Assembly: GCA_041752275.1 (NCBI GenBank)
Contig: JBGSHK010000012.1
Span: 18,346-82,345, forward strand
Source: Minisyncoccia bacterium
Lineage (GTDB): Bacteria > Patescibacteriota > Minisyncoccia > Phycocordibacterales > CAIZLB01
Length of the DNA stretch: 64,000 nt
Direction of reading: 5' to 3'
The position numbers were made by a program, and so were the translations under genes. Shown one piece after another: positions 1-64,000 of this stretch (positions are counted from its first letter, which is position 1; each line of letters begins with the position of its first letter). The notes beneath the pieces were generated by a model that was not told the DNA's origin, ran no database searches, and worked only from the letters and a program-made list of their open reading frames with translations.

Positions 1-232
1 TTTTAGGAGATTTATATAATCCCGAAATGTTAAATAGTGGTTTGTCTGATATATATACAAACTTTGATAATTTTACTGTTTCAGATGAAGGTATAAAATT
101 TATTTTTGGACAATATCAAGTTGCACCATATGCAGCAGGTCAGCCAGAAGTTTTTCTGAGTTGGTTGGAGTTAGAAAGTTTTTTAAAATAAAAATATCCT
201 CAGCAATAAATAATTTACTGAGGATATAGATG

Positions 233-475
233 TTAAAATTTAACATAACGACAAATTATTGAAGTAATTAAGTTAGCTTTTTCTCTGTTGTATATTCTAT
301 TTTCCATTACATCATACAATAAGTCTAATACCTCATCCCAGTCTCTTTGTGTCATCTTTATATTTCTATTTGCTGGTAGTTTCGGTATGATATCTGATAT
401 GAGAAATCTTTTAAAATCTCTATACATCACAGGGTATTTCTTGATTATAAACCTTACAAAACGTTGTGCTTTCAT
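233..475 (-). CDS. hypothetical small protein
   Basis: 80-aa ORF from the six-frame track. No recognisable motif. Confidence 0.3.
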   Translation of the reverse strand: MKAQRFVRFIIKKYPVMYRDFKRFLISDIIPKLPANRNIKMTQRDWDEVLDLLYDVMENRIYNREKANLITSIICRYVKF

Positions 476-595
476 TAAGTTACAGGGTGTTGACTAGATA
501 ACATTAACATATTTTGATAAAAATGAAACCCTATATAAAAAATAATCACCCATGTAAAGAGTGATTACTTTTTGTATTTAGTTTAAGTTAAGAAA

Positions 596-1903
<1,308 letters not shown>

Positions 1904-1946
1904 TTAAATTATTTATATAATAACTCATATATGATATCATATAAGT

Positions 1947-2291
1947 ATGAAATCATTCACTTTTTTATTGGTTTTGACAATATTTTTAACCCCTGTGGCA
2001 AGTAAAGCTTTGCCAACAAACTTTGGTGGACAAATTGTTGGAATATTTCCGTGTACATGTAGTGGCAATATGATTCTTTATGTTAGAGATGTAAGATTTC
2101 AAATCTTAACCTTGATCTATCAGCCGGGTGGAACTATTTTGTATAAAATGTATCAACCAAGACCTGTTGTTAATTCTCTTGGCAACTATACCCCCGGACT
2201 TGGAACATGTTGGTTTTATAGCGGTGATAGTTGTAAATTCGTACCTACTTTAGGTATGATACTTAGACTAGGAACCTCTTTATCTATATAA
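1947..2291 (+). CDS. hypothetical secreted/membrane-anchored protein
   Basis: N-terminal hydrophobic signal-like segment. No known domain recognised. Confidence 0.35.
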   Translation: MKSFTFLLVLTIFLTPVASKALPTNFGGQIVGIFPCTCSGNMILYVRDVRFQILTLIYQPGGTILYKMYQPRPVVNSLGNYTPGLGTCWFYSGDSCKFVPTLGMILRLGTSLSI

Positions 2292-2310
2292 AACATTTAT
2301 TTTTTAGAAA

Positions 2311-3348
2311 ATGTCTTTCATTCAAAAACTAAAACAAGATAAAAATCGACCACTTTTTGTTTTAGCTCCCATGGCTGACGTTACAGATGTAGCTTTTCGT
2401 ACCGTCATAGCTGAAGCAACATCACCCGACATCTTTTGGACCGAGTTTGTGTCTGCTGATGGTTTGATACGTGCGACAGAGATTGGAAAATATAAACTCA
2501 AGAAAGATTTATTGTTTGATAAAGAAAAACAACGTCCTATAATAGTACAGCTTTTTTCTTCTACATATCAATACATGTATGAGGCAACAAAACTTTGTAT
2601 AGAGTTAGGATTTGATGGTGTTGATATAAACATGGGTTGCCCAGATAAGTCTATAGAAAAACAAAAATGTGGTGCTGCTATGATAAAAAATCCAGATTTG
2701 GCTGTACAAGTTATCAAAGCTTGTCTCGACGCTAGGCGAGATTTTTGTATTGGTAGTGACAAGGCAGATTTTGCCGTGTCTGTAAAAACTCGAGTAGGAT
2801 ATAACTCTGTTGAGCTTGATAGTTGGATACCCCTTTTGCTTGAGCAAGAACTTGATCTCATAACCATACATGCTCGTACACGCAAAGAGATGTCTAAAGT
2901 TGAAGCTGACTGGTCTCATGTCAATACCGTTGTCAAGATGAGAGATGATTGGGCAGAGAAAAATCCAGATAAAACTTCACCACTTATCTTTGGAAATGGT
3001 GATGTGTTGAGTGTTGAAGATGGTTACAATAAATGTTTACAGTTTAATTCTGATGGTGCCATGATAGGACGAGCTATGTTTGGCAATCCATGGTTTTTTA
3101 AAGATATAGAAAATATTGGCACGGATGAAAAATTTACACCAAGTAGAGAAGTGAGATTAAAAACACTTCTAAGACAAGTTGAAGTTTTTGATAAGGAGTT
3201 AGGAGATGTGAAATCTTTTGCGGTGATGAAAAAGTTTTTTAAAACATATATGAATGGATTTGATGATGCAAAAGAGATAAGGGATAAGATTATGGGGATG
3301 GAGACGGCAGGTGAGGTTACAGAGTTTTTGAAAGAAAGTTTGCAGTAG
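2311..3348 (+). CDS. dus: tRNA-dihydrouridine synthase
   Basis: LAPMADVTDVAFR motif. TIM-barrel Dus-family layout, 345 aa. Confidence 0.85.
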   Translation: MSFIQKLKQDKNRPLFVLAPMADVTDVAFRTVIAEATSPDIFWTEFVSADGLIRATEIGKYKLKKDLLFDKEKQRPIIVQLFSSTYQYMYEATKLCIELGFDGVDINMGCPDKSIEKQKCGAAMIKNPDLAVQVIKACLDARRDFCIGSDKADFAVSVKTRVGYNSVELDSWIPLLLEQELDLITIHARTRKEMSKVEADWSHVNTVVKMRDDWAEKNPDKTSPLIFGNGDVLSVEDGYNKCLQFNSDGAMIGRAMFGNPWFFKDIENIGTDEKFTPSREVRLKTLLRQVEVFDKELGDVKSFAVMKKFFKTYMNGFDDAKEIRDKIMGMETAGEVTEFLKESLQ

Positions 3349-3447
3349 CTGGTTTGATTTTTTGTGTAAAATATGGTTAAATAACAAGCCCTAGACGCAA
3401 AGTAGCGTTTATAGATTTAACCTTACAATCCCTGAACATTATATATT

Positions 3448-3924
3448 ATGACTGGAAGAAAAATTATTGAAGTGAACTATGAGATGCCTTTTGAAGGAAT
3501 GCTGGTTTTGGCTGGTGTTCCTAAGTATCAAAGGGAGAAAATTTTCAAACAACTTGAATCCAAGAGTGTTGAGTTTGAATTTAAGACCAAAAGGTTGTTT
3601 GAAGTCGATGATGTTCACTTCAACACACCAATACTTTCCCACAGTGCATCAAAACTCATTCGTGCTACATCAACTTGTGAGACTGAATGGAAACCTTTCG
3701 ATATTGAACATTTGTTGGCATATTACATGAAAAATCCTGCAAAGTTTAAAACAGGTTTCGTTTTTGCTTCAAAAAAGGTTTACAACGTTGAAGGTGTACC
3801 TCATATTTTCATGATGGGAACAGACAAAGGTCATGCTGATCTTGAGTTGGTCAAAGATGACCGTCCTTGGGTGGCTATCACCTCAAATTTTCCCAAATAC
3901 CACAGACTACCAAAAGCAGCTTAA
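3448..3924 (+). CDS. hypothetical protein
   Basis: 158-aa ORF in a coding-dense stretch. No motif recognised. Confidence 0.4.
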   Translation: MTGRKIIEVNYEMPFEGMLVLAGVPKYQREKIFKQLESKSVEFEFKTKRLFEVDDVHFNTPILSHSASKLIRATSTCETEWKPFDIEHLLAYYMKNPAKFKTGFVFASKKVYNVEGVPHIFMMGTDKGHADLELVKDDRPWVAITSNFPKYHRLPKAA

Positions 3925-3997
3925 TAACTGCAAACCTCCCACCCAGGATCTCCTGGTGTGGGTTGTTTTTCTTTGTAACGTAGACTAAAATCAAACT

Positions 3998-4444
3998 ATG
4001 AATTATTGGCTCATGAAATCAGAAGGAGATTGCTATCCTATAGATCAACTTAAAAAAGATAAGACTACCGCATGGAGTGGTGTACGTAACTATCAAGCAC
4101 GTAACTATATGAAAGATATGAAAGTTGGTGACATGATTTTGTTTTATCATTCAAGTACTAAACCTATCGGTGTTTACGGTTTAGCTCGTGTTATAAAAGA
4201 AGCACATACAGACATAACTGCATTTGATAGAAGAGATGATCATTATGACGAAAGATCAAAACCTGAGAAACCTATATGGGAATGTGTTGATGTAGAATAT
4301 GTATCGACATTTACAAAACCAAAAACCCTCGATGATATGAAAAGACATCCTGAGCTATCGACCATGAAATTATTTCAAAAAGGATCTAGATTGTCGGTTA
4401 TACCAGTGACAGAGAAGGAGTATAAGTTTATTGTTAGTTTATAA
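3998..4444 (+). CDS. EVE (PUA-like) domain protein
   Basis: Opening WLMKSEGDCYPIDQL...WSGVRNYQARNYMKDMKVGDMILFYHS matches the EVE-domain consensus. Confidence 0.7.
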   Translation: MNYWLMKSEGDCYPIDQLKKDKTTAWSGVRNYQARNYMKDMKVGDMILFYHSSTKPIGVYGLARVIKEAHTDITAFDRRDDHYDERSKPEKPIWECVDVEYVSTFTKPKTLDDMKRHPELSTMKLFQKGSRLSVIPVTEKEYKFIVSL

Positions 4445-4573
4445 ACGACACAGGGTGAGTAAAATGAACATAAATGTTCATTTTCCAACTAAGAAGTTTA
4501 CTTTATGAAAAATTTAGCTTTTCTTTAACTTTTCTTTATAAAAATTTTATGATCCAGTTGGTATTATTGGGGT

Positions 4574-4975
4574 ATGAATAACAAAAATTATGATGAATGG
4601 AATATACTCAAGAAAAAGATAAATTTTATATATAATAACCCTTTTCATGCAAAAGTAAGAGAGGTTTGGTGGGTTAATATTGGTTTGAATATAGGTTCTG
4701 AGATATACGGAAAAGGATTTTATTATGTAAGGCCGGTTTTAGTCATCAAGGTTGATGATAAAAGATTTATCGGTCTTCCTTTGTCTTCAAAAATCAAGAA
4801 AAGTAAAAATACGATACGTATTTATACAGATGATTTGAAATATCATTCTGTTATTTTAAATCAAGTAAAAACTTTTGATAATAAGAGGTTGGTAAAAAGA
4901 AAGTATATCTTATCAAGAAATGTCTTTAAGAAATTGGTTAGAAAGTTTAAAAATATGATAACCGCTGACTATTAA
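4574..4975 (+). CDS. PemK/MazF/EndoA-family endoribonuclease toxin (type II TA toxin), no adjacent antitoxin
   Basis: GSEIYGKGFYYVRPVLVIKVDD and SVILNQVKTFDNKRL align with B. subtilis EndoA (GSEQGGVRPVLVIQND, SVILLEQIRTIDKQRL). Confidence 0.7.
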   Translation: MNNKNYDEWNILKKKINFIYNNPFHAKVREVWWVNIGLNIGSEIYGKGFYYVRPVLVIKVDDKRFIGLPLSSKIKKSKNTIRIYTDDLKYHSVILNQVKTFDNKRLVKRKYILSRNVFKKLVRKFKNMITADY

Positions 4976-5075
4976 TCAACAGTTATCCGGCCCGAGGGCA
5001 TAAGAGGATTATACCTCTTTATTTGCATTATACTCCCGAGCATTCTAAAGTCAAATTTGTTATAATACTACTCAT

Positions 5076-5999
5076 ATGTCAGAACACACATCATTATATA
5101 GAAAATACAGACCTACAACTTTTGCTGATGTTTTAGGTCAAGATCATATAGTTTCTGTATTACAAAAAGCTATTGAAAATAAAAATCCAAACCACGCATA
5201 CATATTTACAGGCTCTCGAGGTGTTGGTAAAACATCTATTGCACGTATATTTGCAAGAGAGCTTGGAGTAAACGAAGCTGATATCTATGAGATAGATGCA
5301 GCGTCGTACACTGGAGTTGATAACATCAGAGAGCTGATAGAAAGTGCTACGGTGCTTCCGATGCAGTCTCCTTATAAAGTTTATATACTCGATGAAGTTC
5401 ACATGCTTTCTAAGAATGCTTTCAATGCATTCCTAAAGGGACTTGAAGAACCACCAAAGCATGTCATCTATATATTGGCGACAACAGAGCTCAACAAACT
5501 TTTGGATACAATTATATCTCGTTGTGAAGTTCACAATTTTAAAAAACCATCTATCGACATACTGTCTCAAGTTGTTTCGGACGTTGTCAAGAAAGAAGGT
5601 TTATCTATAGATGATGAATCAACAAAACTTATAGCCATGAGTGGTGACGAATCTTTTCGTGATACACTTTCAGTTTTACAAAAAGTTATAGCGTCTGTTG
5701 ATGGAAAAAAGATAGAGAACATAGAACATATTTTAAATATACCTGATATAAGTTTGATTGATGAGATTATTGAGAAGAATATAAAAGGTGAGGCTGTTTT
5801 TGAAAATATAGATAAATTAAAACAAAATAACGCAGATGGAAAAATAGTTTATGATTTGTTTATGGATAGATTAAGGGTGAAGTTAAGAGAGGGGAAGGAT
5901 AAGGAAAAAGTTTTGGTCCTGTTTGCTAAGGCTTTGGAAAATTATCGACATGTCAGATTTGTCGATGCGTTTTTGGTGTTGGAGGTTGTGTGTGGGTAA
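5076..5999 (+). CDS. dnaX: DNA polymerase III subunit gamma/tau, short form
   Basis: YRPTTFADVLGQDHIV...NHAYIFTGSRGVGKTS (clamp-loader Walker A) and DEVHML box. Extended -10 TGTTATAAT just upstream. Confidence 0.8.
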   Translation: MSEHTSLYRKYRPTTFADVLGQDHIVSVLQKAIENKNPNHAYIFTGSRGVGKTSIARIFARELGVNEADIYEIDAASYTGVDNIRELIESATVLPMQSPYKVYILDEVHMLSKNAFNAFLKGLEEPPKHVIYILATTELNKLLDTIISRCEVHNFKKPSIDILSQVVSDVVKKEGLSIDDESTKLIAMSGDESFRDTLSVLQKVIASVDGKKIENIEHILNIPDISLIDEIIEKNIKGEAVFENIDKLKQNNADGKIVYDLFMDRLRVKLREGKDKEKVLVLFAKALENYRHVRFVDAFLVLEVVCG

Positions 6000-6020
6000 T
6001 TAAGGGGGTATAATTTTTAT

Positions 6021-6734
6021 ATGAAAAATAATCAAAATGGTTTTATTGGAATCGCAATAATTATTATTATAGCTCTTGTTGCTGTAGGCGGTGGAACGTA
6101 TGTTTACACTCAACAAAAAATGAATACTAACATTGACTCTGGTATTGAAGTAGAAACAAATTCTACATCAACTACTACAACAAATAGTATGCAAAAAAAT
6201 CTTGAAGAAGCAAAGGATAATCTTAATGCCTCAGTCGGAAAGAACTTGGTTACAGAAGCAAGTGTTAGAAAAGATTCAAAAGGAAATCCTATACCTGCTC
6301 TAATTGTAGATCCTGATGTTGCTGCAGAAATTGTTATAGAAAAATATGGGTCAAACCCTGCATACTTTCGTCAGTTGATAAAAGTACAGCTGATGGCTAT
6401 GGCAGCAGGACTTCAGGCTGAGGCATCTCAAATTAAGAGTAAAAATGGTTCATACGCAAGTGTGTGCGAGAGAGCAGGACCTTTTTTATATGAACGAGCA
6501 AATGAAAATTTGAATTATGATGATGAACTTACCCAAAGTATGAATAAAAGTTTGAATATTACTATTGATAGTTACCGAATAAATGAACTTGTATGTAAGT
6601 CAAATGATTCTGGTTTTGTTGCAACGGTACCACTAACCCTGGAAGATGGAACAGTCACAAAGATGTGTATGAGTAACAAAGGATCTGCATACAATGAAGC
6701 AAATTTTGAAACTCTAACTTGTGTAAAAAAATAA
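6021..6734 (+). CDS. hypothetical membrane-anchored protein
   Basis: Single N-terminal TM helix, then a Ser/Thr-rich linker and a Cys-containing globular part. Confidence 0.4.
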   Translation: MKNNQNGFIGIAIIIIIALVAVGGGTYVYTQQKMNTNIDSGIEVETNSTSTTTTNSMQKNLEEAKDNLNASVGKNLVTEASVRKDSKGNPIPALIVDPDVAAEIVIEKYGSNPAYFRQLIKVQLMAMAAGLQAEASQIKSKNGSYASVCERAGPFLYERANENLNYDDELTQSMNKSLNITIDSYRINELVCKSNDSGFVATVPLTLEDGTVTKMCMSNKGSAYNEANFETLTCVKK

Positions 6735-6769
6735 TTTGGTTGACTAAACCACTAAACTCGAATAATAAA

Positions 6770-6806
6770 ATAAGACCATTCTTTCCTTGAATGGTCTTAT
6801 TTTTTA
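6770..6806. terminator. bidirectional rho-independent terminator
   Basis: 11-bp stem ATAAGACCATT/AATGGTCTTAT. A-run before and T-run after. Lies between convergent genes. Confidence 0.6.
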
Positions 6807-6816
6807 TGAGAGTTTT

Positions 6817-8835
6817 CTATGCAAACAGAATCACCGGAATAATAATCGGTCGCTTATTCGTCTCCCTAAAGATAAACTTACCCAGTGTATCAGTCGTCAC
6901 ATCCTTAACATAATCCAAGTCTGGTGCATTTCTTGTATCATACACAGCCTTCTCTATAGTTGTACGAACAGTAGTTCTGATCTCACGTAGTAACTCTTGT
7001 GACTCTCTAAGATAAACCGACCCACGAGATATAATATCAGGTGACTTTATAAGACGTCCTGACATCGGGTTAAGCATAGCAACTACAACGAAGATTCCAT
7101 CTTCGGCAAGTATTTGTCTATCTCTTAAAACCACATCTTGTATATCACCAACAGTAAATCCATCAACGATAACAACATTGTCCGGTGCTTTTACTGGAAG
7201 CTTAACAAACTTAGTTCCTCCATCTTGTATCTCAAGAATATTACAGTCATCAGCTATGATTATATTTTCTCTTGGCATACCAAGTTGCATTGCAAGATCA
7301 GCGTGAAGTTTTACATGATAATGATGTCCATGCATAGGCATAAAAAACTTTGGATTCATTTTTCTATGTAACCACTCTATCTCACCACGGTTAGCATGCC
7401 CTGTAGCGTGGATGAATACATCTGACGAACGATAATGCATAATGTTAGCACCTGATCTAGCAATATGATCTTTCATCTTTTGTACAACTCTTTCATTTCC
7501 AGGAATAATAGATGAAGAAAGTAATACAGTATCTCTGTCTGTTATTTGAACATATTTATGTTGCTTACTTGCTATACGCATAAGTGCAGCAAACTCATCA
7601 CCTTGAGCACCAGTTGCTATGATAACGATCTTATCAGGTGAATAGTTAACCATATCTTGCGCATTGATAACAGTCTCTTTTTTTATCTTAAGCATTCCTG
7701 CCTGTATCATGATATCGATATTGTTCTTAAGTGAACGACCTTCAATAACAAGTTTCTTGCCATATCTTTCACAAGATTCTGCAATCTTTGCTATACGGAA
7801 AAAGTGTGAAGCAAACATACCTATAATAAGTCTTCCTTTTATGTCTTTTATGGTTTGTTCCAATCCTTCATGTACTGATGACTCTGGTGTAGAAAAACCA
7901 GGGTTCTCTATGTTAGTTGATTCTCCAAGTAGACAAAGAACATTTTTACCATCAAATATTTTATAGTTTTCTTCTTCTTCATCTGTTGGTTTTCCGTCAA
8001 TATGATCTAACTTAAAGTCTCCGGGTGTTGTTATATATCCATATGGTGTATCAAATATAATACCCATAGAGTCAGGTATAGAGTGAGTTACACCGTAAAA
8101 CTTAACTGATGTTTTACCTATTATTATTGATTCATTACCTTCTATTATTTTAAAATCTATTGCAGGAACATGAGGGAACTCAGCTTGACGTTTTTTAAGC
8201 ATCAAAGATGTTAGGTTGCGAGTATACACTGGTGGCATACCTATTTTTTCTATTATATAAGGAATGGCACCGATATGGTCCAAGTGACCATGAGTTACTA
8301 TCATAGCTCGCACTTTATGTTTTCTTTCTTCTAAGTATTTTGTGTTTGGAAGAATATAGTCTATACCCGGTGTAGCTTCTTCTTTGAACTTAAAACCAGC
8401 GTCGATAACTATGATGTCATGTTCATTTTCAAAAACAGTCATGTTCATACCTATCTCTTCAACTCCACCAAGTGGTATGATACGGAATGTATCAGGTGCA
8501 ACGTCAGGTATATTGTGTTTTACACCATGTTTTATTTGACTTGCAGAACCTATGTTTGGTCTTGATCGGGGCATACTGAAGCGTTTTACTCCAGGTTTTT
8601 TCATCTTGATACCAGTTAAATCACCGGCCGCATTTGCTGAAAATGTATCACTCATGTTCAACTTATTGTCTTGTCTTCTTGTTATAACAGGAGGTTTAGC
8701 AACTGGTCTTTGTAATGTATTATGTGCAGGTCTTGTATGACTTACAGGTAAATTCTTTTTTAAACCACCATGATAAACCCTTGAAGGTGCTTTTGGAAAA
8801 CCTCCTGTATTTTTATTTGTATTATTTTCGTTCAT
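6817..8835 (-). CDS. rnj: ribonuclease J (metallo-beta-lactamase/beta-CASP) with a roughly 120-aa basic N-terminal extension
   Basis: IIPLGGVEEIGMNM and HGHLDHIGA motifs. RNase J length and domain order. The true start may lie further in. Confidence 0.85.
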   Translation of the reverse strand: MNENNTNKNTGGFPKAPSRVYHGGLKKNLPVSHTRPAHNTLQRPVAKPPVITRRQDNKLNMSDTFSANAAGDLTGIKMKKPGVKRFSMPRSRPNIGSASQIKHGVKHNIPDVAPDTFRIIPLGGVEEIGMNMTVFENEHDIIVIDAGFKFKEEATPGIDYILPNTKYLEERKHKVRAMIVTHGHLDHIGAIPYIIEKIGMPPVYTRNLTSLMLKKRQAEFPHVPAIDFKIIEGNESIIIGKTSVKFYGVTHSIPDSMGIIFDTPYGYITTPGDFKLDHIDGKPTDEEEENYKIFDGKNVLCLLGESTNIENPGFSTPESSVHEGLEQTIKDIKGRLIIGMFASHFFRIAKIAESCERYGKKLVIEGRSLKNNIDIMIQAGMLKIKKETVINAQDMVNYSPDKIVIIATGAQGDEFAALMRIASKQHKYVQITDRDTVLLSSSIIPGNERVVQKMKDHIARSGANIMHYRSSDVFIHATGHANRGEIEWLHRKMNPKFFMPMHGHHYHVKLHADLAMQLGMPRENIIIADDCNILEIQDGGTKFVKLPVKAPDNVVIVDGFTVGDIQDVVLRDRQILAEDGIFVVVAMLNPMSGRLIKSPDIISRGSVYLRESQELLREIRTTVRTTIEKAVYDTRNAPDLDYVKDVTTDTLGKFIFRETNKRPIIIPVILFA

Positions 8836-8934
8836 TTTTTTATTTTGTTTTAATTAACCTTGAATTATCTGTAAAGAGTTACAGTTCAAAATTTGTATAA
8901 TTAGTAACAATTAAAATATTCTCAGATCAACAAA

Positions 8935-9180
8935 CTATTGCCATAGATCAACCAATACTGAAGCTACAAATAATATAGATATTATTATAGTAAAGTAAAA
9001 GATGAATTTCTCAGCTCCGCGACGGGTGTGAAAATTTGCATTACCACCACCACCGAAAGAACCTCCGGCATCAGACTCTGTTTGTTGTATCAATACAAGT
9101 ATTACCATCAATATAGCTAGAAATATCTGTATATAAGGGAGAATGTTTAGAATAACTGTTAACATGTTTAGAGTATACAC
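8935..9180 (-). CDS. secG: preprotein translocase subunit SecG
   Basis: Two TM helices separated by a Gly-rich GGSFGGGGNANF loop, typical of SecG. Confidence 0.75.
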   Translation of the reverse strand: MYTLNMLTVILNILPYIQIFLAILMVILVLIQQTESDAGGSFGGGGNANFHTRRGAEKFIFYFTIIISILFVASVLVDLWQ

Positions 9181-9267
9181 TAGATGTTATCTTTTGAAAA
9201 GGGGAGTAAAGTATTTACGAATAATACAATTTTTGCAATTTTCTCAAAAATATGTCAAAATCATGCA

Positions 9268-11085
9268 ATGACTCAAAATAACTCAAATGATATAAGAAAT
9301 ATTGCAATCATAGCCCACGTGGACCACGGTAAGACAACTCTTGTTGACGCCATGCTTCACTATACTGGTGCTATAAAAGAAGGTGCAGGGTCTATGGACT
9401 CTAACTCTATCGAACAAGAAAGAGGTATTACTATATATGCTAAAAATGCATCACTTACGTACAAAGGTCATAAGATAAACATTGTAGATACACCAGGTCA
9501 CGCCGACTTCGGTTCAGAGGTAGAGCGCGTTCTTCGTTCTATTGATACTGTTTTGCTTTTAGTTGATGCACAAGAGGGACCTATGCCTCAAACACGTTTC
9601 GTGTTGAAAAAGTCTTTAGAGCTTGGTTTAAGTCCGATCATTATTATGAACAAGTTGGATAAACCTGCTGCTGATCCTCAAAAAGTTCATGATGAGATTT
9701 TAGAACTATTTATAGAGCTTGGTGCTAACGACGCACAACTTGATTTCCCGGTTGTATATGCTATCGGACGCGATGCTGTTGCTAAAAAAGAATTAACAGA
9801 TGAATTTGTTAATCTTGACCCACTTTTCGATGAAATACTTTCACATGTTGAAGCTGCTAAACCATCACGTACTGACGATGTGTTTGTTGCTCAACCTTTC
9901 AACCTTGCATATGATAACTTTCTTGGACGTATGGCACTTTGCCGTGTGTGGAACGGATCTATGGAGATAAACAAAACTGTTCATGTTTTAAATAATGAAA
10001 AACCAGCAAGAACAGGAAAGATTATAAAAATATATTCTTTCGAGGGTCAGTCAAAGGTTGAAGTAGAAAAAGCATCTGTAGGTGACATAGTTATGGTGGC
10101 TGGACTTACAGATATATATATCGGAGAAACTATAACTTCAGATCCAACTGTTGAGCCTTTGAAGTCTATAGGTATAGACGAACCAACTATTGCTCTAAAC
10201 TTTTTGGTTAACAACTCACCATTTGCAGGAAAAGATGGTAAATATGTTACGTCCCGTCAAATCAGAGACAGACTAGAAAAAGAACTTGAAGTAAACGTTG
10301 GACTTAAGGTTGATTTTGATGGAAGTACAGGAGATACTTTCAAAGTATATGGACGTGGAGAATTACACATTGCTGTTCTTCTAGAGCAGATGAGACGTGA
10401 AGGTTTTGAAGTTCAGGTTTCAAATCCGGAGGTTATTACAAAGATGGTTGATAACAGACTTAACGAACCTTTTGAAGAAGTTGTGATCGACGTTCCTCAA
10501 GAGTTTTCAGGAGCTGTTATTGAAAAGCTTGGAAAGAGAAAAGCTATCATGACACAGATGAGTGAGAGAAACGGTATATCAAGACTTGTGTTTGAGATGC
10601 CAACGAGAGGTTTACTTGGTTACAGAGGTCAGTTTACTATCGACACTAAAGGTGAAGGTATTCTTTCATCAAGATTTATCGAGTTTAGACAACATGTTGG
10701 TGTGATCGAGAAAAGAGAAGTTGGTTCTATGGTTTCTATGGAAAACGGAAAGGCACTTACTTTCGCTCTTGGAAACCTGCAAACTCGTGGAGTATTATAC
10801 ATCATCGCTCAAACTGAAGTTTATGCAGGTATGGTTGTTGGTAACACATCAAAAGGAGAGGAGATGGAGGTTAACCCAACTAAAGCAAAGCAACTTACAA
10901 ACATGCGTGCATCAGGAACTGACGATGCTATATTGCTTGTGCCTCCATATCTTATAACTATCGAGAGGGGACTAGAGATTATGCAAGATGATGAATACCT
11001 TGAGATCACACCAAACAATGTTCGTCTAAGAAAAAGATATTTAACAAAGACGGATAGAGAAATGGCAAAGAAAAAGGCTCAATAA
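9268..11085 (+). CDS. typA: translational GTPase TypA/BipA
   Basis: IRNIAIIAHVDHGKTTLVDAML G1 motif, DTPGHADF, about 600 aa with a BipA C-terminal domain. Start moved to the ATG at 9268, because the ORF-track start at 9184 would abut secG. Confidence 0.9.
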   Translation: MTQNNSNDIRNIAIIAHVDHGKTTLVDAMLHYTGAIKEGAGSMDSNSIEQERGITIYAKNASLTYKGHKINIVDTPGHADFGSEVERVLRSIDTVLLLVDAQEGPMPQTRFVLKKSLELGLSPIIIMNKLDKPAADPQKVHDEILELFIELGANDAQLDFPVVYAIGRDAVAKKELTDEFVNLDPLFDEILSHVEAAKPSRTDDVFVAQPFNLAYDNFLGRMALCRVWNGSMEINKTVHVLNNEKPARTGKIIKIYSFEGQSKVEVEKASVGDIVMVAGLTDIYIGETITSDPTVEPLKSIGIDEPTIALNFLVNNSPFAGKDGKYVTSRQIRDRLEKELEVNVGLKVDFDGSTGDTFKVYGRGELHIAVLLEQMRREGFEVQVSNPEVITKMVDNRLNEPFEEVVIDVPQEFSGAVIEKLGKRKAIMTQMSERNGISRLVFEMPTRGLLGYRGQFTIDTKGEGILSSRFIEFRQHVGVIEKREVGSMVSMENGKALTFALGNLQTRGVLYIIAQTEVYAGMVVGNTSKGEEMEVNPTKAKQLTNMRASGTDDAILLVPPYLITIERGLEIMQDDEYLEITPNNVRLRKRYLTKTDREMAKKKAQ

Positions 11086-11150
11086 TTTTTAAGAAAGAAG
11101 CGTCCAGAGATGGCGTTTTTTTTTGATTATTATTTACCCACAAAGTTTCC

Positions 11151-11179
11151 TTGACTATACCCCCTAGGGGGTATATGAT
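11151..11179 (+). promoter_or_regulatory. sigma70-like promoter with a CsoR-type operator in its spacer
   Basis: -35 TTGACT (11151-11156) and -10 TATGAT (11174-11179), 17-nt spacing. The perfect palindrome TATACCCCCTAGGGGGTATA (11156-11175) fills the spacer. Confidence 0.65.
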
Positions 11180-11186
11180 ATTAAAC

Positions 11187-11450
11187 ATGACAATAGAAAA
11201 ACAAAAATTAATAAATCGCTTGAAAATCATAGAAGGGCAGATAAGAGGGATTCAAGATATGATAGAAAAAGATTCCTATTGTATTGATGTTATAACTCAA
11301 GCGTCTGCTGTTAAACAAGGTATGTCAAATGTTGAGGATAAATTGCTTGAGCATCATTTGAGTCATTGTTTGGTAAATCAAATCAAACAAGGTAAAACCA
11401 AACAGGCTACAGAAGAAATTATTAAAGTTTATAGATTAAAAAGAAAATAA
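11187..11450 (+). CDS. csoR: CsoR/RcnR-family metal-sensing transcriptional repressor (DUF156)
   Basis: LKIIEGQIRGIQDMIE..YCIDVITQASAVKQGMSNV...HHLSHC carries the C-H-C metal ligands of CsoR. First gene of the copper operon. Confidence 0.8.
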   Translation: MTIEKQKLINRLKIIEGQIRGIQDMIEKDSYCIDVITQASAVKQGMSNVEDKLLEHHLSHCLVNQIKQGKTKQATEEIIKVYRLKRK

Positions 11451-11463
11451 AATAAATAAAAAC

Positions 11464-12030
11464 ATGAAAATATCAATATACACAACATTAAGCCTTGTAC
11501 TAGTATCTATATTTATAGGTATTAGCATAGGTTATTTTTATACATCAGATTATAAAAGTTCTATGTATGATAAAAATCCGACCATGGATTTAGGTTTAGC
11601 AAATAAAACATTTGACCTTAGATATATAAACGCAATGATTGCACATCATCGAGGCGCTATGTTATTGGCTGAACAACTGGGTAAAAATACTCAACGTCCA
11701 GAGATGGCAGCCTTATCTCAAAATATCTTAAAAGATGAACCAGCTGCAATAGAAGAATTGTATCAATGGAAAAAAGCCTGGTATAACGATACCAAAAAAG
11801 TTAAAGATCCTATAGTGGCAAACTTGGGTAGTTATGATGATAAAAGTGACCTTCGTTTTTTAAACGCTATCATAGCTCATCATGAGCAAGGTATTATGAT
11901 GACCAAAGAGACACGTATCAAGTCCACTCGTAATGAAATATTAAACAATGCAGATGCTGTAGAATTATTTTTAAGTAATGGTTTAAAAACATTAACAGAA
12001 CTTAGACAAGCTTGGTATAACGTAAATTAA
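11464..12030 (+). CDS. DUF305 family protein (copper-resistance associated)
   Basis: Duplicated AHH motifs ([18 protein letters not shown]). N-terminal TM helix. Confidence 0.75.
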
Positions 12031-12040
12031 TAAAATAAAA

Positions 12041-14245
12041 ATGACAAATAAAATATTTAAAATAAAAGGTATGCATTGCGCAAGCTGTGCTACTATTATA
12101 ACAAAAAAAGTCTCTGCACTTTCTGGTGTTAAGACTGTATCTGTCAATTATGCTAATGAAAAAGCTAAAATAGATTTTGACGATAATCTTGTAACATTAG
12201 ACGCTATAAATAATGATTTACAAAAATTAGGATATGCTTTTGTTGATGATGTGGATAAAGATATAAAAAAAACAAACGATAAAGATTTAGATTTTATTGA
12301 ATTAAAGAACAAAGTAGAATTTATTCTACCTGTAACTTTTGTTATATTTATTTTGATGATGTGGGATATATTGTCTCGTACTTTTGCGAACGTTCCGAAC
12401 TTACCTATGCCGATGTCTCTATTCAATATCCTGTCTATGATAGTTGCTACTATTGCTTTGTTTTGGGTTGGTAAGCCATATTTGCAAGGTGTCTTGAGAT
12501 TTGTACAACATAGAGTGGCAAACATGGATACTCTTATAGGTATAGGAACTTCAGCTGCCTATATATATAGTTTAGCTATTACTTTATTTCCTGAGTTGAT
12601 AAAAATATTAAATCTACCTAACTATACATATTTTGATGTAACCATAGTTGTTATAGGTTTTATAACATTAGGTAAATATTTGGAAATGGGTTCAAAAAGA
12701 AAAACAGGGGACGCCATAGAAAAACTTTTAGGATTGCAGGCAAAAACCGCTTTGCTTTTACGTGATGGAAAAGAGATAGAAGTTTCTATAAACGAAGTTG
12801 TTCACGGAGATGTGTTAATAGTTAAACCAGGAAACAAAATACCAGTAGACGGAATAATACTAGAAGGTTCATCTTTTATAGATGAATCAATGATAACGGG
12901 TGAACCTATGCCTACACAAAAAAAAGTCGGTGACAATGTTGTTGCTGGAACATTGAATACAAACGGATCATTTACTTTTAAGGTGACAAAAGTTGGATCA
13001 GAAACCTTATTGTCCCAAATCATAAAAATGGTTGAAGATGCTCAAGGTAGTAAGGCACCTATCGAGGCTTTGGTTGATAAAATATCTAGTATATTTGTAC
13101 CAATAGTTTTAGTGATAGCATTTATCACATTAATAGCCTGGATGATATTTGGAACATTTTCCATAGCTTTACTTTCATTTGTAAGTATATTGGTTATAGC
13201 TTGCCCTTGTGCTTTAGGATTAGCTACGCCTACAGCTATTATAGTTGGAGTAGGTAAAGGTGCTCGAAACGGTATCCTTGTGAAGGATGCTGCTACACTA
13301 GAGCATCTACATAAAGTCGATACAGTTATAGTTGATAAAACAGGTACTATAACTGTAGGTAAGCCAACTCTTGTTGATATAGAAAATTTTACAGATCTTG
13401 ATAAAAATGATTTTGTAAAAATAATTGCTTCCCTTGAAAGTAAATCAGAACACCCTATAGCCCACGCAATAATTAATTATTCAAAAGAGAAAAATATATT
13501 ATTGGACAATGTTGATGATTTTGAAATCATACCTGGTCAAGGTCTACAGGGATCTATAAAAGGTGTTAAATATTTTCTTGGAAATTTTAAATTAATACAA
13601 AATCTTGGTTTAGATTTTAATATATCAAAAATAGAACAATATACAGCACAGGGAAAAACCCCTGTAATACTGGCCAACAAAGATAAAGTCCTAGGTTTTG
13701 TTATGGTCTCTGATGAAATTAAAAAAGAGTCTCATCAAGCAATAAAAGATTTGCACAATCTTGGTATAAAAGTGATTATGCTAACAGGTGATGATGAAAA
13801 AGCTGCAAAGTATATAGCGTCTTTAGTTAACATAGATGAAGTTGTTGCAAATGTTTTACCTCAAGATAAATTAGCAAAGATAAAATCATTGCAAGCTGAG
13901 GGTAAAATAGTTGCTATGGCCGGCGATGGTGTAAATGATGCACCAGCCCTAGCTCAAGCCAATGTAGGTATTGCTATGGGAACAGGTACAGATGTTGCCA
14001 TAGAATCGGCTGGCATAACTCTGCTACATGGAGATATATCAAAACTTGTAAAAGCTATAAATCTTTCTAAAATGACAATGAGGGGTATTAAACAAAATCT
14101 TTTCTGGGCATTTTTCTATAATGTTATAGGTATTCCACTTGCCGCACTCGGTCTACTTAATCCAATATTTGCAGGATTTGCAATGGCAATATCTTCATTT
14201 TCAGTTGTGTCAAATTCACTTCGTATTAAAACTAAAAAAATATAA
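12041..14245 (+). CDS. copA: copper-translocating P1B-type ATPase
   Basis: N-terminal [14 protein letters not shown] in a TM helix, DKTGTIT phosphorylation site, GDGVNDAP hinge. Confidence 0.9.
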
Positions 14246-14263
14246 AATTATAATAATAAAAAT

Positions 14264-15247
14264 ATGAAAACATATACATTTCACATATCAGGAACTCATT
14301 GCGCATCATGTAAAATATTGATCGAAGATATTTTAGATAGTGCTACTGTGGACCTAAAAAAGGAAACAATAAAAATTCAATCTCACGATTTAGATGAAGA
14401 TGCTCTCTTGGAAAAAATAAATAATAAATTAAAAACACACAACTATGAAGTTTCTAAAGAAAAACAATTAAAGGTAAACAAAGTAGACCTTAGTTGGCAG
14501 GCTATACCAATAGGACTGGTATTCCTTTTTCTGTTTTTCATATTACAAAAATCAGGCATATTAAACTTTGGTATAGGTGGAAGTGTTACTCCGACAACCA
14601 GTTTCATTATTGGTGTTATTGCTTCATTTTCAAGTTGCTTGGCAGTGGTAGGTGGTTTGATATTGTCTTTGTCTGCAAAGGTTTTGAGTGATGATACTAA
14701 CAACAAAAAACCAATCTATTTATTTCACATTGCTAGACTTGTAAGTTTTGCAGTATTCGGTGGCGTTCTCGGTTTTATTGGAAAAAGTATAGGGATTAAC
14801 TTTGTACTAAGCTCTGTGCTTGGTATTATCGCAGCATTGATAATGATAATTCTCGGGTTAAATCTTTTCGGTATTTTCAAAAAAAATAAGATAACTTTAC
14901 CGCATGGTATGTTTAATTTTTTTAGAAAAGTAGAACATAGTTTCTGGGCCCCTATAGTTATAGGTGCAGCAACGTTTTTACTTCCATGTGGTTTTACTCA
15001 GTCTATGCAAGTTGTAGCACTTTCAAGTGAGTCATTTATAAAAGGATTTATGATTATGCTTTTCTTTGCTCTTGGAACCCTACCTGTGCTTTTACTACTA
15101 TCATTTGGATCTGTTTCATTTGTACATTCAAAATATAAAGATTTATTCTTTAAGGTTGCGGGGGTAGTTGTGCTAGGACTTGGAATTTTCGCACTCTTGT
15201 CTGCATTTGTTGGACTTGGAATTATTAAACCATTTTTTAATATATAA
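14264..15247 (+). CDS. HMA-domain fused to a polytopic permease (TauE/SafE- or CcdA-like)
   Basis: N-terminal GTHCASC metal-binding fold, then about 7 TM helices with GIGGS and PCG motifs. Confidence 0.55.
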   Translation: MKTYTFHISGTHCASCKILIEDILDSATVDLKKETIKIQSHDLDEDALLEKINNKLKTHNYEVSKEKQLKVNKVDLSWQAIPIGLVFLFLFFILQKSGILNFGIGGSVTPTTSFIIGVIASFSSCLAVVGGLILSLSAKVLSDDTNNKKPIYLFHIARLVSFAVFGGVLGFIGKSIGINFVLSSVLGIIAALIMIILGLNLFGIFKKNKITLPHGMFNFFRKVEHSFWAPIVIGAATFLLPCGFTQSMQVVALSSESFIKGFMIMLFFALGTLPVLLLLSFGSVSFVHSKYKDLFFKVAGVVVLGLGIFALLSAFVGLGIIKPFFNI

Positions 15248-15254
15248 TATAAAT

Positions 15255-15650
15255 ATGAATAAAAATATAATTATTTCATTAATCATAAGTGCAGCTCTGA
15301 TCACATCAATGATATTTTTTGTCGGAAATAAATCAAACAATAGTTCAGGCTTACCATCTATTCCCAATGTATCTGTTATAGATGGTGTACAATATGTCAC
15401 GATAAATGCTAGAGGTGGATATAGCCCAAAGGTTTCTACTATAAAGCCGGGTATACCAACCAAACTTATTATGAAAACCAACAACACTTATGATTGTTCG
15501 GCTGCACTTTCTATTCCTTCGCTCGGTATAAGGAAAATGTTGCAACCTGTTGGAGAGGAGGTTGTTGACCTTGGTTCTATTGAGCCTGGTAAAAAAATAG
15601 ACGGTACCTGCTCTATGGGAATGTATAATTTTAAGATTATTGTAGAATAA
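15255..15650 (+). CDS. cupredoxin-like/copper-binding periplasmic protein
   Basis: Signal anchor, then a beta-rich domain ending in CSMGMY. Start set to the ATG at 15255, because the track start at 15180 overlaps the previous gene. Confidence 0.45.
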   Translation: MNKNIIISLIISAALITSMIFFVGNKSNNSSGLPSIPNVSVIDGVQYVTINARGGYSPKVSTIKPGIPTKLIMKTNNTYDCSAALSIPSLGIRKMLQPVGEEVVDLGSIEPGKKIDGTCSMGMYNFKIIVE

Positions 15651-15688
15651 TTTTTGAATCTTATAGATTGTGCTATAATCAAATTAAT

Positions 15689-17269
15689 ATGCAAAAAATC
15701 AAAGATAAAATCACATCTATACCAAAATACATTTGGACAAACAAAAAAAAGAAAAGAGTTTGGATGAGTGCTTTATTAATATTGATAATATTAGGATTTT
15801 CAATATTTGGCAACGGTAAACAAACCGACGTTTTAACATATAAAGTTGAATCAAAAGAATTTGTTCAAAATGTATCTTTAACAGGTAAGGTTATAGCTGC
15901 TAAAAACGTTGACATGGGTTTTGAGACTTCGGGTCGTATAGCAAAAGTTAACTTTAAGGTAGGTGATAGGGTAAAAAAAGGTCAAGTTATAGCCTCACTT
16001 CAAAACGGTGATGCTATTTCAAACTTACAAAAAGCTTCAGCACGTTTAAGTGAAGTTCAAAGTGGATCCAGATCAGAAGAAATATCTATAGCTCAAGGTG
16101 ATCTTGTTAATGCAAAAAACAATTTAGATCTTTCATCTCAGATTTTAAAAAATGAATTACAAAATATTTACAATAAAGCAGACGAGGCCGTTAGATCAAA
16201 AATAGACAATTCTTTTACAAATCCTAGAAGTGTTAATCCTCAGTTTAACTACTCTATAGATCAAAGTATAACTTTAAAAGATAGACTGTCTGCAAACAGA
16301 CTTAAAATAACAGAAATTTTTGAAAAATGGGTAGGAAAAACAGATATAGAAGATATTGATGAAGTAAAATTATATATTACAGAAATTCAAAATTTTATAA
16401 ATGATGCCAACACTGCTATATCCATAGCTACAGAAAAATCAGTATCAACAGATATAAACTATACAACAGCACAAGCAAATAAAACCGATATTCTTGCAGC
16501 AAGAACTAATTTTACAGCAGCGGTAAATTCCTTTAATCAAGCTCAAATAACATATAAAAACAGTATTGCTGAATTAAATCGTGCTGAAAACAACTTTAAG
16601 CTTAAACAAAGTGGCGGTACTCAAAACGAGATAGCTATACAAAGAGCTGATGTAACAAATGCTCAATCTTTTGTCTCAAAAACACTTATAGTAGCACCTT
16701 TTGACGGAGTTATAACTAAAGTTGATGTTAAAGAAGGAGAGATATCGTCACCAAGTACTCCTGTGATAAGTATGTTAAACGATGGTGAATATCAAATAGA
16801 AACATATGTATCTGAGAACGATATATCAAAATTAGAGGTAGATCAAAAAACAAAAATATCACTTGACGCCTACGGTAGAGATGTATTTTTTGAGGGTATG
16901 ATTATATCTATAGATCCCGCAGAAACCATAAAAGATGGTGTGTCAACATATAGAACAAAGATACAATTTTCACAAAAAGATGAAAGAGTTAAAAGTGGTA
17001 TGACATCAAATATAGACATAGAAACAGACAGAAGATTAGGTGTTATATCCATACCTCAAACAGCCGTTGTTTTGGAAAAAGGTATAAAGAAAGTTTATAT
17101 TTTAGAAAATGATTCTTGTATTTCAAATAATTCATGTGCTACAAACTTTAATAAAATGAAAGATATAAAAATAAGTGAAATAAAAACAGGGGAAATAAAT
17201 AATACAGGTGATATAGAAATTATTTCTGGATTAGAAAATAATCAAACAATTATCTATGGAAAGAAATAA
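15689..17269 (+). CDS. efflux membrane-fusion (periplasmic adaptor) protein, HlyD/MacA-like
   Basis: N-terminal TM, long coiled-coil middle, beta-barrel C-terminal region. Extended -10 TGCTATAAT at 15671-15679. Confidence 0.65.
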   Translation: MQKIKDKITSIPKYIWTNKKKKRVWMSALLILIILGFSIFGNGKQTDVLTYKVESKEFVQNVSLTGKVIAAKNVDMGFETSGRIAKVNFKVGDRVKKGQVIASLQNGDAISNLQKASARLSEVQSGSRSEEISIAQGDLVNAKNNLDLSSQILKNELQNIYNKADEAVRSKIDNSFTNPRSVNPQFNYSIDQSITLKDRLSANRLKITEIFEKWVGKTDIEDIDEVKLYITEIQNFINDANTAISIATEKSVSTDINYTTAQANKTDILAARTNFTAAVNSFNQAQITYKNSIAELNRAENNFKLKQSGGTQNEIAIQRADVTNAQSFVSKTLIVAPFDGVITKVDVKEGEISSPSTPVISMLNDGEYQIETYVSENDISKLEVDQKTKISLDAYGRDVFFEGMIISIDPAETIKDGVSTYRTKIQFSQKDERVKSGMTSNIDIETDRRLGVISIPQTAVVLEKGIKKVYILENDSCISNNSCATNFNKMKDIKISEIKTGEINNTGDIEIISGLENNQTIIYGKK

Positions 17270-18539
17270 AGTAACCAATAAGAAAATACATAATTTTAAA
17301 ATAGGTTTTTTCTTAGCATATAGACAGTTGAAGCATGCCAGTATATGGACTACATCATTGATTGTTATGGTTATGATGTTAACTTTTTTAAACTTGGTTG
17401 TGGTAAACGGTATACTTGTTGGTCTTATACAAAGTTCTATACAGGCATCTGAAGAAAGGTATTCTGGGAATGTTATAGTTTCAACCTTAAGACAAAAGTC
17501 CATCATAGAGAACAGTGCTGAAATACAAAAAGTTTTATCAAATCTACCAAATGTAACGGATGTAATACCTCGTGTACTTGCAGGAGGTAGTGTTAAGTCA
17601 GACTACAACAGACTCTTAAAAGAAGGTGAAACTCCAAATCAAGCAGGTGCAAACATATCAGGTATACTACCTTCAAATGAAGACAAGGCAACAGGCTTAT
17701 CAAAGTATGTGATAGATGGAGCTTATCTTGATGATAATGATAGAGATGGTGTTTTGATCGGAGCTTTTCTTGTAAATGAACTTACGCCAATAGATGCCGT
17801 TGGTTTTTCTCAACTTAGAGAGGTTAAGGTAGGAGACAGGGTAAAAATAACAGTTGGTGAAAACAGTAGAGAGATGTATATACGTGGATTTTTAAGATCT
17901 AAGATAGACAACATAGATTCAAGAGTTATTATGATACAACCAGAGCTTCGTAAACTCATAGGTCGTAGTGATACCAATGTATCAGAAATAGCAGTTAAAC
18001 TTACACCAGGTTCAACTGAGCTAGATGCGTTACGTGTAAAAGAGATACTTTCAGCCAATGGATATGATTTTGATGCAAAAATACAAACCGCCACAGAGGC
18101 TCAGCCAAAGTTTTTGAAAGACATGAAGGATTTGTTTGGACTACTTGGAACATTGATGGGTTCTATTGGTTTAGTGGTTGCATCTATAACAGTGTTTATT
18201 GTTATTTTTGTAAACACACTTACGAGACGTAAGTTTATAGGTATATTGAAAGGTATAGGTATATCCTCAAAGTCTATAGAATACTCATATATCATACAGT
18301 CTGCTTTCTATGCTATAGTTGGGGCATTGTTAGGTATGTTGGTTTTGTATGGATTTCTAGTTCCGTTTATAGATGCCCACCCTATAAACTTTCCTTTTTC
18401 TGACGGTATACTTTATGCCCCGCTTGGAGGTACTATGTGGAGAGTATTGGCTTTGTTTGTTACGACTATTATCGCAGGATATATACCGGCACGCATGATA
18501 GTAAATAAAAATACATTAGACTCTATATTAGGTCGATAA
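17256..18539 (+). CDS. ABC transporter permease, FtsX/MacB-like
   Basis: TM1, large periplasmic domain, then three C-terminal TM helices. Confidence 0.7.
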   Translation: MERNKVTNKKIHNFKIGFFLAYRQLKHASIWTTSLIVMVMMLTFLNLVVVNGILVGLIQSSIQASEERYSGNVIVSTLRQKSIIENSAEIQKVLSNLPNVTDVIPRVLAGGSVKSDYNRLLKEGETPNQAGANISGILPSNEDKATGLSKYVIDGAYLDDNDRDGVLIGAFLVNELTPIDAVGFSQLREVKVGDRVKITVGENSREMYIRGFLRSKIDNIDSRVIMIQPELRKLIGRSDTNVSEIAVKLTPGSTELDALRVKEILSANGYDFDAKIQTATEAQPKFLKDMKDLFGLLGTLMGSIGLVVASITVFIVIFVNTLTRRKFIGILKGIGISSKSIEYSYIIQSAFYAIVGALLGMLVLYGFLVPFIDAHPINFPFSDGILYAPLGGTMWRVLALFVTTIIAGYIPARMIVNKNTLDSILGR

Positions 18540-18560
18540 ATAATTTTCAAAAATAAAAAT

Positions 18561-19232
18561 ATGCATGATAATATAATAGAAACAAAAAACCTTACAAAGA
18601 CTTTCACAGATGGTGATAAGCAAACCACTGTTTTGAAGGGTGTTGACATGTCTATAAAAAGAGGAGAGTTTGTTGCTATTATAGGTAGATCAGGTGCAGG
18701 TAAATCAACTTTGTTGTATCAGATAAGTTTACTAGACACACCAACATTCGGTGAAATTTTTATAAATGGTATAGATATACACAACTTAACAGAAGAAGAG
18801 AGGATAGATTTTCGTTTAAATAATCTAGGATATGTGTTTCAAGATTACGCCTTACTTCCGGATTTGACTGCTGTTGAAAACGTTGCTTTACCACTTTTGA
18901 TGCAGGGCTATACTCGTGATGAAGCATACAAAAGAGCGGCTGAAGTTTTGGATCAAGTTGGTCTTGAGGGAAAATATGAAAACATACCAGCAAAACTTTC
19001 AGGTGGTCAACAACAGAGAGTTTCTATAGCAAGAGGTTTGGCTCATAAACCTTCTATACTTTTTGCTGATGAACCAACGGCTAATTTGGATATCGAATCA
19101 TCACTTTTGGTTTTGAAAATATTTAAAGAGATACACTCGCGTGGTCAGACTATTGTTATGGTTACTCATGAGGCCGAGTATGCAAACACGGCCGACAGGG
19201 TTATAGAGATGAAGGATGGAATTATAAGTTAA
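18561..19232 (+). CDS. ABC transporter ATP-binding protein (MacB/LolD-type)
   Basis: Walker A GRSGAGKST, signature LSGGQQQRVSIARGL, Walker B LFADEPT. Confidence 0.9.
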   Translation: MHDNIIETKNLTKTFTDGDKQTTVLKGVDMSIKRGEFVAIIGRSGAGKSTLLYQISLLDTPTFGEIFINGIDIHNLTEEERIDFRLNNLGYVFQDYALLPDLTAVENVALPLLMQGYTRDEAYKRAAEVLDQVGLEGKYENIPAKLSGGQQQRVSIARGLAHKPSILFADEPTANLDIESSLLVLKIFKEIHSRGQTIVMVTHEAEYANTADRVIEMKDGIIS

Positions 19233-19253
19233 TAAAAATAATTAAAATAAAAA

Positions 19254-19688
19254 ATGACAACCGAACAAAAAGATAAGATTTTTAATTTTCTAAAAAATAC
19301 AAAAATAGCAGTTATGGCTACAAATTCTCCAGACAGATTATATCCTGAGTCAGCAGTTATAACACTGTCAGAAACCTCTGATTTACATCTGATTATTAAT
19401 TCTTCCAAACTGAGTCGAAAAAATAAAAACATACGAGATAATAATAAAGTTTCTGTCGCTATGGGTTTTGATTGGGAAACTATGCAAACCTTGCAGATTG
19501 AGGGTAATGCTCATATCATGACTGATGAGGTAAGGGCTAGTAATATGATAGATTATCATTTTAATAGAAATCCACATCTACTTGGATATAGAGGAAAAGC
19601 AGATCGTGAGTTTATAGAAGTGGTCCCCAAGTGGATAAGATATACCGATATTGCAAAAGGAGAAGTGTGGGAGGTAAACCTCTCGTAA
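19254..19688 (+). CDS. pyridoxamine 5'-phosphate oxidase-like FMN-binding split-barrel protein
   Basis: N-terminal pattern of PNPOx-like proteins. 144 aa. Confidence 0.5.
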   Translation: MTTEQKDKIFNFLKNTKIAVMATNSPDRLYPESAVITLSETSDLHLIINSSKLSRKNKNIRDNNKVSVAMGFDWETMQTLQIEGNAHIMTDEVRASNMIDYHFNRNPHLLGYRGKADREFIEVVPKWIRYTDIAKGEVWEVNLS

Positions 19689-19693
19689 AAAGC

Positions 19694-19721
19694 CGCTGTC
19701 CAAGAAATGACAGCTCTTTTT
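19694..19721 (+). terminator. rho-independent terminator with CAAGAAAT loop
   Basis: Stem GCTGTC/GACAGC, 8-nt loop CAAGAAAT, then TCTTTTTT. Confidence 0.7.
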
Positions 19722-19756
19722 TACTCGAGGTTAGTAGAAGAAATGAAAAGCTCAAA

Positions 19757-19797
19757 CAAAAATTAGTGTTCCAAGAAATGAACACTAATTTTTGTTT
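19757..19797. terminator. bidirectional hairpin with the same CAAGAAAT loop
   Basis: 14-bp AT-rich stem AAAAATTAGTGTTC/GAACACTAATTTTT around the loop CAAGAAAT. Confidence 0.55.
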
Positions 19798-19831
19798 TCG
19801 CTTTAGTAGAAGTGAATAAATAAAAAAAACG

Positions 19832-19872
19832 AGGCGGACCCGGGTGGTCCGCCTGTTGAGGGTGGTGTTTTT
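19832..19872. terminator. GC-rich bidirectional terminator
   Basis: Stem GGCGGACC/GGTCCGCC. A-run on one side and T-run on the other. Ends the minus-strand gene at 19872. Confidence 0.65.
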
Positions 19873-20324
19873 TATCGCCGCTTTATGCAAGCGATTTTGT
19901 ATTTTTCCGGATGTGCACGGGTATACTCTTTGTTTAGAACTTTGACCCTCCATTTGGAGTCGACACGCTCTAGACAAATGTAGAACAAATTCTTATTTCT
20001 CATTCTGTCTCCAGTTCTCCATAGTTGTTCAACATTAAAAACAAGAGCAACATCTTGGTCTATATGATCTAAACTTGAAGGTTCTCGTCGAATGGTCCTG
20101 TGAATCTTTAGGAAATCACAGGCGGACAGTCTGTATAGAGTATCAGAAAGGTCAATGCTTTCGATTTCTGATACTGCGCAGATTTTAGATAAATCTTTGT
20201 GACGGGTTGGTATACGACTTTTGGTTCTAGCTGGACTGAAGGTGTATCTGATAACATAAGTGTTAATCAGTAATAGTACTAGGAGTAGGACATTGAGCCC
20301 TGAGTATTTTCTTTTGTTTGGCAT
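19872..20324 (-). CDS. hypothetical membrane-anchored protein (GC-rich island)
   Basis: N-terminal TM helix LNVLLLVLLLI. Codon usage is markedly GC-richer than the flanks. Confidence 0.45.
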   Translation of the reverse strand: MPNKRKYSGLNVLLLVLLLINTYVIRYTFSPARTKSRIPTRHKDLSKICAVSEIESIDLSDTLYRLSACDFLKIHRTIRREPSSLDHIDQDVALVFNVEQLWRTGDRMRNKNLFYICLERVDSKWRVKVLNKEYTRAHPEKYKIACIKRR

Positions 20325-20441
20325 GGTGTTGTGGGGTTGCTTTCTGTTTATACAATAACAATTCAGGGTAAGATGTCAATCCAAGATAAATGCCGCCAAG
20401 TATGGGTTTGAAACCGTACTGGCGGCAGATTGTTTGCGTTG

Positions 20442-21791
20442 CTATACAGCCTCTTTCAGGTTGATGACGTATAGACCATCAACGATAGGTTCAGGCTGTA
20501 TACCTTTTTCAGTTTCGGCAATGATGGCCAGGCGGCGGATACATTTTTGACCAAATCCTCCGAGTTTTTGTTTACATCTCCACCATACCAATTTCCACTC
20601 GTCGATGGAGCTTGTCAGATACAAGGCGGCATTCATACAGTAGTCAACAGTCTCGCTAACATTGAGTCCTTCGAAGGATTGCCAGTTTCCCATAAGGTTT
20701 TCAATGTTCAGGTGGTCTTCGACAGTTGTGGCCAGTTTCAGCGAAGAATTGACGGTGGCCAATTTGAGTCGTTCTGATTTAGTCACTGAATGTCCATGTA
20801 GCATGAAGCATGCGTCAATGGTTTTTGATTCAATGATTTTTGCTTCGATAATCGTGTCGTATTTGTCACGAACGTCATCGTACAACTCACGGGCAGACTT
20901 GATACCGTGTCGACAAATGATCTCGATCACGTTCTTGAGCTCCTTTTCTGATACCGCTCGTCGAGCTGCTCTGACGAGTGCACGATGGGCCAGCGTTGGC
21001 CAAGGCATTTTGTTCTTGGCAGTGTAGAATGCTGCAACGAGCATTTCCCAGCTAGTGTCTCGGTTGTTGATACGCTTACGAACGAGTTGTCTGTATAGTT
21101 CGTGCGTCTTTTCTCTCATTTCATCTGTGAGAAAAGGTTTGTGCGTGAATTCTTCAGCTTTCTCGACCGTGTCGATCTCTTTCAGAAGAGGTAACAGTAT
21201 CGAGTTAGCTCTAGCAACCAAGAGTTTCTGAAAATCTTCACCGGCAGAATGATACCGCTCATAACATTCCTCGACCGTTTCGAGTCTGATGATCCGCTCA
21301 GCCTCAAGGAGCAAGATCTTGTAACGAATCTTTTCCTTTAAAACGTCATTTAGCCATTTTCCATAGCTTGAACTCAGGCTATGCAGCCCTGATACAGTTG
21401 AGATACTTTTGATAAGATCGTTACCATAGGTGTCAAAGATTGTACGAAGTAACTCCCTTTGCTCTTTTGTCATCGAATATTTCCAGATGATCTTCATAAA
21501 CTCGTACAAGCTGGGTGCATCCTGGATGAATGAAATCATTTTCGAGATTGTGGCGACATGCACCTTATAGTTGTCCTTTTTTGTGAGCTCGAGCATATCG
21601 TCGCATTCGTCGAATGTTTTGATATCTTCGAGCTTTCGGTTTAGATCAGGCTTTTGGCCAAGTGCTATTTTGACGGTCTCGGCGTCAATACCCATGTTTT
21701 TGGCAAGTTGAATAAGTTTGGTGTTCATAATTTTTTGGGGTCCTAACAACCTATTAATATCACATCTTAAGATAAAATGAAATTGATTCAA
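20442..21791 (-). CDS. hypothetical alpha-helical protein (GC-rich island)
   Basis: 449-aa uninterrupted ORF at about 45-55% GC locally. No recognisable catalytic motif. Confidence 0.55.
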   Translation of the reverse strand: MNQFHFILRCDINRLLGPQKIMNTKLIQLAKNMGIDAETVKIALGQKPDLNRKLEDIKTFDECDDMLELTKKDNYKVHVATISKMISFIQDAPSLYEFMKIIWKYSMTKEQRELLRTIFDTYGNDLIKSISTVSGLHSLSSSYGKWLNDVLKEKIRYKILLLEAERIIRLETVEECYERYHSAGEDFQKLLVARANSILLPLLKEIDTVEKAEEFTHKPFLTDEMREKTHELYRQLVRKRINNRDTSWEMLVAAFYTAKNKMPWPTLAHRALVRAARRAVSEKELKNVIEIICRHGIKSARELYDDVRDKYDTIIEAKIIESKTIDACFMLHGHSVTKSERLKLATVNSSLKLATTVEDHLNIENLMGNWQSFEGLNVSETVDYCMNAALYLTSSIDEWKLVWWRCKQKLGGFGQKCIRRLAIIAETEKGIQPEPIVDGLYVINLKEAV

Positions 21792-21823
21792 CGTGATGGC
21801 AAAATCCTTTAAAATAAGCTATT

Positions 21824-23605
21824 ATGTTCACAATGCAAATAAGAAACTTCAGTATTATAGCCCATATAGACCATGGTAAATCAACACTTGCTGATCGTAT
21901 GCTTGAGCTTACTCAAACTGTGGAAAAGAGAAAGATGGTAAATCAGGTACTAGATGACATGGAGCTAGAAAAAGAAAAAGGTATCACTATAAAGATGCGT
22001 CCTGTTCGTATGGAATACAAAGGTTATGTTTTGAACTTGATTGATACACCAGGACACATAGATTTTTCATATGAAGTATCACGTGCACTTAAAGCTGTAG
22101 AAGGGTGTTTACTTTTAGTTGATGCAACTCAAGGTGTACAAGCACAAACACTTACAACTTTGAACGCTGCCAAGGAGGCAGGGCTAGTTATTATTCCAGT
22201 ATTATCAAAATCAGATTCACCTCTGGCCCGTATTGCTGATATAAAAAAAGAAGTATCTATTCTTTTAGGATGTGACGAAAGTAGTATACTTGAAAGTTCT
22301 GGAAAAACTGGGGCCGGTGTGAAAGAATTGTTGGACGCAATTATAGAAATTATTCCACCGTCAAAATCTGAATCTGAGACTAAAGATCCAAGAGGTTTGA
22401 TTTTCGATTTTCAATATTCAAATCACAAAGGTGTTATTGTCTTTATTCGTGTTATGGATGGAGAGATTAGGAAAGGTGATGAACTCGTATTTGCTCAAGC
22501 TGATGAAAAGTTTTTTGTACTAGAGGTTGGAATATTTGCACCTGAAGAGCGACCAGTCGACGTACTTACTGCAGGGTGTATTGGATATATTGTAACTGGT
22601 ATCAAACGCTCAGGTATTGCAACTGTTGGAGACACTATAACAGGGTTTAGACGACCTTTACCTGCTCTTCCTGGGTATATGAAGCCCGCACCTGTGGTAT
22701 GGGCATCTATTTTCCCTGAGGATGCAGATGATTTTGAGTTGTTAAAACAGTCACTTGGTAAGTTGTCTTTATCTGACTCGTCGTATTCTTATGAAGAGGA
22801 ATCTTCAGGAACTATGGGTAGGGGGTTCAGATGTGGTTTTTTAGGACTTTTACACTTAGAAATTATTACAGAAAGATTGAAAAGAGAATACAATCTATCA
22901 CTTATCATAGCGAGCCCAAGTATTACATATGAGGTAATTTTAAAAAATGGGGAAGTGAAAATGGTTTATTCACCATCGCTATTTCCAGAACATGGATTTT
23001 ATACAAAAGTTCGTGAACCTTGGATTATGGTAAAGATTATTTCACCATCAAAATATTCTGGAAATATTTATCAACTTTTATATGATCATGAAGGGGATTT
23101 GATAGAAACTGAAAACTTCGGAGACGATAGATTGTCACTTACTATATTGATGCCTTTGCGAGAGTTGATGAGAAACTTTTTTGACGAATTGAAAAGTGTA
23201 ACTTCAGGTTACGGTTCTTTGTCATATGAGTTTTTTGAAATGAAAGATGCAGATGTGACAAGGATGGATGTTCTGGTTGCTGAAGAGGTGATTGAGGCAT
23301 TTACAAGAGTTGTGGCACAAAGAAGATTGGATGAAGAAGCAACAAAGTCTGTTGAAAAACTAGAAGGTGTTTTACCTAAACAAATGTTCACCACAAAGAT
23401 ACAGGCAAAGGCTAATGGAAGGATAATAGCATCTCGTACTTTATCAGCTATGAGAAAAGATGTTACCGGGTATTTGTACGGTGGAGATATAACTCGAAAA
23501 ATGAAGCTTTTAGATAAACAAAAGAAAGGAAAGAAGAAAATGGCGGAAAGGGGGAAGGTGTCTATCTCGCATGAAGTTTTTTTGAAAATGATGAAGAATG
23601 GGTAA
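21824..23605 (+). CDS. lepA: elongation factor 4 (LepA)
   Basis: NFSIIAHIDHGKSTLADRML, DTPGHIDF, about 600 aa with the LepA C-terminal domain. Confidence 0.95.
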   Translation: MFTMQIRNFSIIAHIDHGKSTLADRMLELTQTVEKRKMVNQVLDDMELEKEKGITIKMRPVRMEYKGYVLNLIDTPGHIDFSYEVSRALKAVEGCLLLVDATQGVQAQTLTTLNAAKEAGLVIIPVLSKSDSPLARIADIKKEVSILLGCDESSILESSGKTGAGVKELLDAIIEIIPPSKSESETKDPRGLIFDFQYSNHKGVIVFIRVMDGEIRKGDELVFAQADEKFFVLEVGIFAPEERPVDVLTAGCIGYIVTGIKRSGIATVGDTITGFRRPLPALPGYMKPAPVVWASIFPEDADDFELLKQSLGKLSLSDSSYSYEEESSGTMGRGFRCGFLGLLHLEIITERLKREYNLSLIIASPSITYEVILKNGEVKMVYSPSLFPEHGFYTKVREPWIMVKIISPSKYSGNIYQLLYDHEGDLIETENFGDDRLSLTILMPLRELMRNFFDELKSVTSGYGSLSYEFFEMKDADVTRMDVLVAEEVIEAFTRVVAQRRLDEEATKSVEKLEGVLPKQMFTTKIQAKANGRIIASRTLSAMRKDVTGYLYGGDITRKMKLLDKQKKGKKKMAERGKVSISHEVFLKMMKNG

Positions 23606-23708
23606 TTGTTGACACCAGAGTTTTAGAGGTATATAAATTAAGAGTAAAAGCACTTTGTCAAAATGACTGAGGGCTTTTATATCAAAACTACACACCCTTA
23701 TTACTACA

Positions 23709-24014
23709 ATGGCTACATGTTCACCAGGTAATCAGTTTCCACCACCTATCAACTTGGTATTTTTAAAAAACCCATCACCTTGTTTACTCAAAGTGTTAGG
23801 TAAAACAAAAGAAGACTGTTCTCCTGACCTATTTGGTAGAGACATTCAATGGTTAGAGCTTCCTGCCCTTCCTGACGGTATCGAAATCTACTACGGACTA
23901 GAAGAAACTTATTTTGTTGGGGAAATAGAAGATGAAGATCCTTCTGTTGAAGTTCCAGCTATACCGGAGAAACATTTGTCTCCAAAAGCACCTTTGTCGA
24001 AAGCTATAGCATAA
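23709..24014 (+). CDS. hypothetical acidic protein
   Basis: 101-aa ORF preceded by a TTGACA-N17-TATAAA promoter at 23609-23637. A terminator follows. Confidence 0.3.
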   Translation: MATCSPGNQFPPPINLVFLKNPSPCLLKVLGKTKEDCSPDLFGRDIQWLELPALPDGIEIYYGLEETYFVGEIEDEDPSVEVPAIPEKHLSPKAPLSKAIA

Positions 24015-24038
24015 GCTTGGCTACTAAAACTATTCTAC

Positions 24039-24078
24039 ACCCTGGGTGCTATATAATATGCACCCAGGGTTGTTTTTT
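24039..24078 (+). terminator. rho-independent terminator
   Basis: 11-bp stem ACCCTGGGTGC/GCACCCAGGGT, then TGTTTTTT. Confidence 0.7.
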
Positions 24079-24272
24079 ATAAAGAAAATACACTGACTTA
24101 GATATGCCAATTCATTGTATTAATGTTTTTTATATAAATAGTCTATACAAACAACATAGCTATATATGACCCCAACATAGCTATGATTATCAATGCTACA
24201 ACAATGCCCCATATAAAATTAAGTTTTTGACGATGCTTTGGATTTAGAAACATGATATAAATATAGCAGTAA

Positions 24273-24593
24273 ATGAGAGAATTTCAAGCTAAAAAAAAAG
24301 AACAAGCAACTTTCAATAGGATTTTAAATTCTAAATGGTTTTTATTAATATTATGTTTAATACTTATTCTTTTAATAAAAGGTAATATAAGAATTTTTCA
24401 AAATTATTTTTATGTTAAAAAAGAATATAAAAAAGATTTGAAATCTTATCAAGATTTAAAAAATAGAGAAATAGAAATAACTAAAGATTTAGAAAGAATA
24501 AATACAGATTCCGGTTTAGATTACGAGATACGTAAAAAACTTGACGTTTCAAAAGAAGATGAGAAAATAATAAAAATAATAGATAATAGATAA
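24273..24593 (+). CDS. septum-formation initiator FtsB/DivIC-like
   Basis: TM helix, coiled coil, and a C-terminal DYEIRKKLDVSKEDEKIIKI that resembles the FtsB tail. Confidence 0.4.
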   Translation: MREFQAKKKEQATFNRILNSKWFLLILCLILILLIKGNIRIFQNYFYVKKEYKKDLKSYQDLKNREIEITKDLERINTDSGLDYEIRKKLDVSKEDEKIIKIIDNR

Positions 24594-24614
24594 ATACATG
24601 ATATAATCACAGGT

Positions 24615-24875
24615 ATGGAAACAAACACAAATGAACAAAAAAATAAAATAATAATTTACAGTACTGAAAATTGTAAATTTTGCCACATGTTAAAAGATTA
24701 TTTAACAGAAAAAGGTTTTACATATGAAAGCATAGATATAGGTAAAGACTTTGCTCAGGCTGACATAGCAAAACAAAAAAGTGGTCAACTTGGAGTTCCT
24801 GTTAGTGATATAGATGGACATATAGTTGTTGGATATGATTTGGAAGCTATAGATAGTTTATTAAATATAAAATAA
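24615..24875 (+). CDS. glutaredoxin/NrdH-like redoxin
   Basis: CKFC active site in a thioredoxin-fold context. 86 aa. Confidence 0.7.
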   Translation: METNTNEQKNKIIIYSTENCKFCHMLKDYLTEKGFTYESIDIGKDFAQADIAKQKSGQLGVPVSDIDGHIVVGYDLEAIDSLLNIK

Positions 24876-24889
24876 TTAAATATAATAAA

Positions 24890-25420
24890 ATGGAAGAAAC
24901 AAAACATAACAAAAAAATAACTTATATAATGATAATAGTTGCTATAGCTTTATTTGGCTATATTGCATATGCTGTTATAGAAAATAATAAAAATAAAGAT
25001 AAAAATATGGAAAATACAGACACAACAATGACAACTGAATCAAAAATATCAGAATCTGGTGATATTATAGTTATAAACTATTCAGGAAAATTAGAAAATG
25101 GAACAGAGTTTGATTCATCATATAAAAGAGGTCAACCACTTGTATTTCAAGTTGGTGTAGGAGAGGTTATACCTGGATGGGATGAAGGTCTTATTGGTGT
25201 AAAAAAAGGAGATAAAAAAACTTTAAATATACCTGCTGAAAAAGGATATGGTGATCAAGAGATAAAAAACCCACAAACAGGAGAAGTTATAATACCTAAA
25301 AACTCTACACTTATATTCGATGTAGAAGTTGTTGAAGTTATAGCTAAAGCAGATGCGGAGCGTATGGTTGCTGAGCAACAAGCTATGCAAGCAGCACAGG
25401 GAACAAGTACTGCTCAATAG
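24890..25420 (+). CDS. FKBP-type peptidyl-prolyl cis-trans isomerase (membrane anchored)
   Basis: FKBP core YSGKLENGTEFDSSYKRGQPLVFQVGVGEVIPGWDEGL. Confidence 0.85.
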   Translation: MEETKHNKKITYIMIIVAIALFGYIAYAVIENNKNKDKNMENTDTTMTTESKISESGDIIVINYSGKLENGTEFDSSYKRGQPLVFQVGVGEVIPGWDEGLIGVKKGDKKTLNIPAEKGYGDQEIKNPQTGEVIIPKNSTLIFDVEVVEVIAKADAERMVAEQQAMQAAQGTSTAQ

Positions 25421-25446
25421 TCCTTATACTGGCTTTATTGTCAGTT

Positions 25447-25521
25447 GCCATTATAGTTCAATGGATAGAACAGTCCCGTCCTAAGGGGTAGATGTGGGTT
25501 CGATTCCTGCTAGTGGCACCA
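25447..25521 (+). tRNA. tRNA-Arg(CCU)
   Basis: Cloverleaf folded by hand. 7-bp acceptor, D-loop AATGGATA, anticodon loop GUCCUAA, T-loop TTCGATT, encoded CCA. Several G-U pairs make it less certain. Confidence 0.55.
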
Positions 25522-25565
25522 CAAGGGCACTTCTATTTTGATAAATCAAAATATGTCGCACAATG

Positions 25566-25596
25566 AAAAAACATATCGCAAGATATGTTTTTTTTG
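25566..25596 (+). terminator. rho-independent terminator
   Basis: Stem AAAAAACATATC/GATATGTTTTTT with a GCAA tetraloop. Confidence 0.55.
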
Positions 25597-25685
25597 TGTC
25601 TGCTAAGCAAGCTGACAGTTTGGCTTGCGGGCTGGAATCTAAATATTTACACTTAAATATAATTAATATATAATATTATTTATAT

Positions 25686-26159
25686 ATGAAAAAACTACAC
25701 CCAAATTCTGTATGGATATTTTTCACCAAAGGTTTTGTTGGATTTATGTTTGGAATTATTTTTATACTTGCCTCTACCGGCGGTATGATGGGTTATTTAG
25801 TAAATGAAAACACATCTTTGTTTTACTTACTATTAACTGCTATATTAACTTCTACTGTTTTTGCTTTTATATATGCTCAGTTAAGCTATGAAAATTATGA
25901 ATATAAAATTGATGATGATGGTTTTAAAAAAGAATCAGGAATCATTTGGAAAAATTATGTAACAATTCCTTATAATAAGATACAAAATGTAGATATTTTT
26001 AGAGGTATTGTTGCTCGAAGTGTTGGTGTTTCTGAATTACGTATACACACAGCAGGTTATTCTGATGATAGAAGATCAGAAGGTGTACTTCCTGGAATTT
26101 CAATTGAAGAAGCTAATTATTTGAGAGATGAGCTTGTTAAAAAAATGAAAGGGGTGTAG
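25686..26159 (+). CDS. bacterial PH-domain (YdbS/DUF304-like) membrane protein
   Basis: Two N-terminal TM helices, then YKIDDDGFKKESGIIWKNYVTIPYNKIQNVDI, typical of bPH_2. Confidence 0.55.
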   Translation: MKKLHPNSVWIFFTKGFVGFMFGIIFILASTGGMMGYLVNENTSLFYLLLTAILTSTVFAFIYAQLSYENYEYKIDDDGFKKESGIIWKNYVTIPYNKIQNVDIFRGIVARSVGVSELRIHTAGYSDDRRSEGVLPGISIEEANYLRDELVKKMKGV

Positions 26160-26240
26160 TAATTTTTGTAGAACATAAATTGTTAATTAATATTCATTAA
26201 ATTTGTTTCTAGAATTTTATTAATATGCTAACATAACCCC

Positions 26241-27101
26241 ATGCATAAAGACCTAGAATACACCCTCATAGACACAGGAGACAAACGTAAACTTGAATCA
26301 TACAACGGCTACACCATGGACCGTCCTGATCCTCAAGCTCTATGGCCTAAAAAACTCACTAAAGAATGGGACAAACCCGATGCTATTTTCATTGAGGATA
26401 AAAGTGGAAAAAGGGAGGAAAGAGGAATATGGAAAACAAATAAAGATTTACCTGAAGATTTTTCAATAAATTTTTTCAAAGATTTAAGATGTTCTGTAAA
26501 GTTAAATCCATTTAAGCACACTGGTATATTTCCAGAGCAATATGATAACTGGAAATTTATCGACGAAACTATTTCACAATCTAAAAATAAAAACATAAAA
26601 GTCCTAAACCTTTTTGGCTACACAGGCTGTGCTTCACTTGTTGCAGCAAACGCTGGAGCAGAGGTAACTCATGTTGATGCGTCAAAACCATCTATTGGTG
26701 CAGGTATGAAAAACGCAGAACTATCTGGACTTAAAGATAAACCTATCAGATGGATACTTGATGATGCTTTTGCTTTTGTAAAAAAAGAGTTGAGACGTGG
26801 AAACGTATATCAAGGTATTATCATGGATCCACCAGCCTTTGGTAGAGGCTCTGCAGGGCAGGTATGGAAGTTGGAAGAGCAGTTTGTGGACTTTGTACAA
26901 GAGACTGCAAAGTTACTGTCAGACGATGCAATGTTTTTCATTGTAAACGGTTATGCTAGCGGATATTCGCACATTGCCTATAAGCAAAATCTAGATGCTA
27001 TTTTTAGTAAAGGAAAGGTTGAGAGTAAGGAGTTGACTCTAGAAGACTCTACTGGAAAATTATTGCCTTGCGGTATTGTTGCTAGATGGAAGAGTAAATA
27101 A
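26241..27101 (+). CDS. class I SAM-dependent methyltransferase (RlmI/RlmK-like rRNA MTase)
   Basis: LNLFGYTGCASL motif I and IIMDPPAFGRG catalytic DPPxF motif. Confidence 0.7.
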   Translation: MHKDLEYTLIDTGDKRKLESYNGYTMDRPDPQALWPKKLTKEWDKPDAIFIEDKSGKREERGIWKTNKDLPEDFSINFFKDLRCSVKLNPFKHTGIFPEQYDNWKFIDETISQSKNKNIKVLNLFGYTGCASLVAANAGAEVTHVDASKPSIGAGMKNAELSGLKDKPIRWILDDAFAFVKKELRRGNVYQGIIMDPPAFGRGSAGQVWKLEEQFVDFVQETAKLLSDDAMFFIVNGYASGYSHIAYKQNLDAIFSKGKVESKELTLEDSTGKLLPCGIVARWKSK

Positions 27102-28020
27102 TTTTTTCTATATCTTTTTCAAAACCCTCACCCTTAGTATCAAACCAAACTATTTTATCCTTCAACTCTTTATTGTTTTTAAACCAAGTCTTTTGTCGTT
27201 TTGCATAATGAATGATTGCAAAATATAGTTTTTCTTTAAACTCGTCCATACTCAATATACCTGTCAAATAGTCCGATATAAACTTGTATTCAAGACCAAG
27301 TTTTTGTAGGCGTTCATGGGTAATTTTATTTTCTTTTAAAAGATTTTCTACTTCTTGCATCATCCCTTGATCTAACCTTTTATCTATTCTCGTCTGTATT
27401 CTTTTTTGTAATATTTCATAGTCTGTGTTTAGTCCGATAATTATATTTTCATATTTATTATTGATTTTTATTTCTGGAATATGTCCGAGCTCTGTGATTA
27501 TTTCTATAGCTCTAATAACTCGTCTTTTATTTTTTATATCTATCTTTGAAATATCAGCATTGTTCTTATTGGCGAGATTTTTTAATTCATTTTGTAAATT
27601 TTCTAAACTCTCAAGCTCTAACTTTTCTCGAAGCTCTGGATTTTGTTTAGCACCTGCACCTGCAGTTTCAAAAAGTAAGGCATTTATATATTGTCCTGTA
27701 CCACCGCATATTATTGGAATTATGTTTTTTGATAACAATTCCTCGATAACTTTGTTTGCATCTTCTGTATATTGAAAAACTGAGTAGTTTTGATCTGGGT
27801 TTATGATGTCGAACATGTGATGAGGTACACCTTTCATTTCCTCTTTTGTGATCTTTCCTGTACCTAAGTCTAGGTGTTTATATATTTGTCTTGAGTCGGC
27901 GGATATTATTTCGGAGTTTAGATTATGTTCTTTTTTTAGATATAGAGAAATAGATACAGCTAGGTCTGATTTGCCGATGGCTGTTGGTCCGAGTATGGTG
28001 ATGATTTTGGGTTTAGACAT
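27082..28020 (-). CDS. miaA: tRNA dimethylallyltransferase
   Basis: ILGPTAIGKSDLAV P-loop, ISADSRQIYK, DLGTGKIT. Confidence 0.9.
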   Translation of the reverse strand: MSKPKIITILGPTAIGKSDLAVSISLYLKKEHNLNSEIISADSRQIYKHLDLGTGKITKEEMKGVPHHMFDIINPDQNYSVFQYTEDANKVIEELLSKNIIPIICGGTGQYINALLFETAGAGAKQNPELREKLELESLENLQNELKNLANKNNADISKIDIKNKRRVIRAIEIITELGHIPEIKINNKYENIIIGLNTDYEILQKRIQTRIDKRLDQGMMQEVENLLKENKITHERLQKLGLEYKFISDYLTGILSMDEFKEKLYFAIIHYAKRQKTWFKNNKELKDKIVWFDTKGEGFEKDIEKIIYSSI

Positions 28021-28175
28021 GTGATTAATTATATACTAAGGACTTGAAGCTTACAGCTTCAGTACAGGTTTTCCATTTTCTCACATTTCTCACAGCAAGG
28101 CTGCTCGAAAATATGGAAGAACCTTTTCAATTCCTCAAGAAACTGCCGTCAGGCAGTTTCTTCCCATCACTAGAA

Positions 28176-28199
28176 AACCCCTAATGGGGTTTTCTTTGG
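28176..28199 (-). terminator. hairpin downstream of tRNA-Leu
   Basis: AAAACCCC-TAAT-GGGGTTTT directly 3' of the tRNA on the minus strand. A second 11-bp hairpin lies at 28138-28163. Confidence 0.4.
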
Positions 28200-28206
28200 T
28201 GCTGGG

Positions 28207-28291
28207 AGAGGGACTTGAACCCTCACTAGGTTGCCCTGCACGATTTTGAGTCGTGTGCGTCTACCATTCCGCCATCCCAGCCTATGTGTTA
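28207..28291 (-). tRNA. tRNA-Leu(CAA), class II with long variable arm
   Basis: Reverse complement folds perfectly. Acceptor GCTGGGA/TCCCAGC, anticodon stem CACGA/TCGTG, loop CUCAAAA, T-arm GAGGGTTCAAGTCCCTC, CCA encoded. Confidence 0.85.
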
Positions 28292-28302
28292 TACTATAAT
28301 AC

Positions 28303-28941
28303 ATGAAAAAAATGATAATAACAATAACATTATTCGTCCTTGTAGTCTTAGCTGTTCTTCTGTATAGAAACATGTCAGATAGTACTTTTAAAGATGTTGC
28401 CAACGAAACTAACACAGCTGTTATAGTTAAAAGTTTTTTAGATAAAATGATACCTCATCATCAAGAAGCGGTTGATTCATCTCTAAAAGTTATGAATGAT
28501 TTAGATATAACAGAAGCTAAAGTTAGAATATTTGCAGCAAATGTTGTAGATACTCAATCTTTTGAAATATCAAAAATGGAAAATATATACACAGAGTATT
28601 TAGGTCAATCATATGCTCAAACTATAACTATGGATGTAGACACTAAAGATGGTTCTACAACAGAGTATCACGCTATGATGAATGATATGTCAGCTCTTGT
28701 TGGTGACGAGTTGGCCAAAGTTTATGCAAAAGATATGATAAAGCATCATGAAGGTGCTGTTCGGATGGCGGAAGATTATATAGAAGTTATAGATAAAGTT
28801 AATAAATCAAATTCGACAAAATCTGAAGGTTTAGTTATAACAAACACTCATCCTTCTATAGATGCAACATATGAGCTTGCAAAACAAATCATAGATACAC
28901 AAACAAAAGAGATTGAACTTTTAAAGACTTGGTATAAATAA
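28303..28941 (+). CDS. DUF305 family protein (second paralog)
   Basis: MIPHHQEAV and MIKHHEGAV repeat motifs. N-terminal TM. Confidence 0.7.
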   Translation: MKKMIITITLFVLVVLAVLLYRNMSDSTFKDVANETNTAVIVKSFLDKMIPHHQEAVDSSLKVMNDLDITEAKVRIFAANVVDTQSFEISKMENIYTEYLGQSYAQTITMDVDTKDGSTTEYHAMMNDMSALVGDELAKVYAKDMIKHHEGAVRMAEDYIEVIDKVNKSNSTKSEGLVITNTHPSIDATYELAKQIIDTQTKEIELLKTWYK

Positions 28942-29037
28942 AAGTATAAGTTTTTAAATATTTGGTTAAGATTAAGCAAAATAACTTTATTTGACAAAAT
29001 CTTTTACATATAATGTAATCCATGCTATACTCTTTGT

Positions 29038-29361
29038 ATGAAAACAGATAGACCAACTACTATATATAAAACAATATGTGATACATGTCACCAGGCTTGT
29101 GAAGTGCCTTTTAAACCAAACGGTAAAAAGCCGGTGTTTTGTGATGCTTGTTTTAAAAACATGAGAGAGCCTATAGTTGAATCAACTTATGTAAGAAGAA
29201 AAGATAAGACAGTTTTTGATACACCTGATAACTTTGTGGCACCAAGTGGGCTTTCACAGAGTGTGGATACAAATGCGACTATTATGCAATTAAAAAGGGA
29301 ATTGGCTTCTGCAAATGCCAAGCTGGATAAGCTTATTGATATGTTTAGTAAGTTGAAGTAG
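29038..29361 (+). CDS. hypothetical zinc-ribbon protein
   Basis: CDTCHQAC...CDACF Cys4 arrangement. Coiled-coil C-terminal part. Confidence 0.4.
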   Translation: MKTDRPTTIYKTICDTCHQACEVPFKPNGKKPVFCDACFKNMREPIVESTYVRRKDKTVFDTPDNFVAPSGLSQSVDTNATIMQLKRELASANAKLDKLIDMFSKLK

Positions 29362-29413
29362 AGGGTGTGACCCATATAGTGTTTCGCGCTGTGTGTAATG
29401 GTATAATATTAAT

Positions 29414-29782
29414 ATGAAAACAGCGACTCGACTTGATCCACTTTTGTGGGAATCATGTAAAAAAGAAGCATTGCACAAAATGGGAAAGTTTTCAGCGCGT
29501 GCAATGCAATATGCAGTTACATTATATAAAAAACAAGGTGGTAAATATTCTGGCATAAAAAGTCCTAAGAATAGTCTTACTCTTTGGGTCAAAGAAGATT
29601 GGGGATATGTAGGTGAAGAAAAACATAGTAGATATTTACCAAAGAAAGCTAAAGAAAGTTTAACTCGTGGAGAAAAAATAGCTACAGATAGAGCAAAAAA
29701 TGCAGGAACGCTTGCTCATAAACAATGGGTACCTCAACCAAAAAATATTGCAAAGAAGACGGCGAAGTTCAGGTTGAAGTAA
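29414..29782 (+). CDS. hypothetical basic protein
   Basis: 122-aa lysine-rich ORF. No motif recognised. Confidence 0.4.
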   Translation: MKTATRLDPLLWESCKKEALHKMGKFSARAMQYAVTLYKKQGGKYSGIKSPKNSLTLWVKEDWGYVGEEKHSRYLPKKAKESLTRGEKIATDRAKNAGTLAHKQWVPQPKNIAKKTAKFRLK

Positions 29783-29847
29783 TAATTAAAAGCTTTTCGA
29801 CTCTCCGTCGCAAGCAAAACTATTTGCTTGCTTGAAATCACCTACAG

Positions 29848-29878
29848 AAAAAGCTTCACTATTTAAGTGAAGCTTTTT
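29848..29878. terminator. bidirectional terminator
   Basis: 12-bp stem AAAAAGCTTCAC/GTGAAGCTTTTT between convergent genes. Confidence 0.65.
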
Positions 29879-29984
29879 CTTACCATGAGCCTTCTCGAGA
29901 TAGAACCCAGCGGTTCCTTACGGTGTAATGTTATTTATAATGATTTTAATATATCATAACGACCTTTCTCGAGCGATATTGGAT

Positions 29985-31271
29985 TTAAATCTTTTTTCTG
30001 CGTTTCTTTATATTATTCCTATCCCTAACCACACCTAATACTTGTTTGTCTATAGCTTGATTATTAATTATTTCCAGCGTTTTCTTAAAATAATTGTTTC
30101 TATTTTTTGTTTTCTTAACTATATCTTTTTTAGGACTCCTCCTAATTGGTTTTATGTTATTCAAAATCTGTTTTCTTGTCTTATTCATTTGCTTACGTTT
30201 CAATTTTTGAATCGTATTTTTTCTCAATAAGATATTTTTCCCATTGAATTCAAATCCAAGGTAGTCTACGTAATTACGGCTTTTTTGTTTATCTAATCCG
30301 TCCGTAACTTTTTCACATATTAAGCCCTCATTTATTTTTTTGAAGTACGATATATAGGATTTACTAGCGTTAATTTCTAGCCTAGATTCATTAATCTTAC
30401 TATTAATAAATAGCGATAAAGCATCTTTCTGGTCGGATCTACAAATGAAAACCAAATCATCACTGTATCTTCTGTAGAAAATATCAGGAAAGAAAGATTT
30501 CATAGCTAGATCAAAATCTATCATATACATATTTGCCAACAAACCACTTATTGGGCTGCCTTGTGGAATACCTATATTTTTTTTATTTTCATAAAGAATA
30601 CCTTTTAAACTATTATAAATTGCATACTTATTGTTCTTTGTCTTTCCTTTTATTTTTTTATCTATAAAATCTGAATATTCGATGTATCTATAGGCAGTCA
30701 GTGACCTAAATACTTTATAAAAAGATTCATCCAACTTTTCGATGTTGCAGATTGTACAAATCATCTTTTTAAGAATAGAGTGGTTTAAATTATCAAAAAA
30801 ACCAGTTATATCTTGGGTTATAATAATACACTCTGATTGAGTTTGTATATAGTCAAAGACTTCTTTTGCAAAGTGAATATTACTTTTGCCTTTGCTTGTG
30901 TCATGAAGTTTAATTTTCCTATACGCTGTTACATTGCTACTTATGTTTAAATCCTCAATGTATTTTTCATATTTTATCTGAAGAATATAGTTATAATAAC
31001 TGTAGATGTGCGCATCGAGATGAGATGCATACATTATTGGCCTTAATTTGGTTGATCGGCGTGTCTCACCATCTTTATCTTTACGAAAACGAATCTGAAT
31101 ATCCTCTCTTTTTATAAATGGTAAAAATTGATGATTTTTCATATCTTCTATGACATGAACCACTCTCTTAAATGTTTCGTCAATACCCAAATCCAAAGCA
31201 TCATCAATGTGCTGATATGTCCTCAGCTTCTTTTCTGGCTTTATTTGGTTTTTCCATTCTTGGTATGTCAT
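29985..31271 (-). CDS. reverse transcriptase (group II intron-like / retron- or defence-type, no endonuclease domain)
   Basis: RT motifs KLRPIMYASHLDAHI (1), ITQDITGFFDNLNH (2), GIPQGSPISGLLANMYM (3/4), YRRYSDDLVF (YxDD) and YLGFEF (7). Basic C-terminal tail with a possible degenerate NRNNYF maturase remnant. Confidence 0.85.
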   Translation of the reverse strand: MTYQEWKNQIKPEKKLRTYQHIDDALDLGIDETFKRVVHVIEDMKNHQFLPFIKREDIQIRFRKDKDGETRRSTKLRPIMYASHLDAHIYSYYNYILQIKYEKYIEDLNISSNVTAYRKIKLHDTSKGKSNIHFAKEVFDYIQTQSECIIITQDITGFFDNLNHSILKKMICTICNIEKLDESFYKVFRSLTAYRYIEYSDFIDKKIKGKTKNNKYAIYNSLKGILYENKKNIGIPQGSPISGLLANMYMIDFDLAMKSFFPDIFYRRYSDDLVFICRSDQKDALSLFINSKINESRLEINASKSYISYFKKINEGLICEKVTDGLDKQKSRNYVDYLGFEFNGKNILLRKNTIQKLKRKQMNKTRKQILNNIKPIRRSPKKDIVKKTKNRNNYFKKTLEIINNQAIDKQVLGVVRDRNNIKKRRKKI

Positions 31272-31788
31272 ATAGTAGACGCAAAGACCTCTTCCTTCAA
31301 ACCGTTAACATGGTTCGATCTTGGAAGAGGTCATTCAACAAATGTTGGCTTATATTCTATGGTCTCGCTTGTTTCCAAGCTAAGGTTAACTGATAACGTG
31401 TGTATAATAATTATAAACTTAATCAATTACATAAAGCAATTAAATATGATTCCATTCTTATACGATGTATTATTCAAGCTTACGCTCGAACATTCTTACG
31501 ACTGTGAGAGTTCCGCGAGCGGACTCTTGCATGTCGTTGATAACACTGGGACTAGCTCATCTGGGAAGATATAATGGTTAATATAAGTCAGGAACCATTG
31601 TTATATAGTTACCTATATAAGGTTACTTCTTAAAAGCTAGTAGCTTGATAATATCACATTATCTCCTAGAGAGCCATGCGTTACAATATATAAGGTTTCG
31701 CATATAAAATGAGACAAGATGGGACATATTTTCAGTATTCTGGATGTCTCACTTTAAAAGCTGATAATCCTTTGTTATCATTAAATAT

Positions 31789-32568
31789 ATGGGTAAATTC
31801 ACCGATAGCTATACAAAAATATTAGATTCGTACCACAAGGAAAGAAACACAGCGGTTTTCTATAAAACGCAGGGATTTAAAAAGCTCTGGAGGCTTGTTC
31901 AGGACCTTGTGCAAAAAGAAAGTTTTCAAAAATCTATTTTAAAGCTAAGAAAAGAATATCACATTCCAGCCAACGGTTTTGAAATAACAGAAAATCCTTC
32001 AACACATCCGCCAAGTGAATGGGAGTATTCAAATCCTTTTGGGGTAAAAATGAAAGAACTTGGAAGTATAAGGAAAAAGTTAATAAACTTATTTGTTGAT
32101 TACAGTCTACTGCCACAAGACTGGGTATCTGTTTTTGAGCAATACCTTTTTTATAACAAGTTATACCTACCTGTGAGTCCAAATTCGCACGATCTCTGTT
32201 TTGTAAGTGATTCTTTAACGAAAAAAGATTCGACAGGCAAGGATATATCGAAAGCAGAGATATCGACCTATCCCGTCACCTTACACATTAGTCCAGATGC
32301 CTCGAAACGTGACATTTTAGATTACGTAAAAAAGATTTTTAAAACTGAAATCGAACCAATGCAGAATACATACAAAAAGAAAAATTCTTCTGCTATTAAT
32401 TCCAGAAAGAGAAACCCTGTGATCCAACAAAGAAAAGAATTTATATATCAAAATCAAGATTGGTCACTGAAAGATATTCAGAAAGGACTTGAGAAAGAGA
32501 CTGGAGAAATCATAGATATTGGGCTTGTGGGAAAAATAAAGTCATTGGAAAATAAAAAAAGGGCTTAA
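31789..32568 (+). CDS. hypothetical protein (phage-like region)
   Basis: 259-aa ORF. No motif recognised. Confidence 0.45.
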   Translation: MGKFTDSYTKILDSYHKERNTAVFYKTQGFKKLWRLVQDLVQKESFQKSILKLRKEYHIPANGFEITENPSTHPPSEWEYSNPFGVKMKELGSIRKKLINLFVDYSLLPQDWVSVFEQYLFYNKLYLPVSPNSHDLCFVSDSLTKKDSTGKDISKAEISTYPVTLHISPDASKRDILDYVKKIFKTEIEPMQNTYKKKNSSAINSRKRNPVIQQRKEFIYQNQDWSLKDIQKGLEKETGEIIDIGLVGKIKSLENKKRA

Positions 32569-32649
32569 GTGTGGTCCACTTAATTCTTGTACTTATATAT
32601 AAATTTTTTATAAACTGGAATTATTATCAGTTATTTTGAAAATTTACAT

Positions 32650-33933
32650 ATGAAAAAACTTACATGGCATACCGAAAAAAGAATAGTTAGCAATCTTATT
32701 CCAAATGAGAAAAACCCTCGAAAAATTAGTGCAAAACAAATAGAAGACTTGAAAAAGAGCCTGAGGAAGTTTAACTTGGTTGAGATACCTGTTATTGATC
32801 AATCAAACAAAGTTATCGCAGGACACCAGCGTTTAATGGTTTTGAAGCTTCTCGGTCGAGAATTGGAAGAAATAGAAGTAAGGGTGCCCAATCGAAAACT
32901 TACGCAGAATGAGTATGATCAATACCTCATATCTTCAAATCGTATTCACGGAGAGTGGGATTGGGATATTCTCGGCAAGGAATTTGACTTAGATATACTT
33001 TCCATATCAGGTTTTGACGATATCGATCTCACTAAAATTGTTGATAACAGCTTTCGTGCAAAAGACGATGACTGGGACGATACAACAGAGTTGAAAAAAA
33101 TTAAATCTACCGAAATTAAGACAGGTAACATTTTTATGCTCGGTCGACATAGGCTAATTTGCGGGGATGCCACAGATAGGAATGTTGTCGATAAACTGAT
33201 GTCAGGTGCTAAAGCGAACATGATCAACCAAGATCCACCTTTTAACATTAAATTAGATTATAACAAAGGTGTTGGCGGAAAAAATACTAAAAAAGATTAC
33301 GGGGGCGAGGTCGATGACGGCAAGACGGATTCTGAATACTCTGAGTTCATACGAAAGATGATGGTTAACGCAATTTCGGTATCAAATAAAAATTGTCACG
33401 TGTTTTACTGGACAGACGAAAAGTACGTATGGCTTTTTCAAACTCTGTACAAAGAACTGGGGATAAATTCGAAACGTATCTGCCTTTGGATTAAGAACAA
33501 TGCGTCGCCCACTCCTCAGGTTGCTTTTAATAAGGTAACTGAATTTTGTGTGTATGGAACTATCGGTTCTCCATACCTGTCTAATAACGTTCAGAATCTG
33601 AATGAGATTATAAACCACGACACTACGACGGGAAATAATTTATTTGAAGAAATCAGCAACCATTTAAACGCATGGATGGTAAAAAGATTGCCAAGTAACC
33701 AGTATGAACATCCGACTCAAAAAAGTCCATTACTGCACAACAAGGCAATTCGCCGATGTACAAAAATAAATGACATAGTCCTTGACCTTACAGCAGGTTC
33801 AGGGAGCATTATGTCGGCATGTCACCAACTCAGACGGATTGCATACATGTGTGACCAGTCTCCTATATTTTGCCAGCTTATTATAAACAGATTCAAACAA
33901 ATCTCAAATGAAGAAGTTAAAAAAATCAACTAG
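32650..33933 (+). CDS. ParB-like nuclease domain fused to DNA N6-adenine/N4-cytosine methyltransferase
   Basis: N-terminal ParB box, central DPPF catalytic motif (NQDPPFNIK), C-terminal SAM motif I LDLTAGSGS (beta-class permutation). Confidence 0.8.
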   Translation: MKKLTWHTEKRIVSNLIPNEKNPRKISAKQIEDLKKSLRKFNLVEIPVIDQSNKVIAGHQRLMVLKLLGRELEEIEVRVPNRKLTQNEYDQYLISSNRIHGEWDWDILGKEFDLDILSISGFDDIDLTKIVDNSFRAKDDDWDDTTELKKIKSTEIKTGNIFMLGRHRLICGDATDRNVVDKLMSGAKANMINQDPPFNIKLDYNKGVGGKNTKKDYGGEVDDGKTDSEYSEFIRKMMVNAISVSNKNCHVFYWTDEKYVWLFQTLYKELGINSKRICLWIKNNASPTPQVAFNKVTEFCVYGTIGSPYLSNNVQNLNEIINHDTTTGNNLFEEISNHLNAWMVKRLPSNQYEHPTQKSPLLHNKAIRRCTKINDIVLDLTAGSGSIMSACHQLRRIAYMCDQSPIFCQLIINRFKQISNEEVKKIN

Positions 33934-34330
33934 CCAAATTAGGATTCAAAAAGAGAAATCAGCATTTCTGGAACAACTTAAACGCACGCCGATTATTCAG
34001 GTTGTCTGTGAAAAGATAAATATAGGGCGTGCAACCTTCTACCGTTGGAAATCCGATGATAGTATTTTTAGTCAGGCTGTCGAGGATGCTTTTTTAGAAG
34101 GACATCTTCTCGTGAATGATCTGGCAGAGTCGCAGCTAATCGGTGCGGTAAAAGACCGTAACCTATCCGCAATAACCTACTGGCTTAAGCACCACCACAA
34201 AGATTACAAAAATCGCATTGAAATTGAAGGAAATCTTAACACAATTCAAGAACTTTCGGCTGAACAAAAGGAGCTTGTACAAAAGGCACTTAGATTAGCA
34301 TCTTTAGATTTTAATCAACATGAAAAATAG
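33908..34330 (+). CDS. HTH protein, possible terminase small subunit
   Basis: Helix-turn-helix IGRATFYRWK. Sits directly upstream of the terminase large subunit and overlaps it. Confidence 0.45.
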   Translation: MKKLKKSTSQIRIQKEKSAFLEQLKRTPIIQVVCEKINIGRATFYRWKSDDSIFSQAVEDAFLEGHLLVNDLAESQLIGAVKDRNLSAITYWLKHHHKDYKNRIEIEGNLNTIQELSAEQKELVQKALRLASLDFNQHEK

Positions 34331-35792
34331 TGAAAATATTTTAGAGCAAGTAATGATGGATCGTGCAGTACGCCAAGCGGTTACCTGCAGGAGTCACATA
34401 ATGTTTTTCCATCTTTATTTTCCGCATTATGTTAAATATCCCATTGCCGAGTTCCAAAAGGAAATTTTTCAAATAACAGAAGACCAGTCAAATAAGCTTG
34501 CGTGCATTGTTGCGTTTCGAGGATCAGGAAAATCAACCCTGATCACATTATCATATTCGATATGGTCCATCTTGGGTATGCAACAAAAAAAGTTTGTACT
34601 TATTGTCTTTCAAACCCAATATCAAGCTAAACAGCAGATGATGAACATCAGACGCGAACTTGAGAGTAATAAAGTTCTAAGAAGTGACCTTGGTCCCTTT
34701 CAGGAAGATGTGGGTGGTGAATGGTCCTCTTTGTCCATAGTATTCAAAAACACAGGGGCAAGAATTATGATTGCGTCAATAGAGCAGAGTGTTCGAGGTG
34801 TTCGCCACAATGAACATCGTCCAGATCTTATTATATGTGACGATATCGAGGATTTAAACTCTTCACGCACACTCGAATCACGCAATAAAACATTTGACTG
34901 GTTTACACGCGAAATTGTTCCACTTGGAGACATTGCCACACGAATCATAATGATTGGAAACCTGCTACATGAGGACTCATTGATGATGAGACTTCGAAAA
35001 AAAATCGAATCGAAAGAGATGGAAGGTATTTTTAAATGGTTCCCACTTATTGCAAAAGACGGTCATTGCTTGTGGTCTGACAAATTTGACTCGCCAGCAA
35101 AAATAGAAAACCTTAGGCGAAGTGTCGCAAATGAGTTGGCTTGGCAACAGGAGTACTTGCTTAATATAATCTCCGATAACACTCGTGTAATATTTCCTGA
35201 GTGGATTCATACTTATTCAGACAGAGAATTGGTGCACATAAAACCAAACAGAATAATAATAGGTATTGACCTTGCTATTTCGCAGCAAAAAACGGCAGAC
35301 TACACTGCAATGGTTGCAATTAAGGTAATTGGTACAGGCATTTATAGAAAAATTTATGTTGTTCCAAATCCCATTAACAAGCGACTGACATTTCCTGATG
35401 TGATTACCAAAGTAAATGACCTCGAATTAGTTTTTAAGAGTCAAGGATCATACCCTGAATTTGTAATAGAATCTAATGGTTTCCAAGAAGTTTACCTGCA
35501 TCTCTTATGCAAAAAGATATCATCAATCAAAGGGGTAAAACATACAAACGATAAAAGATCTCGCCTTGCGATGGTAAGTACATTTATTCGTGAAGGTGTT
35601 ATAGTTTTTCCTGAATATGGGGCAAAGGATCTGATAACCCAACTGACAGGATTCGGAACTGAACATTACGACGATTTAGCAGATGCTTTTAGTATTGCGA
35701 TTATAGAGGTTTTAGGATCTATCGAGCATGAAAAAGATATGCAGTCTTGGAAAGACTGGGTAGAGAGTAATGGTGGCAGTTGTGCCATATAA
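34320..35792 (+). CDS. phage terminase large subunit
   Basis: Walker A FRGSGKST, Walker B LIICDDIEDL, C-terminal RNaseH-like nuclease region with acidic residues. 490 aa. Confidence 0.75.
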   Translation: MKNSENILEQVMMDRAVRQAVTCRSHIMFFHLYFPHYVKYPIAEFQKEIFQITEDQSNKLACIVAFRGSGKSTLITLSYSIWSILGMQQKKFVLIVFQTQYQAKQQMMNIRRELESNKVLRSDLGPFQEDVGGEWSSLSIVFKNTGARIMIASIEQSVRGVRHNEHRPDLIICDDIEDLNSSRTLESRNKTFDWFTREIVPLGDIATRIIMIGNLLHEDSLMMRLRKKIESKEMEGIFKWFPLIAKDGHCLWSDKFDSPAKIENLRRSVANELAWQQEYLLNIISDNTRVIFPEWIHTYSDRELVHIKPNRIIIGIDLAISQQKTADYTAMVAIKVIGTGIYRKIYVVPNPINKRLTFPDVITKVNDLELVFKSQGSYPEFVIESNGFQEVYLHLLCKKISSIKGVKHTNDKRSRLAMVSTFIREGVIVFPEYGAKDLITQLTGFGTEHYDDLADAFSIAIIEVLGSIEHEKDMQSWKDWVESNGGSCAI

Positions 35793-35804
35793 GATTCTGC
35801 GATA

Positions 35805-36434
35805 CTAGTTTAGCTTTGCCTTTGTAACGCAAACATTGTTGAGATTACCTTTTGCACCTTCTAGTCTTAAGAAATCACAAATTTTTGAAGAATCAAAGTT
35901 TTTCCAATTAATCTTTTGATAAGTTTCTTTGTCTATTGACTGAGACATTAAGACTTGGTTTTTTGTATTACCATAGTTGTCGGTAATATCGGCATAATAC
36001 CAAACTATAACATCATAAGCATTCGGATTTGATGAAAATGTTTCTTGGAATATCTTTCCTGTAAGCTCACCTGTATTTCGATAAAAAGAATCTGAACTCA
36101 AGAAGCTTGATACGTTAAGTTTTACAACTATCATACGAGATCCTTGAGGTCTATTACTGTCGGCTTTGGTATCTTCGATAGAATTGAATGAAATTTTTGT
36201 GACCCCTATTTTATTTGTTAATTCCCTAATCCTACCTTCAAAAGTTTGTGAGGTTGTAGCCATCGCCAAATGGTCAACCTCATTGTTTTTAACTGGCTCT
36301 TTCTTTGAAACTCCAATGCTTACAGAAAATATTATTATTAATATAATAACTACCGCCGTTGCGACTGGATGATTTTTAATCTGTTCCGTTGCTTTTTCGG
36401 CACGAGCTGTGCCTGTTGATTTATTTGAATTCAT
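35805..36434 (-). CDS. hypothetical membrane-anchored protein
   Basis: N-terminal TM helix. 209 aa. Confidence 0.4.
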   Translation of the reverse strand: MNSNKSTGTARAEKATEQIKNHPVATAVVIILIIIFSVSIGVSKKEPVKNNEVDHLAMATTSQTFEGRIRELTNKIGVTKISFNSIEDTKADSNRPQGSRMIVVKLNVSSFLSSDSFYRNTGELTGKIFQETFSSNPNAYDVIVWYYADITDNYGNTKNQVLMSQSIDKETYQKINWKNFDSSKICDFLRLEGAKGNLNNVCVTKAKLN

Positions 36435-36785
36435 AATTTTGCTTGATCGTCTTAAAATTATTTGATAATAATGATGTGTTTTCTGTTGTATACAAAAAGC
36501 CCATCACGGGTAAGGACCGAGGTCCTTCGTACCAGTTTCCCGATACGGCGATCAAGCAAAACCCCATGACGGGTTCTTTACACTTGATCGACTTTAGACC
36601 ATATCCTTTAACTTATATTAAAGGGGTTAGGTCACAATTTGGTTGTAATTCCATAATACTTTATTTGAAAGTATTAGTCTATATTGTATCGCAGAATATG
36701 GCTTTTGCTAAGCCATAACGACCATGTAATAAAACTGTTGTTTTGCATAGCTATGCACCATGGGTGGATGCGACATTATTAATAT

Positions 36786-38069
36786 ATGACCGACATAGAA
36801 CAAACAGATCTAAAATATTGTCTATATGCACGTAAATCGACTGAGGGTGATGAAAAACAAGCCCTCTCTATAGATTCACAGATCAAGGAAATGTTACAAA
36901 TTGCGGAACGTGAAAATATAAAAATTGTTGAGATTAGGAAAGAATCTCATTCGGCAAAAGAATCAAGCCAAAGACCTGTATTTGAAGAAATAGTTAAAGA
37001 TATAGATGGTGGTATTTTCAATTCAATCATAACTTGGGCACCTGATAGACTTTCTCGTAATGCGGGTGATCTTGGAAAATTAGTAGACAGGATGGATCAA
37101 AAGAAACTAATACAGATCAAAACTTTTGGTCAAAATTTTACCAATTCACCAAGTGACAAGTTCCTGTTGATGATTTTATGTTCTCAGGCAAAGCTGGAGA
37201 ATGATAATAAGAGCATCAATGTGAAGCGTGGTATGAGAACACGATGTGAGATGGGTTTATGGCCTGCACAACCTCCTACAGGGTATAGGAAAGTAAATGA
37301 TATAAAAGCAAAATGTGAAGTTGAAATCGATCCTGATAGGTTCGATACTATACGTCAAATATTTGAAAAAATTTCATATGAAAAATGGAGTGTATCTAAG
37401 GTTCACGCATGGTTACGATATGAAATTAACTTCAGAACACAACGTGGCTTTCATTTGAGTATCGGTAATGTATTTAAAATAATTAATAATACATTTTATT
37501 ATGGTCGCTTTGAATTTCCACAAGGTGCGGGTATTTGGTATGAGGGTAGGCATAAACCAATAATCAGTAAAGAGTTATTTGATGAGACAAGAAATTCAGT
37601 CAAATCTCAGGTTATAAAATCACAAGGTAAAGAATTTGCTTTTACAAGAATTATGAAATGTGGAATTTGTGGATCTGGTATCACTGCTGATGAGAAGTTT
37701 AAAAAGATACAGAATGGCGGGGTTAATAGATATGTGTATTATCGATGCACAAAAGCAAAAGATAGAGGTTGTAACAATTCTGCAATAAATGAAGATAATC
37801 TTCTTAAAGAATTTCAAAAAATGGCAAATGTATTAGACCTTCATGAAGTACATTTGACTGAAAAATTAAATATAGAAATTAAGAAATTCAAAAAACTTCA
37901 AGCTATGTTTTTAGATATAGAAAATACAGTAGAAGTGCAGAAAGTAGATTTAAGGAATTATTTAAAATTTATCTTAAAAGATGGAACAATCTTGGAGAGA
38001 CGCTCCATACTTGATTGTATTAAAAATAGCTTAGTTTTAAAAAATGCAGTCCTCACTATTCAAGAATAA
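36786..38069 (+). CDS. large serine recombinase (resolvase/integrase family)
   Basis: N-terminal catalytic domain YARKSTEGDE...SIDSQ with the active-site Ser. Recombinase domain and zinc ribbon CGICGSG...YYRC. Confidence 0.85.
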   Translation: MTDIEQTDLKYCLYARKSTEGDEKQALSIDSQIKEMLQIAERENIKIVEIRKESHSAKESSQRPVFEEIVKDIDGGIFNSIITWAPDRLSRNAGDLGKLVDRMDQKKLIQIKTFGQNFTNSPSDKFLLMILCSQAKLENDNKSINVKRGMRTRCEMGLWPAQPPTGYRKVNDIKAKCEVEIDPDRFDTIRQIFEKISYEKWSVSKVHAWLRYEINFRTQRGFHLSIGNVFKIINNTFYYGRFEFPQGAGIWYEGRHKPIISKELFDETRNSVKSQVIKSQGKEFAFTRIMKCGICGSGITADEKFKKIQNGGVNRYVYYRCTKAKDRGCNNSAINEDNLLKEFQKMANVLDLHEVHLTEKLNIEIKKFKKLQAMFLDIENTVEVQKVDLRNYLKFILKDGTILERRSILDCIKNSLVLKNAVLTIQE

Positions 38070-38107
38070 AATAACTTATTAGTATTTCATTCTTGAAATC
38101 CATAAAA

Positions 38108-39073
38108 TTATTCTTGCATATTCTGTACACAGCTTATAATCCAGCCCTCATTCTTTTTTCTTAAAGTTATCATCATTTTATCAGATACTTTTTCTTGATT
38201 TTCTAAAATCATTTGACCTATCAAATGTACATAGCCCCAATCTCCAGTTACATCTATGTGTGTGATATTATTATCTCCTTCAAATTTTATTTTATCAAAA
38301 TTATCTTTTAAATCTTCTTTAATAAAATTTTTATCTTCATAAAATATAAATAAAACATTATCAGTTGTTATGGACTCTATTTTTTCAACATCTTTTCTTG
38401 ATACAGATTCAAAAAAAGCATTTACTATTTCTTTTATAGTTTTTTTATCTTCTACAGTCATTTTAGGTAACACAACATAGTTATGATCAGTAAGCTCTGC
38501 AATAGAATCAACCTCACTTTCGCCATTCTCCTTATAATAATGTTTTAACATGTCTATATTAGATTTTGGCATATTGAAATACACACCTTTTTCACTGTGG
38601 TTTAGAATTAAAAACTGAGCATCGTCGCTTAATTGTTGTATATATTGATGTATCAGCACTATATATGAATCGATTTTTACAACCTTATCCAAAACATCAT
38701 CTCTATATGTTTGACAATCATCCAGTACAAGATATGTATTTTCAGATAGCTTATTTGTTTCTATGGTTGAAAGTATAAATTTATTGGCAAGTTTATTTGC
38801 TTCATCTTCACCTATGTTTTTTCTATCAAAAACAATATGAAGATTTTTATTTTCAATATCTGTATTTTCTATATCATCTTCATTTTTTATATATACTTTT
38901 TCTAATAAATCTGAATCCACAATCATATCATCATAAACCGAAAGATATATAACATTTTTACCACTTTTAATAATTTCCTCGATTTGATTTTTTACAAAAT
39001 AGGTTTTTCCTGTGCCAGTATTACCTATTATGTGAGTAAGCTTACTGTTTAATAGTGATTGATTTGTTTGCAT
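38108..39073 (-). CDS. P-loop NTPase fused to a C-terminal NTF2-like (SnoaL/DUF4440-like) domain
   Basis: Walker A GNTGTGKT and Walker B LVLDDCQ (Zot/phage-ATPase-like). C-terminal alpha+beta cone signature ...ITHIDVTGDWGYVHL...EGWIIS. Confidence 0.55.
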   Translation of the reverse strand: MQTNQSLLNSKLTHIIGNTGTGKTYFVKNQIEEIIKSGKNVIYLSVYDDMIVDSDLLEKVYIKNEDDIENTDIENKNLHIVFDRKNIGEDEANKLANKFILSTIETNKLSENTYLVLDDCQTYRDDVLDKVVKIDSYIVLIHQYIQQLSDDAQFLILNHSEKGVYFNMPKSNIDMLKHYYKENGESEVDSIAELTDHNYVVLPKMTVEDKKTIKEIVNAFFESVSRKDVEKIESITTDNVLFIFYEDKNFIKEDLKDNFDKIKFEGDNNITHIDVTGDWGYVHLIGQMILENQEKVSDKMMITLRKKNEGWIISCVQNMQE

Positions 39074-39084
39074 GTATTTATTAT

Positions 39085-39092
39085 AACATTTT
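39085..39092 (-). promoter_or_regulatory. C8/G8 homopolymer tract in the promoter spacer of the ATPase-NTF2 gene
   Basis: CCCCCCCC, unique in this AT-rich window, 12-19 nt upstream of the ATG and next to an extended -10 TGTTATAAT on the minus strand. Confidence 0.5.
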
Positions 39093-39128
39093 TACCCCCC
39101 CCACAAGTAAAAATTATATATAATCAAA

Positions 39129-39344
39129 TTAACTATTAAAAAATACCCCTTTCAAAAATTCTGTAAACGCATTCATTTCTTCTTGAAATTTATATAGTCT
39201 TTCAGAAACCTTTTCTGCATCAGTATCTTTCTCTTGTATTTCAGTCCCGCGACTCTCTAACCTCATGTTTCCTAAATGGCGTCGAACGATTAGAACCAAT
39301 TTAGATTCATTATCAGCATCCCTATTTTCATAAAATAATTTCAA
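39129..39344 (-). CDS. hypothetical small protein
   Basis: 71-aa ORF co-oriented with its neighbours. Confidence 0.3.
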   Translation of the reverse strand: MKLFYENRDADNESKLVLIVRRHLGNMRLESRGTEIQEKDTDAEKVSERLYKFQEEMNAFTEFLKGVFFNS

Positions 39345-39377
39345 TAAATCCTCTATTTTCTGTTGTTGTTTTGCGTT

Positions 39378-39833
39378 TTAAGATTTAATCATTTCGGTCA
39401 AATCTGTTATTTCTTGGCTTTTAGGATAAGGAAAACTGCCAAGTTTTTTCTCCAACTCTCTAACCCTTTTATTAAGCTTTTTCTCTTCATTTTTGTCTTC
39501 AGTTTTTTGAATCTCAGTCCATAACCTCTGGATTTCTTTGAATATATCTTTCTCCTCATCAGTTTTCAGGTCCTCAATTTTTTGCTCTCTTTGTTTATTT
39601 AAAATAATTGCTTCAGGTGATTTTATATCTATATAAGTAACAGGGTATCTATCAATTTTACCTTCATGTGAAGATGTTGTGTTTATACCCAAAAGACGTA
39701 ATGCAATAACTGTATCTTTTATACCAGTATCTATTTCAAGTCCGAGTCTGTCGGTAATTCTATCAACAATTTCTTTTTCTTTTTGCCATAAAACCTGTTT
39801 TTGCTCGGATTCTGAGTTTGGTATTTTTTCCAT
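39378..39833 (-). CDS. hypothetical coiled-coil protein
   Basis: 151-aa ORF that is charged and helical. Confidence 0.4.
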   Translation of the reverse strand: MEKIPNSESEQKQVLWQKEKEIVDRITDRLGLEIDTGIKDTVIALRLLGINTTSSHEGKIDRYPVTYIDIKSPEAIILNKQREQKIEDLKTDEEKDIFKEIQRLWTEIQKTEDKNEEKKLNKRVRELEKKLGSFPYPKSQEITDLTEMIKS

Positions 39834-40059
39834 ATGGTAATTATATCAAATTAAGGTCATATTTCATAAATAGTATTTAGCGGTCGATTATGATATAATA
39901 TCCAAATGCATACAAATAATTCAAATAAACAAGCTTTATTAGAGAAACAAAAGTCTTTACTTGCTAGACAGAAAAAAGTCAAAGCTCAAAAAAAAATTTT
40001 GCTTTTGATAAAATTTTCTCGTGATACAGAAAAATTAAACGTAATAAAAACAAAATTAT

Positions 40060-41037
40060 ATGCCTAATACATTAGAGAACGCTCCAGCACAAAATACTAA
40101 TTTAGATTTAAAAGAATTAGATAATCATGTTACAGAAGAAGAAATTGATCAAGTCGAAGGTTTCTTAAATGATTTTGAAAAAAATTCTAATGTTGTAACA
40201 GAAGAAGATATTAATGAGGTCGAATCATTTCTAGACGATTTTGAGTCTAAAACAAAGGAAGATGAAGGCTCTATATCAGAGAAAAAATCTGAGCTTGTGG
40301 AAAGCGGAATTGAAAATAAACCCCTGAAAGAGACCGAGCAATTTTTATTGGATTTGGAAAATCCTGAAGACTTTATGCATGAGATTCAGTCACTCGATGA
40401 GGATAAGCTAGAGTTTTTAGTTAATTGTATAAATGAAAATAATTCATCCGCCATAGAAAGTTTTGTTTCTAACCCGTCTAATTTCTGGGACGCATTAGAA
40501 GAGGCTTTGTCTTTAACAAAGCCCGATAATGGTGTCATGTATAGAAATCTAAAATCTGATTTAACTGATAAGGATTTTGACAATAAGGAATCAGTTGTAG
40601 GAAAAGAAACGTTTGAAAAATTTGATGATGCAAAAGGTCTGGTCTACCACAAAGATAAAAATAACAAGCTGGCACAGCCACAGATCCTGCTTAATTTTTA
40701 TAATGGCAAATGGAATCTTATAAGCAGTGTTACCAATCTTGATGGAGGTTCAACTCCTGGTCAGGATATAGAATCGTACTCTGCTGATATTGCTGGAGTT
40801 GAAGTTGAGTCAGGTGATGAGATTGATAATGACAAGGCTACTAGAGTTGTAAACATAGGTGCTGATACAATAAATCAAGAAATTACAACGCACTATCTTT
40901 TGGCGGAAGCAGAGAAAATGGTAATACCTAAAGAACATTTTTCTTGGTTTGCATTAGATCAAATCGAGTATCTTAATTTGGATGATAAAGCCAGAGAGAT
41001 TATTACTAAGGCGACAGAATTTTTGACTAAAGAATAA
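40060..41037 (+). CDS. hypothetical highly acidic protein with N-terminal tandem repeat
   Basis: Repeat TEEEIDQVEGFLNDFEKNSNVV / TEEDINEVESFLDDFESKTKED. Overall pI is clearly acidic. Confidence 0.45.
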   Translation: MPNTLENAPAQNTNLDLKELDNHVTEEEIDQVEGFLNDFEKNSNVVTEEDINEVESFLDDFESKTKEDEGSISEKKSELVESGIENKPLKETEQFLLDLENPEDFMHEIQSLDEDKLEFLVNCINENNSSAIESFVSNPSNFWDALEEALSLTKPDNGVMYRNLKSDLTDKDFDNKESVVGKETFEKFDDAKGLVYHKDKNNKLAQPQILLNFYNGKWNLISSVTNLDGGSTPGQDIESYSADIAGVEVESGDEIDNDKATRVVNIGADTINQEITTHYLLAEAEKMVIPKEHFSWFALDQIEYLNLDDKAREIITKATEFLTKE

Positions 41038-41056
41038 TTATTATATAATTCTAATT

Positions 41057-41704
41057 ATGGAAAGATCAGATATTGAATCATTGGGGGATAGAAAATCCTT
41101 TAAAGACATGTATAAAGAACTTGATGCAGAAACAAAAGATCTTGTAGACAAGCAGGTGTACAATACTTTCAATGCATATGTAAAAAGACTGAGGTTGTCT
41201 ACAGAAGACTTAACAAAGTCGATATTGGATGTTGGTACGGGCGGCGGGGGTTTTATATATTACTTAAGGGAGTATTTAAATAATGATAAAGCATATGGAA
41301 TAGATAAGAAAACAAAAGAAGGTAATAAGTGTGATGACGACTTTATTATAGTCGGTGACGCTCTTGAATTACCGTTTGAAAATGAGTCGTTTGAGATCGT
41401 TGTATCAAAACATTGTATACCTCAGTTTCTATCAGATGAAATAAAAATGTTTAAATCAATAAATGAGCTTATTAGAGTCGCCAAAAAAGGTGGAAAAATT
41501 GTGGCTGATATCTCTTCACCTGAAGCTGAATCAGAATATCTTGAAGATACAGATAATCAACAAAAAAATAAAACACGTTATGAAAATTCGATTAAATTGC
41601 AGGACTATATTAATGCGTTAAATCCTGATGAATATCAAGTATCTTTTGTAAATTTAATTGATGGTTCATTGCACAAGGTTGTGGCAATTGAAAAATTAGT
41701 ATAG
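41057..41704 (+). CDS. class I SAM-dependent methyltransferase
   Basis: Motif I ILDVGTGGGGF. Acidic post-I residue and motif II. Confidence 0.7.
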   Translation: MERSDIESLGDRKSFKDMYKELDAETKDLVDKQVYNTFNAYVKRLRLSTEDLTKSILDVGTGGGGFIYYLREYLNNDKAYGIDKKTKEGNKCDDDFIIVGDALELPFENESFEIVVSKHCIPQFLSDEIKMFKSINELIRVAKKGGKIVADISSPEAESEYLEDTDNQQKNKTRYENSIKLQDYINALNPDEYQVSFVNLIDGSLHKVVAIEKLV

Positions 41705-41734
41705 ATAATTATCTTACTTAAAATCAACCCTTCT

Positions 41735-41759
41735 CGAGAGCTCGAACTAGCTCTCTCTT
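41735..41759 (+). terminator. terminator hairpin
   Basis: Stem GAGAGCT/AGCTCTC with a 6-nt loop, then TCTTT. Confidence 0.4.
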
Positions 41760-41791
41760 TGGTGACCCCACGGACTTTGGTGACCCCACGG
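41757..41791. repeat. tandem direct duplication (17 nt x2) of the tRNA-Glu 3' end
   Basis: TTTGGTGACCCCACGGA occurs twice in tandem. The second copy runs into the intact tRNA. Confidence 0.7.
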
Positions 41792-41851
41792 AGAGTCGAA
41801 CTCCGCTTAACAGATTGAAAACCTGCTGTCCTAACCGATAGACGATGGGGC
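41777..41851 (-). tRNA. tRNA-Glu(UUC)
   Basis: Reverse complement folds. Acceptor GGCCCCA/TGGGGTC, D-loop with GG, anticodon loop UUUUCAA, T-arm CGGAG-TTCGACT-CTCCG, CCA encoded. Confidence 0.8.
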
Positions 41852-41887
41852 CTTATTTATCTGTTGTATTATAACAACAAATGAGAT

Positions 41888-42241
41888 TTAAAGCAAATTA
41901 TTATCTTTCTTAATTTTCATAAGTTTAGAAATTACTTGCTCAAACCTTTCAATCTCTTTTTCTATTTTTGTTATTTCTAATTTTGAGTTAAAATCTTTTT
42001 TGCCCGATAATTCTATTTTTCTTTTTAAATGCTTTAAAGTATTGACACTTAATTTGGATGTTTCTATTAAGTTGTTTATGTTTTGGTCCAGTAAAGCGTG
42101 TTCTTTTGCCAAATTCTCTTGTTCAGAGACTATTTCATCATCTGATATGCTTTCTATAGGTTCTTCCATATGATCATTCCAAACATCTGCATGATTTTCA
42201 TGTAAGCTGCCTTTATTAAAGTTTTGGTCAAAATTTATCAT
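41888..42241 (-). CDS. hypothetical coiled-coil protein
   Basis: 117-aa ORF. Confidence 0.4.
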   Translation of the reverse strand: MINFDQNFNKGSLHENHADVWNDHMEEPIESISDDEIVSEQENLAKEHALLDQNINNLIETSKLSVNTLKHLKRKIELSGKKDFNSKLEITKIEKEIERFEQVISKLMKIKKDNNLL

Positions 42242-42316
42242 ATAAATTAAATAATACTATCAAAAGCCATATAAAACTATTTGCCTCTCATAAAACTTTA
42301 TGCTATATTATTGAGC

Positions 42317-42622
42317 ATGTTAAACATAAGATTACAAAGAGTTGGGAGAAAAAACGACCCATCATTTAGACTAGTATTAATAAACTCAAAGTATGCCGCA
42401 AGAAGTGGTAAGGCTATTGAAGTACTTGGTTCTGTTGATTTTCGTAAAAAAACTATAGATAAAACAACTTTTAAGGCTGATAAGATTAAAGCTTTCATCA
42501 AAGATGGTGCACAGGTGTCACCGACAGTTCACAATCTATTTGTAAGTGCTGGTATTTTAGAAGGTAAAAAGAAAAACGTTTTACCTAAAAAAACTCCTCA
42601 GAAAAAAGAAGAGAAGAAATAA
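42317..42622 (+). CDS. rpsP: 30S ribosomal protein S16 with Lys-rich C-terminal tail
   Basis: MLNIRLQRVGRKNDPSFRLVL matches the S16 N-terminus. Start set to the ATG at 42317. Confidence 0.85.
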   Translation: MLNIRLQRVGRKNDPSFRLVLINSKYAARSGKAIEVLGSVDFRKKTIDKTTFKADKIKAFIKDGAQVSPTVHNLFVSAGILEGKKKNVLPKKTPQKKEEKK

Positions 42623-42712
42623 TATTCATAACAAAAACAGCGATACTATACATTCAGCTGTTTTTTGTTATAATATAATCATTACCAATAATCAGTAATC
42701 AAAAACAAACAT

Positions 42713-42976
42713 ATGGAACAAATAGACGACACACAATTTCTTTTAAATATAATAAAACCTCTTGTTGAAGATCAGGAAAATATTAAAGTTATTAGAACTG
42801 TAGATGAGATGGGAGTTTTGTTGACTTTAGAGGTTAACAAAAACGACATGGGTAAAATCATAGGTCGTGAAGGTTCTACAGCTAAAGCGATAAGAACATT
42901 GCTTAGAGTTTTTGGTATGAAAAATAATTCTAGATTAAATCTAAAGATCAACGAGCCAGCTGAGAATGCTCAATAA
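42713..42976 (+). CDS. KH-domain RNA-binding protein (YlqC/UPF0109)
   Basis: GKIIGREGSTAKAIRTLL KH motif. Conserved position next to rpsP. Confidence 0.75.
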   Translation: MEQIDDTQFLLNIIKPLVEDQENIKVIRTVDEMGVLLTLEVNKNDMGKIIGREGSTAKAIRTLLRVFGMKNNSRLNLKINEPAENAQ

Positions 42977-42983
42977 AAAGACG

Positions 42984-43013
42984 CCTGTCCAAGAAATGAC
43001 AGGCTCTTTTTTG
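42984..43013 (+). terminator. rho-independent terminator with CAAGAAAT loop
   Basis: Stem GCCTGTC/GACAGGC, loop CAAGAAAT, then TCTTTTTT. Near-identical to the hairpin at 19694. Confidence 0.7.
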
Positions 43014-43110
43014 TTCAGGTTTGATCCCTAAAACCACACCAAATAAAAACTCATTCTTTGTTTGAATGATGTTTTTATTTGGTGTGGATTGTGATATAGT
43101 TACTTAAAAT

Positions 43111-44193
43111 ATGATATTCAACTTTTTAAACAAAATTTCCTCAAATAAGATCTCAAATTTAAAAAAAGGTCAAAATGTTGGTATAGATTTAGGTACTGCA
43201 AATACTCTTGTATATGTTGAAGGTAAAGGTGTTGTTATAAATGAACCTTCTGTTGTTGCTATAAATCAAAAGACAAATCAAGTTGTCGCTGTTGGAAATC
43301 AAGCTAAGATTATGCTTGGAAAAACACCTAGTCATATATCCGCAATACGTCCCCTGGTTGACGGTGTTATCTCTGATTTTGAAGTAACTGAAGAAATGCT
43401 TTCTTATTTTATAAAAAAAACGGCAGAAATATTAAAAGTATCTTATTTACAATCCGTTGTTATAGGTGTTCCTTATGGGGTTACAAATGTTGAGCGACGT
43501 GCCGTACGTGATGCTGCTTACAATGCTGGAGCCAGATATGTTTTTATCATAGAAGAACCTATTGCAGCAGCTGTAGGTATAGGTATTTCCATAAAAGAAG
43601 CGGAAGGAAATATGGTAATAGATATTGGTGGAGGTACAACTGATATAGCCATCATGTCTTTGAGTGGTATTGTTCGCGGTAAAAATCTAAAAGTGGCAGG
43701 AGATAGATTTAACACAGATATTATTTCTTATATAAGAAATGAGTTTAAAGTTTTAGTTGGAGAGAAAAGTGCTGAACAATTAAAAATAGAGCTTTCAAAC
43801 ATAATACCTTCAGATCCTGTTCGAGAGTCAAACATAAGAGGGAGAGATCTAGTTACAGGTTTACCTAAAGAAGTTACTGTTACTGAAGAAGATATACATG
43901 ATGCAATACATTTGTCTGCCGATTCTCTTTTTGAATCAGTAAAAGAAGTTTTAGAGTCAACTCCACCAGAAGTTGTTTCCGACATAATGCAAAATGGTAT
44001 TTATTTAACAGGTGGAGGGGCTCTTATAAAAGGCTTTGATGAGGCTTTGTCAGAATATCTTGGTATAAAAGTTTATGTAGCCGAAGATCCCTTAACTGCT
44101 GTTGTTCGAGGTACAGGACTTATTGCTGCAAATATAGATTATTATAAAGATATAATTATAGAAAATGAAGATGAATTATCAATCAGGAGATAA
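43111..44193 (+). CDS. mreB: rod shape-determining protein MreB
   Basis: GIDLGTANT phosphate-1 motif. Actin-fold motifs throughout. 360 aa. Confidence 0.9.
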   Translation: MIFNFLNKISSNKISNLKKGQNVGIDLGTANTLVYVEGKGVVINEPSVVAINQKTNQVVAVGNQAKIMLGKTPSHISAIRPLVDGVISDFEVTEEMLSYFIKKTAEILKVSYLQSVVIGVPYGVTNVERRAVRDAAYNAGARYVFIIEEPIAAAVGIGISIKEAEGNMVIDIGGGTTDIAIMSLSGIVRGKNLKVAGDRFNTDIISYIRNEFKVLVGEKSAEQLKIELSNIIPSDPVRESNIRGRDLVTGLPKEVTVTEEDIHDAIHLSADSLFESVKEVLESTPPEVVSDIMQNGIYLTGGGALIKGFDEALSEYLGIKVYVAEDPLTAVVRGTGLIAANIDYYKDIIIENEDELSIRR

Positions 44194-44989
44194 ATTAAAA
44201 AATAGATATTTGTCAAACGATGCTTTTACAAGTTTAAAAAATAAACTTGGAGGTAGAAGTATTACAAGTCTTGGAAATAATAGAAAAAGAAATGGATATA
44301 AAATTGTAAATCAAGGCATGAGTCTTTTTGAATATAGAAATATTTTTTATAAAACATTATTGATCATTTTATTAATTATTATTTGTATATACACAATACC
44401 TCAAACAAGATATTTTCTGCATGGTTATGTAGCACAGAGTTTAAGTAGTCAAGGTGAAAATACTGCCTTGAATATGTCTATTGCCACCGATGATTCATAT
44501 GACATTGCTCCTGTTTTTTTAAAAACAGATCAATTTTTAGCAAAGCAAAAAGAAAATTACATATCTGATGGATTATATGTTTATGATTTTATAAGTAAAA
44601 ATATTATTGGCACAACTTTAGAAAATTCTTCTTCAACTATAAAAATAAAATTATTTTCAGATTCTGGATATAAAAATAATTTTTTAATAGAGCAAGAAAA
44701 TGTTATAAATATTGCAACAACTTCTTCAAGTACAGAAATAGTACAAGAGTTTGGTAATACTTATGAATCACATGTTTTTGAAGGCTTAGGTTATGGGCAA
44801 ATTGTCGCAAAGGTTCCACCAAAAACTGTTGTTAAAAAAGATTCTTATCTATATGTTAGGACGTTGGATGGATTAAAACCTTTTGCTAAAATTATAAATG
44901 TGGATGAAGATAATAAATCAACTTTTACCATAATATATGCACAACTTTTAATTTCCCCTCAAAATGTATATAAAGTTATTTTTAAATAA
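44165..44989 (+). CDS. membrane protein, possibly a divergent MreC
   Basis: Position directly after mreB and before PBP2. TM helix then beta-rich domain. The true start is probably the ATG near 44318. Confidence 0.35.
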   Translation: MKMNYQSGDKLKNRYLSNDAFTSLKNKLGGRSITSLGNNRKRNGYKIVNQGMSLFEYRNIFYKTLLIILLIIICIYTIPQTRYFLHGYVAQSLSSQGENTALNMSIATDDSYDIAPVFLKTDQFLAKQKENYISDGLYVYDFISKNIIGTTLENSSSTIKIKLFSDSGYKNNFLIEQENVINIATTSSSTEIVQEFGNTYESHVFEGLGYGQIVAKVPPKTVVKKDSYLYVRTLDGLKPFAKIINVDEDNKSTFTIIYAQLLISPQNVYKVIFK

Positions 44990-45008
44990 AATTTTTAAAT
45001 AAAATTAA

Positions 45009-46778
45009 ATGATAAAAAATAGAAAAGATATATCACCTGAAGATATACTTATTGATCAATTAAATTTACCTTCTTTTGATTATAGTCAACTTGAAGGAAG
45101 AATAGTTAAACCTATTCCAAACTATATATTTTACATAATAATATTTATAGTAATTTTATTTTTCACTTTGTTTTTTATCAGTTCATACAACCTTCAAATA
45201 GTTAAAGGTGATTATTATGAAAATAAAGCTGAAAATAATCGTTTCGATACAACACCTATTTTTGCATCACGGGGTATTATATATGACAGAAATAAAATAC
45301 CTTTAGCTTGGAATGAAAATACAGCTACTACAACAACAGCCTTATCAACTGAAAATACTCAAATTAGAAAATATAAAAATTCTGATGGTATAGGGAATCT
45401 TTTAGGTTATATAAAATTTCCCAAAAAAGATAAAAATGGATTTTATATAAATAAAGAAGTTGAGACTATAGGTGGTATAGAAAAATATTATAATAATACA
45501 TTAAACGGTAAACCTGGTTTTTTTTATTCTGAAACAGATTCTTTGGGAAATTTAATTTCTCAGAATATTGTTGATTTACCCTCCAACGGAGATGATTTAT
45601 ATCTAACAATAGATTATGAAATACAATCAGCTTTGTTTAAAACTTTTCAAAAAGCAGAAAAGGAAAGTAATTATAATGGAGGTGTAGCTTTAATAACAGA
45701 TCTTAGAGACGGATCTATACTTGCTGCCGTCACATATCCTGATTTTGATGCAAATACTATGTCTATTGGAACAGATGTTGAAAAAATATCATCATATATA
45801 AATGATGTAAGAAGTGTTTTTTTAAACAGATATACGGATGGATTATATGCACCAGGTTCTATTATTAAACCTGTGTTTGCCTTGGCTGGTTTAAATGAAG
45901 GTGTTATAAACCCAAGAGAGAAAATATTATCTACAGGTAGACTTGTTGTGCCAAATCCGTATAGCCCAGGTAATGACACTGTGTTTAAAGACTGGAAAGC
46001 TCACGGCTACACTGATGTTAGAGAAGCTATAGCTGTATCATCTGACGTTTATTTTTATACCATAGGCGGAGGTGTTCCTGATCGTAAAGGTTTAGGTATA
46101 ACAAAACTTAATGAATATTCTAAATATTTTGGATTGGATAAAGTATATGAAAATAGTTTTTTTAAAACAAAAACATCTGTTATACCAAATCCTGAATGGA
46201 AACTCAAAGCTTTTGATGGTGATATATGGAGATTGGGAGACACATATAACTCATCCATTGGTCAATATGGTTTTTCTGTATCACCCATACAAACTCTTGG
46301 TATGACTATGATGTTGGCAAAAGATGCAAAAAATGTACCCGAATTAAAAATAAATACAGCTGATCAAACTAAATATATTTCTATTCCTGATAAATTAAAA
46401 AAAATAAATCCTGAATATTATAAAGAAATATCGGAAGGTATGAGACTAACTGTAACAGCTGGTACAGCACAATCTCTAAACTTTGAAGGTTTGAAGCTTG
46501 CAGGAAAAACAGGGACAGCTCAAACAGGAAATAGGAATCAATTTATAAACTCATGGTTTGTTGGTTTTTGGCCATATACTGATCCAAAATATGCCATAGT
46601 ATATATGTTGGAAAAAGGTCCATATACCAACACAAGAGGTGCTGCGTCATATTTAAGAGAATTTTTACAGCAATGTGCGATTTATCAATGTGATTTTGAA
46701 AATAAAGACAATAAAGATATACCGGCCGCCTTACCAAAATCGACTACAACTATAAATGAAATAGAAATAGAAACATAA
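45009..46778 (+). CDS. mrdA: penicillin-binding protein 2 (peptidoglycan D,D-transpeptidase)
   Basis: SxxK (GSIIKP), SxN (SSD) and KTG (KTGTA) motifs. N-terminal TM and dimerisation domain. Confidence 0.85.
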   Translation: MIKNRKDISPEDILIDQLNLPSFDYSQLEGRIVKPIPNYIFYIIIFIVILFFTLFFISSYNLQIVKGDYYENKAENNRFDTTPIFASRGIIYDRNKIPLAWNENTATTTTALSTENTQIRKYKNSDGIGNLLGYIKFPKKDKNGFYINKEVETIGGIEKYYNNTLNGKPGFFYSETDSLGNLISQNIVDLPSNGDDLYLTIDYEIQSALFKTFQKAEKESNYNGGVALITDLRDGSILAAVTYPDFDANTMSIGTDVEKISSYINDVRSVFLNRYTDGLYAPGSIIKPVFALAGLNEGVINPREKILSTGRLVVPNPYSPGNDTVFKDWKAHGYTDVREAIAVSSDVYFYTIGGGVPDRKGLGITKLNEYSKYFGLDKVYENSFFKTKTSVIPNPEWKLKAFDGDIWRLGDTYNSSIGQYGFSVSPIQTLGMTMMLAKDAKNVPELKINTADQTKYISIPDKLKKINPEYYKEISEGMRLTVTAGTAQSLNFEGLKLAGKTGTAQTGNRNQFINSWFVGFWPYTDPKYAIVYMLEKGPYTNTRGAASYLREFLQQCAIYQCDFENKDNKDIPAALPKSTTTINEIEIET

Positions 46779-46786
46779 AAAATAAT

Positions 46787-47980
46787 ATGAAACGAGACGA
46801 TTTCAAAAAAATAAAAATAGAAGAAGTCCCGGGAGTTTACTTTTTTCAAAAAGGAAAAGATATTTTGTATATTGGTAAGGCAGCATCTTTAAAAGAAAGA
46901 GTAAAGAGTTATTTTTCATCTGATCTTATAAAAACACGAGGCATGTTTTTGGTGGATATGGTGGCGAAAGCGGACAATATAAAATTTCAAAAAACTAACT
47001 CTGTACTCGAAGCACTTCTTTTAGAGACTGAACTCATAAAGAAAAATAAGCCGTATTATAACACTAAAGAAAAAGATGATAAAAGTTATTCTTATGTACA
47101 AATAACAGAAGATGATTTTCCTATTGTGCAAATAATTCGTGGTAAAGATCTTACTGATGCCCAAAAAAAATCAGATAGTTTCTTCGGTCCTTTTACCTCA
47201 ACTGTACAACTTCGTGCCGCTCTTAAAATAGTACGTAAACTTTTTCCATATAGAGATGAAAAATGTCTTGTTGGAAAAAATAAACCCTGCTTTAACTTGC
47301 AGTTAGGTTTGTGTCCAGGAACTTGTGTTGATGCCATATCTATCAAAGAGTATAAAAAACAAATAGAGAAAATAAAATTATTTTTATCAGGAAATACAGA
47401 TAAGGTACTGAAGATTTTACAAAAAGATATGTTGGACTTAGCAAAGAAAAAAGAGTTTGAACAAGCTGCATTTGTACGAAATAAAATATACGCTTTAAAT
47501 CATATAAATGATATTTCTCTTATGAACAGAGAACAGTCAGAAAATGATGTGCGTATAGAAGCATATGATATAGCACATATGTCTGGTAAAAACATGATAG
47601 GTGTTATGGTTGTTATGTTAAACGGTCAGTTCTTAAAACATGAATATAAAAAGTTTATCATAAAGGGACAAGAAAATGCTGACGACGGCAAAGCTTTGTT
47701 TGAAGTTTTAACACGTCGCTTTAAACATACAGAATGGCAAAAGCCAAATCTTATAGTAACTGACGGAAATAAAGTTCAACTAGGTATAGCACAGCACTTT
47801 TTTAAAGATGCAGTTTCTATAGTAAAAGACGATAAGCATAGAGCTAGGGAAGTGTTGAATAAAGAAGTTTTAAAAGAGAAAAACATAAAAGAAGAAGAGA
47901 TAATAAAAATAAATGCAGAAGCGCATAGATTTGCAATAAAGTTTTTTAGAGAGAAGTTGAGAAAGAGTGCTTTGTTATAG
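46787..47980 (+). CDS. uvrC: excinuclease ABC subunit C, short form (GIY-YIG + UvrBC-interaction + RNaseH-like domains, no HhH)
   Basis: GIY-YIG PGVYFFQKGKDILYIGKA, Cys cluster, AYDIAHMSGKNMIGVMVV endonuclease region. Confidence 0.65.
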   Translation: MKRDDFKKIKIEEVPGVYFFQKGKDILYIGKAASLKERVKSYFSSDLIKTRGMFLVDMVAKADNIKFQKTNSVLEALLLETELIKKNKPYYNTKEKDDKSYSYVQITEDDFPIVQIIRGKDLTDAQKKSDSFFGPFTSTVQLRAALKIVRKLFPYRDEKCLVGKNKPCFNLQLGLCPGTCVDAISIKEYKKQIEKIKLFLSGNTDKVLKILQKDMLDLAKKKEFEQAAFVRNKIYALNHINDISLMNREQSENDVRIEAYDIAHMSGKNMIGVMVVMLNGQFLKHEYKKFIIKGQENADDGKALFEVLTRRFKHTEWQKPNLIVTDGNKVQLGIAQHFFKDAVSIVKDDKHRAREVLNKEVLKEKNIKEEEIIKINAEAHRFAIKFFREKLRKSALL

Positions 47981-48012
47981 TAAAAAAAACACAACCACGA
48001 TATAATAAAACC

Positions 48013-48981
48013 ATGCAAAAGTTTCTATTTATTAAACCAGCACATATAGAAGATGAACAAGTCAGATATCATACAAGTGAAGATATTTTATCTTTAGAAC
48101 AAACTCTTATAAAAATATATAAAGATATAAATATAGATATATGTGCAGTAACATTAGATGATGATTGGCTTATACAGGGCAGAAACATAACTCCAGAAGT
48201 TAAACTTAAAACTTATGATAGGGTTTTTGTATTTGTTCACAATATTGACAAGACTATTGACAACATAAATTCCATTTTAAAAATATTTTCTCATAAGTAC
48301 ACACATCTTTACAAAGCAGAAGACGAGATATTTCACAATGCAGAAAAACTAGAAAGTTTAATAAAAATAAACAATACAGCTGGTTTTAAAATAAAATTTC
48401 CACATCAAATACATATCAATGCACGTGAGTGTAATGACAATGCAATAACTACCGGAGAAATAGTTTCAAAACATATAAGGCATTTGTTTTTACCAATACA
48501 TACTTTAGAGACAAAACATTCAAAACATAAAAATCATAAAAATATAAATCTTTCATACAATGCATTGGAGTTTATGGAAAATATAGACATATTCAGGCAT
48601 AAGTTTGATGACTTAACATTCAGAGAGTATATAGAAGGAGAACATGTTTATATAACAGTTATACCAGATTTTAAAGGTCAAGATTTTTATACAGGTATAC
48701 CGTTGGTTTTAAAAAACGTTAATGGTGTAGAAATTTTTGACATTGCCAATCTTTCTTTCTTGGAAAAAGAAGGAGTAAAAAATGTAGCTATAAATATTTC
48801 CAAAATATCTTTTCATAATCAGCCTGTGGTGTATAAACTTTCCGTTCACCCAAAAAGAGGGGTTTTTGTACAACATTCATCATCACTTTTAACATATCTT
48901 CTGTACTATCCTGACTTTGTATTTGAGACTGCGGGGTCTTTGGGTATAGATATTGAGGAATTTGTAGGGAAAATTTTTTAA
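48013..48981 (+). CDS. hypothetical protein
   Basis: 322-aa ORF. No motif recognised. Confidence 0.4.
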   Translation: MQKFLFIKPAHIEDEQVRYHTSEDILSLEQTLIKIYKDINIDICAVTLDDDWLIQGRNITPEVKLKTYDRVFVFVHNIDKTIDNINSILKIFSHKYTHLYKAEDEIFHNAEKLESLIKINNTAGFKIKFPHQIHINARECNDNAITTGEIVSKHIRHLFLPIHTLETKHSKHKNHKNINLSYNALEFMENIDIFRHKFDDLTFREYIEGEHVYITVIPDFKGQDFYTGIPLVLKNVNGVEIFDIANLSFLEKEGVKNVAINISKISFHNQPVVYKLSVHPKRGVFVQHSSSLLTYLLYYPDFVFETAGSLGIDIEEFVGKIF

Positions 48982-48983
48982 GT

Positions 48984-49072
48984 AAATTTATTTATTGCAT
49001 TCCGTTTCTGGTCCTCGGAGGTTTGTCTAGGACAAACACTCCTGCGGAGAAACTCATTCCATAAATAAATTT
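48984..49072. repeat. 89-nt palindromic intergenic element, copy 1
   Basis: Perfect 11-bp terminal inverted repeats AAATTTATTTA/TAAATAAATTT. Conserved core CGTTTCTGGTCCTCGG-GGTTTGTCTAGGACAAACAC-CTGCGGAGAAACTC. Confidence 0.8.
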
Positions 49073-49124
49073 AAGTAATCTGACTCTCGAAAAAACAATA
49101 AATCTATGCTAAAATACTCATTAT

Positions 49125-49676
49125 ATGTCATACAATTTTTCAAATTTTTCAAATAAGTCTAAATCAATAGAAACATGGTTACAAAATGAGTACCAAAACA
49201 TCAGAACTGGACGCGCATCAACGGCTTTTCTTGACCAGGTTCGTGTTGAATCTTACGGGGAAATGGTTCCTTTATCTAACGTCGCATCTATCGGTATAGA
49301 AGATGCAAAATGTATACGTGTATCACCTTGGGATTCTGGTCTTATAAAGGCAGTAGAAAAAGCAGTTATAGTAGCCGATCTTGGAGTATCAACATCAGTT
49401 GATGAAAAAGGTTTGCGTATTATTTTTCCAGACTTAACAGGGGAAAGAAGAATACAGTTAAACAAACAAGCAAAAGAAAAACTAGAGGAAGCAAAAGTCT
49501 CTCTAAGACAAGAAAGAAATGCTGTAAATGATGATATGAATACCCAAAAAAAAGATGGTTCCATGTCAGAAGATGAAGTTACAAGGGCAAAAAAAGAATT
49601 TGACAAACATATCGAAACAGCAACAGCTTCACTCGATGCATTATATACTAAAAAAGAAAAAGAAATATTAAACTAA
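49125..49676 (+). CDS. frr: ribosome recycling factor
   Basis: RRF pattern throughout, ending in the charged helix. Confidence 0.9.
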   Translation: MSYNFSNFSNKSKSIETWLQNEYQNIRTGRASTAFLDQVRVESYGEMVPLSNVASIGIEDAKCIRVSPWDSGLIKAVEKAVIVADLGVSTSVDEKGLRIIFPDLTGERRIQLNKQAKEKLEEAKVSLRQERNAVNDDMNTQKKDGSMSEDEVTRAKKEFDKHIETATASLDALYTKKEKEILN

Positions 49677-49677
49677 T

Positions 49678-50733
49678 ATGTTAACTGCAATTTTATTTTT
49701 ATTAATATTATCTATACTTGTTTTTGTTCATGAGTTAGGTCATTTTTTATTCGCTAAACTTTTTAAAGTTAGAGTAGATGAGTTTGCAATAGGTTTTCCT
49801 CCGAGAATATTTTCTTTTAAAAAAGGTGAAACAACATATGCTTTAAACGCATTGCCGCTTGGAGGTTATGTTAAAATACACGGTGAAAATCCAGAAGATG
49901 CAGACGATAAAGGGGATAAAAGAAATTTTCAAAATATAAACTGGATAAAACAAATCATCATACTTTCAGCGGGTGTTTTGTTTAATATATTATTTGCATG
50001 GTTTTTAATGTCAATTACTTTATTTGCAGGAACATCAAAACTGGCATTAGATGGTGTTAATGAAAAATACATAGAAGGAGAAAGACAAGTTTTAATACAT
50101 CAAACATTGAAAGATAGTCCGGCTGATATTGCGGGTATAAAGGCGGGAGATTATGTGTTGTCTGTAAACGGATCAAGTACAACGGATATAAAACAAGTAC
50201 AAGAAAGTATTAAAAATGCACCTGCAACTTTCGAGATAATTTTATCTAAAAATAATGCAACTTCAAGCATAAAAGTTGAAAAACTAGATAACAATACTAT
50301 AGGTGTTGGATTAGCTGAAACCGCCAAGGTTCGTATGGATGTATTGCCGAGTCTATATTATGGAGCGCAGGCAACTTACAACCTAACAGTGCAGATATTT
50401 ACAGGTGTTATAGATTTCTTTGGAAAATTGTTTATAGGTCAAGGGTCATGGGATGAAGTCTCTGGTCCTGTTGGTATAGCAAAAGTTGTCGGTACATCTT
50501 CAGAAGAAGGTTTTACTTCACTTTTGTTTGTAACTATACTTATATCTATATCTCTAGCAGCTATGAACATACTTCCTTTTCCAGCACTTGACGGAGGTCG
50601 TATAGTTATAGCATTTATAGAGGGTATTTTTAGACGAAAGTTGTCAATAAAGTTTGTTAACTCTTTAAATTCTATTGGTTTTATATTATTATTAACATTG
50701 ATGTTGATTGTGACAGTTAAAGATATTTTATAA
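49678..50733 (+). CDS. rseP: RIP site-2 metalloprotease RseP (M50)
   Basis: HELGH zinc motif in TM1, PDZ domain, LDGG motif. Confidence 0.85.
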   Translation: MLTAILFLLILSILVFVHELGHFLFAKLFKVRVDEFAIGFPPRIFSFKKGETTYALNALPLGGYVKIHGENPEDADDKGDKRNFQNINWIKQIIILSAGVLFNILFAWFLMSITLFAGTSKLALDGVNEKYIEGERQVLIHQTLKDSPADIAGIKAGDYVLSVNGSSTTDIKQVQESIKNAPATFEIILSKNNATSSIKVEKLDNNTIGVGLAETAKVRMDVLPSLYYGAQATYNLTVQIFTGVIDFFGKLFIGQGSWDEVSGPVGIAKVVGTSSEEGFTSLLFVTILISISLAAMNILPFPALDGGRIVIAFIEGIFRRKLSIKFVNSLNSIGFILLLTLMLIVTVKDIL

Positions 50734-50736
50734 AAA

Positions 50737-52104
50737 ATGGATAATAACCCATACAATAATAACTATCATAAATATTTAGAAAATCTAAAATCTGATTTAG
50801 ATAAATCTAATTCTTTTGTAAATTCTGATTATAAAACAAATTCATATCAGACTGAAAATGAAAAAAATAAATCTAAAATAAGTTTAACTAGACTCAGTCT
50901 TTTTTCCATAGCTATAGTTGTTGTAGGCATATCAGTTATTTCTTTTGTAACACAAAGTACGCTTTTATTTTTTGATAATAATAAAACACAAAATAATAAT
51001 ATTGTTAAAAATACTCAAGATACAAAAACAGATCAAGAAAAACTAGACGAAGAATTAAAAAAGATATATGTAAGAGCTGATTTGAATAATGATATCTTTG
51101 GAAAAGATAATTTACCTTTAGCGACATCGACTGCAGACACAGAAAACAAAGAAGTTTTTGATATTACAAAATATTTTAATGTAAATATACCAGGTGTTGC
51201 ACGTATTGGATTTGATGAAAGATTTGGAAATGATTTTCTTACAGATAATATAAACAAGTATTCAGCCTCAACTCTAGTTATAGGTCAAAGGGATATACCT
51301 GATGAAAATGCACCTGGAGGAGCAGGTTATGACGAGACTTTAGAGGATAGATACGATATTTTTGAAAAAGCAGTTTTACCTATTTTAAGTTCTCGTGCAT
51401 ATCTTATGGCTGATTTAGGTACAGGGGAAATTATACTTGAAAAAAATTCAGACACGGTTTACCCTATAGCATCTGTTAGTAAACTTATGACAGCCGTTAT
51501 AGCAACTGAGAAAATGAATCTTAGTGACATTGCTATAGTTTCCAGTGATGCAACAAACGCATATGGTGGACAGGGTGGCTTAAGGCTTGGTGAGAAAATA
51601 ATACTTTCTGATCTAATATATCCACTTCTTATGGAATCATCAAATGATGCTGCTGAAGTTTTTGCTGATCATTATGGTAGGCAAAAGTTTATGGATGAGA
51701 TGAATAAAAAAGCTACTAGTATAGGTATGGAAAATACTTATTATAATGATCCTTCAGGACTTGATCCAAAAAATAGTTCCAATCCAAAAGATCTTTTAAA
51801 ACTTGTTAGATATATTTGGAAAAATGATCCAAGTATATTTGCCGCTACTCGGGTTAGACAGTTTTCTATAAAAGGTCATACATGGTCAAACAGAAATGCG
51901 CAACTTCCACTTGCAGGTTTTGTTGGAGGTAAAAATGGTTTTATAGATCAGGCTTTGCAAACTACGTCATCTATTTTTGAAATACCTACACTTAAAGGGG
52001 GCACAAGAAAAGTAGTTATAGTGATACTTAAAAGTAATGATAAAAATGGCGATGTTGTAAAATTGATAAATTTTCTTAAAAAGAGTGTGGTGTATACACC
52101 GTAG
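50737..52104 (+). CDS. D-alanyl-D-alanine carboxypeptidase family serine hydrolase (S11-like)
   Basis: SVSK (SxxK), SSND (SxN) and KNG (KTG-like) motifs. N-terminal TM. Confidence 0.6.
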   Translation: MDNNPYNNNYHKYLENLKSDLDKSNSFVNSDYKTNSYQTENEKNKSKISLTRLSLFSIAIVVVGISVISFVTQSTLLFFDNNKTQNNNIVKNTQDTKTDQEKLDEELKKIYVRADLNNDIFGKDNLPLATSTADTENKEVFDITKYFNVNIPGVARIGFDERFGNDFLTDNINKYSASTLVIGQRDIPDENAPGGAGYDETLEDRYDIFEKAVLPILSSRAYLMADLGTGEIILEKNSDTVYPIASVSKLMTAVIATEKMNLSDIAIVSSDATNAYGGQGGLRLGEKIILSDLIYPLLMESSNDAAEVFADHYGRQKFMDEMNKKATSIGMENTYYNDPSGLDPKNSSNPKDLLKLVRYIWKNDPSIFAATRVRQFSIKGHTWSNRNAQLPLAGFVGGKNGFIDQALQTTSSIFEIPTLKGGTRKVVIVILKSNDKNGDVVKLINFLKKSVVYTP

Positions 52105-52105
52105 C

Positions 52106-52194
52106 AAATTTATTTACTCCACTACGTTTCTGGTCCTCGGGGGTTTGTCTAGGACAAACACCTCTGCGGAGAAACTCGTTTCGTAAATAAATTT
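52106..52194. repeat. 89-nt palindromic intergenic element, copy 2
   Basis: Same length and same 11-bp terminal inverted repeats as the copy at 48984. Roughly 80% identical, with differences confined to two internal-loop blocks. Confidence 0.8.
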
Positions 52195-52207
52195 AGTAGA
52201 CCTGTCA

Positions 52208-54031
52208 ATGACCTATTTTGATTTATATGGTAAAATACACAACATGCAAGACGACCAAAAGAAACAAAATGACATAACCTATTTTGGTATAACCGATGCT
52301 CGTGGTAAACAGGTTAAGTTTGGCATACGTAAAGAAGACCGTCTTCGTCATATGTACGTTATAGGAAAGACTGGTATGGGAAAGTCTACCTTACTTGAAA
52401 ACATGGCCATACAAGACATACAAAACGGTGAAGGTATGGCATTTCTCGATCCTCACGGTAAAACTGCAGAGATGCTTTTAGAGTTTGTTCCGGAACATCG
52501 TGTGAAAGATGTAATATATTTCGCACCTTTTGATCTTGAAAACCCCGTAGCTTTGAATGTACTCGAAGATACAGCGCCAGGTGATGAGTCATCACAAAGT
52601 ATACGTTCACAGTTTATAGTATCAGGTTTGATGTCTACTTTTAAAAAAATATGGAAAGATCAATGGTCAGCTCGTATGGAGTATATACTTAACTATACTC
52701 TTTTAGCACTTTTGGAAATACCCGAAGCAACATTACTAGATGTAAACCGTATGTTGTCCGACAAGGCTTTCCGCAAGGATGTTGTGGAAAGACTTAAAGA
52801 GCCGACCGTGAAAGCTTATTGGGAAAAAGAGTTTGCATCCATGACTGATAAGATGGTAGCTGAAGCTGTACCTGCTATACAAAACAAAGTAGGTCAGTTT
52901 ATTTCAAATTCACTTATAAGAAATATTATTGGACAAACCAGATCATCTTTTGATTTTAGAAAAGCTATGGATGAAAAGAAAATAATTATTTTCAATCTTT
53001 CTATAGGGCGTATAGGTGAAGATGCTGTAAACTTGCTTGGATCACTTTTTGTAACAAAAATATATCTTGCCGCCATGAGTCGGGCTGACATGTCTGATCG
53101 TGAGATGCGTGACGTACCAAACTTTTATCTATATGTGGATGAGTTTCAAAACTTTATAAACGATTCATTTGCACAGATACTTTCTCAGGCTCGCAAATAC
53201 AAGCTTGGACTTATAGTCGCACATCAATACGTTAAACAAATGACAGAAATAGTTCACGACGCTATCTTCGGAAACGTGGGTACTATGATTGCATATCGCA
53301 TAGGTGCAGAAGATGCGGACGCGTTTGAAAAAGAGTTCAAGCCAACTTTTCTACCTGAAGATTTTACTAACATAGGACGTTTTCAAATGTATCTTAAGCT
53401 TATGATAGACGGCGTCACCTCCTCAGCTTTTTCCGCTACAGGTATGGGACCATGGCCAGAGCCTGAACAGAGTTTTGTGAAAGAGATTGTTGAGTCATCA
53501 CGTGCACTATACTCTCATCCACGAAAGGAAGTTGAAGCACATATACTCAAATGGACACTTGGTGGAGAGAAAGGGGGAAAGTCAGAAACTGAACAAAAAC
53601 AGAATCAAAATAATAACTCAACTCAAAGTCAAACAACGTCACCTCGTGCTAAAGTTTTTGAGTCTCGAGATATGCAAAATCAACAAAGACCTAGAACAGA
53701 AGTGAAAAGGGATATACCTAGAGATGATTTTCGTCCAAGAGATAACGCGAGAAATGATATTAGAACCGAAACAAGAGTTGATACAAGACCCGAGATAAGG
53801 TCACCAAAACCTCAACCTGTGCACAATCCATTCAAAATGGCCTTTAAAGAAATAGAACAAATAGCCGATAATGAAGTTGTTGATATAAATAAAAAAAATA
53901 CAGAACATGATGTCACAAAAGTTCCGGAAATCACATTTGAAGATATGAAGGTAAGTGTTGATAAACAAAAACTTACACGAAAAGAAATAGATGAAGATAC
54001 TCTTAAAAACGTTTTAGGTTTGAAGGAATAA
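52208..54031 (+). CDS. P-loop ATPase, TraD/VirD4 coupling-protein-like (DUF87/TrwB-like), low-complexity C-terminal tail
   Basis: Walker A GKTGMGKST, DPHGK, Walker B LYVDEFQNF. C-terminal R/P/D-rich region. Confidence 0.5.
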   Translation: MTYFDLYGKIHNMQDDQKKQNDITYFGITDARGKQVKFGIRKEDRLRHMYVIGKTGMGKSTLLENMAIQDIQNGEGMAFLDPHGKTAEMLLEFVPEHRVKDVIYFAPFDLENPVALNVLEDTAPGDESSQSIRSQFIVSGLMSTFKKIWKDQWSARMEYILNYTLLALLEIPEATLLDVNRMLSDKAFRKDVVERLKEPTVKAYWEKEFASMTDKMVAEAVPAIQNKVGQFISNSLIRNIIGQTRSSFDFRKAMDEKKIIIFNLSIGRIGEDAVNLLGSLFVTKIYLAAMSRADMSDREMRDVPNFYLYVDEFQNFINDSFAQILSQARKYKLGLIVAHQYVKQMTEIVHDAIFGNVGTMIAYRIGAEDADAFEKEFKPTFLPEDFTNIGRFQMYLKLMIDGVTSSAFSATGMGPWPEPEQSFVKEIVESSRALYSHPRKEVEAHILKWTLGGEKGGKSETEQKQNQNNNSTQSQTTSPRAKVFESRDMQNQQRPRTEVKRDIPRDDFRPRDNARNDIRTETRVDTRPEIRSPKPQPVHNPFKMAFKEIEQIADNEVVDINKKNTEHDVTKVPEITFEDMKVSVDKQKLTRKEIDEDTLKNVLGLKE

Positions 54032-55082
54032 TTCTGTCAAGTGTGTTGTCAAGAAGTTTTCGTCCACGACGCTCAAAGACTTTATGTACAGCGAAAGAAA
54101 GTAATACTATAAACACCAGCATAAAAGTGAATGACAAATACAAAGGTATATTTTTTATATCTGCATAAGTAAAAAGTATGCGACCGATCTGATGATGTAG
54201 TAGATATACAGGGAAGGTTAACAGTCCAAGTATGTTTATGTATTTATTATTTGGAATAATAAACTTATTTAAAGATATTAGTAAAAATATCACATAAAAG
54301 ACAAGTATATATAAAGCTATAGTTGTAGAACTGAAAGGTATACCATAACCTTCACTTAGATAAGGTATACGTCTAAAGGTAAATATAAGTGCAACTATAA
54401 AAGTATTGCACAGTGCAAATATTCTCCAGTTGTTTAATCCTTTTTTATATATTTTATAGAAAATAATTCCGGCAACAAAATAAGGTATCCACATTATAGC
54501 TTCTTTATCAAAAATAGGTACAAACAACATTAAAACTGAAAGTATAATAGCCAGAGGTTCTATGTCTTTAAATTTTTTAAATAATAAAAGTATAAATATA
54601 ACTAAGTAAAACTTCATCTCAATAAACAGAGTCCAATAAGTTCCGTCCAACGCATCTGCATTGAAAAGTTCTGGCATCATAGTCATACTTGCCAAAAATC
54701 TTGTCCACGACATCTCTGAATATATAAGATGTCCTCCAAAGATCAGAAACAAACTTGTTATGATGGCTGATACCCAAAACACAGGGTATAAACGACCAAC
54801 ACGAGATTTGAAAAAAGCATATGCCCCACGTCCTTCGGCCGAAAGTGAGATCACGAAGCCTGATATGATGAAAAAAAGATCCACACCAAGATAGCCATAT
54901 TGAGAAAGTTGACGAAGCAGCGGTATGTCCACATAAGGAACATCTCTATAGTAAAAAGAGAAGGTATAATGATATATAACCACACCAAGTGCAGCTATGA
55001 AGCGAAGTGTGTTTATAGAGCCTATTTTAGCCGTTTGAGCAGGTGTCTGGTTGGGGTTCTGGGGTATATTTTCAACTGTCAT
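54003..55082 (-). CDS. acyltransferase family 3 (O-acyltransferase) membrane protein
   Basis: About 10 TM helices. Conserved H near the N-terminus (IYHY) and the FFIISGF motif. Confidence 0.8.
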   Translation of the reverse strand: MTVENIPQNPNQTPAQTAKIGSINTLRFIAALGVVIYHYTFSFYYRDVPYVDIPLLRQLSQYGYLGVDLFFIISGFVISLSAEGRGAYAFFKSRVGRLYPVFWVSAIITSLFLIFGGHLIYSEMSWTRFLASMTMMPELFNADALDGTYWTLFIEMKFYLVIFILLLFKKFKDIEPLAIILSVLMLFVPIFDKEAIMWIPYFVAGIIFYKIYKKGLNNWRIFALCNTFIVALIFTFRRIPYLSEGYGIPFSSTTIALYILVFYVIFLLISLNKFIIPNNKYINILGLLTFPVYLLHHQIGRILFTYADIKNIPLYLSFTFMLVFIVLLSFAVHKVFERRGRKLLDNTLDRIIPSNLKRF

Positions 55083-55121
55083 ATAAACCTTAGATTAGCA
55101 GAAATATGAGGTGTAGTCTAT

Positions 55122-56189
55122 TTATAATCGCTTCAAAAAACCAGGTACTATTCTATCTATTTTATGATCAATGAATACACGACCGTGACGTTCAAATAAT
55201 TTGTGTATAATATATGACAGCACAAATAGTAAGAGTATTATAAAAACAAAGGAAATATAAAGTGGAATATTTTTTATATTTGCATATGTGAAAAGTATTC
55301 TGGCTATTTGTTGATGTAAAAGATAAAGAGGGTATGTTAATACACCGAGTATATTTACGTATTTATTATTTGGTATTTTAAACTTGTTCAAAGATATTAG
55401 TAAAAAAATTATAAAAAAAGAAAGTATATATAAAGTTATGGTTGTTGGGTTAAAGTCGGCGCCAGCGAAGTTCGCATTGTGATTGGGTATACGTGCTAGT
55501 GCAAAATATATAGAGATAAACAAGGTGTTACATAAACCAAATATTCTCCAAGGGGTTAAACCTTCTTTGTATACTTTATAAAATAATATGCCGGCTATAA
55601 AGTATGATGTCCATATAATAGGCATATCTGTAAAAAATATTCCTAAAGCGATAAAAACAGATGTAATTATGGAAAATAATTCTATTCTCTTAAATTGTTT
55701 AAAAATAAGTAATAGTAATATTATAAAATAAAATTTAATTTCAACTGCTAGTGTCCAGTATGAAGGATCAAGTAATGTATATGAACCAGGTATGATTTGA
55801 GGGACCATGGTTAAGTTTGCTAAAAACTTATTTAAACCAAGTGGTTGATTTATAATAGCACCACCAAAAACTAAGAACACACCTGTAACTACAGCTGATG
55901 CCCAGAAGACTGGATAAAGTCTACCTAGTCTGGACTTTAGAAAACTATAAGCATTTCGACTTTCTGCAGATAGTGAGATAACAAAACCTGATATTATAAA
56001 AAAAAGTTCAACTCCAAGATATCCGTATTTAAAAAGTTCACGAAGCACTGGTATATCAACCTGCGTAGTCTTCGCATAATAAAAAACAAAACAAAAATGA
56101 TAAAATAAAACAAACATACAAGCCGCGAAGCGCAATGCGTTTATCGATCCTATTTTCTGATTATTTGAAGCTGTGTTTTCTAGGGTCAT
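55122..56189 (-). CDS. acyltransferase family 3 paralog
   Basis: Near-collinear with the preceding gene. Shared blocks YGYLGVELFFIISGFVISLSAE and RLYPVFW. Confidence 0.8.
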   Translation of the reverse strand: MTLENTASNNQKIGSINALRFAACMFVLFYHFCFVFYYAKTTQVDIPVLRELFKYGYLGVELFFIISGFVISLSAESRNAYSFLKSRLGRLYPVFWASAVVTGVFLVFGGAIINQPLGLNKFLANLTMVPQIIPGSYTLLDPSYWTLAVEIKFYFIILLLLIFKQFKRIELFSIITSVFIALGIFFTDMPIIWTSYFIAGILFYKVYKEGLTPWRIFGLCNTLFISIYFALARIPNHNANFAGADFNPTTITLYILSFFIIFLLISLNKFKIPNNKYVNILGVLTYPLYLLHQQIARILFTYANIKNIPLYISFVFIILLLFVLSYIIHKLFERHGRVFIDHKIDRIVPGFLKRL

Positions 56190-56386
56190 GATACGAGTAT
56201 CTTTCTATTATAGCACAATGACACCTAGATAAAGTTTTTTGTAAGAAAAAAGATGTTTCGTATACGACGTATCTTTTGTATAAAGAGTATATAAAATAAG
56301 ATGAAAAATAGTTTTTTATTGACTTATGAAAATGATATTTTACTGTTCTAAAGAAATTTGACCAAAGATTATTTGCCTATATAATT

Positions 56387-56773
56387 ATGCATATGAATCA
56401 AGAAATGAAACACGCCTTCGAAGGTATAAAAACTCATATAGACACACAAATCTCTCATGTAAGGGAAGATATTGTTTCTCTGGAAAACCGTATGACAACT
56501 AAGATGGTTGAACTGGCTGATTTTATGATGGAATCTTTAGAAAATACTAAGGTTGAGTTAAGGGGTGAGATTAAGGAAAGTGCAAATACTTTACGTACAG
56601 AACTAAAAGGTGATATTTCTGATTTACGTACAGAACTAAAAGGTGATATTTTAGATACTAAAATAGAGCTTAAAAAAGAGATAGCTAGCTCTGCTTTTCT
56701 GATAAGAGAAAGTACGGTATCTAAACATGATTTTTCTTTATTAACAAAAAGAGTTGAAGTTTTGGAAGGATAG
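56387..56773 (+). CDS. hypothetical coiled-coil protein with internal 11-aa repeat
   Basis: LRTELKGDISD/LRTELKGDILD, encoded by a 33-nt tandem repeat at 56591-56656. Confidence 0.4.
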   Translation: MHMNQEMKHAFEGIKTHIDTQISHVREDIVSLENRMTTKMVELADFMMESLENTKVELRGEIKESANTLRTELKGDISDLRTELKGDILDTKIELKKEIASSAFLIRESTVSKHDFSLLTKRVEVLEG

Positions 56774-56774
56774 T

Positions 56775-57563
56775 TTATAGCTGTATCCAGTTTTTTGGCA
56801 AAATATCAAGTTCATTTGCACTTTTATCTTTAGTCCATTGTTTTGGAGTTATAACTATTTTACCATCTTTTTGATTTAGATAAGCACCCCACCATGAAAA
56901 AGTTGAGTTGGCGATAATGTTGTGTTTACATTGACTCATTAAAAACATTTCTTCAACTTCTGTTATGTTTTTGTCTGATACAAAAACAGTATTTCCAATG
57001 TTTAGATTTTTACGTACCCATTCTATATCATCGGAGAATATGAAAAAAAGGGGATTATTGATTTTTGATTTTATATAATGTTCAGCATGATAATAATATT
57101 CTAAATCACAAAGTTGATGATGTTTATTGTTTACATAATCACCACGGCGTATGTGTAGTGATACAGAGTTTGTTTGAAGTTTTATGTTGTTGACTATGTT
57201 CTGTGTTTGAGTTGATAGAGGGTTTTTGAGGGTTAGTTCTTGTAGGATTGTGTCTTTTATTTCGGCGAAGTATTTTTCAGATTGAAAAAGGGGATAGTTG
57301 CCTGTGATTTTTGAGATTACTTTTTTGAAAAATTTTGTTATACGGTTTTTTGGGTTTGGTGAAAATTTTGCTTCAGGATTTATATTAAATCGGTCCAAGA
57401 GAAAAGGGCGGGGTGTATCTTTTTTTGAACGAGAGTTGATGAAAAATGAAGTATCGAAAACAACTTCTTTTTTGTCTATGATTTCTAGCTTTCGACCATG
57501 GACGTATTGGAAAAGTTGATTGCCGAGGCCGCCGGTTATGGGGATTACTGTTGGGTTAGACAT
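56775..57563 (-). CDS. GT11 alpha-1,2-fucosyltransferase
   Basis: GGLGNQLFQY and HIRRGDY motifs, characteristic of family GT11. Confidence 0.8.
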   Translation of the reverse strand: MSNPTVIPITGGLGNQLFQYVHGRKLEIIDKKEVVFDTSFFINSRSKKDTPRPFLLDRFNINPEAKFSPNPKNRITKFFKKVISKITGNYPLFQSEKYFAEIKDTILQELTLKNPLSTQTQNIVNNIKLQTNSVSLHIRRGDYVNNKHHQLCDLEYYYHAEHYIKSKINNPLFFIFSDDIEWVRKNLNIGNTVFVSDKNITEVEEMFLMSQCKHNIIANSTFSWWGAYLNQKDGKIVITPKQWTKDKSANELDILPKNWIQL

Positions 57564-58320
57564 TGGATTTTATATTTCTTAATTTGTTTATAATCTTAGC
57601 TAATGTGTAAAAACTGTATTGGTTTTTATATCGCTCTATAATAAGTTTTTGTGTATCTTGCCCTATTTTTATTTTCTCTGCATTACTTTGATTGTTATGT
57701 CTTCTGTAGGCTGTGGTGTTCTGGTATAGGTTTGCGAACTTATATTTGATACCTATTTTAAGCCATAGATCATAATCTTCCCATATAGGTAAGGATTCAT
57801 CATATGAACCAAGGTCTATGATTTCTTGTTTTTTGTACATAACAGAGGAGTGGCAGAAAAAGTTTTTTAAAAGGAGGAGTTTTTTTATACCGAAATTATT
57901 TGAAAGATATTTTATTTTTTTGAGAATGTTGTTGCTTTCATCCACCACAGTCATGTTTGTGCCTATGAGTGTGTAGTCAGGGTTTGTATCTAAAAACTCT
58001 TTTTGAAGTGCAAGTTTATTGTTATCAGTCCAATAATCATCACTATCGAGTACTGCAATGTATTTGCCGTTTGATAGGCTCAGGGCTTTGTTTCGGTTTT
58101 TTGTTATGCCGAGATTTGTTTTGTTCTGTATGTATTTTACGCGAGGGTCAGTTAGGTATGGTTGCAGTATTTGTTCTGTGTTGTCAGTTGAAGTATCATC
58201 CAGTATCAGTAGTTCAAAGTCTGTAAAAGTTTGAGATAGAACAGAGTCTATAGCCTGAGCTATGTAATGAGCACGATTGTAGGTACACATATGTATGGTT
58301 AGGGTGGGGATGTTGTTCAT
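57556..58320 (-). CDS. glycosyltransferase family 2
   Basis: GT-A fold: LTIHMCTYNRA, DDTSTD, DSDD (DxD). Confidence 0.8.
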   Translation of the reverse strand: MNNIPTLTIHMCTYNRAHYIAQAIDSVLSQTFTDFELLILDDTSTDNTEQILQPYLTDPRVKYIQNKTNLGITKNRNKALSLSNGKYIAVLDSDDYWTDNNKLALQKEFLDTNPDYTLIGTNMTVVDESNNILKKIKYLSNNFGIKKLLLLKNFFCHSSVMYKKQEIIDLGSYDESLPIWEDYDLWLKIGIKYKFANLYQNTTAYRRHNNQSNAEKIKIGQDTQKLIIERYKNQYSFYTLAKIINKLRNIKSNV

Positions 58321-58334
58321 ACTCTTATTCTAAT

Positions 58335-59066
58335 CTATTTTTTGATAAACCAAAAACATCCACAGCTGTATTTTTCATCTTTCACAAGATTAGGATCTGC
58401 GTTTATTATTATTCCTCCTTTGCTTGAGTGTTCGGGTATGAGTGAAAATTCTTTCAATTCAAAACCTTCGAAATATGAAATGATTTGCTCATGTGAATAT
58501 ATACGATGTGCATTAAACTCAATCTTTGGCTGTCCTACAGGTGTTACGAACAAAATGTTTCCACCAGGATGTACAACTCTTTTAAGTTCGTCTATGGCTT
58601 TAATATCACCTTCAGGATCTATAGGGTCACCATATCTTCCAAGTCCAACATGTTCTATTGTATGCATACAAGATATTGATTTTACACTATTGGTTTCAAA
58701 AGGGAGAGAGTGTAGATTTCCTTCTAAACTTTTAAGTCCAGAGAGATGTAGGTCTGCAGGTCTATAGTCATAAAAATCAACATCAGTAAAGGCAGAGACT
58801 ATTCCACAAAAATACAGACTCGAGGATATATCTACATGTTTGATAGAATTCATTTCTTTTACTTTTCTTGCGGCCCAAGATGTGTGATAAACATAGTGAC
58901 GGTCAAATCCAGTTTTAATGGTTTTATCTTTTACCTGAGGGTAAAAATCTTTAAAGTTTATGGAAAATCTATTATTTTTGTTAGATGATTTTTTAAATGC
59001 AAAATAATCTTTCAGAATGAAAGGGTATAGGGTTATTCGGATGAGTTTTTTAATGAAGTTTTTCAT
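58335..59066 (-). CDS. SAM-dependent methyltransferase-like protein (DUF268-like)
   Basis: HTIEHVGLGRYGDP...HPGGNILFVTP resembles DUF268 / class I MTase. Confidence 0.4.
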   Translation of the reverse strand: MKNFIKKLIRITLYPFILKDYFAFKKSSNKNNRFSINFKDFYPQVKDKTIKTGFDRHYVYHTSWAARKVKEMNSIKHVDISSSLYFCGIVSAFTDVDFYDYRPADLHLSGLKSLEGNLHSLPFETNSVKSISCMHTIEHVGLGRYGDPIDPEGDIKAIDELKRVVHPGGNILFVTPVGQPKIEFNAHRIYSHEQIISYFEGFELKEFSLIPEHSSKGGIIINADPNLVKDEKYSCGCFWFIKK

Positions 59067-59712
59067 AGATAGTGTTTATGTATGTTTCTGCAAATTTTTT
59101 ATAACCAATTTTTTCTAGATATGGATCAAATATATGATTTAATTTTTTCCCTTCTTCGTTTTTATCATATTCCAAAGTTTCAATTATTAAAAATCTAGGT
59201 CTGAACTTATTCCAATCATTACTTTCTAATACCTCCATATCAAAACCTTCCGTGTCTATAGACATAATATCTATTTCTCTATTTGCAGCATGCTTTTCTA
59301 AAATATCTTTTAAAGGTGATATAAGAATCTTTATAGTTTTATCAAGTGGGTGCCCCATCTTTATGTATTTGTCTGCGGCATCATCATCAAAAGTTGAAAG
59401 TGTACTTTCTTTAAATATGTGAAAGTTCATAACTGAATCAGTTTTACCTATACCTACGTTTAGATTTACATCTCTTTTACGAAGTAGTTTGAATAGCCAC
59501 ATTCTCGAGTGGTTTGGTTCTATGTTTATTCCAGTCCAGCCTTTGTTATAAAACAAAAGAGTGTTGTTAAACTTGATAGGGTGGTTAGCTCCAATGTCCA
59601 CATAGAAACCATCTTTTTTGTTTGGCAGTAGGGATTCTATGATGAGGTCTTCACCGCATTGACTACTCACAAGTCTCAGCCCGAATATTTTTAATAGGAT
59701 TTTATTTAACAT
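59050..59712 (-). CDS. FkbM-family methyltransferase
   Basis: FYVDIGANHPIKFNNTLLFYNKGWTGINIEPN matches the FkbM-domain consensus. Confidence 0.7.
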   Translation of the reverse strand: MLNKILLKIFGLRLVSSQCGEDLIIESLLPNKKDGFYVDIGANHPIKFNNTLLFYNKGWTGINIEPNHSRMWLFKLLRKRDVNLNVGIGKTDSVMNFHIFKESTLSTFDDDAADKYIKMGHPLDKTIKILISPLKDILEKHAANREIDIMSIDTEGFDMEVLESNDWNKFRPRFLIIETLEYDKNEEGKKLNHIFDPYLEKIGYKKFAETYINTIYEKLH

Positions 59713-60487
59713 GGTTTTTTATTATTTTTTTCTTATATATTGATAACCATCCGATTGAATATTTTATAATAAGTGATATTTTACCAATAAGAGTTTGACT
59801 GTTTTCTTTTCCTATTAAAAGCATCTCTTTCAGTCCTTTTATTATTCCTCTTGCTGACTGTGAAGCCCCTAACTCTTCTTTTTTATAGTATCCAAAAACA
59901 ATATTTGAATATTCTATTTTTGGATTTGTTTTTAAAACCTTAACCCAAAAATCATAATCCCCAGCAACTTTATATTTTGTATTGAAACCATTAACTTTAT
60001 GAAAGAGTTCTCTTTTAAAAAAAACTCCAGGTTGTACCGGAATTCCTCCTGTATTTTTAAGTAAAGATTTTTTGTAAGTAAAAGGGAAGTCTGGTTTAAA
60101 AGTTTTAATAACATCACCGTCAATTACATCAACATAACCACATATAATATCAGTCTCAGGATTTGATTTAACTTTATTGAATATGTGTTCGTAAACCTTA
60201 TCATCGTAATAATTATCAGCATCAATCCAGGCAACAAATTGTCCAGTGGCTAGTCTAAAACCCTTATTCATTGCATCGGCTATACCTGTATCTTTTTCTG
60301 ACTGCCATACCATATTATATGTTCCTTGATATTTTTTTATTATATCTACTGTTTTGTCAGAAGATAATCCATCAACTATAATATGTTCAATATTTGGATT
60401 GTTTTGTTTTTTGATACTCAGTATACAGTTTTCAATTGTTTTCTCACTATTGAAAACTGGGGTTATGATTGATATTAATGGCTTCAT
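59702..60487 (-). CDS. glycosyltransferase family 2
   Basis: ISIITPVFNSEKTI and WIDADNYY (DxD). Confidence 0.8.
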   Translation of the reverse strand: MKPLISIITPVFNSEKTIENCILSIKKQNNPNIEHIIVDGLSSDKTVDIIKKYQGTYNMVWQSEKDTGIADAMNKGFRLATGQFVAWIDADNYYDDKVYEHIFNKVKSNPETDIICGYVDVIDGDVIKTFKPDFPFTYKKSLLKNTGGIPVQPGVFFKRELFHKVNGFNTKYKVAGDYDFWVKVLKTNPKIEYSNIVFGYYKKEELGASQSARGIIKGLKEMLLIGKENSQTLIGKISLIIKYSIGWLSIYKKKIIKNHVK

Positions 60488-60493
60488 GGTATG

Positions 60494-61144
60494 TTATCTG
60501 TTTTTAATTGCTACTATATGATATGCATTCTTCGGATTGTTATATACAATCGGCTGACTCATGTCACAAATCATACCACCGATAGTTATTGGTTTTATTT
60601 TTGGAATCCATAACTCTTTTCTTAAAGCTTTTAATCCAGATAATCCGAAGCATTTGAATCCAAGATCTGTAAAATCCTTCACTGTCCAACCTGACAAATG
60701 TCTCTGGTAAATATTTTCATCATATGTATCTTGCTCAACAAAATCATTTGGAGTGATAATTATAATTTTTTTTGCAATCCTCTCTAGTTTTGGAAGGAAG
60801 GTGATAAAATCTTCTCTTTTGATATGTTCTACAACATCAACCATTATGGCACAGTCGAAAGAATCTTCAGGAAAGTCCACTGTTAATATATCTTGCTCGA
60901 TATATTTTGTATGTATTTTCTCCACATCTATGTTGTTTTGAATATATGGATGGAAAATATCAACCCCAACAGAATATAATTCTAAATCAGGCTCTTTTTT
61001 GAGCATCTTAATAGGGGAATGAGGGCCACACCCTAAGTCTAGAACCTTGTCTCCTTTTTTTATTTCTTGCCTAAATATCTTTTCGATGATTTGGTCAGTT
61101 GAAGGATATATTTTTCTAAATGCTGATTTGATTATTTTTTTCAT
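60494..61144 (-). CDS. class I SAM-dependent methyltransferase
   Basis: Motif I VLDLGCGPHSP. Confidence 0.7.
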   Translation of the reverse strand: MKKIIKSAFRKIYPSTDQIIEKIFRQEIKKGDKVLDLGCGPHSPIKMLKKEPDLELYSVGVDIFHPYIQNNIDVEKIHTKYIEQDILTVDFPEDSFDCAIMVDVVEHIKREDFITFLPKLERIAKKIIIITPNDFVEQDTYDENIYQRHLSGWTVKDFTDLGFKCFGLSGLKALRKELWIPKIKPITIGGMICDMSQPIVYNNPKNAYHIVAIKNR

Positions 61145-61148
61145 ATAT

Positions 61149-62072
61149 TTATTTATTATTTAATATTATAGTTAACCCTTCTTCTAGTTTGACTGTAGCT
61201 TGCCAATTTAAATATTTCTTTGCTTTTTTTGTTGATAGTTTAAATCTCATCATCTCTCCATTCCTATCGGGAAGATAATGTGGGGTGGACTTTTTGTTTA
61301 GTATCATGGCTATTTTTGAATATAAATCATTAAGAGTTGTCTCTTTACTTGTTCCAATGTTAAATATCGGGGTATGTGTCCCGTCATTTTTATAGTCTAA
61401 GGCTGCAATATTAGCATTAGTTACATCATCAATAAAAACATAGTCTCTTGTTTTTGTACCATCTCCGTATATATTGGCTGATCTGTTATCTTTAATACTT
61501 CTAATATAATCAGCCATAGCACCACCTATTTGTCTTGGTCCATAGACCGTAGCGTATCGTAAAATTACATAATCTATATTATACGTTTTACCAAAGAATT
61601 CTAAATATTTTTCTGTTGAGGATTTGTTGATGATATAAGGATTATCAGGTATGATTTCATGATGTTCTGGTGTGGGTAAAATCTTTGTATTTCCATATAC
61701 AAAACCTGAAGATATTCCAATTATCTTTTTAACACCATATTTTTTAGAATTAAACATTATATTTAAATTTCCAACCAAACTTTTAATATCAAAAAGCGGA
61801 TCCTCTATAGATTTAGGTACAATAGTATTACATGCTAGGAGATAAACAATTTCTGGTTTCTCTTTTTTAATAATATCTTCAACTTTTGGATTATTAATAT
61901 CAATTTTATAAAACTTGGCTTTAGGGTTTATATTTTTTTTGTTTCCTGTACTTAGATTATCTATAATGATAACATTAGCCCCTTTTTCGATTAAGGTGTC
62001 TACAAGGTGAGAGCCTATGAATCCCGCACCACCTGTTACGAGTATTTTTTTATTTTTTAGTTTAGTTTTCAT
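61149..62072 (-). CDS. NAD-dependent epimerase/dehydratase (SDR, UDP-sugar 4-epimerase-like)
   Basis: Rossmann GGAGFIGSHL, with the catalytic S and YxxxK region. Confidence 0.85.
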   Translation of the reverse strand: MKTKLKNKKILVTGGAGFIGSHLVDTLIEKGANVIIIDNLSTGNKKNINPKAKFYKIDINNPKVEDIIKKEKPEIVYLLACNTIVPKSIEDPLFDIKSLVGNLNIMFNSKKYGVKKIIGISSGFVYGNTKILPTPEHHEIIPDNPYIINKSSTEKYLEFFGKTYNIDYVILRYATVYGPRQIGGAMADYIRSIKDNRSANIYGDGTKTRDYVFIDDVTNANIAALDYKNDGTHTPIFNIGTSKETTLNDLYSKIAMILNKKSTPHYLPDRNGEMMRFKLSTKKAKKYLNWQATVKLEEGLTIILNNK

Positions 62073-63006
62073 GTTGTTTTAAGACTTTAAGGATGTTGTT
62101 TATTGCGTTTTCATAAGTATATGATTTTATAATCTCTTGCTGTTTTCTGATTATATCAAAATATTCAGTTTTTGAAAGAGATAATGTATTGTCTATTGTT
62201 TCTTCAATATTTTCACCCTCTATGAATGATTCACCGAGAATATCTTTAAATTTTTGAATGTTAGTAATACCAAGTTGTCCATATGAGATGTTTTTAAACA
62301 CCCTACAAGGTAAGTAGTCAACTTCTGTTTGAAATCGTCCCGCTATTGCAGGTGCAATCCTTGACCGTCTCACAAAAAAAGTATTTAAAAAATCAGGTAT
62401 AAACCTTAACTGTATAAATCTCAAACCATGTTTTTTTAAGGCATTTTTTAATTCATTTATTTCATTTAAGTTTCCTCTATTTAGAGTATCGTTCCAAACA
62501 CTACCAACCCAAAATACAAGCTTGTTTTTACTGAAAACTGGCTGTTTAAATTCTTTAGCTAATAAATCGGTACCCCAAGGTTGATACAGGGTTTTTGTAT
62601 TTTTATCAAAATAGGTAACAGGACCCCATTTTTCAATATCTGGAATCGTATTTACAATATTGTTATAGACTTGTAAAAACATAAGTTTATCTTTGGGTAA
62701 TTTTTTTAGAAATATATCTTTAAAATTATGAAGACAGTAAAAAACATCATCACGTACAGGAAGGTTATATTCTTCGAAGGTATGTTTTTCAGGCACCATT
62801 TTTCCGACAGGGTCTGCAGAAATTATTAAATCACCTGGAAGTATGTATTTTATACTTTTCTTTTCGTCTTCAATCCATAAAGTACTATAACCAAGTTTTT
62901 TTGCGTTTTTGTAAAATGCCTGATGGATATGGCGATGGGTGTGATACTTATTTTTGAGTCCCCAGATGACTATTCTTTTTATTTTATTATTTGCGATGTT
63001 GTTCAT
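62062..63006 (-). CDS. hypothetical protein in glycan cluster (possible glycosyltransferase)
   Basis: 314-aa ORF overlapping the epimerase by 11 nt. No motif recognised. Confidence 0.4.
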   Translation of the reverse strand: MNNIANNKIKRIVIWGLKNKYHTHRHIHQAFYKNAKKLGYSTLWIEDEKKSIKYILPGDLIISADPVGKMVPEKHTFEEYNLPVRDDVFYCLHNFKDIFLKKLPKDKLMFLQVYNNIVNTIPDIEKWGPVTYFDKNTKTLYQPWGTDLLAKEFKQPVFSKNKLVFWVGSVWNDTLNRGNLNEINELKNALKKHGLRFIQLRFIPDFLNTFFVRRSRIAPAIAGRFQTEVDYLPCRVFKNISYGQLGITNIQKFKDILGESFIEGENIEETIDNTLSLSKTEYFDIIRKQQEIIKSYTYENAINNILKVLKQHEN

Positions 63007-63011
63007 ATTAA

Positions 63012-63860
63012 TTAAATTTTAAAATGTTTTTTTATTTGTTCGGCATAATCTGTACAAATTGCATCAGGTTTTATTTTTAAAACTTTCTCTAATCTTTTAA
63101 ATACAGTTTCTATGTTTATTCCATCTGGGTGTTTTTCTGTAGATTGTAGCATTGGTGAAGTCGCGTGTAGCTCAGGAGAGACAATGGCAACTAAAAACCC
63201 CAAATCCTTGATATGTTTTATGTTTTCTTCATTATATAACTCCTTTTCTACTCCAGAATAATCTTTTTTATCCCATTCATCAAGCCAAACCCAATCAAAT
63301 AGATTTTTATATTTTTCCAGAGATTCAATGTTAATTAGTGTATTTTCAGTACTACTATTAAAACGCTCTATGTCAAAAGTATGAGAAACCGACGGGGCAA
63401 TTTTAATATTTTTGTTTTTTGATTTTATGTATTGTGCTATTTCTATTTTAATATCAAATAAAAAGAATTTACTTAAATCACTTAGTGAAATAATATCAAT
63501 TATTTTGTCAATATTTTCTAGGTTAGATTGTAATTGTCCCTTGATATGAATTGCAGATATTGAATGATTATTTTGATATTTATCCATATAGTTAAGAATC
63601 TCTTCAAGAGTAATGATATTGTATTTATTAATCTCAATATCTTTTAATTCTGTTTCTTCTATCATTCTAGTATCTTTTCCGTTGGATATACGTTTTAAAT
63701 CTGAATCATGTAAGACTATAACTTGCCGATCTTTTGTCAATTGTATGTCAAATTCTAAACCGAAACCTTTTTTAAGTTGATCTAAAAAAGCCTCTTCGGT
63801 ACTTTCTAGATAAGGGTTATCTTCAATAATATTTATACCTCTATGTGTTATAAGATTCAT
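63012..63860 (-). CDS. glycerophosphodiester phosphodiesterase family protein
   Basis: HRG motif (ITHRGIN) and E.D...HD block (EFDIQLTKDRQVIVLHD). Confidence 0.7.
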   Translation of the reverse strand: MNLITHRGINIIEDNPYLESTEEAFLDQLKKGFGLEFDIQLTKDRQVIVLHDSDLKRISNGKDTRMIEETELKDIEINKYNIITLEEILNYMDKYQNNHSISAIHIKGQLQSNLENIDKIIDIISLSDLSKFFLFDIKIEIAQYIKSKNKNIKIAPSVSHTFDIERFNSSTENTLINIESLEKYKNLFDWVWLDEWDKKDYSGVEKELYNEENIKHIKDLGFLVAIVSPELHATSPMLQSTEKHPDGINIETVFKRLEKVLKIKPDAICTDYAEQIKKHFKI

Positions 63861-64000
63861 TTATGTATAATATGACTTATTTATAAAACTATTTCTTTTT
63901 CATCAAGCTTTTTTATAAATTTATTTAAATCTTCTGGAGTGCCTAATCCATGTATTTTACTAACCTGTATTTTGTCGGTAGCAATTTTTTTATGTTTCAA

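What the first reader, a model, noticed from the sequence alone, without database searches (positions are those of the whole stretch)
29985..31788. Stand-alone reverse transcriptase with a 517-bp structured non-coding leader: retron/defence-RT-like candidate
The 428-aa RT has all seven RT motifs (QGxxSP, YSDD) and a basic tail but no endonuclease. It is not a DGR-type RT, whose signature differs (see rejected items). It is preceded on its own strand by an unusually long 517-bp non-coding region in an otherwise compact genome.

That region contains a 10-bp inverted repeat that sequesters the RBS (GACCTCTTCC...GGAAGAGGTC, 31286-31332), several other palindromes (AAGCTAGTAGCTT at 31634-31646; TGATAA...TTATCA at 31762-31780) and a stop-free frame of more than 100 codons on the antisense strand (31272-31574). 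That is improbable by chance at this AT content.

This layout, a non-coding RNA immediately 5' of a single RT gene inside a phage-like island, is what retrons and single-gene defence RTs (DRT2/DRT9-like, which make cDNA from a ncRNA template) look like. The main alternative is a group IIC intron. Those are about 420-aa ORFs lacking the endonuclease domain and insert next to terminator hairpins. The region does have about 500 nt 5' and 200 nt 3' of the ORF, next to hairpins, and a possible degenerate maturase NYF motif. But I could not find a domain V or a GUGYG 5' end. No exact family match is claimed.
Basis: partly seen in the sequence, partly recalled or inferred. Interest (0 to 1): 0.7.

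Follow-up and report, generated by a model that had tools for sequence, protein, structure and literature searches.

The report
Divergent DRT2 defence reverse transcriptase with hidden gene
This is an anti-phage DRT2 system in a Parcubacteria (CPR) genome: a reverse transcriptase and an upstream ~363-nt structured RNA that appears built to be copied round and round into repetitive DNA, assembling a promoter and an endless 49-codon gene found nowhere in the linear genome; the kind of system is known, but this lineage's RNA and peptide are not described.

Summary
The 428-aa RT (29985-31271, minus strand), the 517-bp gene-free leader, the 10-bp inverted repeat and the long antisense open frame are all present.

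The RT is a DRT2 (UG2) enzyme: PADLOC Drt2 E=2e-107, and Klebsiella DRT2 structure 9c0i E=2e-50. It is not a group II intron, retron or DRT9.

About 363 nt of the leader (about 31641-31279, minus strand) is a conserved non-coding RNA, found upstream of the RT in 14 further distinct loci. Covariation supports a 5' domain, four template hairpins, a 3' scaffold and two pseudoknots.

An unbiased scan places the template at 31544-31398. It is bounded by a direct repeat (GTTATCA twice in the window). Unit lengths are 138-162 nt, always a multiple of 3. The antisense frame across head-to-tail copies is stop-free in 15/15 sequences. The junction creates TTGCAT-17 nt-TATAAT, followed by an in-frame ATG.

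This is the published DRT2 "neo" mechanism (rolling-circle reverse transcription), here inferred rather than measured. The lineage differs in several ways: Rfam RT-12 does not match the RNA, the 5' domain is larger with a long-range pseudoknot, the border motif is not ACA, and the 49-aa peptide shows no evident similarity to the one canonical Neo unit I derived.

Verdict: a well-supported new variant of a known kind, of moderate interest.

The parts
29985..31271 (-). DRT2-type reverse transcriptase gene (428 aa)
   Evidence: ORF. PADLOC Drt2 358 bits, E=2.3e-107. NCBIfam Drt2 319 bits, below its 390 cut-off. PDB 9c0i (Klebsiella DRT2) E=2.3e-50 over residues 14-377.
31648..31676 (-). Promoter of the ncRNA-RT transcript: TGGCTC, 17 nt, TATTAT, with TG at 31656-31655 (extended -10). 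Start predicted about 31641.
   Evidence: Sequence. The TGnTAnnnT box and a TTGnnn box 17 nt upstream are aligned in the homologues. The start site is inferred.
31279..31641 (-). Conserved non-coding RNA (about 363 nt; ends +/- a few nt)
   Evidence: Alignments A2 and A3 of 13-14 homologues. nhmmer hits upstream of the RT in 19 loci, 14 of them distinct. 85% of cells paired against 36-41% in slid controls, and 53 pairs with compensatory changes against 18-25. MFE z = -6.5.
31545..31641 (-). 5' domain. P1: 31641-31634 with 31558-31551. P1b: 31629-31626 with 31568-31565. P2: 31620-31615 with 31606-31601. P3: 31599-31593 with 31579-31573.
   Evidence: Coordinates. P1 is 97% paired with 3 covarying pairs. 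P2 and P3 covary but are less well aligned.
31580..31587 (-). PK1, 5' strand: CUUAUAUU in the P3 loop. It pairs with AAUAUAAG at 31356-31349 in the 3' scaffold.
   Evidence: 94% of cells paired, 4 of 8 pairs with compensatory change. The window itself carries a compensated G-C to A-U change.
31349..31356 (-). PK1, 3' strand (AAUAUAAG)
31538..31544 (-). 5' copy of the border direct repeat GUUAUCA. These are the first 7 nt of the template and the proposed take-off site.
   Evidence: Of the 13 sequences of A2, 11 share at least 3 nt at both borders (GUU/GUUAU in most); L093 shares 2 nt and L004 none. Both copies change to GUA/GUAA together in L092 and L099.
31398..31544 (-). Template (147 nt) with four internal hairpins. 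T1: 31537-31533/31502-31498. T2: 31527-31520/31515-31507. T3: 31491-31484/31479-31472. T4: 31441-31436/31430-31425.
   Evidence: Best column pair in an unbiased scan: 13/13 lengths are multiples of 3 and open. L094 (162 nt) and L096 (138 nt) fit too. Hairpins covary.
31398..31544 (+). One 'neo-like' unit as read on the cDNA sense strand: 49 codons, VCIIIINLINYIKQLNMIPFLYDVLFKLTLEHSYDCESSASGLLHVVDN.
   Evidence: Frame 0 of the circular unit has no stop in 15/15 homologous sequences. In the 13 sequences of A2 the other two frames have 2-7 stops each.
31403..31408 (+). -10 box TATAAT of the junction promoter, 5 nt after the unit start
   Evidence: TATAAT, TATAGT, TATACT, TAAGAT or TAGAAT sits at the same place in all homologues.
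31527..31532 (+). -35 box TTGCAT of the junction promoter, 12 nt before the unit end. It is 17 nt from the -10 only after head-to-tail joining.
   Evidence: TTGCAx or TTGACx with a 17-nt spacer across the junction in 15/15. CAAG is invariant in the RNA. The linear plus strand 31272-31700 has no TTGnnn-16..18-TAnnnT.
31446..31448 (+). In-frame ATG of the neo-like ORF, 37 nt after the -10
   Evidence: Read from the sequences, every one of the 13 homologues has an in-frame ATG downstream of the -10.
31391..31397 (-). 3' copy of the direct repeat GUUAUCA, just outside the template. Proposed landing site for the nascent cDNA end.
31396..31399 (-). S0, 5' strand: ACGU at the template's 3' border. 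It pairs with GCGU at 31282-31279 near the RNA's 3' end. Proposed self-priming duplex.
   Evidence: 95% paired, with one compensatory C-G to U-A change in L094. The priming role is inferred from Klebsiella DRT2, where the ncRNA 3' end is the primer (PMC12039810).
31279..31390 (-). 3' scaffold. PK2: GUUAAC 31390-31385 with GUUAAC 31309-31304. S1: 31384-31364. S2: 31348-31335. S3: 31332-31323 with 31295-31286. S4: 31316-31312 with 31303-31299. UUUGCGU tail.
   Evidence: for coordinates. PK2 92% paired with 3 covarying pairs; S3 and S4 100% paired. Covariance model R1 scores 128.5 bits here.
29846..29880 (-). Terminator hairpin after the RT gene, shared with the convergent gene 29414-29782
   Evidence: AGAAAAAGCTTCACTTAAATAGTGAAGCTTTTTCT.

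Best explanation
This is a two-part DRT2 anti-phage system, an RT plus its upstream non-coding RNA, in a Parcubacteria genome.

**Proposed mechanism**
1. One promoter (about 31676-31648) transcribes the RNA and the RT together.
2. The RNA folds into three parts: a 5' domain, a 147-nt template carrying four hairpins, and a 3' scaffold. Two pseudoknots lock the fold. PK1 ties the 5' domain to the scaffold, so that the template is looped out between them. PK2 joins the strand just after the template to a scaffold hairpin loop.
3. The RT binds the scaffold through its long basic C-terminal region.
4. The RNA's own 3' end (UUUGCGU) pairs with ACGU at the template's 3' border and primes DNA synthesis.
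5. The RT copies 31398 to 31544. On reaching the 5' copy of GUUAUCA, the new DNA end (...TGATAAC) re-pairs with the identical 3' copy at 31397-31391, and copying starts again. This gives head-to-tail 147-nt repeats.
6. After phage infection the DNA becomes double-stranded.
7. Each junction then forms TTGCAT-17 nt-TATAAT. Transcripts start upstream of the ATG at 31446 and encode a stop-less repeat of 49 residues.
8. That product arrests the infected cell.

**Shown here**
- the family of the RT;
- the conserved RNA and its fold;
- the template borders and repeat;
- unit lengths in multiples of 3;
- the open frame;
- the junction promoter;
- the start codon.

**Inferred from the Klebsiella system**
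- binding, priming and jumping;
- the phage trigger;
- second-strand synthesis, expression and toxicity.
For: **RT family**
- PADLOC Drt2 scores 358 bits; the next family (UG39) scores 84.
- The best solved structure is Klebsiella DRT2 9c0i, E=2.3e-50; the next hit is at 1e-8.

**Conserved RNA**
- Every homologous locus examined has a 338-510-nt gene-free gap upstream of the RT.
- Conservation starts at a TGnTAnnnT box and runs to the RT ATG.
- nhmmer finds the RNA in 19 loci, 14 of them distinct, down to 45% RT identity.

**Structure**
- 85% of cells are paired against 36-41% in slid controls.
- 53 pairs show compensatory changes against 18-25 in controls, and 0/500 shuffles reach the observed values.
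- Both pseudoknots covary. Folding z = -6.5.

**Template**
- In a scan of all column pairs, the top pair gives units of 147, 147, 147, 144, 150, 147, 150, 150, 147, 144, 147, 147 and 138 nt.
- All 13 have an open antisense circular frame, and 11/13 have the same 3-mer at both borders.
- L094 (162 nt) and L096 (138 nt) also fit.
- The border repeat changes in both copies together in L092 and L099.
- In the 13 sequences of A2 the other frames carry 2-7 stops per unit.
- 13 of 15 gap runs inside the template are multiples of 3, and the two exceptions sum to 21. Outside it the figure is 11 of 44.
- Column pairs with 13/13 open number 1622 on the antisense strand, all within columns 102-312, against 12 on the sense strand.

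**Junction**
- TTGCAx or TTGACx, exactly 17 nt, then TAnnnT in 15/15.
- This promoter is absent from the linear sequence.
- An in-frame ATG lies downstream of the -10 in all 13 sequences.

**Method control**
- On an NCBI-annotated drt2 of Photobacterium, one candidate from the same single-locus rules gives a 111-nt unit with TTGACA-17-TATAAT. This was not the top-ranked candidate; I picked it out by its junction promoter. The length is one reported for canonical DRT2 (PMC12039810).

**Defence context**
- Homologues sit inside a type I R-M operon or beside methylases and MutH.

**Mechanism source**
- bioRxiv 10.1101/2024.05.08.593200 and PMC12039810.
Against: - There are no experimental data for this lineage. 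Every step after RNA folding is by analogy.
- The RT scores below NCBIfam's curated Drt2 cut-off (319 against 390).
- The RNA is not recognised by Rfam RT-12, the model that hits canonical DRT2 scaffolds.
- The border motif is GUU(A/U), not the published ACA. L004 has no exact repeat at the aligned columns and L093 has only 2 nt.
- No Shine-Dalgarno sequence precedes the ATG. The RT gene has none at usual spacing either.
- Codon-position variability is nearly flat (0.38/0.36/0.41). Selection on the peptide cannot be separated from selection on the RNA.
- The peptide shows no evident similarity to the Photobacterium unit, compared by eye only.
- As a single-locus pattern the combination is not specific: about 40 chance loci in this window. 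The case rests on comparison between homologues.
Confidence: 0.85

Rival explanations
1. The RT and RNA are a DRT2-family pair and do make repetitive cDNA. The effector, however, is the DNA or RNA itself, for example as a sponge or decoy, and not a translated peptide. On this view the open frame and promoter-like boxes are by-products of RNA-level constraints.
For: - Codon positions vary almost equally.
- No Shine-Dalgarno sequence precedes the ATG.
- The peptide shows no evident similarity to the one canonical Neo unit I derived.
Against: - RNA structure alone does not explain why every length change in the template is a multiple of 3, while the flanking structured domains take 1-, 2- and 4-nt indels.
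- It does not explain why only one antisense frame is open in 15/15 sequences.
- It does not explain why a -35/-10 pair keeps an exact 17-nt spacing across the junction.
Confidence: 0.08
2. The element is a group IIC intron whose ORF lacks the endonuclease domain. The 5' and 3' flanks would then be ribozyme domains.
For: The ORF size (428 aa) and the lack of an endonuclease domain fit. Hairpins lie nearby. The group II RT/maturase model gives a weak hit (80 bits).
Against: - 80 bits is far below the 300-bit cut-off, and the Drt2 models score 319-358 bits.
- No group II domain of any kind appears at E<=10 in 29400-32000.
- Nothing conserved lies 3' of the ORF; in homologues the next gene starts 13 nt after the stop.
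- The upstream RNA has its own promoter and a different, covariation-supported fold.
Confidence: 0.01
3. The element is a retron. The leader would be an msr-msd RNA giving branched multicopy single-stranded DNA.
For: The layout is a non-coding RNA immediately 5' of a single RT gene. Retron RT models give weak hits (E about 1e-10).
Against: - Retron models score 38-40 bits, and NF038233 has a cut-off of 235.
- The RT is about 100 aa longer than retron RTs (my own knowledge).
- The conserved coding-like antisense template with a junction promoter has no counterpart in retrons.
Confidence: 0.01
4. The plus-strand ORF 31128-31574 (148 aa) is an ordinary gene overlapping the RT start. The leader would not be an RNA gene at all.
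For: A 148-aa ORF is listed. The open frame of 149 codons is unusual at 33% G+C.
Against: - Outside the 49-codon template the frame is interrupted in most homologues, with only 6-43 open codons upstream of the unit.
- No promoter is found for it on the linear plus strand.
- The region shows base-pair covariation on the minus strand.
Confidence: 0.02

Closest known systems
Klebsiella pneumoniae DRT2 (KpnDRT2). Sources: Tang et al., bioRxiv 10.1101/2024.05.08.593200; Wilkinson et al., PMC12039810; PDB 9c0i.
   Same: - A single RT gene is preceded on the same strand by a non-coding RNA transcribed from one promoter.
- The RT is homologous (E=2.3e-50 over residues 14-377).
- The template carries internal hairpins and lies between a 5' element and a roughly 125-nt 3' scaffold that contains a pseudoknot.
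- Short identical sequences sit at the template's 5' end and just past its 3' end.
- The unit length is a multiple of 3.
- One antisense frame is stop-free.
- The -10 lies near the cDNA 5' end and the -35 near its 3' end, 17 nt apart only across the junction.
- An in-frame ATG follows the -10.
   Different: - The RNA is about 363 nt, against 281.
- The 5' element is a 97-nt, three-stem domain, against a 28-nt hairpin. It is tied to the scaffold by an 8-bp long-range pseudoknot (PK1). I found no equivalent of PK1 in the passages of the two papers that I read.
- The unit is 138-162 nt (147 here), against 111-129.
- The border repeat is GUU(A/U), up to 9 nt, against ACA.
- Here the promoter boxes lie 12 nt before and 5 nt after the junction. 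In the Photobacterium locus they lie 4 nt before and 13 nt after it.
- The 49-aa peptide shows no evident similarity to the Photobacterium unit.
- The host is a Parcubacteria (CPR) bacterium, not a proteobacterium.
Rfam RF03016 'RT-12 RNA' (Weinberg et al. 2017, PMC5737381). In my tests it is the 3' scaffold of canonical DRT2 RNAs.
   Same: - The position is the same: it ends just before the RT start codon.
- The topology is the same. A single strand right after the template pairs with the loop of the inner hairpin of the last, long hairpin. That is GCGGC/GCCGC in RT-12 and GUUAAC/GUUAAC (PK2) here.
- Two shorter hairpins lie in between.
   Different: - RT-12 hits Photobacterium drt2 (72.9 bits) and 8 of 20 distant DRT2 loci.
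- It hits none of the 14 loci of this lineage nor the window at E<=10.
- My model of this lineage's scaffold finds nothing convincing in 80 other DRT2 loci.
- The two are at best very distant relatives.
DRT9, DRT10 and telomerase-like defence RTs (PMC12483538, PMC12632851)
   Same: Each is an RT plus adjacent non-coding RNA that makes repetitive DNA by repeated use of one template.
   Different: Those systems are protein-primed and make homopolymers or short tandem repeats, not a gene-sized coding unit (abstracts). The Drt9 model scores 60 bits here, against 358 for Drt2.
Group IIC introns and retrons
   Same: Both have an RT of similar size without an endonuclease domain, with structured RNA next to the gene.
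   Different: No ribozyme domains are found. The RT models score far below their cut-offs. The RNA lies only 5' of the gene and carries a coding-like antisense template.

Membership tests
DRT2 (UG2) defence system | The RT belongs to the DRT2/UG2 clade | tested here: met
   PADLOC Drt2 models score 358 and 254 bits; the next family scores 84 bits. The best PDB match is DRT2 9c0i at E=2.3e-50; the next is at 1e-8.
DRT2 (UG2) defence system | The RT passes NCBIfam NF041746 (Drt2 equivalog) at its curated cut-off | tested here: not met
   319.1 bits against a cut-off of 390. This is a threshold of one model built on the canonical clade. It explains why database copies are named only 'reverse transcriptase domain-containing' or 'hypothetical'.
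DRT2 (UG2) defence system | A conserved structured non-coding RNA lies directly upstream on the RT strand, with no partner protein gene | tested here: met
   Alignments. Covariation. Neighbouring genes differ from locus to locus.
DRT2 (UG2) defence system | The RNA scaffold matches the canonical DRT2 RNA model (Rfam RT-12) | tested here: not met
   No hit at E<=10 in the window or at gathering score in 14 related loci, while canonical loci do hit. The topology is nonetheless the same.
DRT2 (UG2) defence system | The template is bordered by a short direct repeat that allows the nascent cDNA to jump back (ACA-1/ACA-2 in KpnDRT2) | tested here: met
   GUUAUCA occurs twice in the window. A repeat of at least 3 nt is present in 11/13, and it changes in both copies together in L092 and L099. 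The motif is not ACA, and it is weak or absent in L093 and L004.
DRT2 (UG2) defence system | The repeat unit length is a multiple of 3, with one stop-free antisense frame through the junction | tested here: met
   15/15 sequences, with units of 138-162 nt. Indel statistics. Sense-strand control.
DRT2 (UG2) defence system | -35 and -10 boxes are out of order in the genome and correctly spaced only across the repeat junction, followed by an in-frame start codon | tested here: met
   TTGCAx or TTGACx, 17 nt, TAnnnT in 15/15. Absent from the linear strand. ATG at 31446.
DRT2 (UG2) defence system | Concatemeric cDNA is actually made, second-strand synthesis is phage-triggered, the peptide is toxic and phage defence results | not testable with these tools
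   This needs expression and sequencing. A scan of viral contigs for the junction 23-mer found nothing, which is uninformative.
Group II intron (class C) | RT/maturase passing TIGR04416, and ribozyme domains I-VI flanking the ORF | tested here: not met
   80.3 bits against a cut-off of 300. No group II family at E<=10 in 29400-32000. No conserved 3' flank.
Retron | Retron-type RT | tested here: not met
   NF038233 scores 37.9 bits against a cut-off of 235. PADLOC retron RT scores 39.5 bits. No msr/msd family matched in Rfam.
DRT9 | Drt9-type RT | tested here: not met
   59.9 bits, against 358 for Drt2.

The most novel reading that the evidence does not exclude
This Parcubacterial lineage may be an independent elaboration of the DRT2 principle. 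Its hidden gene would encode a 49-residue, rather hydrophobic repeat unrelated to the Klebsiella-type Neo. Its enlarged 5' domain, tied to the scaffold by pseudoknot PK1, would act as an extra control on template access or jumping. If so, 'neo' genes are not one protein family but a platform on which different toxic repeats have evolved. The recurrent neighbour, the LOOT RNA, might mark the mobile elements that spread them.
Probability: 0.25. Interest if true: 0.6.

Novelty: new variant of a known kind. Interest (0 to 1): 0.42.

Why it matters
DRT2 is the textbook-bending case in which a cell writes a gene that its genome does not contain in linear form.

- **Reach of the mechanism.** The published work established it for the Klebsiella-type clade. 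It stated that in divergent clades the hidden gene could not be readily annotated, leaving open whether they work differently. Here a lineage only about 35% identical to the Klebsiella RT keeps every sequence-level requirement: border repeat, multiple-of-3 unit, open frame, junction promoter and start codon. This holds although its RNA escapes the Rfam model that hits canonical DRT2 RNAs. That argues the mechanism is older and wider than the characterised clade.
- **A second RNA and peptide.** The lineage offers a second, differently built RNA: an extra 5' domain, a long-range pseudoknot, and a probable primer duplex formed by the RNA's own 3' end. It also offers a second peptide for comparison.
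- **Host.** It places such a system in ultra-small CPR bacteria, apparently on serine-recombinase mobile elements.
- **Annotation.** Standard annotation misses both the RNA and the gene, and names the RT only generically.

Tried and rejected
1. **Rfam over the whole window and over 29400-32000 at E<=10.** Nothing relevant at the locus: no group II, retron or RT-n motif.
2. **Search of viral contigs for relatives of the RT.** None found. A scan for the predicted junction 23-mer also found none. Both are uninformative.
3. **Covariance model of the 3' scaffold (R1) against 80 more distant DRT2 loci.**
   - With default filters: no hit.
   - With filters off, on seven loci: only marginal matches. 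The best-placed is L006 2365-2472, E=0.075, just upstream of its RT.
   - I therefore cannot show sequence-level homology to canonical DRT2 RNAs.
4. **A full-length covariance model.** Not attempted, because the alignment exceeds the 400-column limit.
5. **Single-locus scan of the whole window for the four features together.** About 40 loci pass, mostly inside genes. I do not use this as evidence.
6. **Third-codon-position excess as proof of peptide selection.** Not seen (0.38/0.36/0.41).
7. **The idea that the >100-codon open frame as a whole is meaningful.** Rejected, because the extension beyond the template is not conserved.
8. **The idea that the 10-bp inverted repeat hides the RT's ribosome-binding site.** Not supported: GAGG is 16 nt from the ATG, and the hairpin is a conserved scaffold element.
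9. **Attachment-site repeats that would delimit the island.** None convincing.
10. **ORFs downstream of LOOT RNAs in six loci.** They are not homologous to each other.
11. **Cluster look-up for the source organism's name.** No names returned. The host was instead inferred from LepA, 96% identical to a 'Candidatus Parcubacteria bacterium' protein.
12. **A 2026 preprint that mentions DRT2 RNAs.** It could not be opened.


Full report
**1. What is in the sequence**

The minus strand carries a 428-aa ORF at 29985-31271, with the RT motifs IPQGSPISG and YRRYSDDL and a lysine/arginine-rich last third. The nearest upstream gene starts at 31789 on the other strand, so 31272-31788 (517 bp) is gene-free.

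- the inverted repeat GACCTCTTCC/GGAAGAGGTC at 31332-31323 and 31295-31286;
- the palindromes at 31634-31646 and 31762-31780;
- a plus-strand frame with no stop between 31122 and 31572.

**2. The enzyme**

- Against anti-phage defence models, the protein scores 358 bits (E=2e-107) on PADLOC Drt2. The next family scores 84 bits.
- NCBIfam's Drt2 model gives 319 bits, under its curated 390 cut-off.
- The group II RT/maturase model gives 80 bits (cut-off 300). A retron model gives 38 bits (cut-off 235).
- The best solved structure is the Klebsiella pneumoniae DRT2 RT (9c0i and others), E=2.3e-50 over residues 14-377. Everything else is at 1e-8 or worse.

This is a divergent DRT2 enzyme, not a group II, retron or DRT9 enzyme.

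**3. What DRT2 systems are known to do**

Two papers cover this (bioRxiv 10.1101/2024.05.08.593200; PMC12039810).
- The Klebsiella RT binds a 281-nt RNA encoded just upstream.
- It copies a 120-nt template again and again, because the new DNA end re-pairs with a short sequence repeated at the template's two borders (ACA-1/ACA-2).
- After infection the product becomes double-stranded.
- A -35 box near the end of one repeat and a -10 box near the start of the next then form a promoter.
- The transcript encodes a stop-less ORF (neo), antisense to the RNA, whose product stops growth.
- Unit lengths are always multiples of 3.
- The RNA's own 3' end is the primer.
- Tang et al. add that in divergent clades RNAs could be predicted, but Neo annotation 'was more challenging'.

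**4. A conserved RNA**

*Relatives.* A protein search gave 1928 relatives. A close group of 45-76% identity comes almost entirely from metagenomes, and the few that carry names read 'Patescibacteria group bacterium'. I fetched DNA for these and for about 80 more distant relatives.

*The gap.* Every close relative has 338-510 nt without a gene in front of the RT, while the flanking genes differ from locus to locus. The upstream regions align from a TGnTAnnnT box (an extended -10, with TTGnnn 17 nt before it) right down to the RT start. A profile finds the region in 19 loci, 14 of them distinct.

*Coordinates in the window.* The promoter is TGGCTC-17-TATTAT at 31676-31648, and the RNA runs from about 31641 to about 31279.

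*Fold.* Alone it folds at -99.9 kcal/mol, 6.5 standard deviations below shuffles.

*Structure test.* I derived a structure from the RNAalifold consensus plus two long-range pairings seen by eye, then tested it on 14 sequences.
- 85% of cells form standard pairs, against 36-41% when partners are slid by 1-3 columns.
- 53 of 98 pairs show changes on both sides, against 18-25 in those controls.
- No shuffle out of 500 reaches the observed values.

*Elements.*
- A 5' domain: P1 at 31641-31634 with 31558-31551, enclosing P1b, P2 and P3.
- Four hairpins in the middle (T1-T4).
- PK1: the P3 loop CUUAUAUU (31587-31580) with AAUAUAAG (31356-31349).
- PK2: GUUAAC (31390-31385) with the S4 loop GUUAAC (31309-31304).
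- S0: a 4-bp stem, ACGU (31399-31396) with GCGU (31282-31279).

PK1 and PK2 are paired in 94% and 92% of cells, and each has 3-4 covarying pairs. The window itself carries a compensated change in PK1.

**5. The template and the hidden gene**

*The scan.* Without assuming borders, I scored every pair of alignment columns. The score was the number of the 13 sequences in which the enclosed length is a multiple of 3 and the head-to-tail antisense copy has an open frame, with equality of the 3-mers at the two borders noted.

*The result.*
- The best pair gives units of 147, 147, 147, 144, 150, 147, 150, 150, 147, 144, 147, 147 and 138 nt. All 13 are open, and 11 of 13 have equal 3-mers.
- In the window this is 31544-31398, with GUUAUCA at 31544-31538 and again at 31397-31391.
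- Other sequences have GUU or GUUAU. L092 and L099 have GUA/GUAA in both copies. L093 has only 2 nt and L004 none.
- Two more distant sequences found only by the profile also fit: L094 at 162 nt and L096 at 138 nt.

*Supporting counts.*
- Frame 0 has no stop in any sequence. In the 13 sequences of A2 the other frames have 2-7 stops per unit.
- Inside the template, 13 of 15 distinct gap runs are multiples of 3, and the two exceptions, 17 and 4, sum to 21. Outside it, 11 of 44 are.
- Column pairs that satisfy all 13 sequences number 1622 on the antisense strand, all between columns 102 and 312. On the sense strand there are 12.

*The junction.*
- Read on the plus strand, the junction of two units is ...CTC TTGCAT GTCGTTGATAAC | GTGTG TATAAT AATT...
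- This is a -35 and a -10 box separated by exactly 17 nt, in all 15 sequences (TTGCAx or TTGACx; TATAAT, TATAGT, TATACT, TAAGAT or TAGAAT).
- The invariant CAAG of the RNA is the TTG of the -35.
- In the linear genome the two boxes are in the wrong order, and no TTGnnn-16..18-TAnnnT exists on that strand between 31272 and 31700.

*The start codon and the unit.*
- An in-frame ATG follows at 31446-31448.
- Read from the sequences, every one of the 13 homologues has an in-frame ATG after the -10.
- The unit reads VCIIIINLINYIKQLNMIPFLYDVLFKLTLEHSYDCESSASGLLHVVDN.

**6. Controls and limits**

- On a Photobacterium plasmid gene that NCBI names drt2, one candidate from the same single-locus rules gives a 111-nt unit with TTGACA-17-TATAAT. 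It was not the top-ranked candidate; I chose it by its junction promoter. The length is one reported for the canonical clade.
- Applied blindly to the whole window, however, the single-locus rules pass about 40 places, mostly inside genes. The argument rests on conservation across homologues, not on the window alone.
- The part of the open frame that runs beyond the template, down to 31125, is not conserved.
- Codon positions vary almost equally. The peptide's own selection cannot be separated from the RNA's.

**7. How it most likely works**

The sequence-level requirements are met, so I take the Klebsiella mechanism as the model.
1. The RNA and RT are transcribed together.
2. The RT holds the 3' scaffold with its long basic C-terminal region.
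3. S0 places the RNA's 3' end (UUUGCGU) on ACGU at the template's 3' border, so that extension would begin GTGTG...
4. Synthesis runs 147 nt to the 5' GUUAUCA.
5. The end ...TGATAAC re-pairs with the 3' GUUAUCA. That copy sits as a short single strand between S0 and PK2.
6. The cycle repeats.
7. PK1 and P1 hold the two ends of the template close together. This would favour the jump.
8. Infection triggers double-stranding, the junction promoters fire, and the endless 49-codon repeat is translated and arrests the cell.

Steps 2-8 are inference.

**8. Relation to what is known**

- Rfam's RT-12 motif, listed in 2017 among 19 RNA motifs found near RT genes, with retron or DGR roles suggested for some, hits the Photobacterium drt2 leader and 8 of 20 distant DRT2 loci right before the RT. 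It is therefore the canonical DRT2 scaffold.
- It hits neither the window nor any of 14 loci of this lineage. My scaffold model does not find the canonical ones either.
- Yet the topology is the same: the strand just after the template pairs with the loop of the inner hairpin of the terminal long hairpin.
- Differences are the 97-nt 5' domain with PK1, the longer unit, the non-ACA border repeat, a different placement of the promoter boxes relative to the junction, and a peptide with no evident similarity to the Photobacterium unit.

**9. Setting**

- LepA in the window is 96% identical to a 'Candidatus Parcubacteria bacterium' protein.
- On the side where the RNA begins lie, in order: an unknown gene, a ParB-methyltransferase, small and large terminase genes, an unknown gene, a LOOT RNA, and a large serine recombinase.
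- Three homologous loci also have a serine recombinase directly upstream of the RNA. One has the system inside a type I restriction-modification operon. Two sit beside methylases and MutH.
- This fits a defence gene carried on mobile elements.

**10. Verdict**

It is a DRT2 system whose RNA and hidden gene can be read from sequence comparison. The kind is known, but this lineage's RNA and peptide are not described in the literature and databases I could search. Interest is moderate.

Noticed in passing
window 36512-36633 (-); L092 4375-4494; L094 4374-4501; L097 6014-6138; L099 755-876; L002 1060-1172: LOOT RNA (Rfam RF03000, function unknown) recurs near this DRT2 lineage, on the RT's strand in all 6 cases. 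It lies 58-87 nt after the RT stop in L092 and L094, and 5.2 kb away in the window, 150 nt from a serine recombinase gene. The ORFs that follow it are not homologous to each other. It may mark the ends or cargo sites of serine-recombinase elements, or be their integration target.
   Followed up: partly
window 31789-38069: A small mobile-element-like block: an unknown 259-aa gene, a ParB-N6/N4 methyltransferase (32650-33933), small and large terminase (33908-35792), an unknown gene, a LOOT RNA, and a large serine recombinase (36786-38069). No capsid or tail genes were recognised among the ten ORFs scanned, which reach 39833. It may be a satellite or a decayed prophage. L092 shares recombinase, ParB-methyltransferase and DRT2.
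   Followed up: partly
L100 543-655, and L011, L013, L016, L017, L019, L020, L022, L025: The Rfam family RT-12 (RF03016), still described only as 'RT-12 RNA', sits immediately upstream of DRT2 genes and corresponds to the 3' scaffold of the canonical DRT2 RNA. Its 5' single strand GCGGC can pair with the GCCGC hairpin loop.
   Followed up: partly
L096 1-7091: In one homologue the RNA-RT pair is inserted inside a type I restriction-modification operon, in the order hsdM, NYN, hsdS, RNA-RT, hsdR. The RT's end overlaps the start of hsdR.
   Followed up: no
L001 (JAHFPP010000082.1): The closest relative (76% identity, same RNA) is on a 2.9-kb contig binned as 'Candidatus Woesearchaeota archaeon'. 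The bacterial-type promoters in the RNA and at the junction suggest a binning error rather than an archaeal DRT2.
   Followed up: no
window 41757-41792: An 18-nt sequence, CTTTGGTGACCCCACGGA, is duplicated in tandem, overlapping the 3' end of tRNA-Glu (41778-41852, minus strand). It looks like the scar of an integration or excision at this tRNA.
   Followed up: no
window 31125-31397 (+): In the window, L001 and L084 the neo frame stays open for a further 43 codons upstream of the unit, to the end of the aligned stretch; in the window it runs on to the stop at 31122, through the scaffold and into the antisense of the RT start. In the other homologues it closes after 6-41 codons. This is probably chance in one lineage.
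   Followed up: yes
window 31762-31780: The palindrome TGATAA-7 nt-TTATCA lies 9 nt upstream of the 31789 gene, overlapping a plus-strand promoter-like site (31753-31781). It is outside the conserved RNA. It may be an operator of the divergent gene.
   Followed up: no
L100 (Photobacterium damselae plasmid pPHDD1) 436-546: The annotated drt2 on this conjugative plasmid has a predicted 111-nt unit with border repeat AGAT, junction TTGACA-17-TATAAT and unit peptide LEMIYNVICDGDYTMVILRFMTMCLSWLCKDKVIDNL. The border motif already varies within the canonical type.
   Followed up: partly
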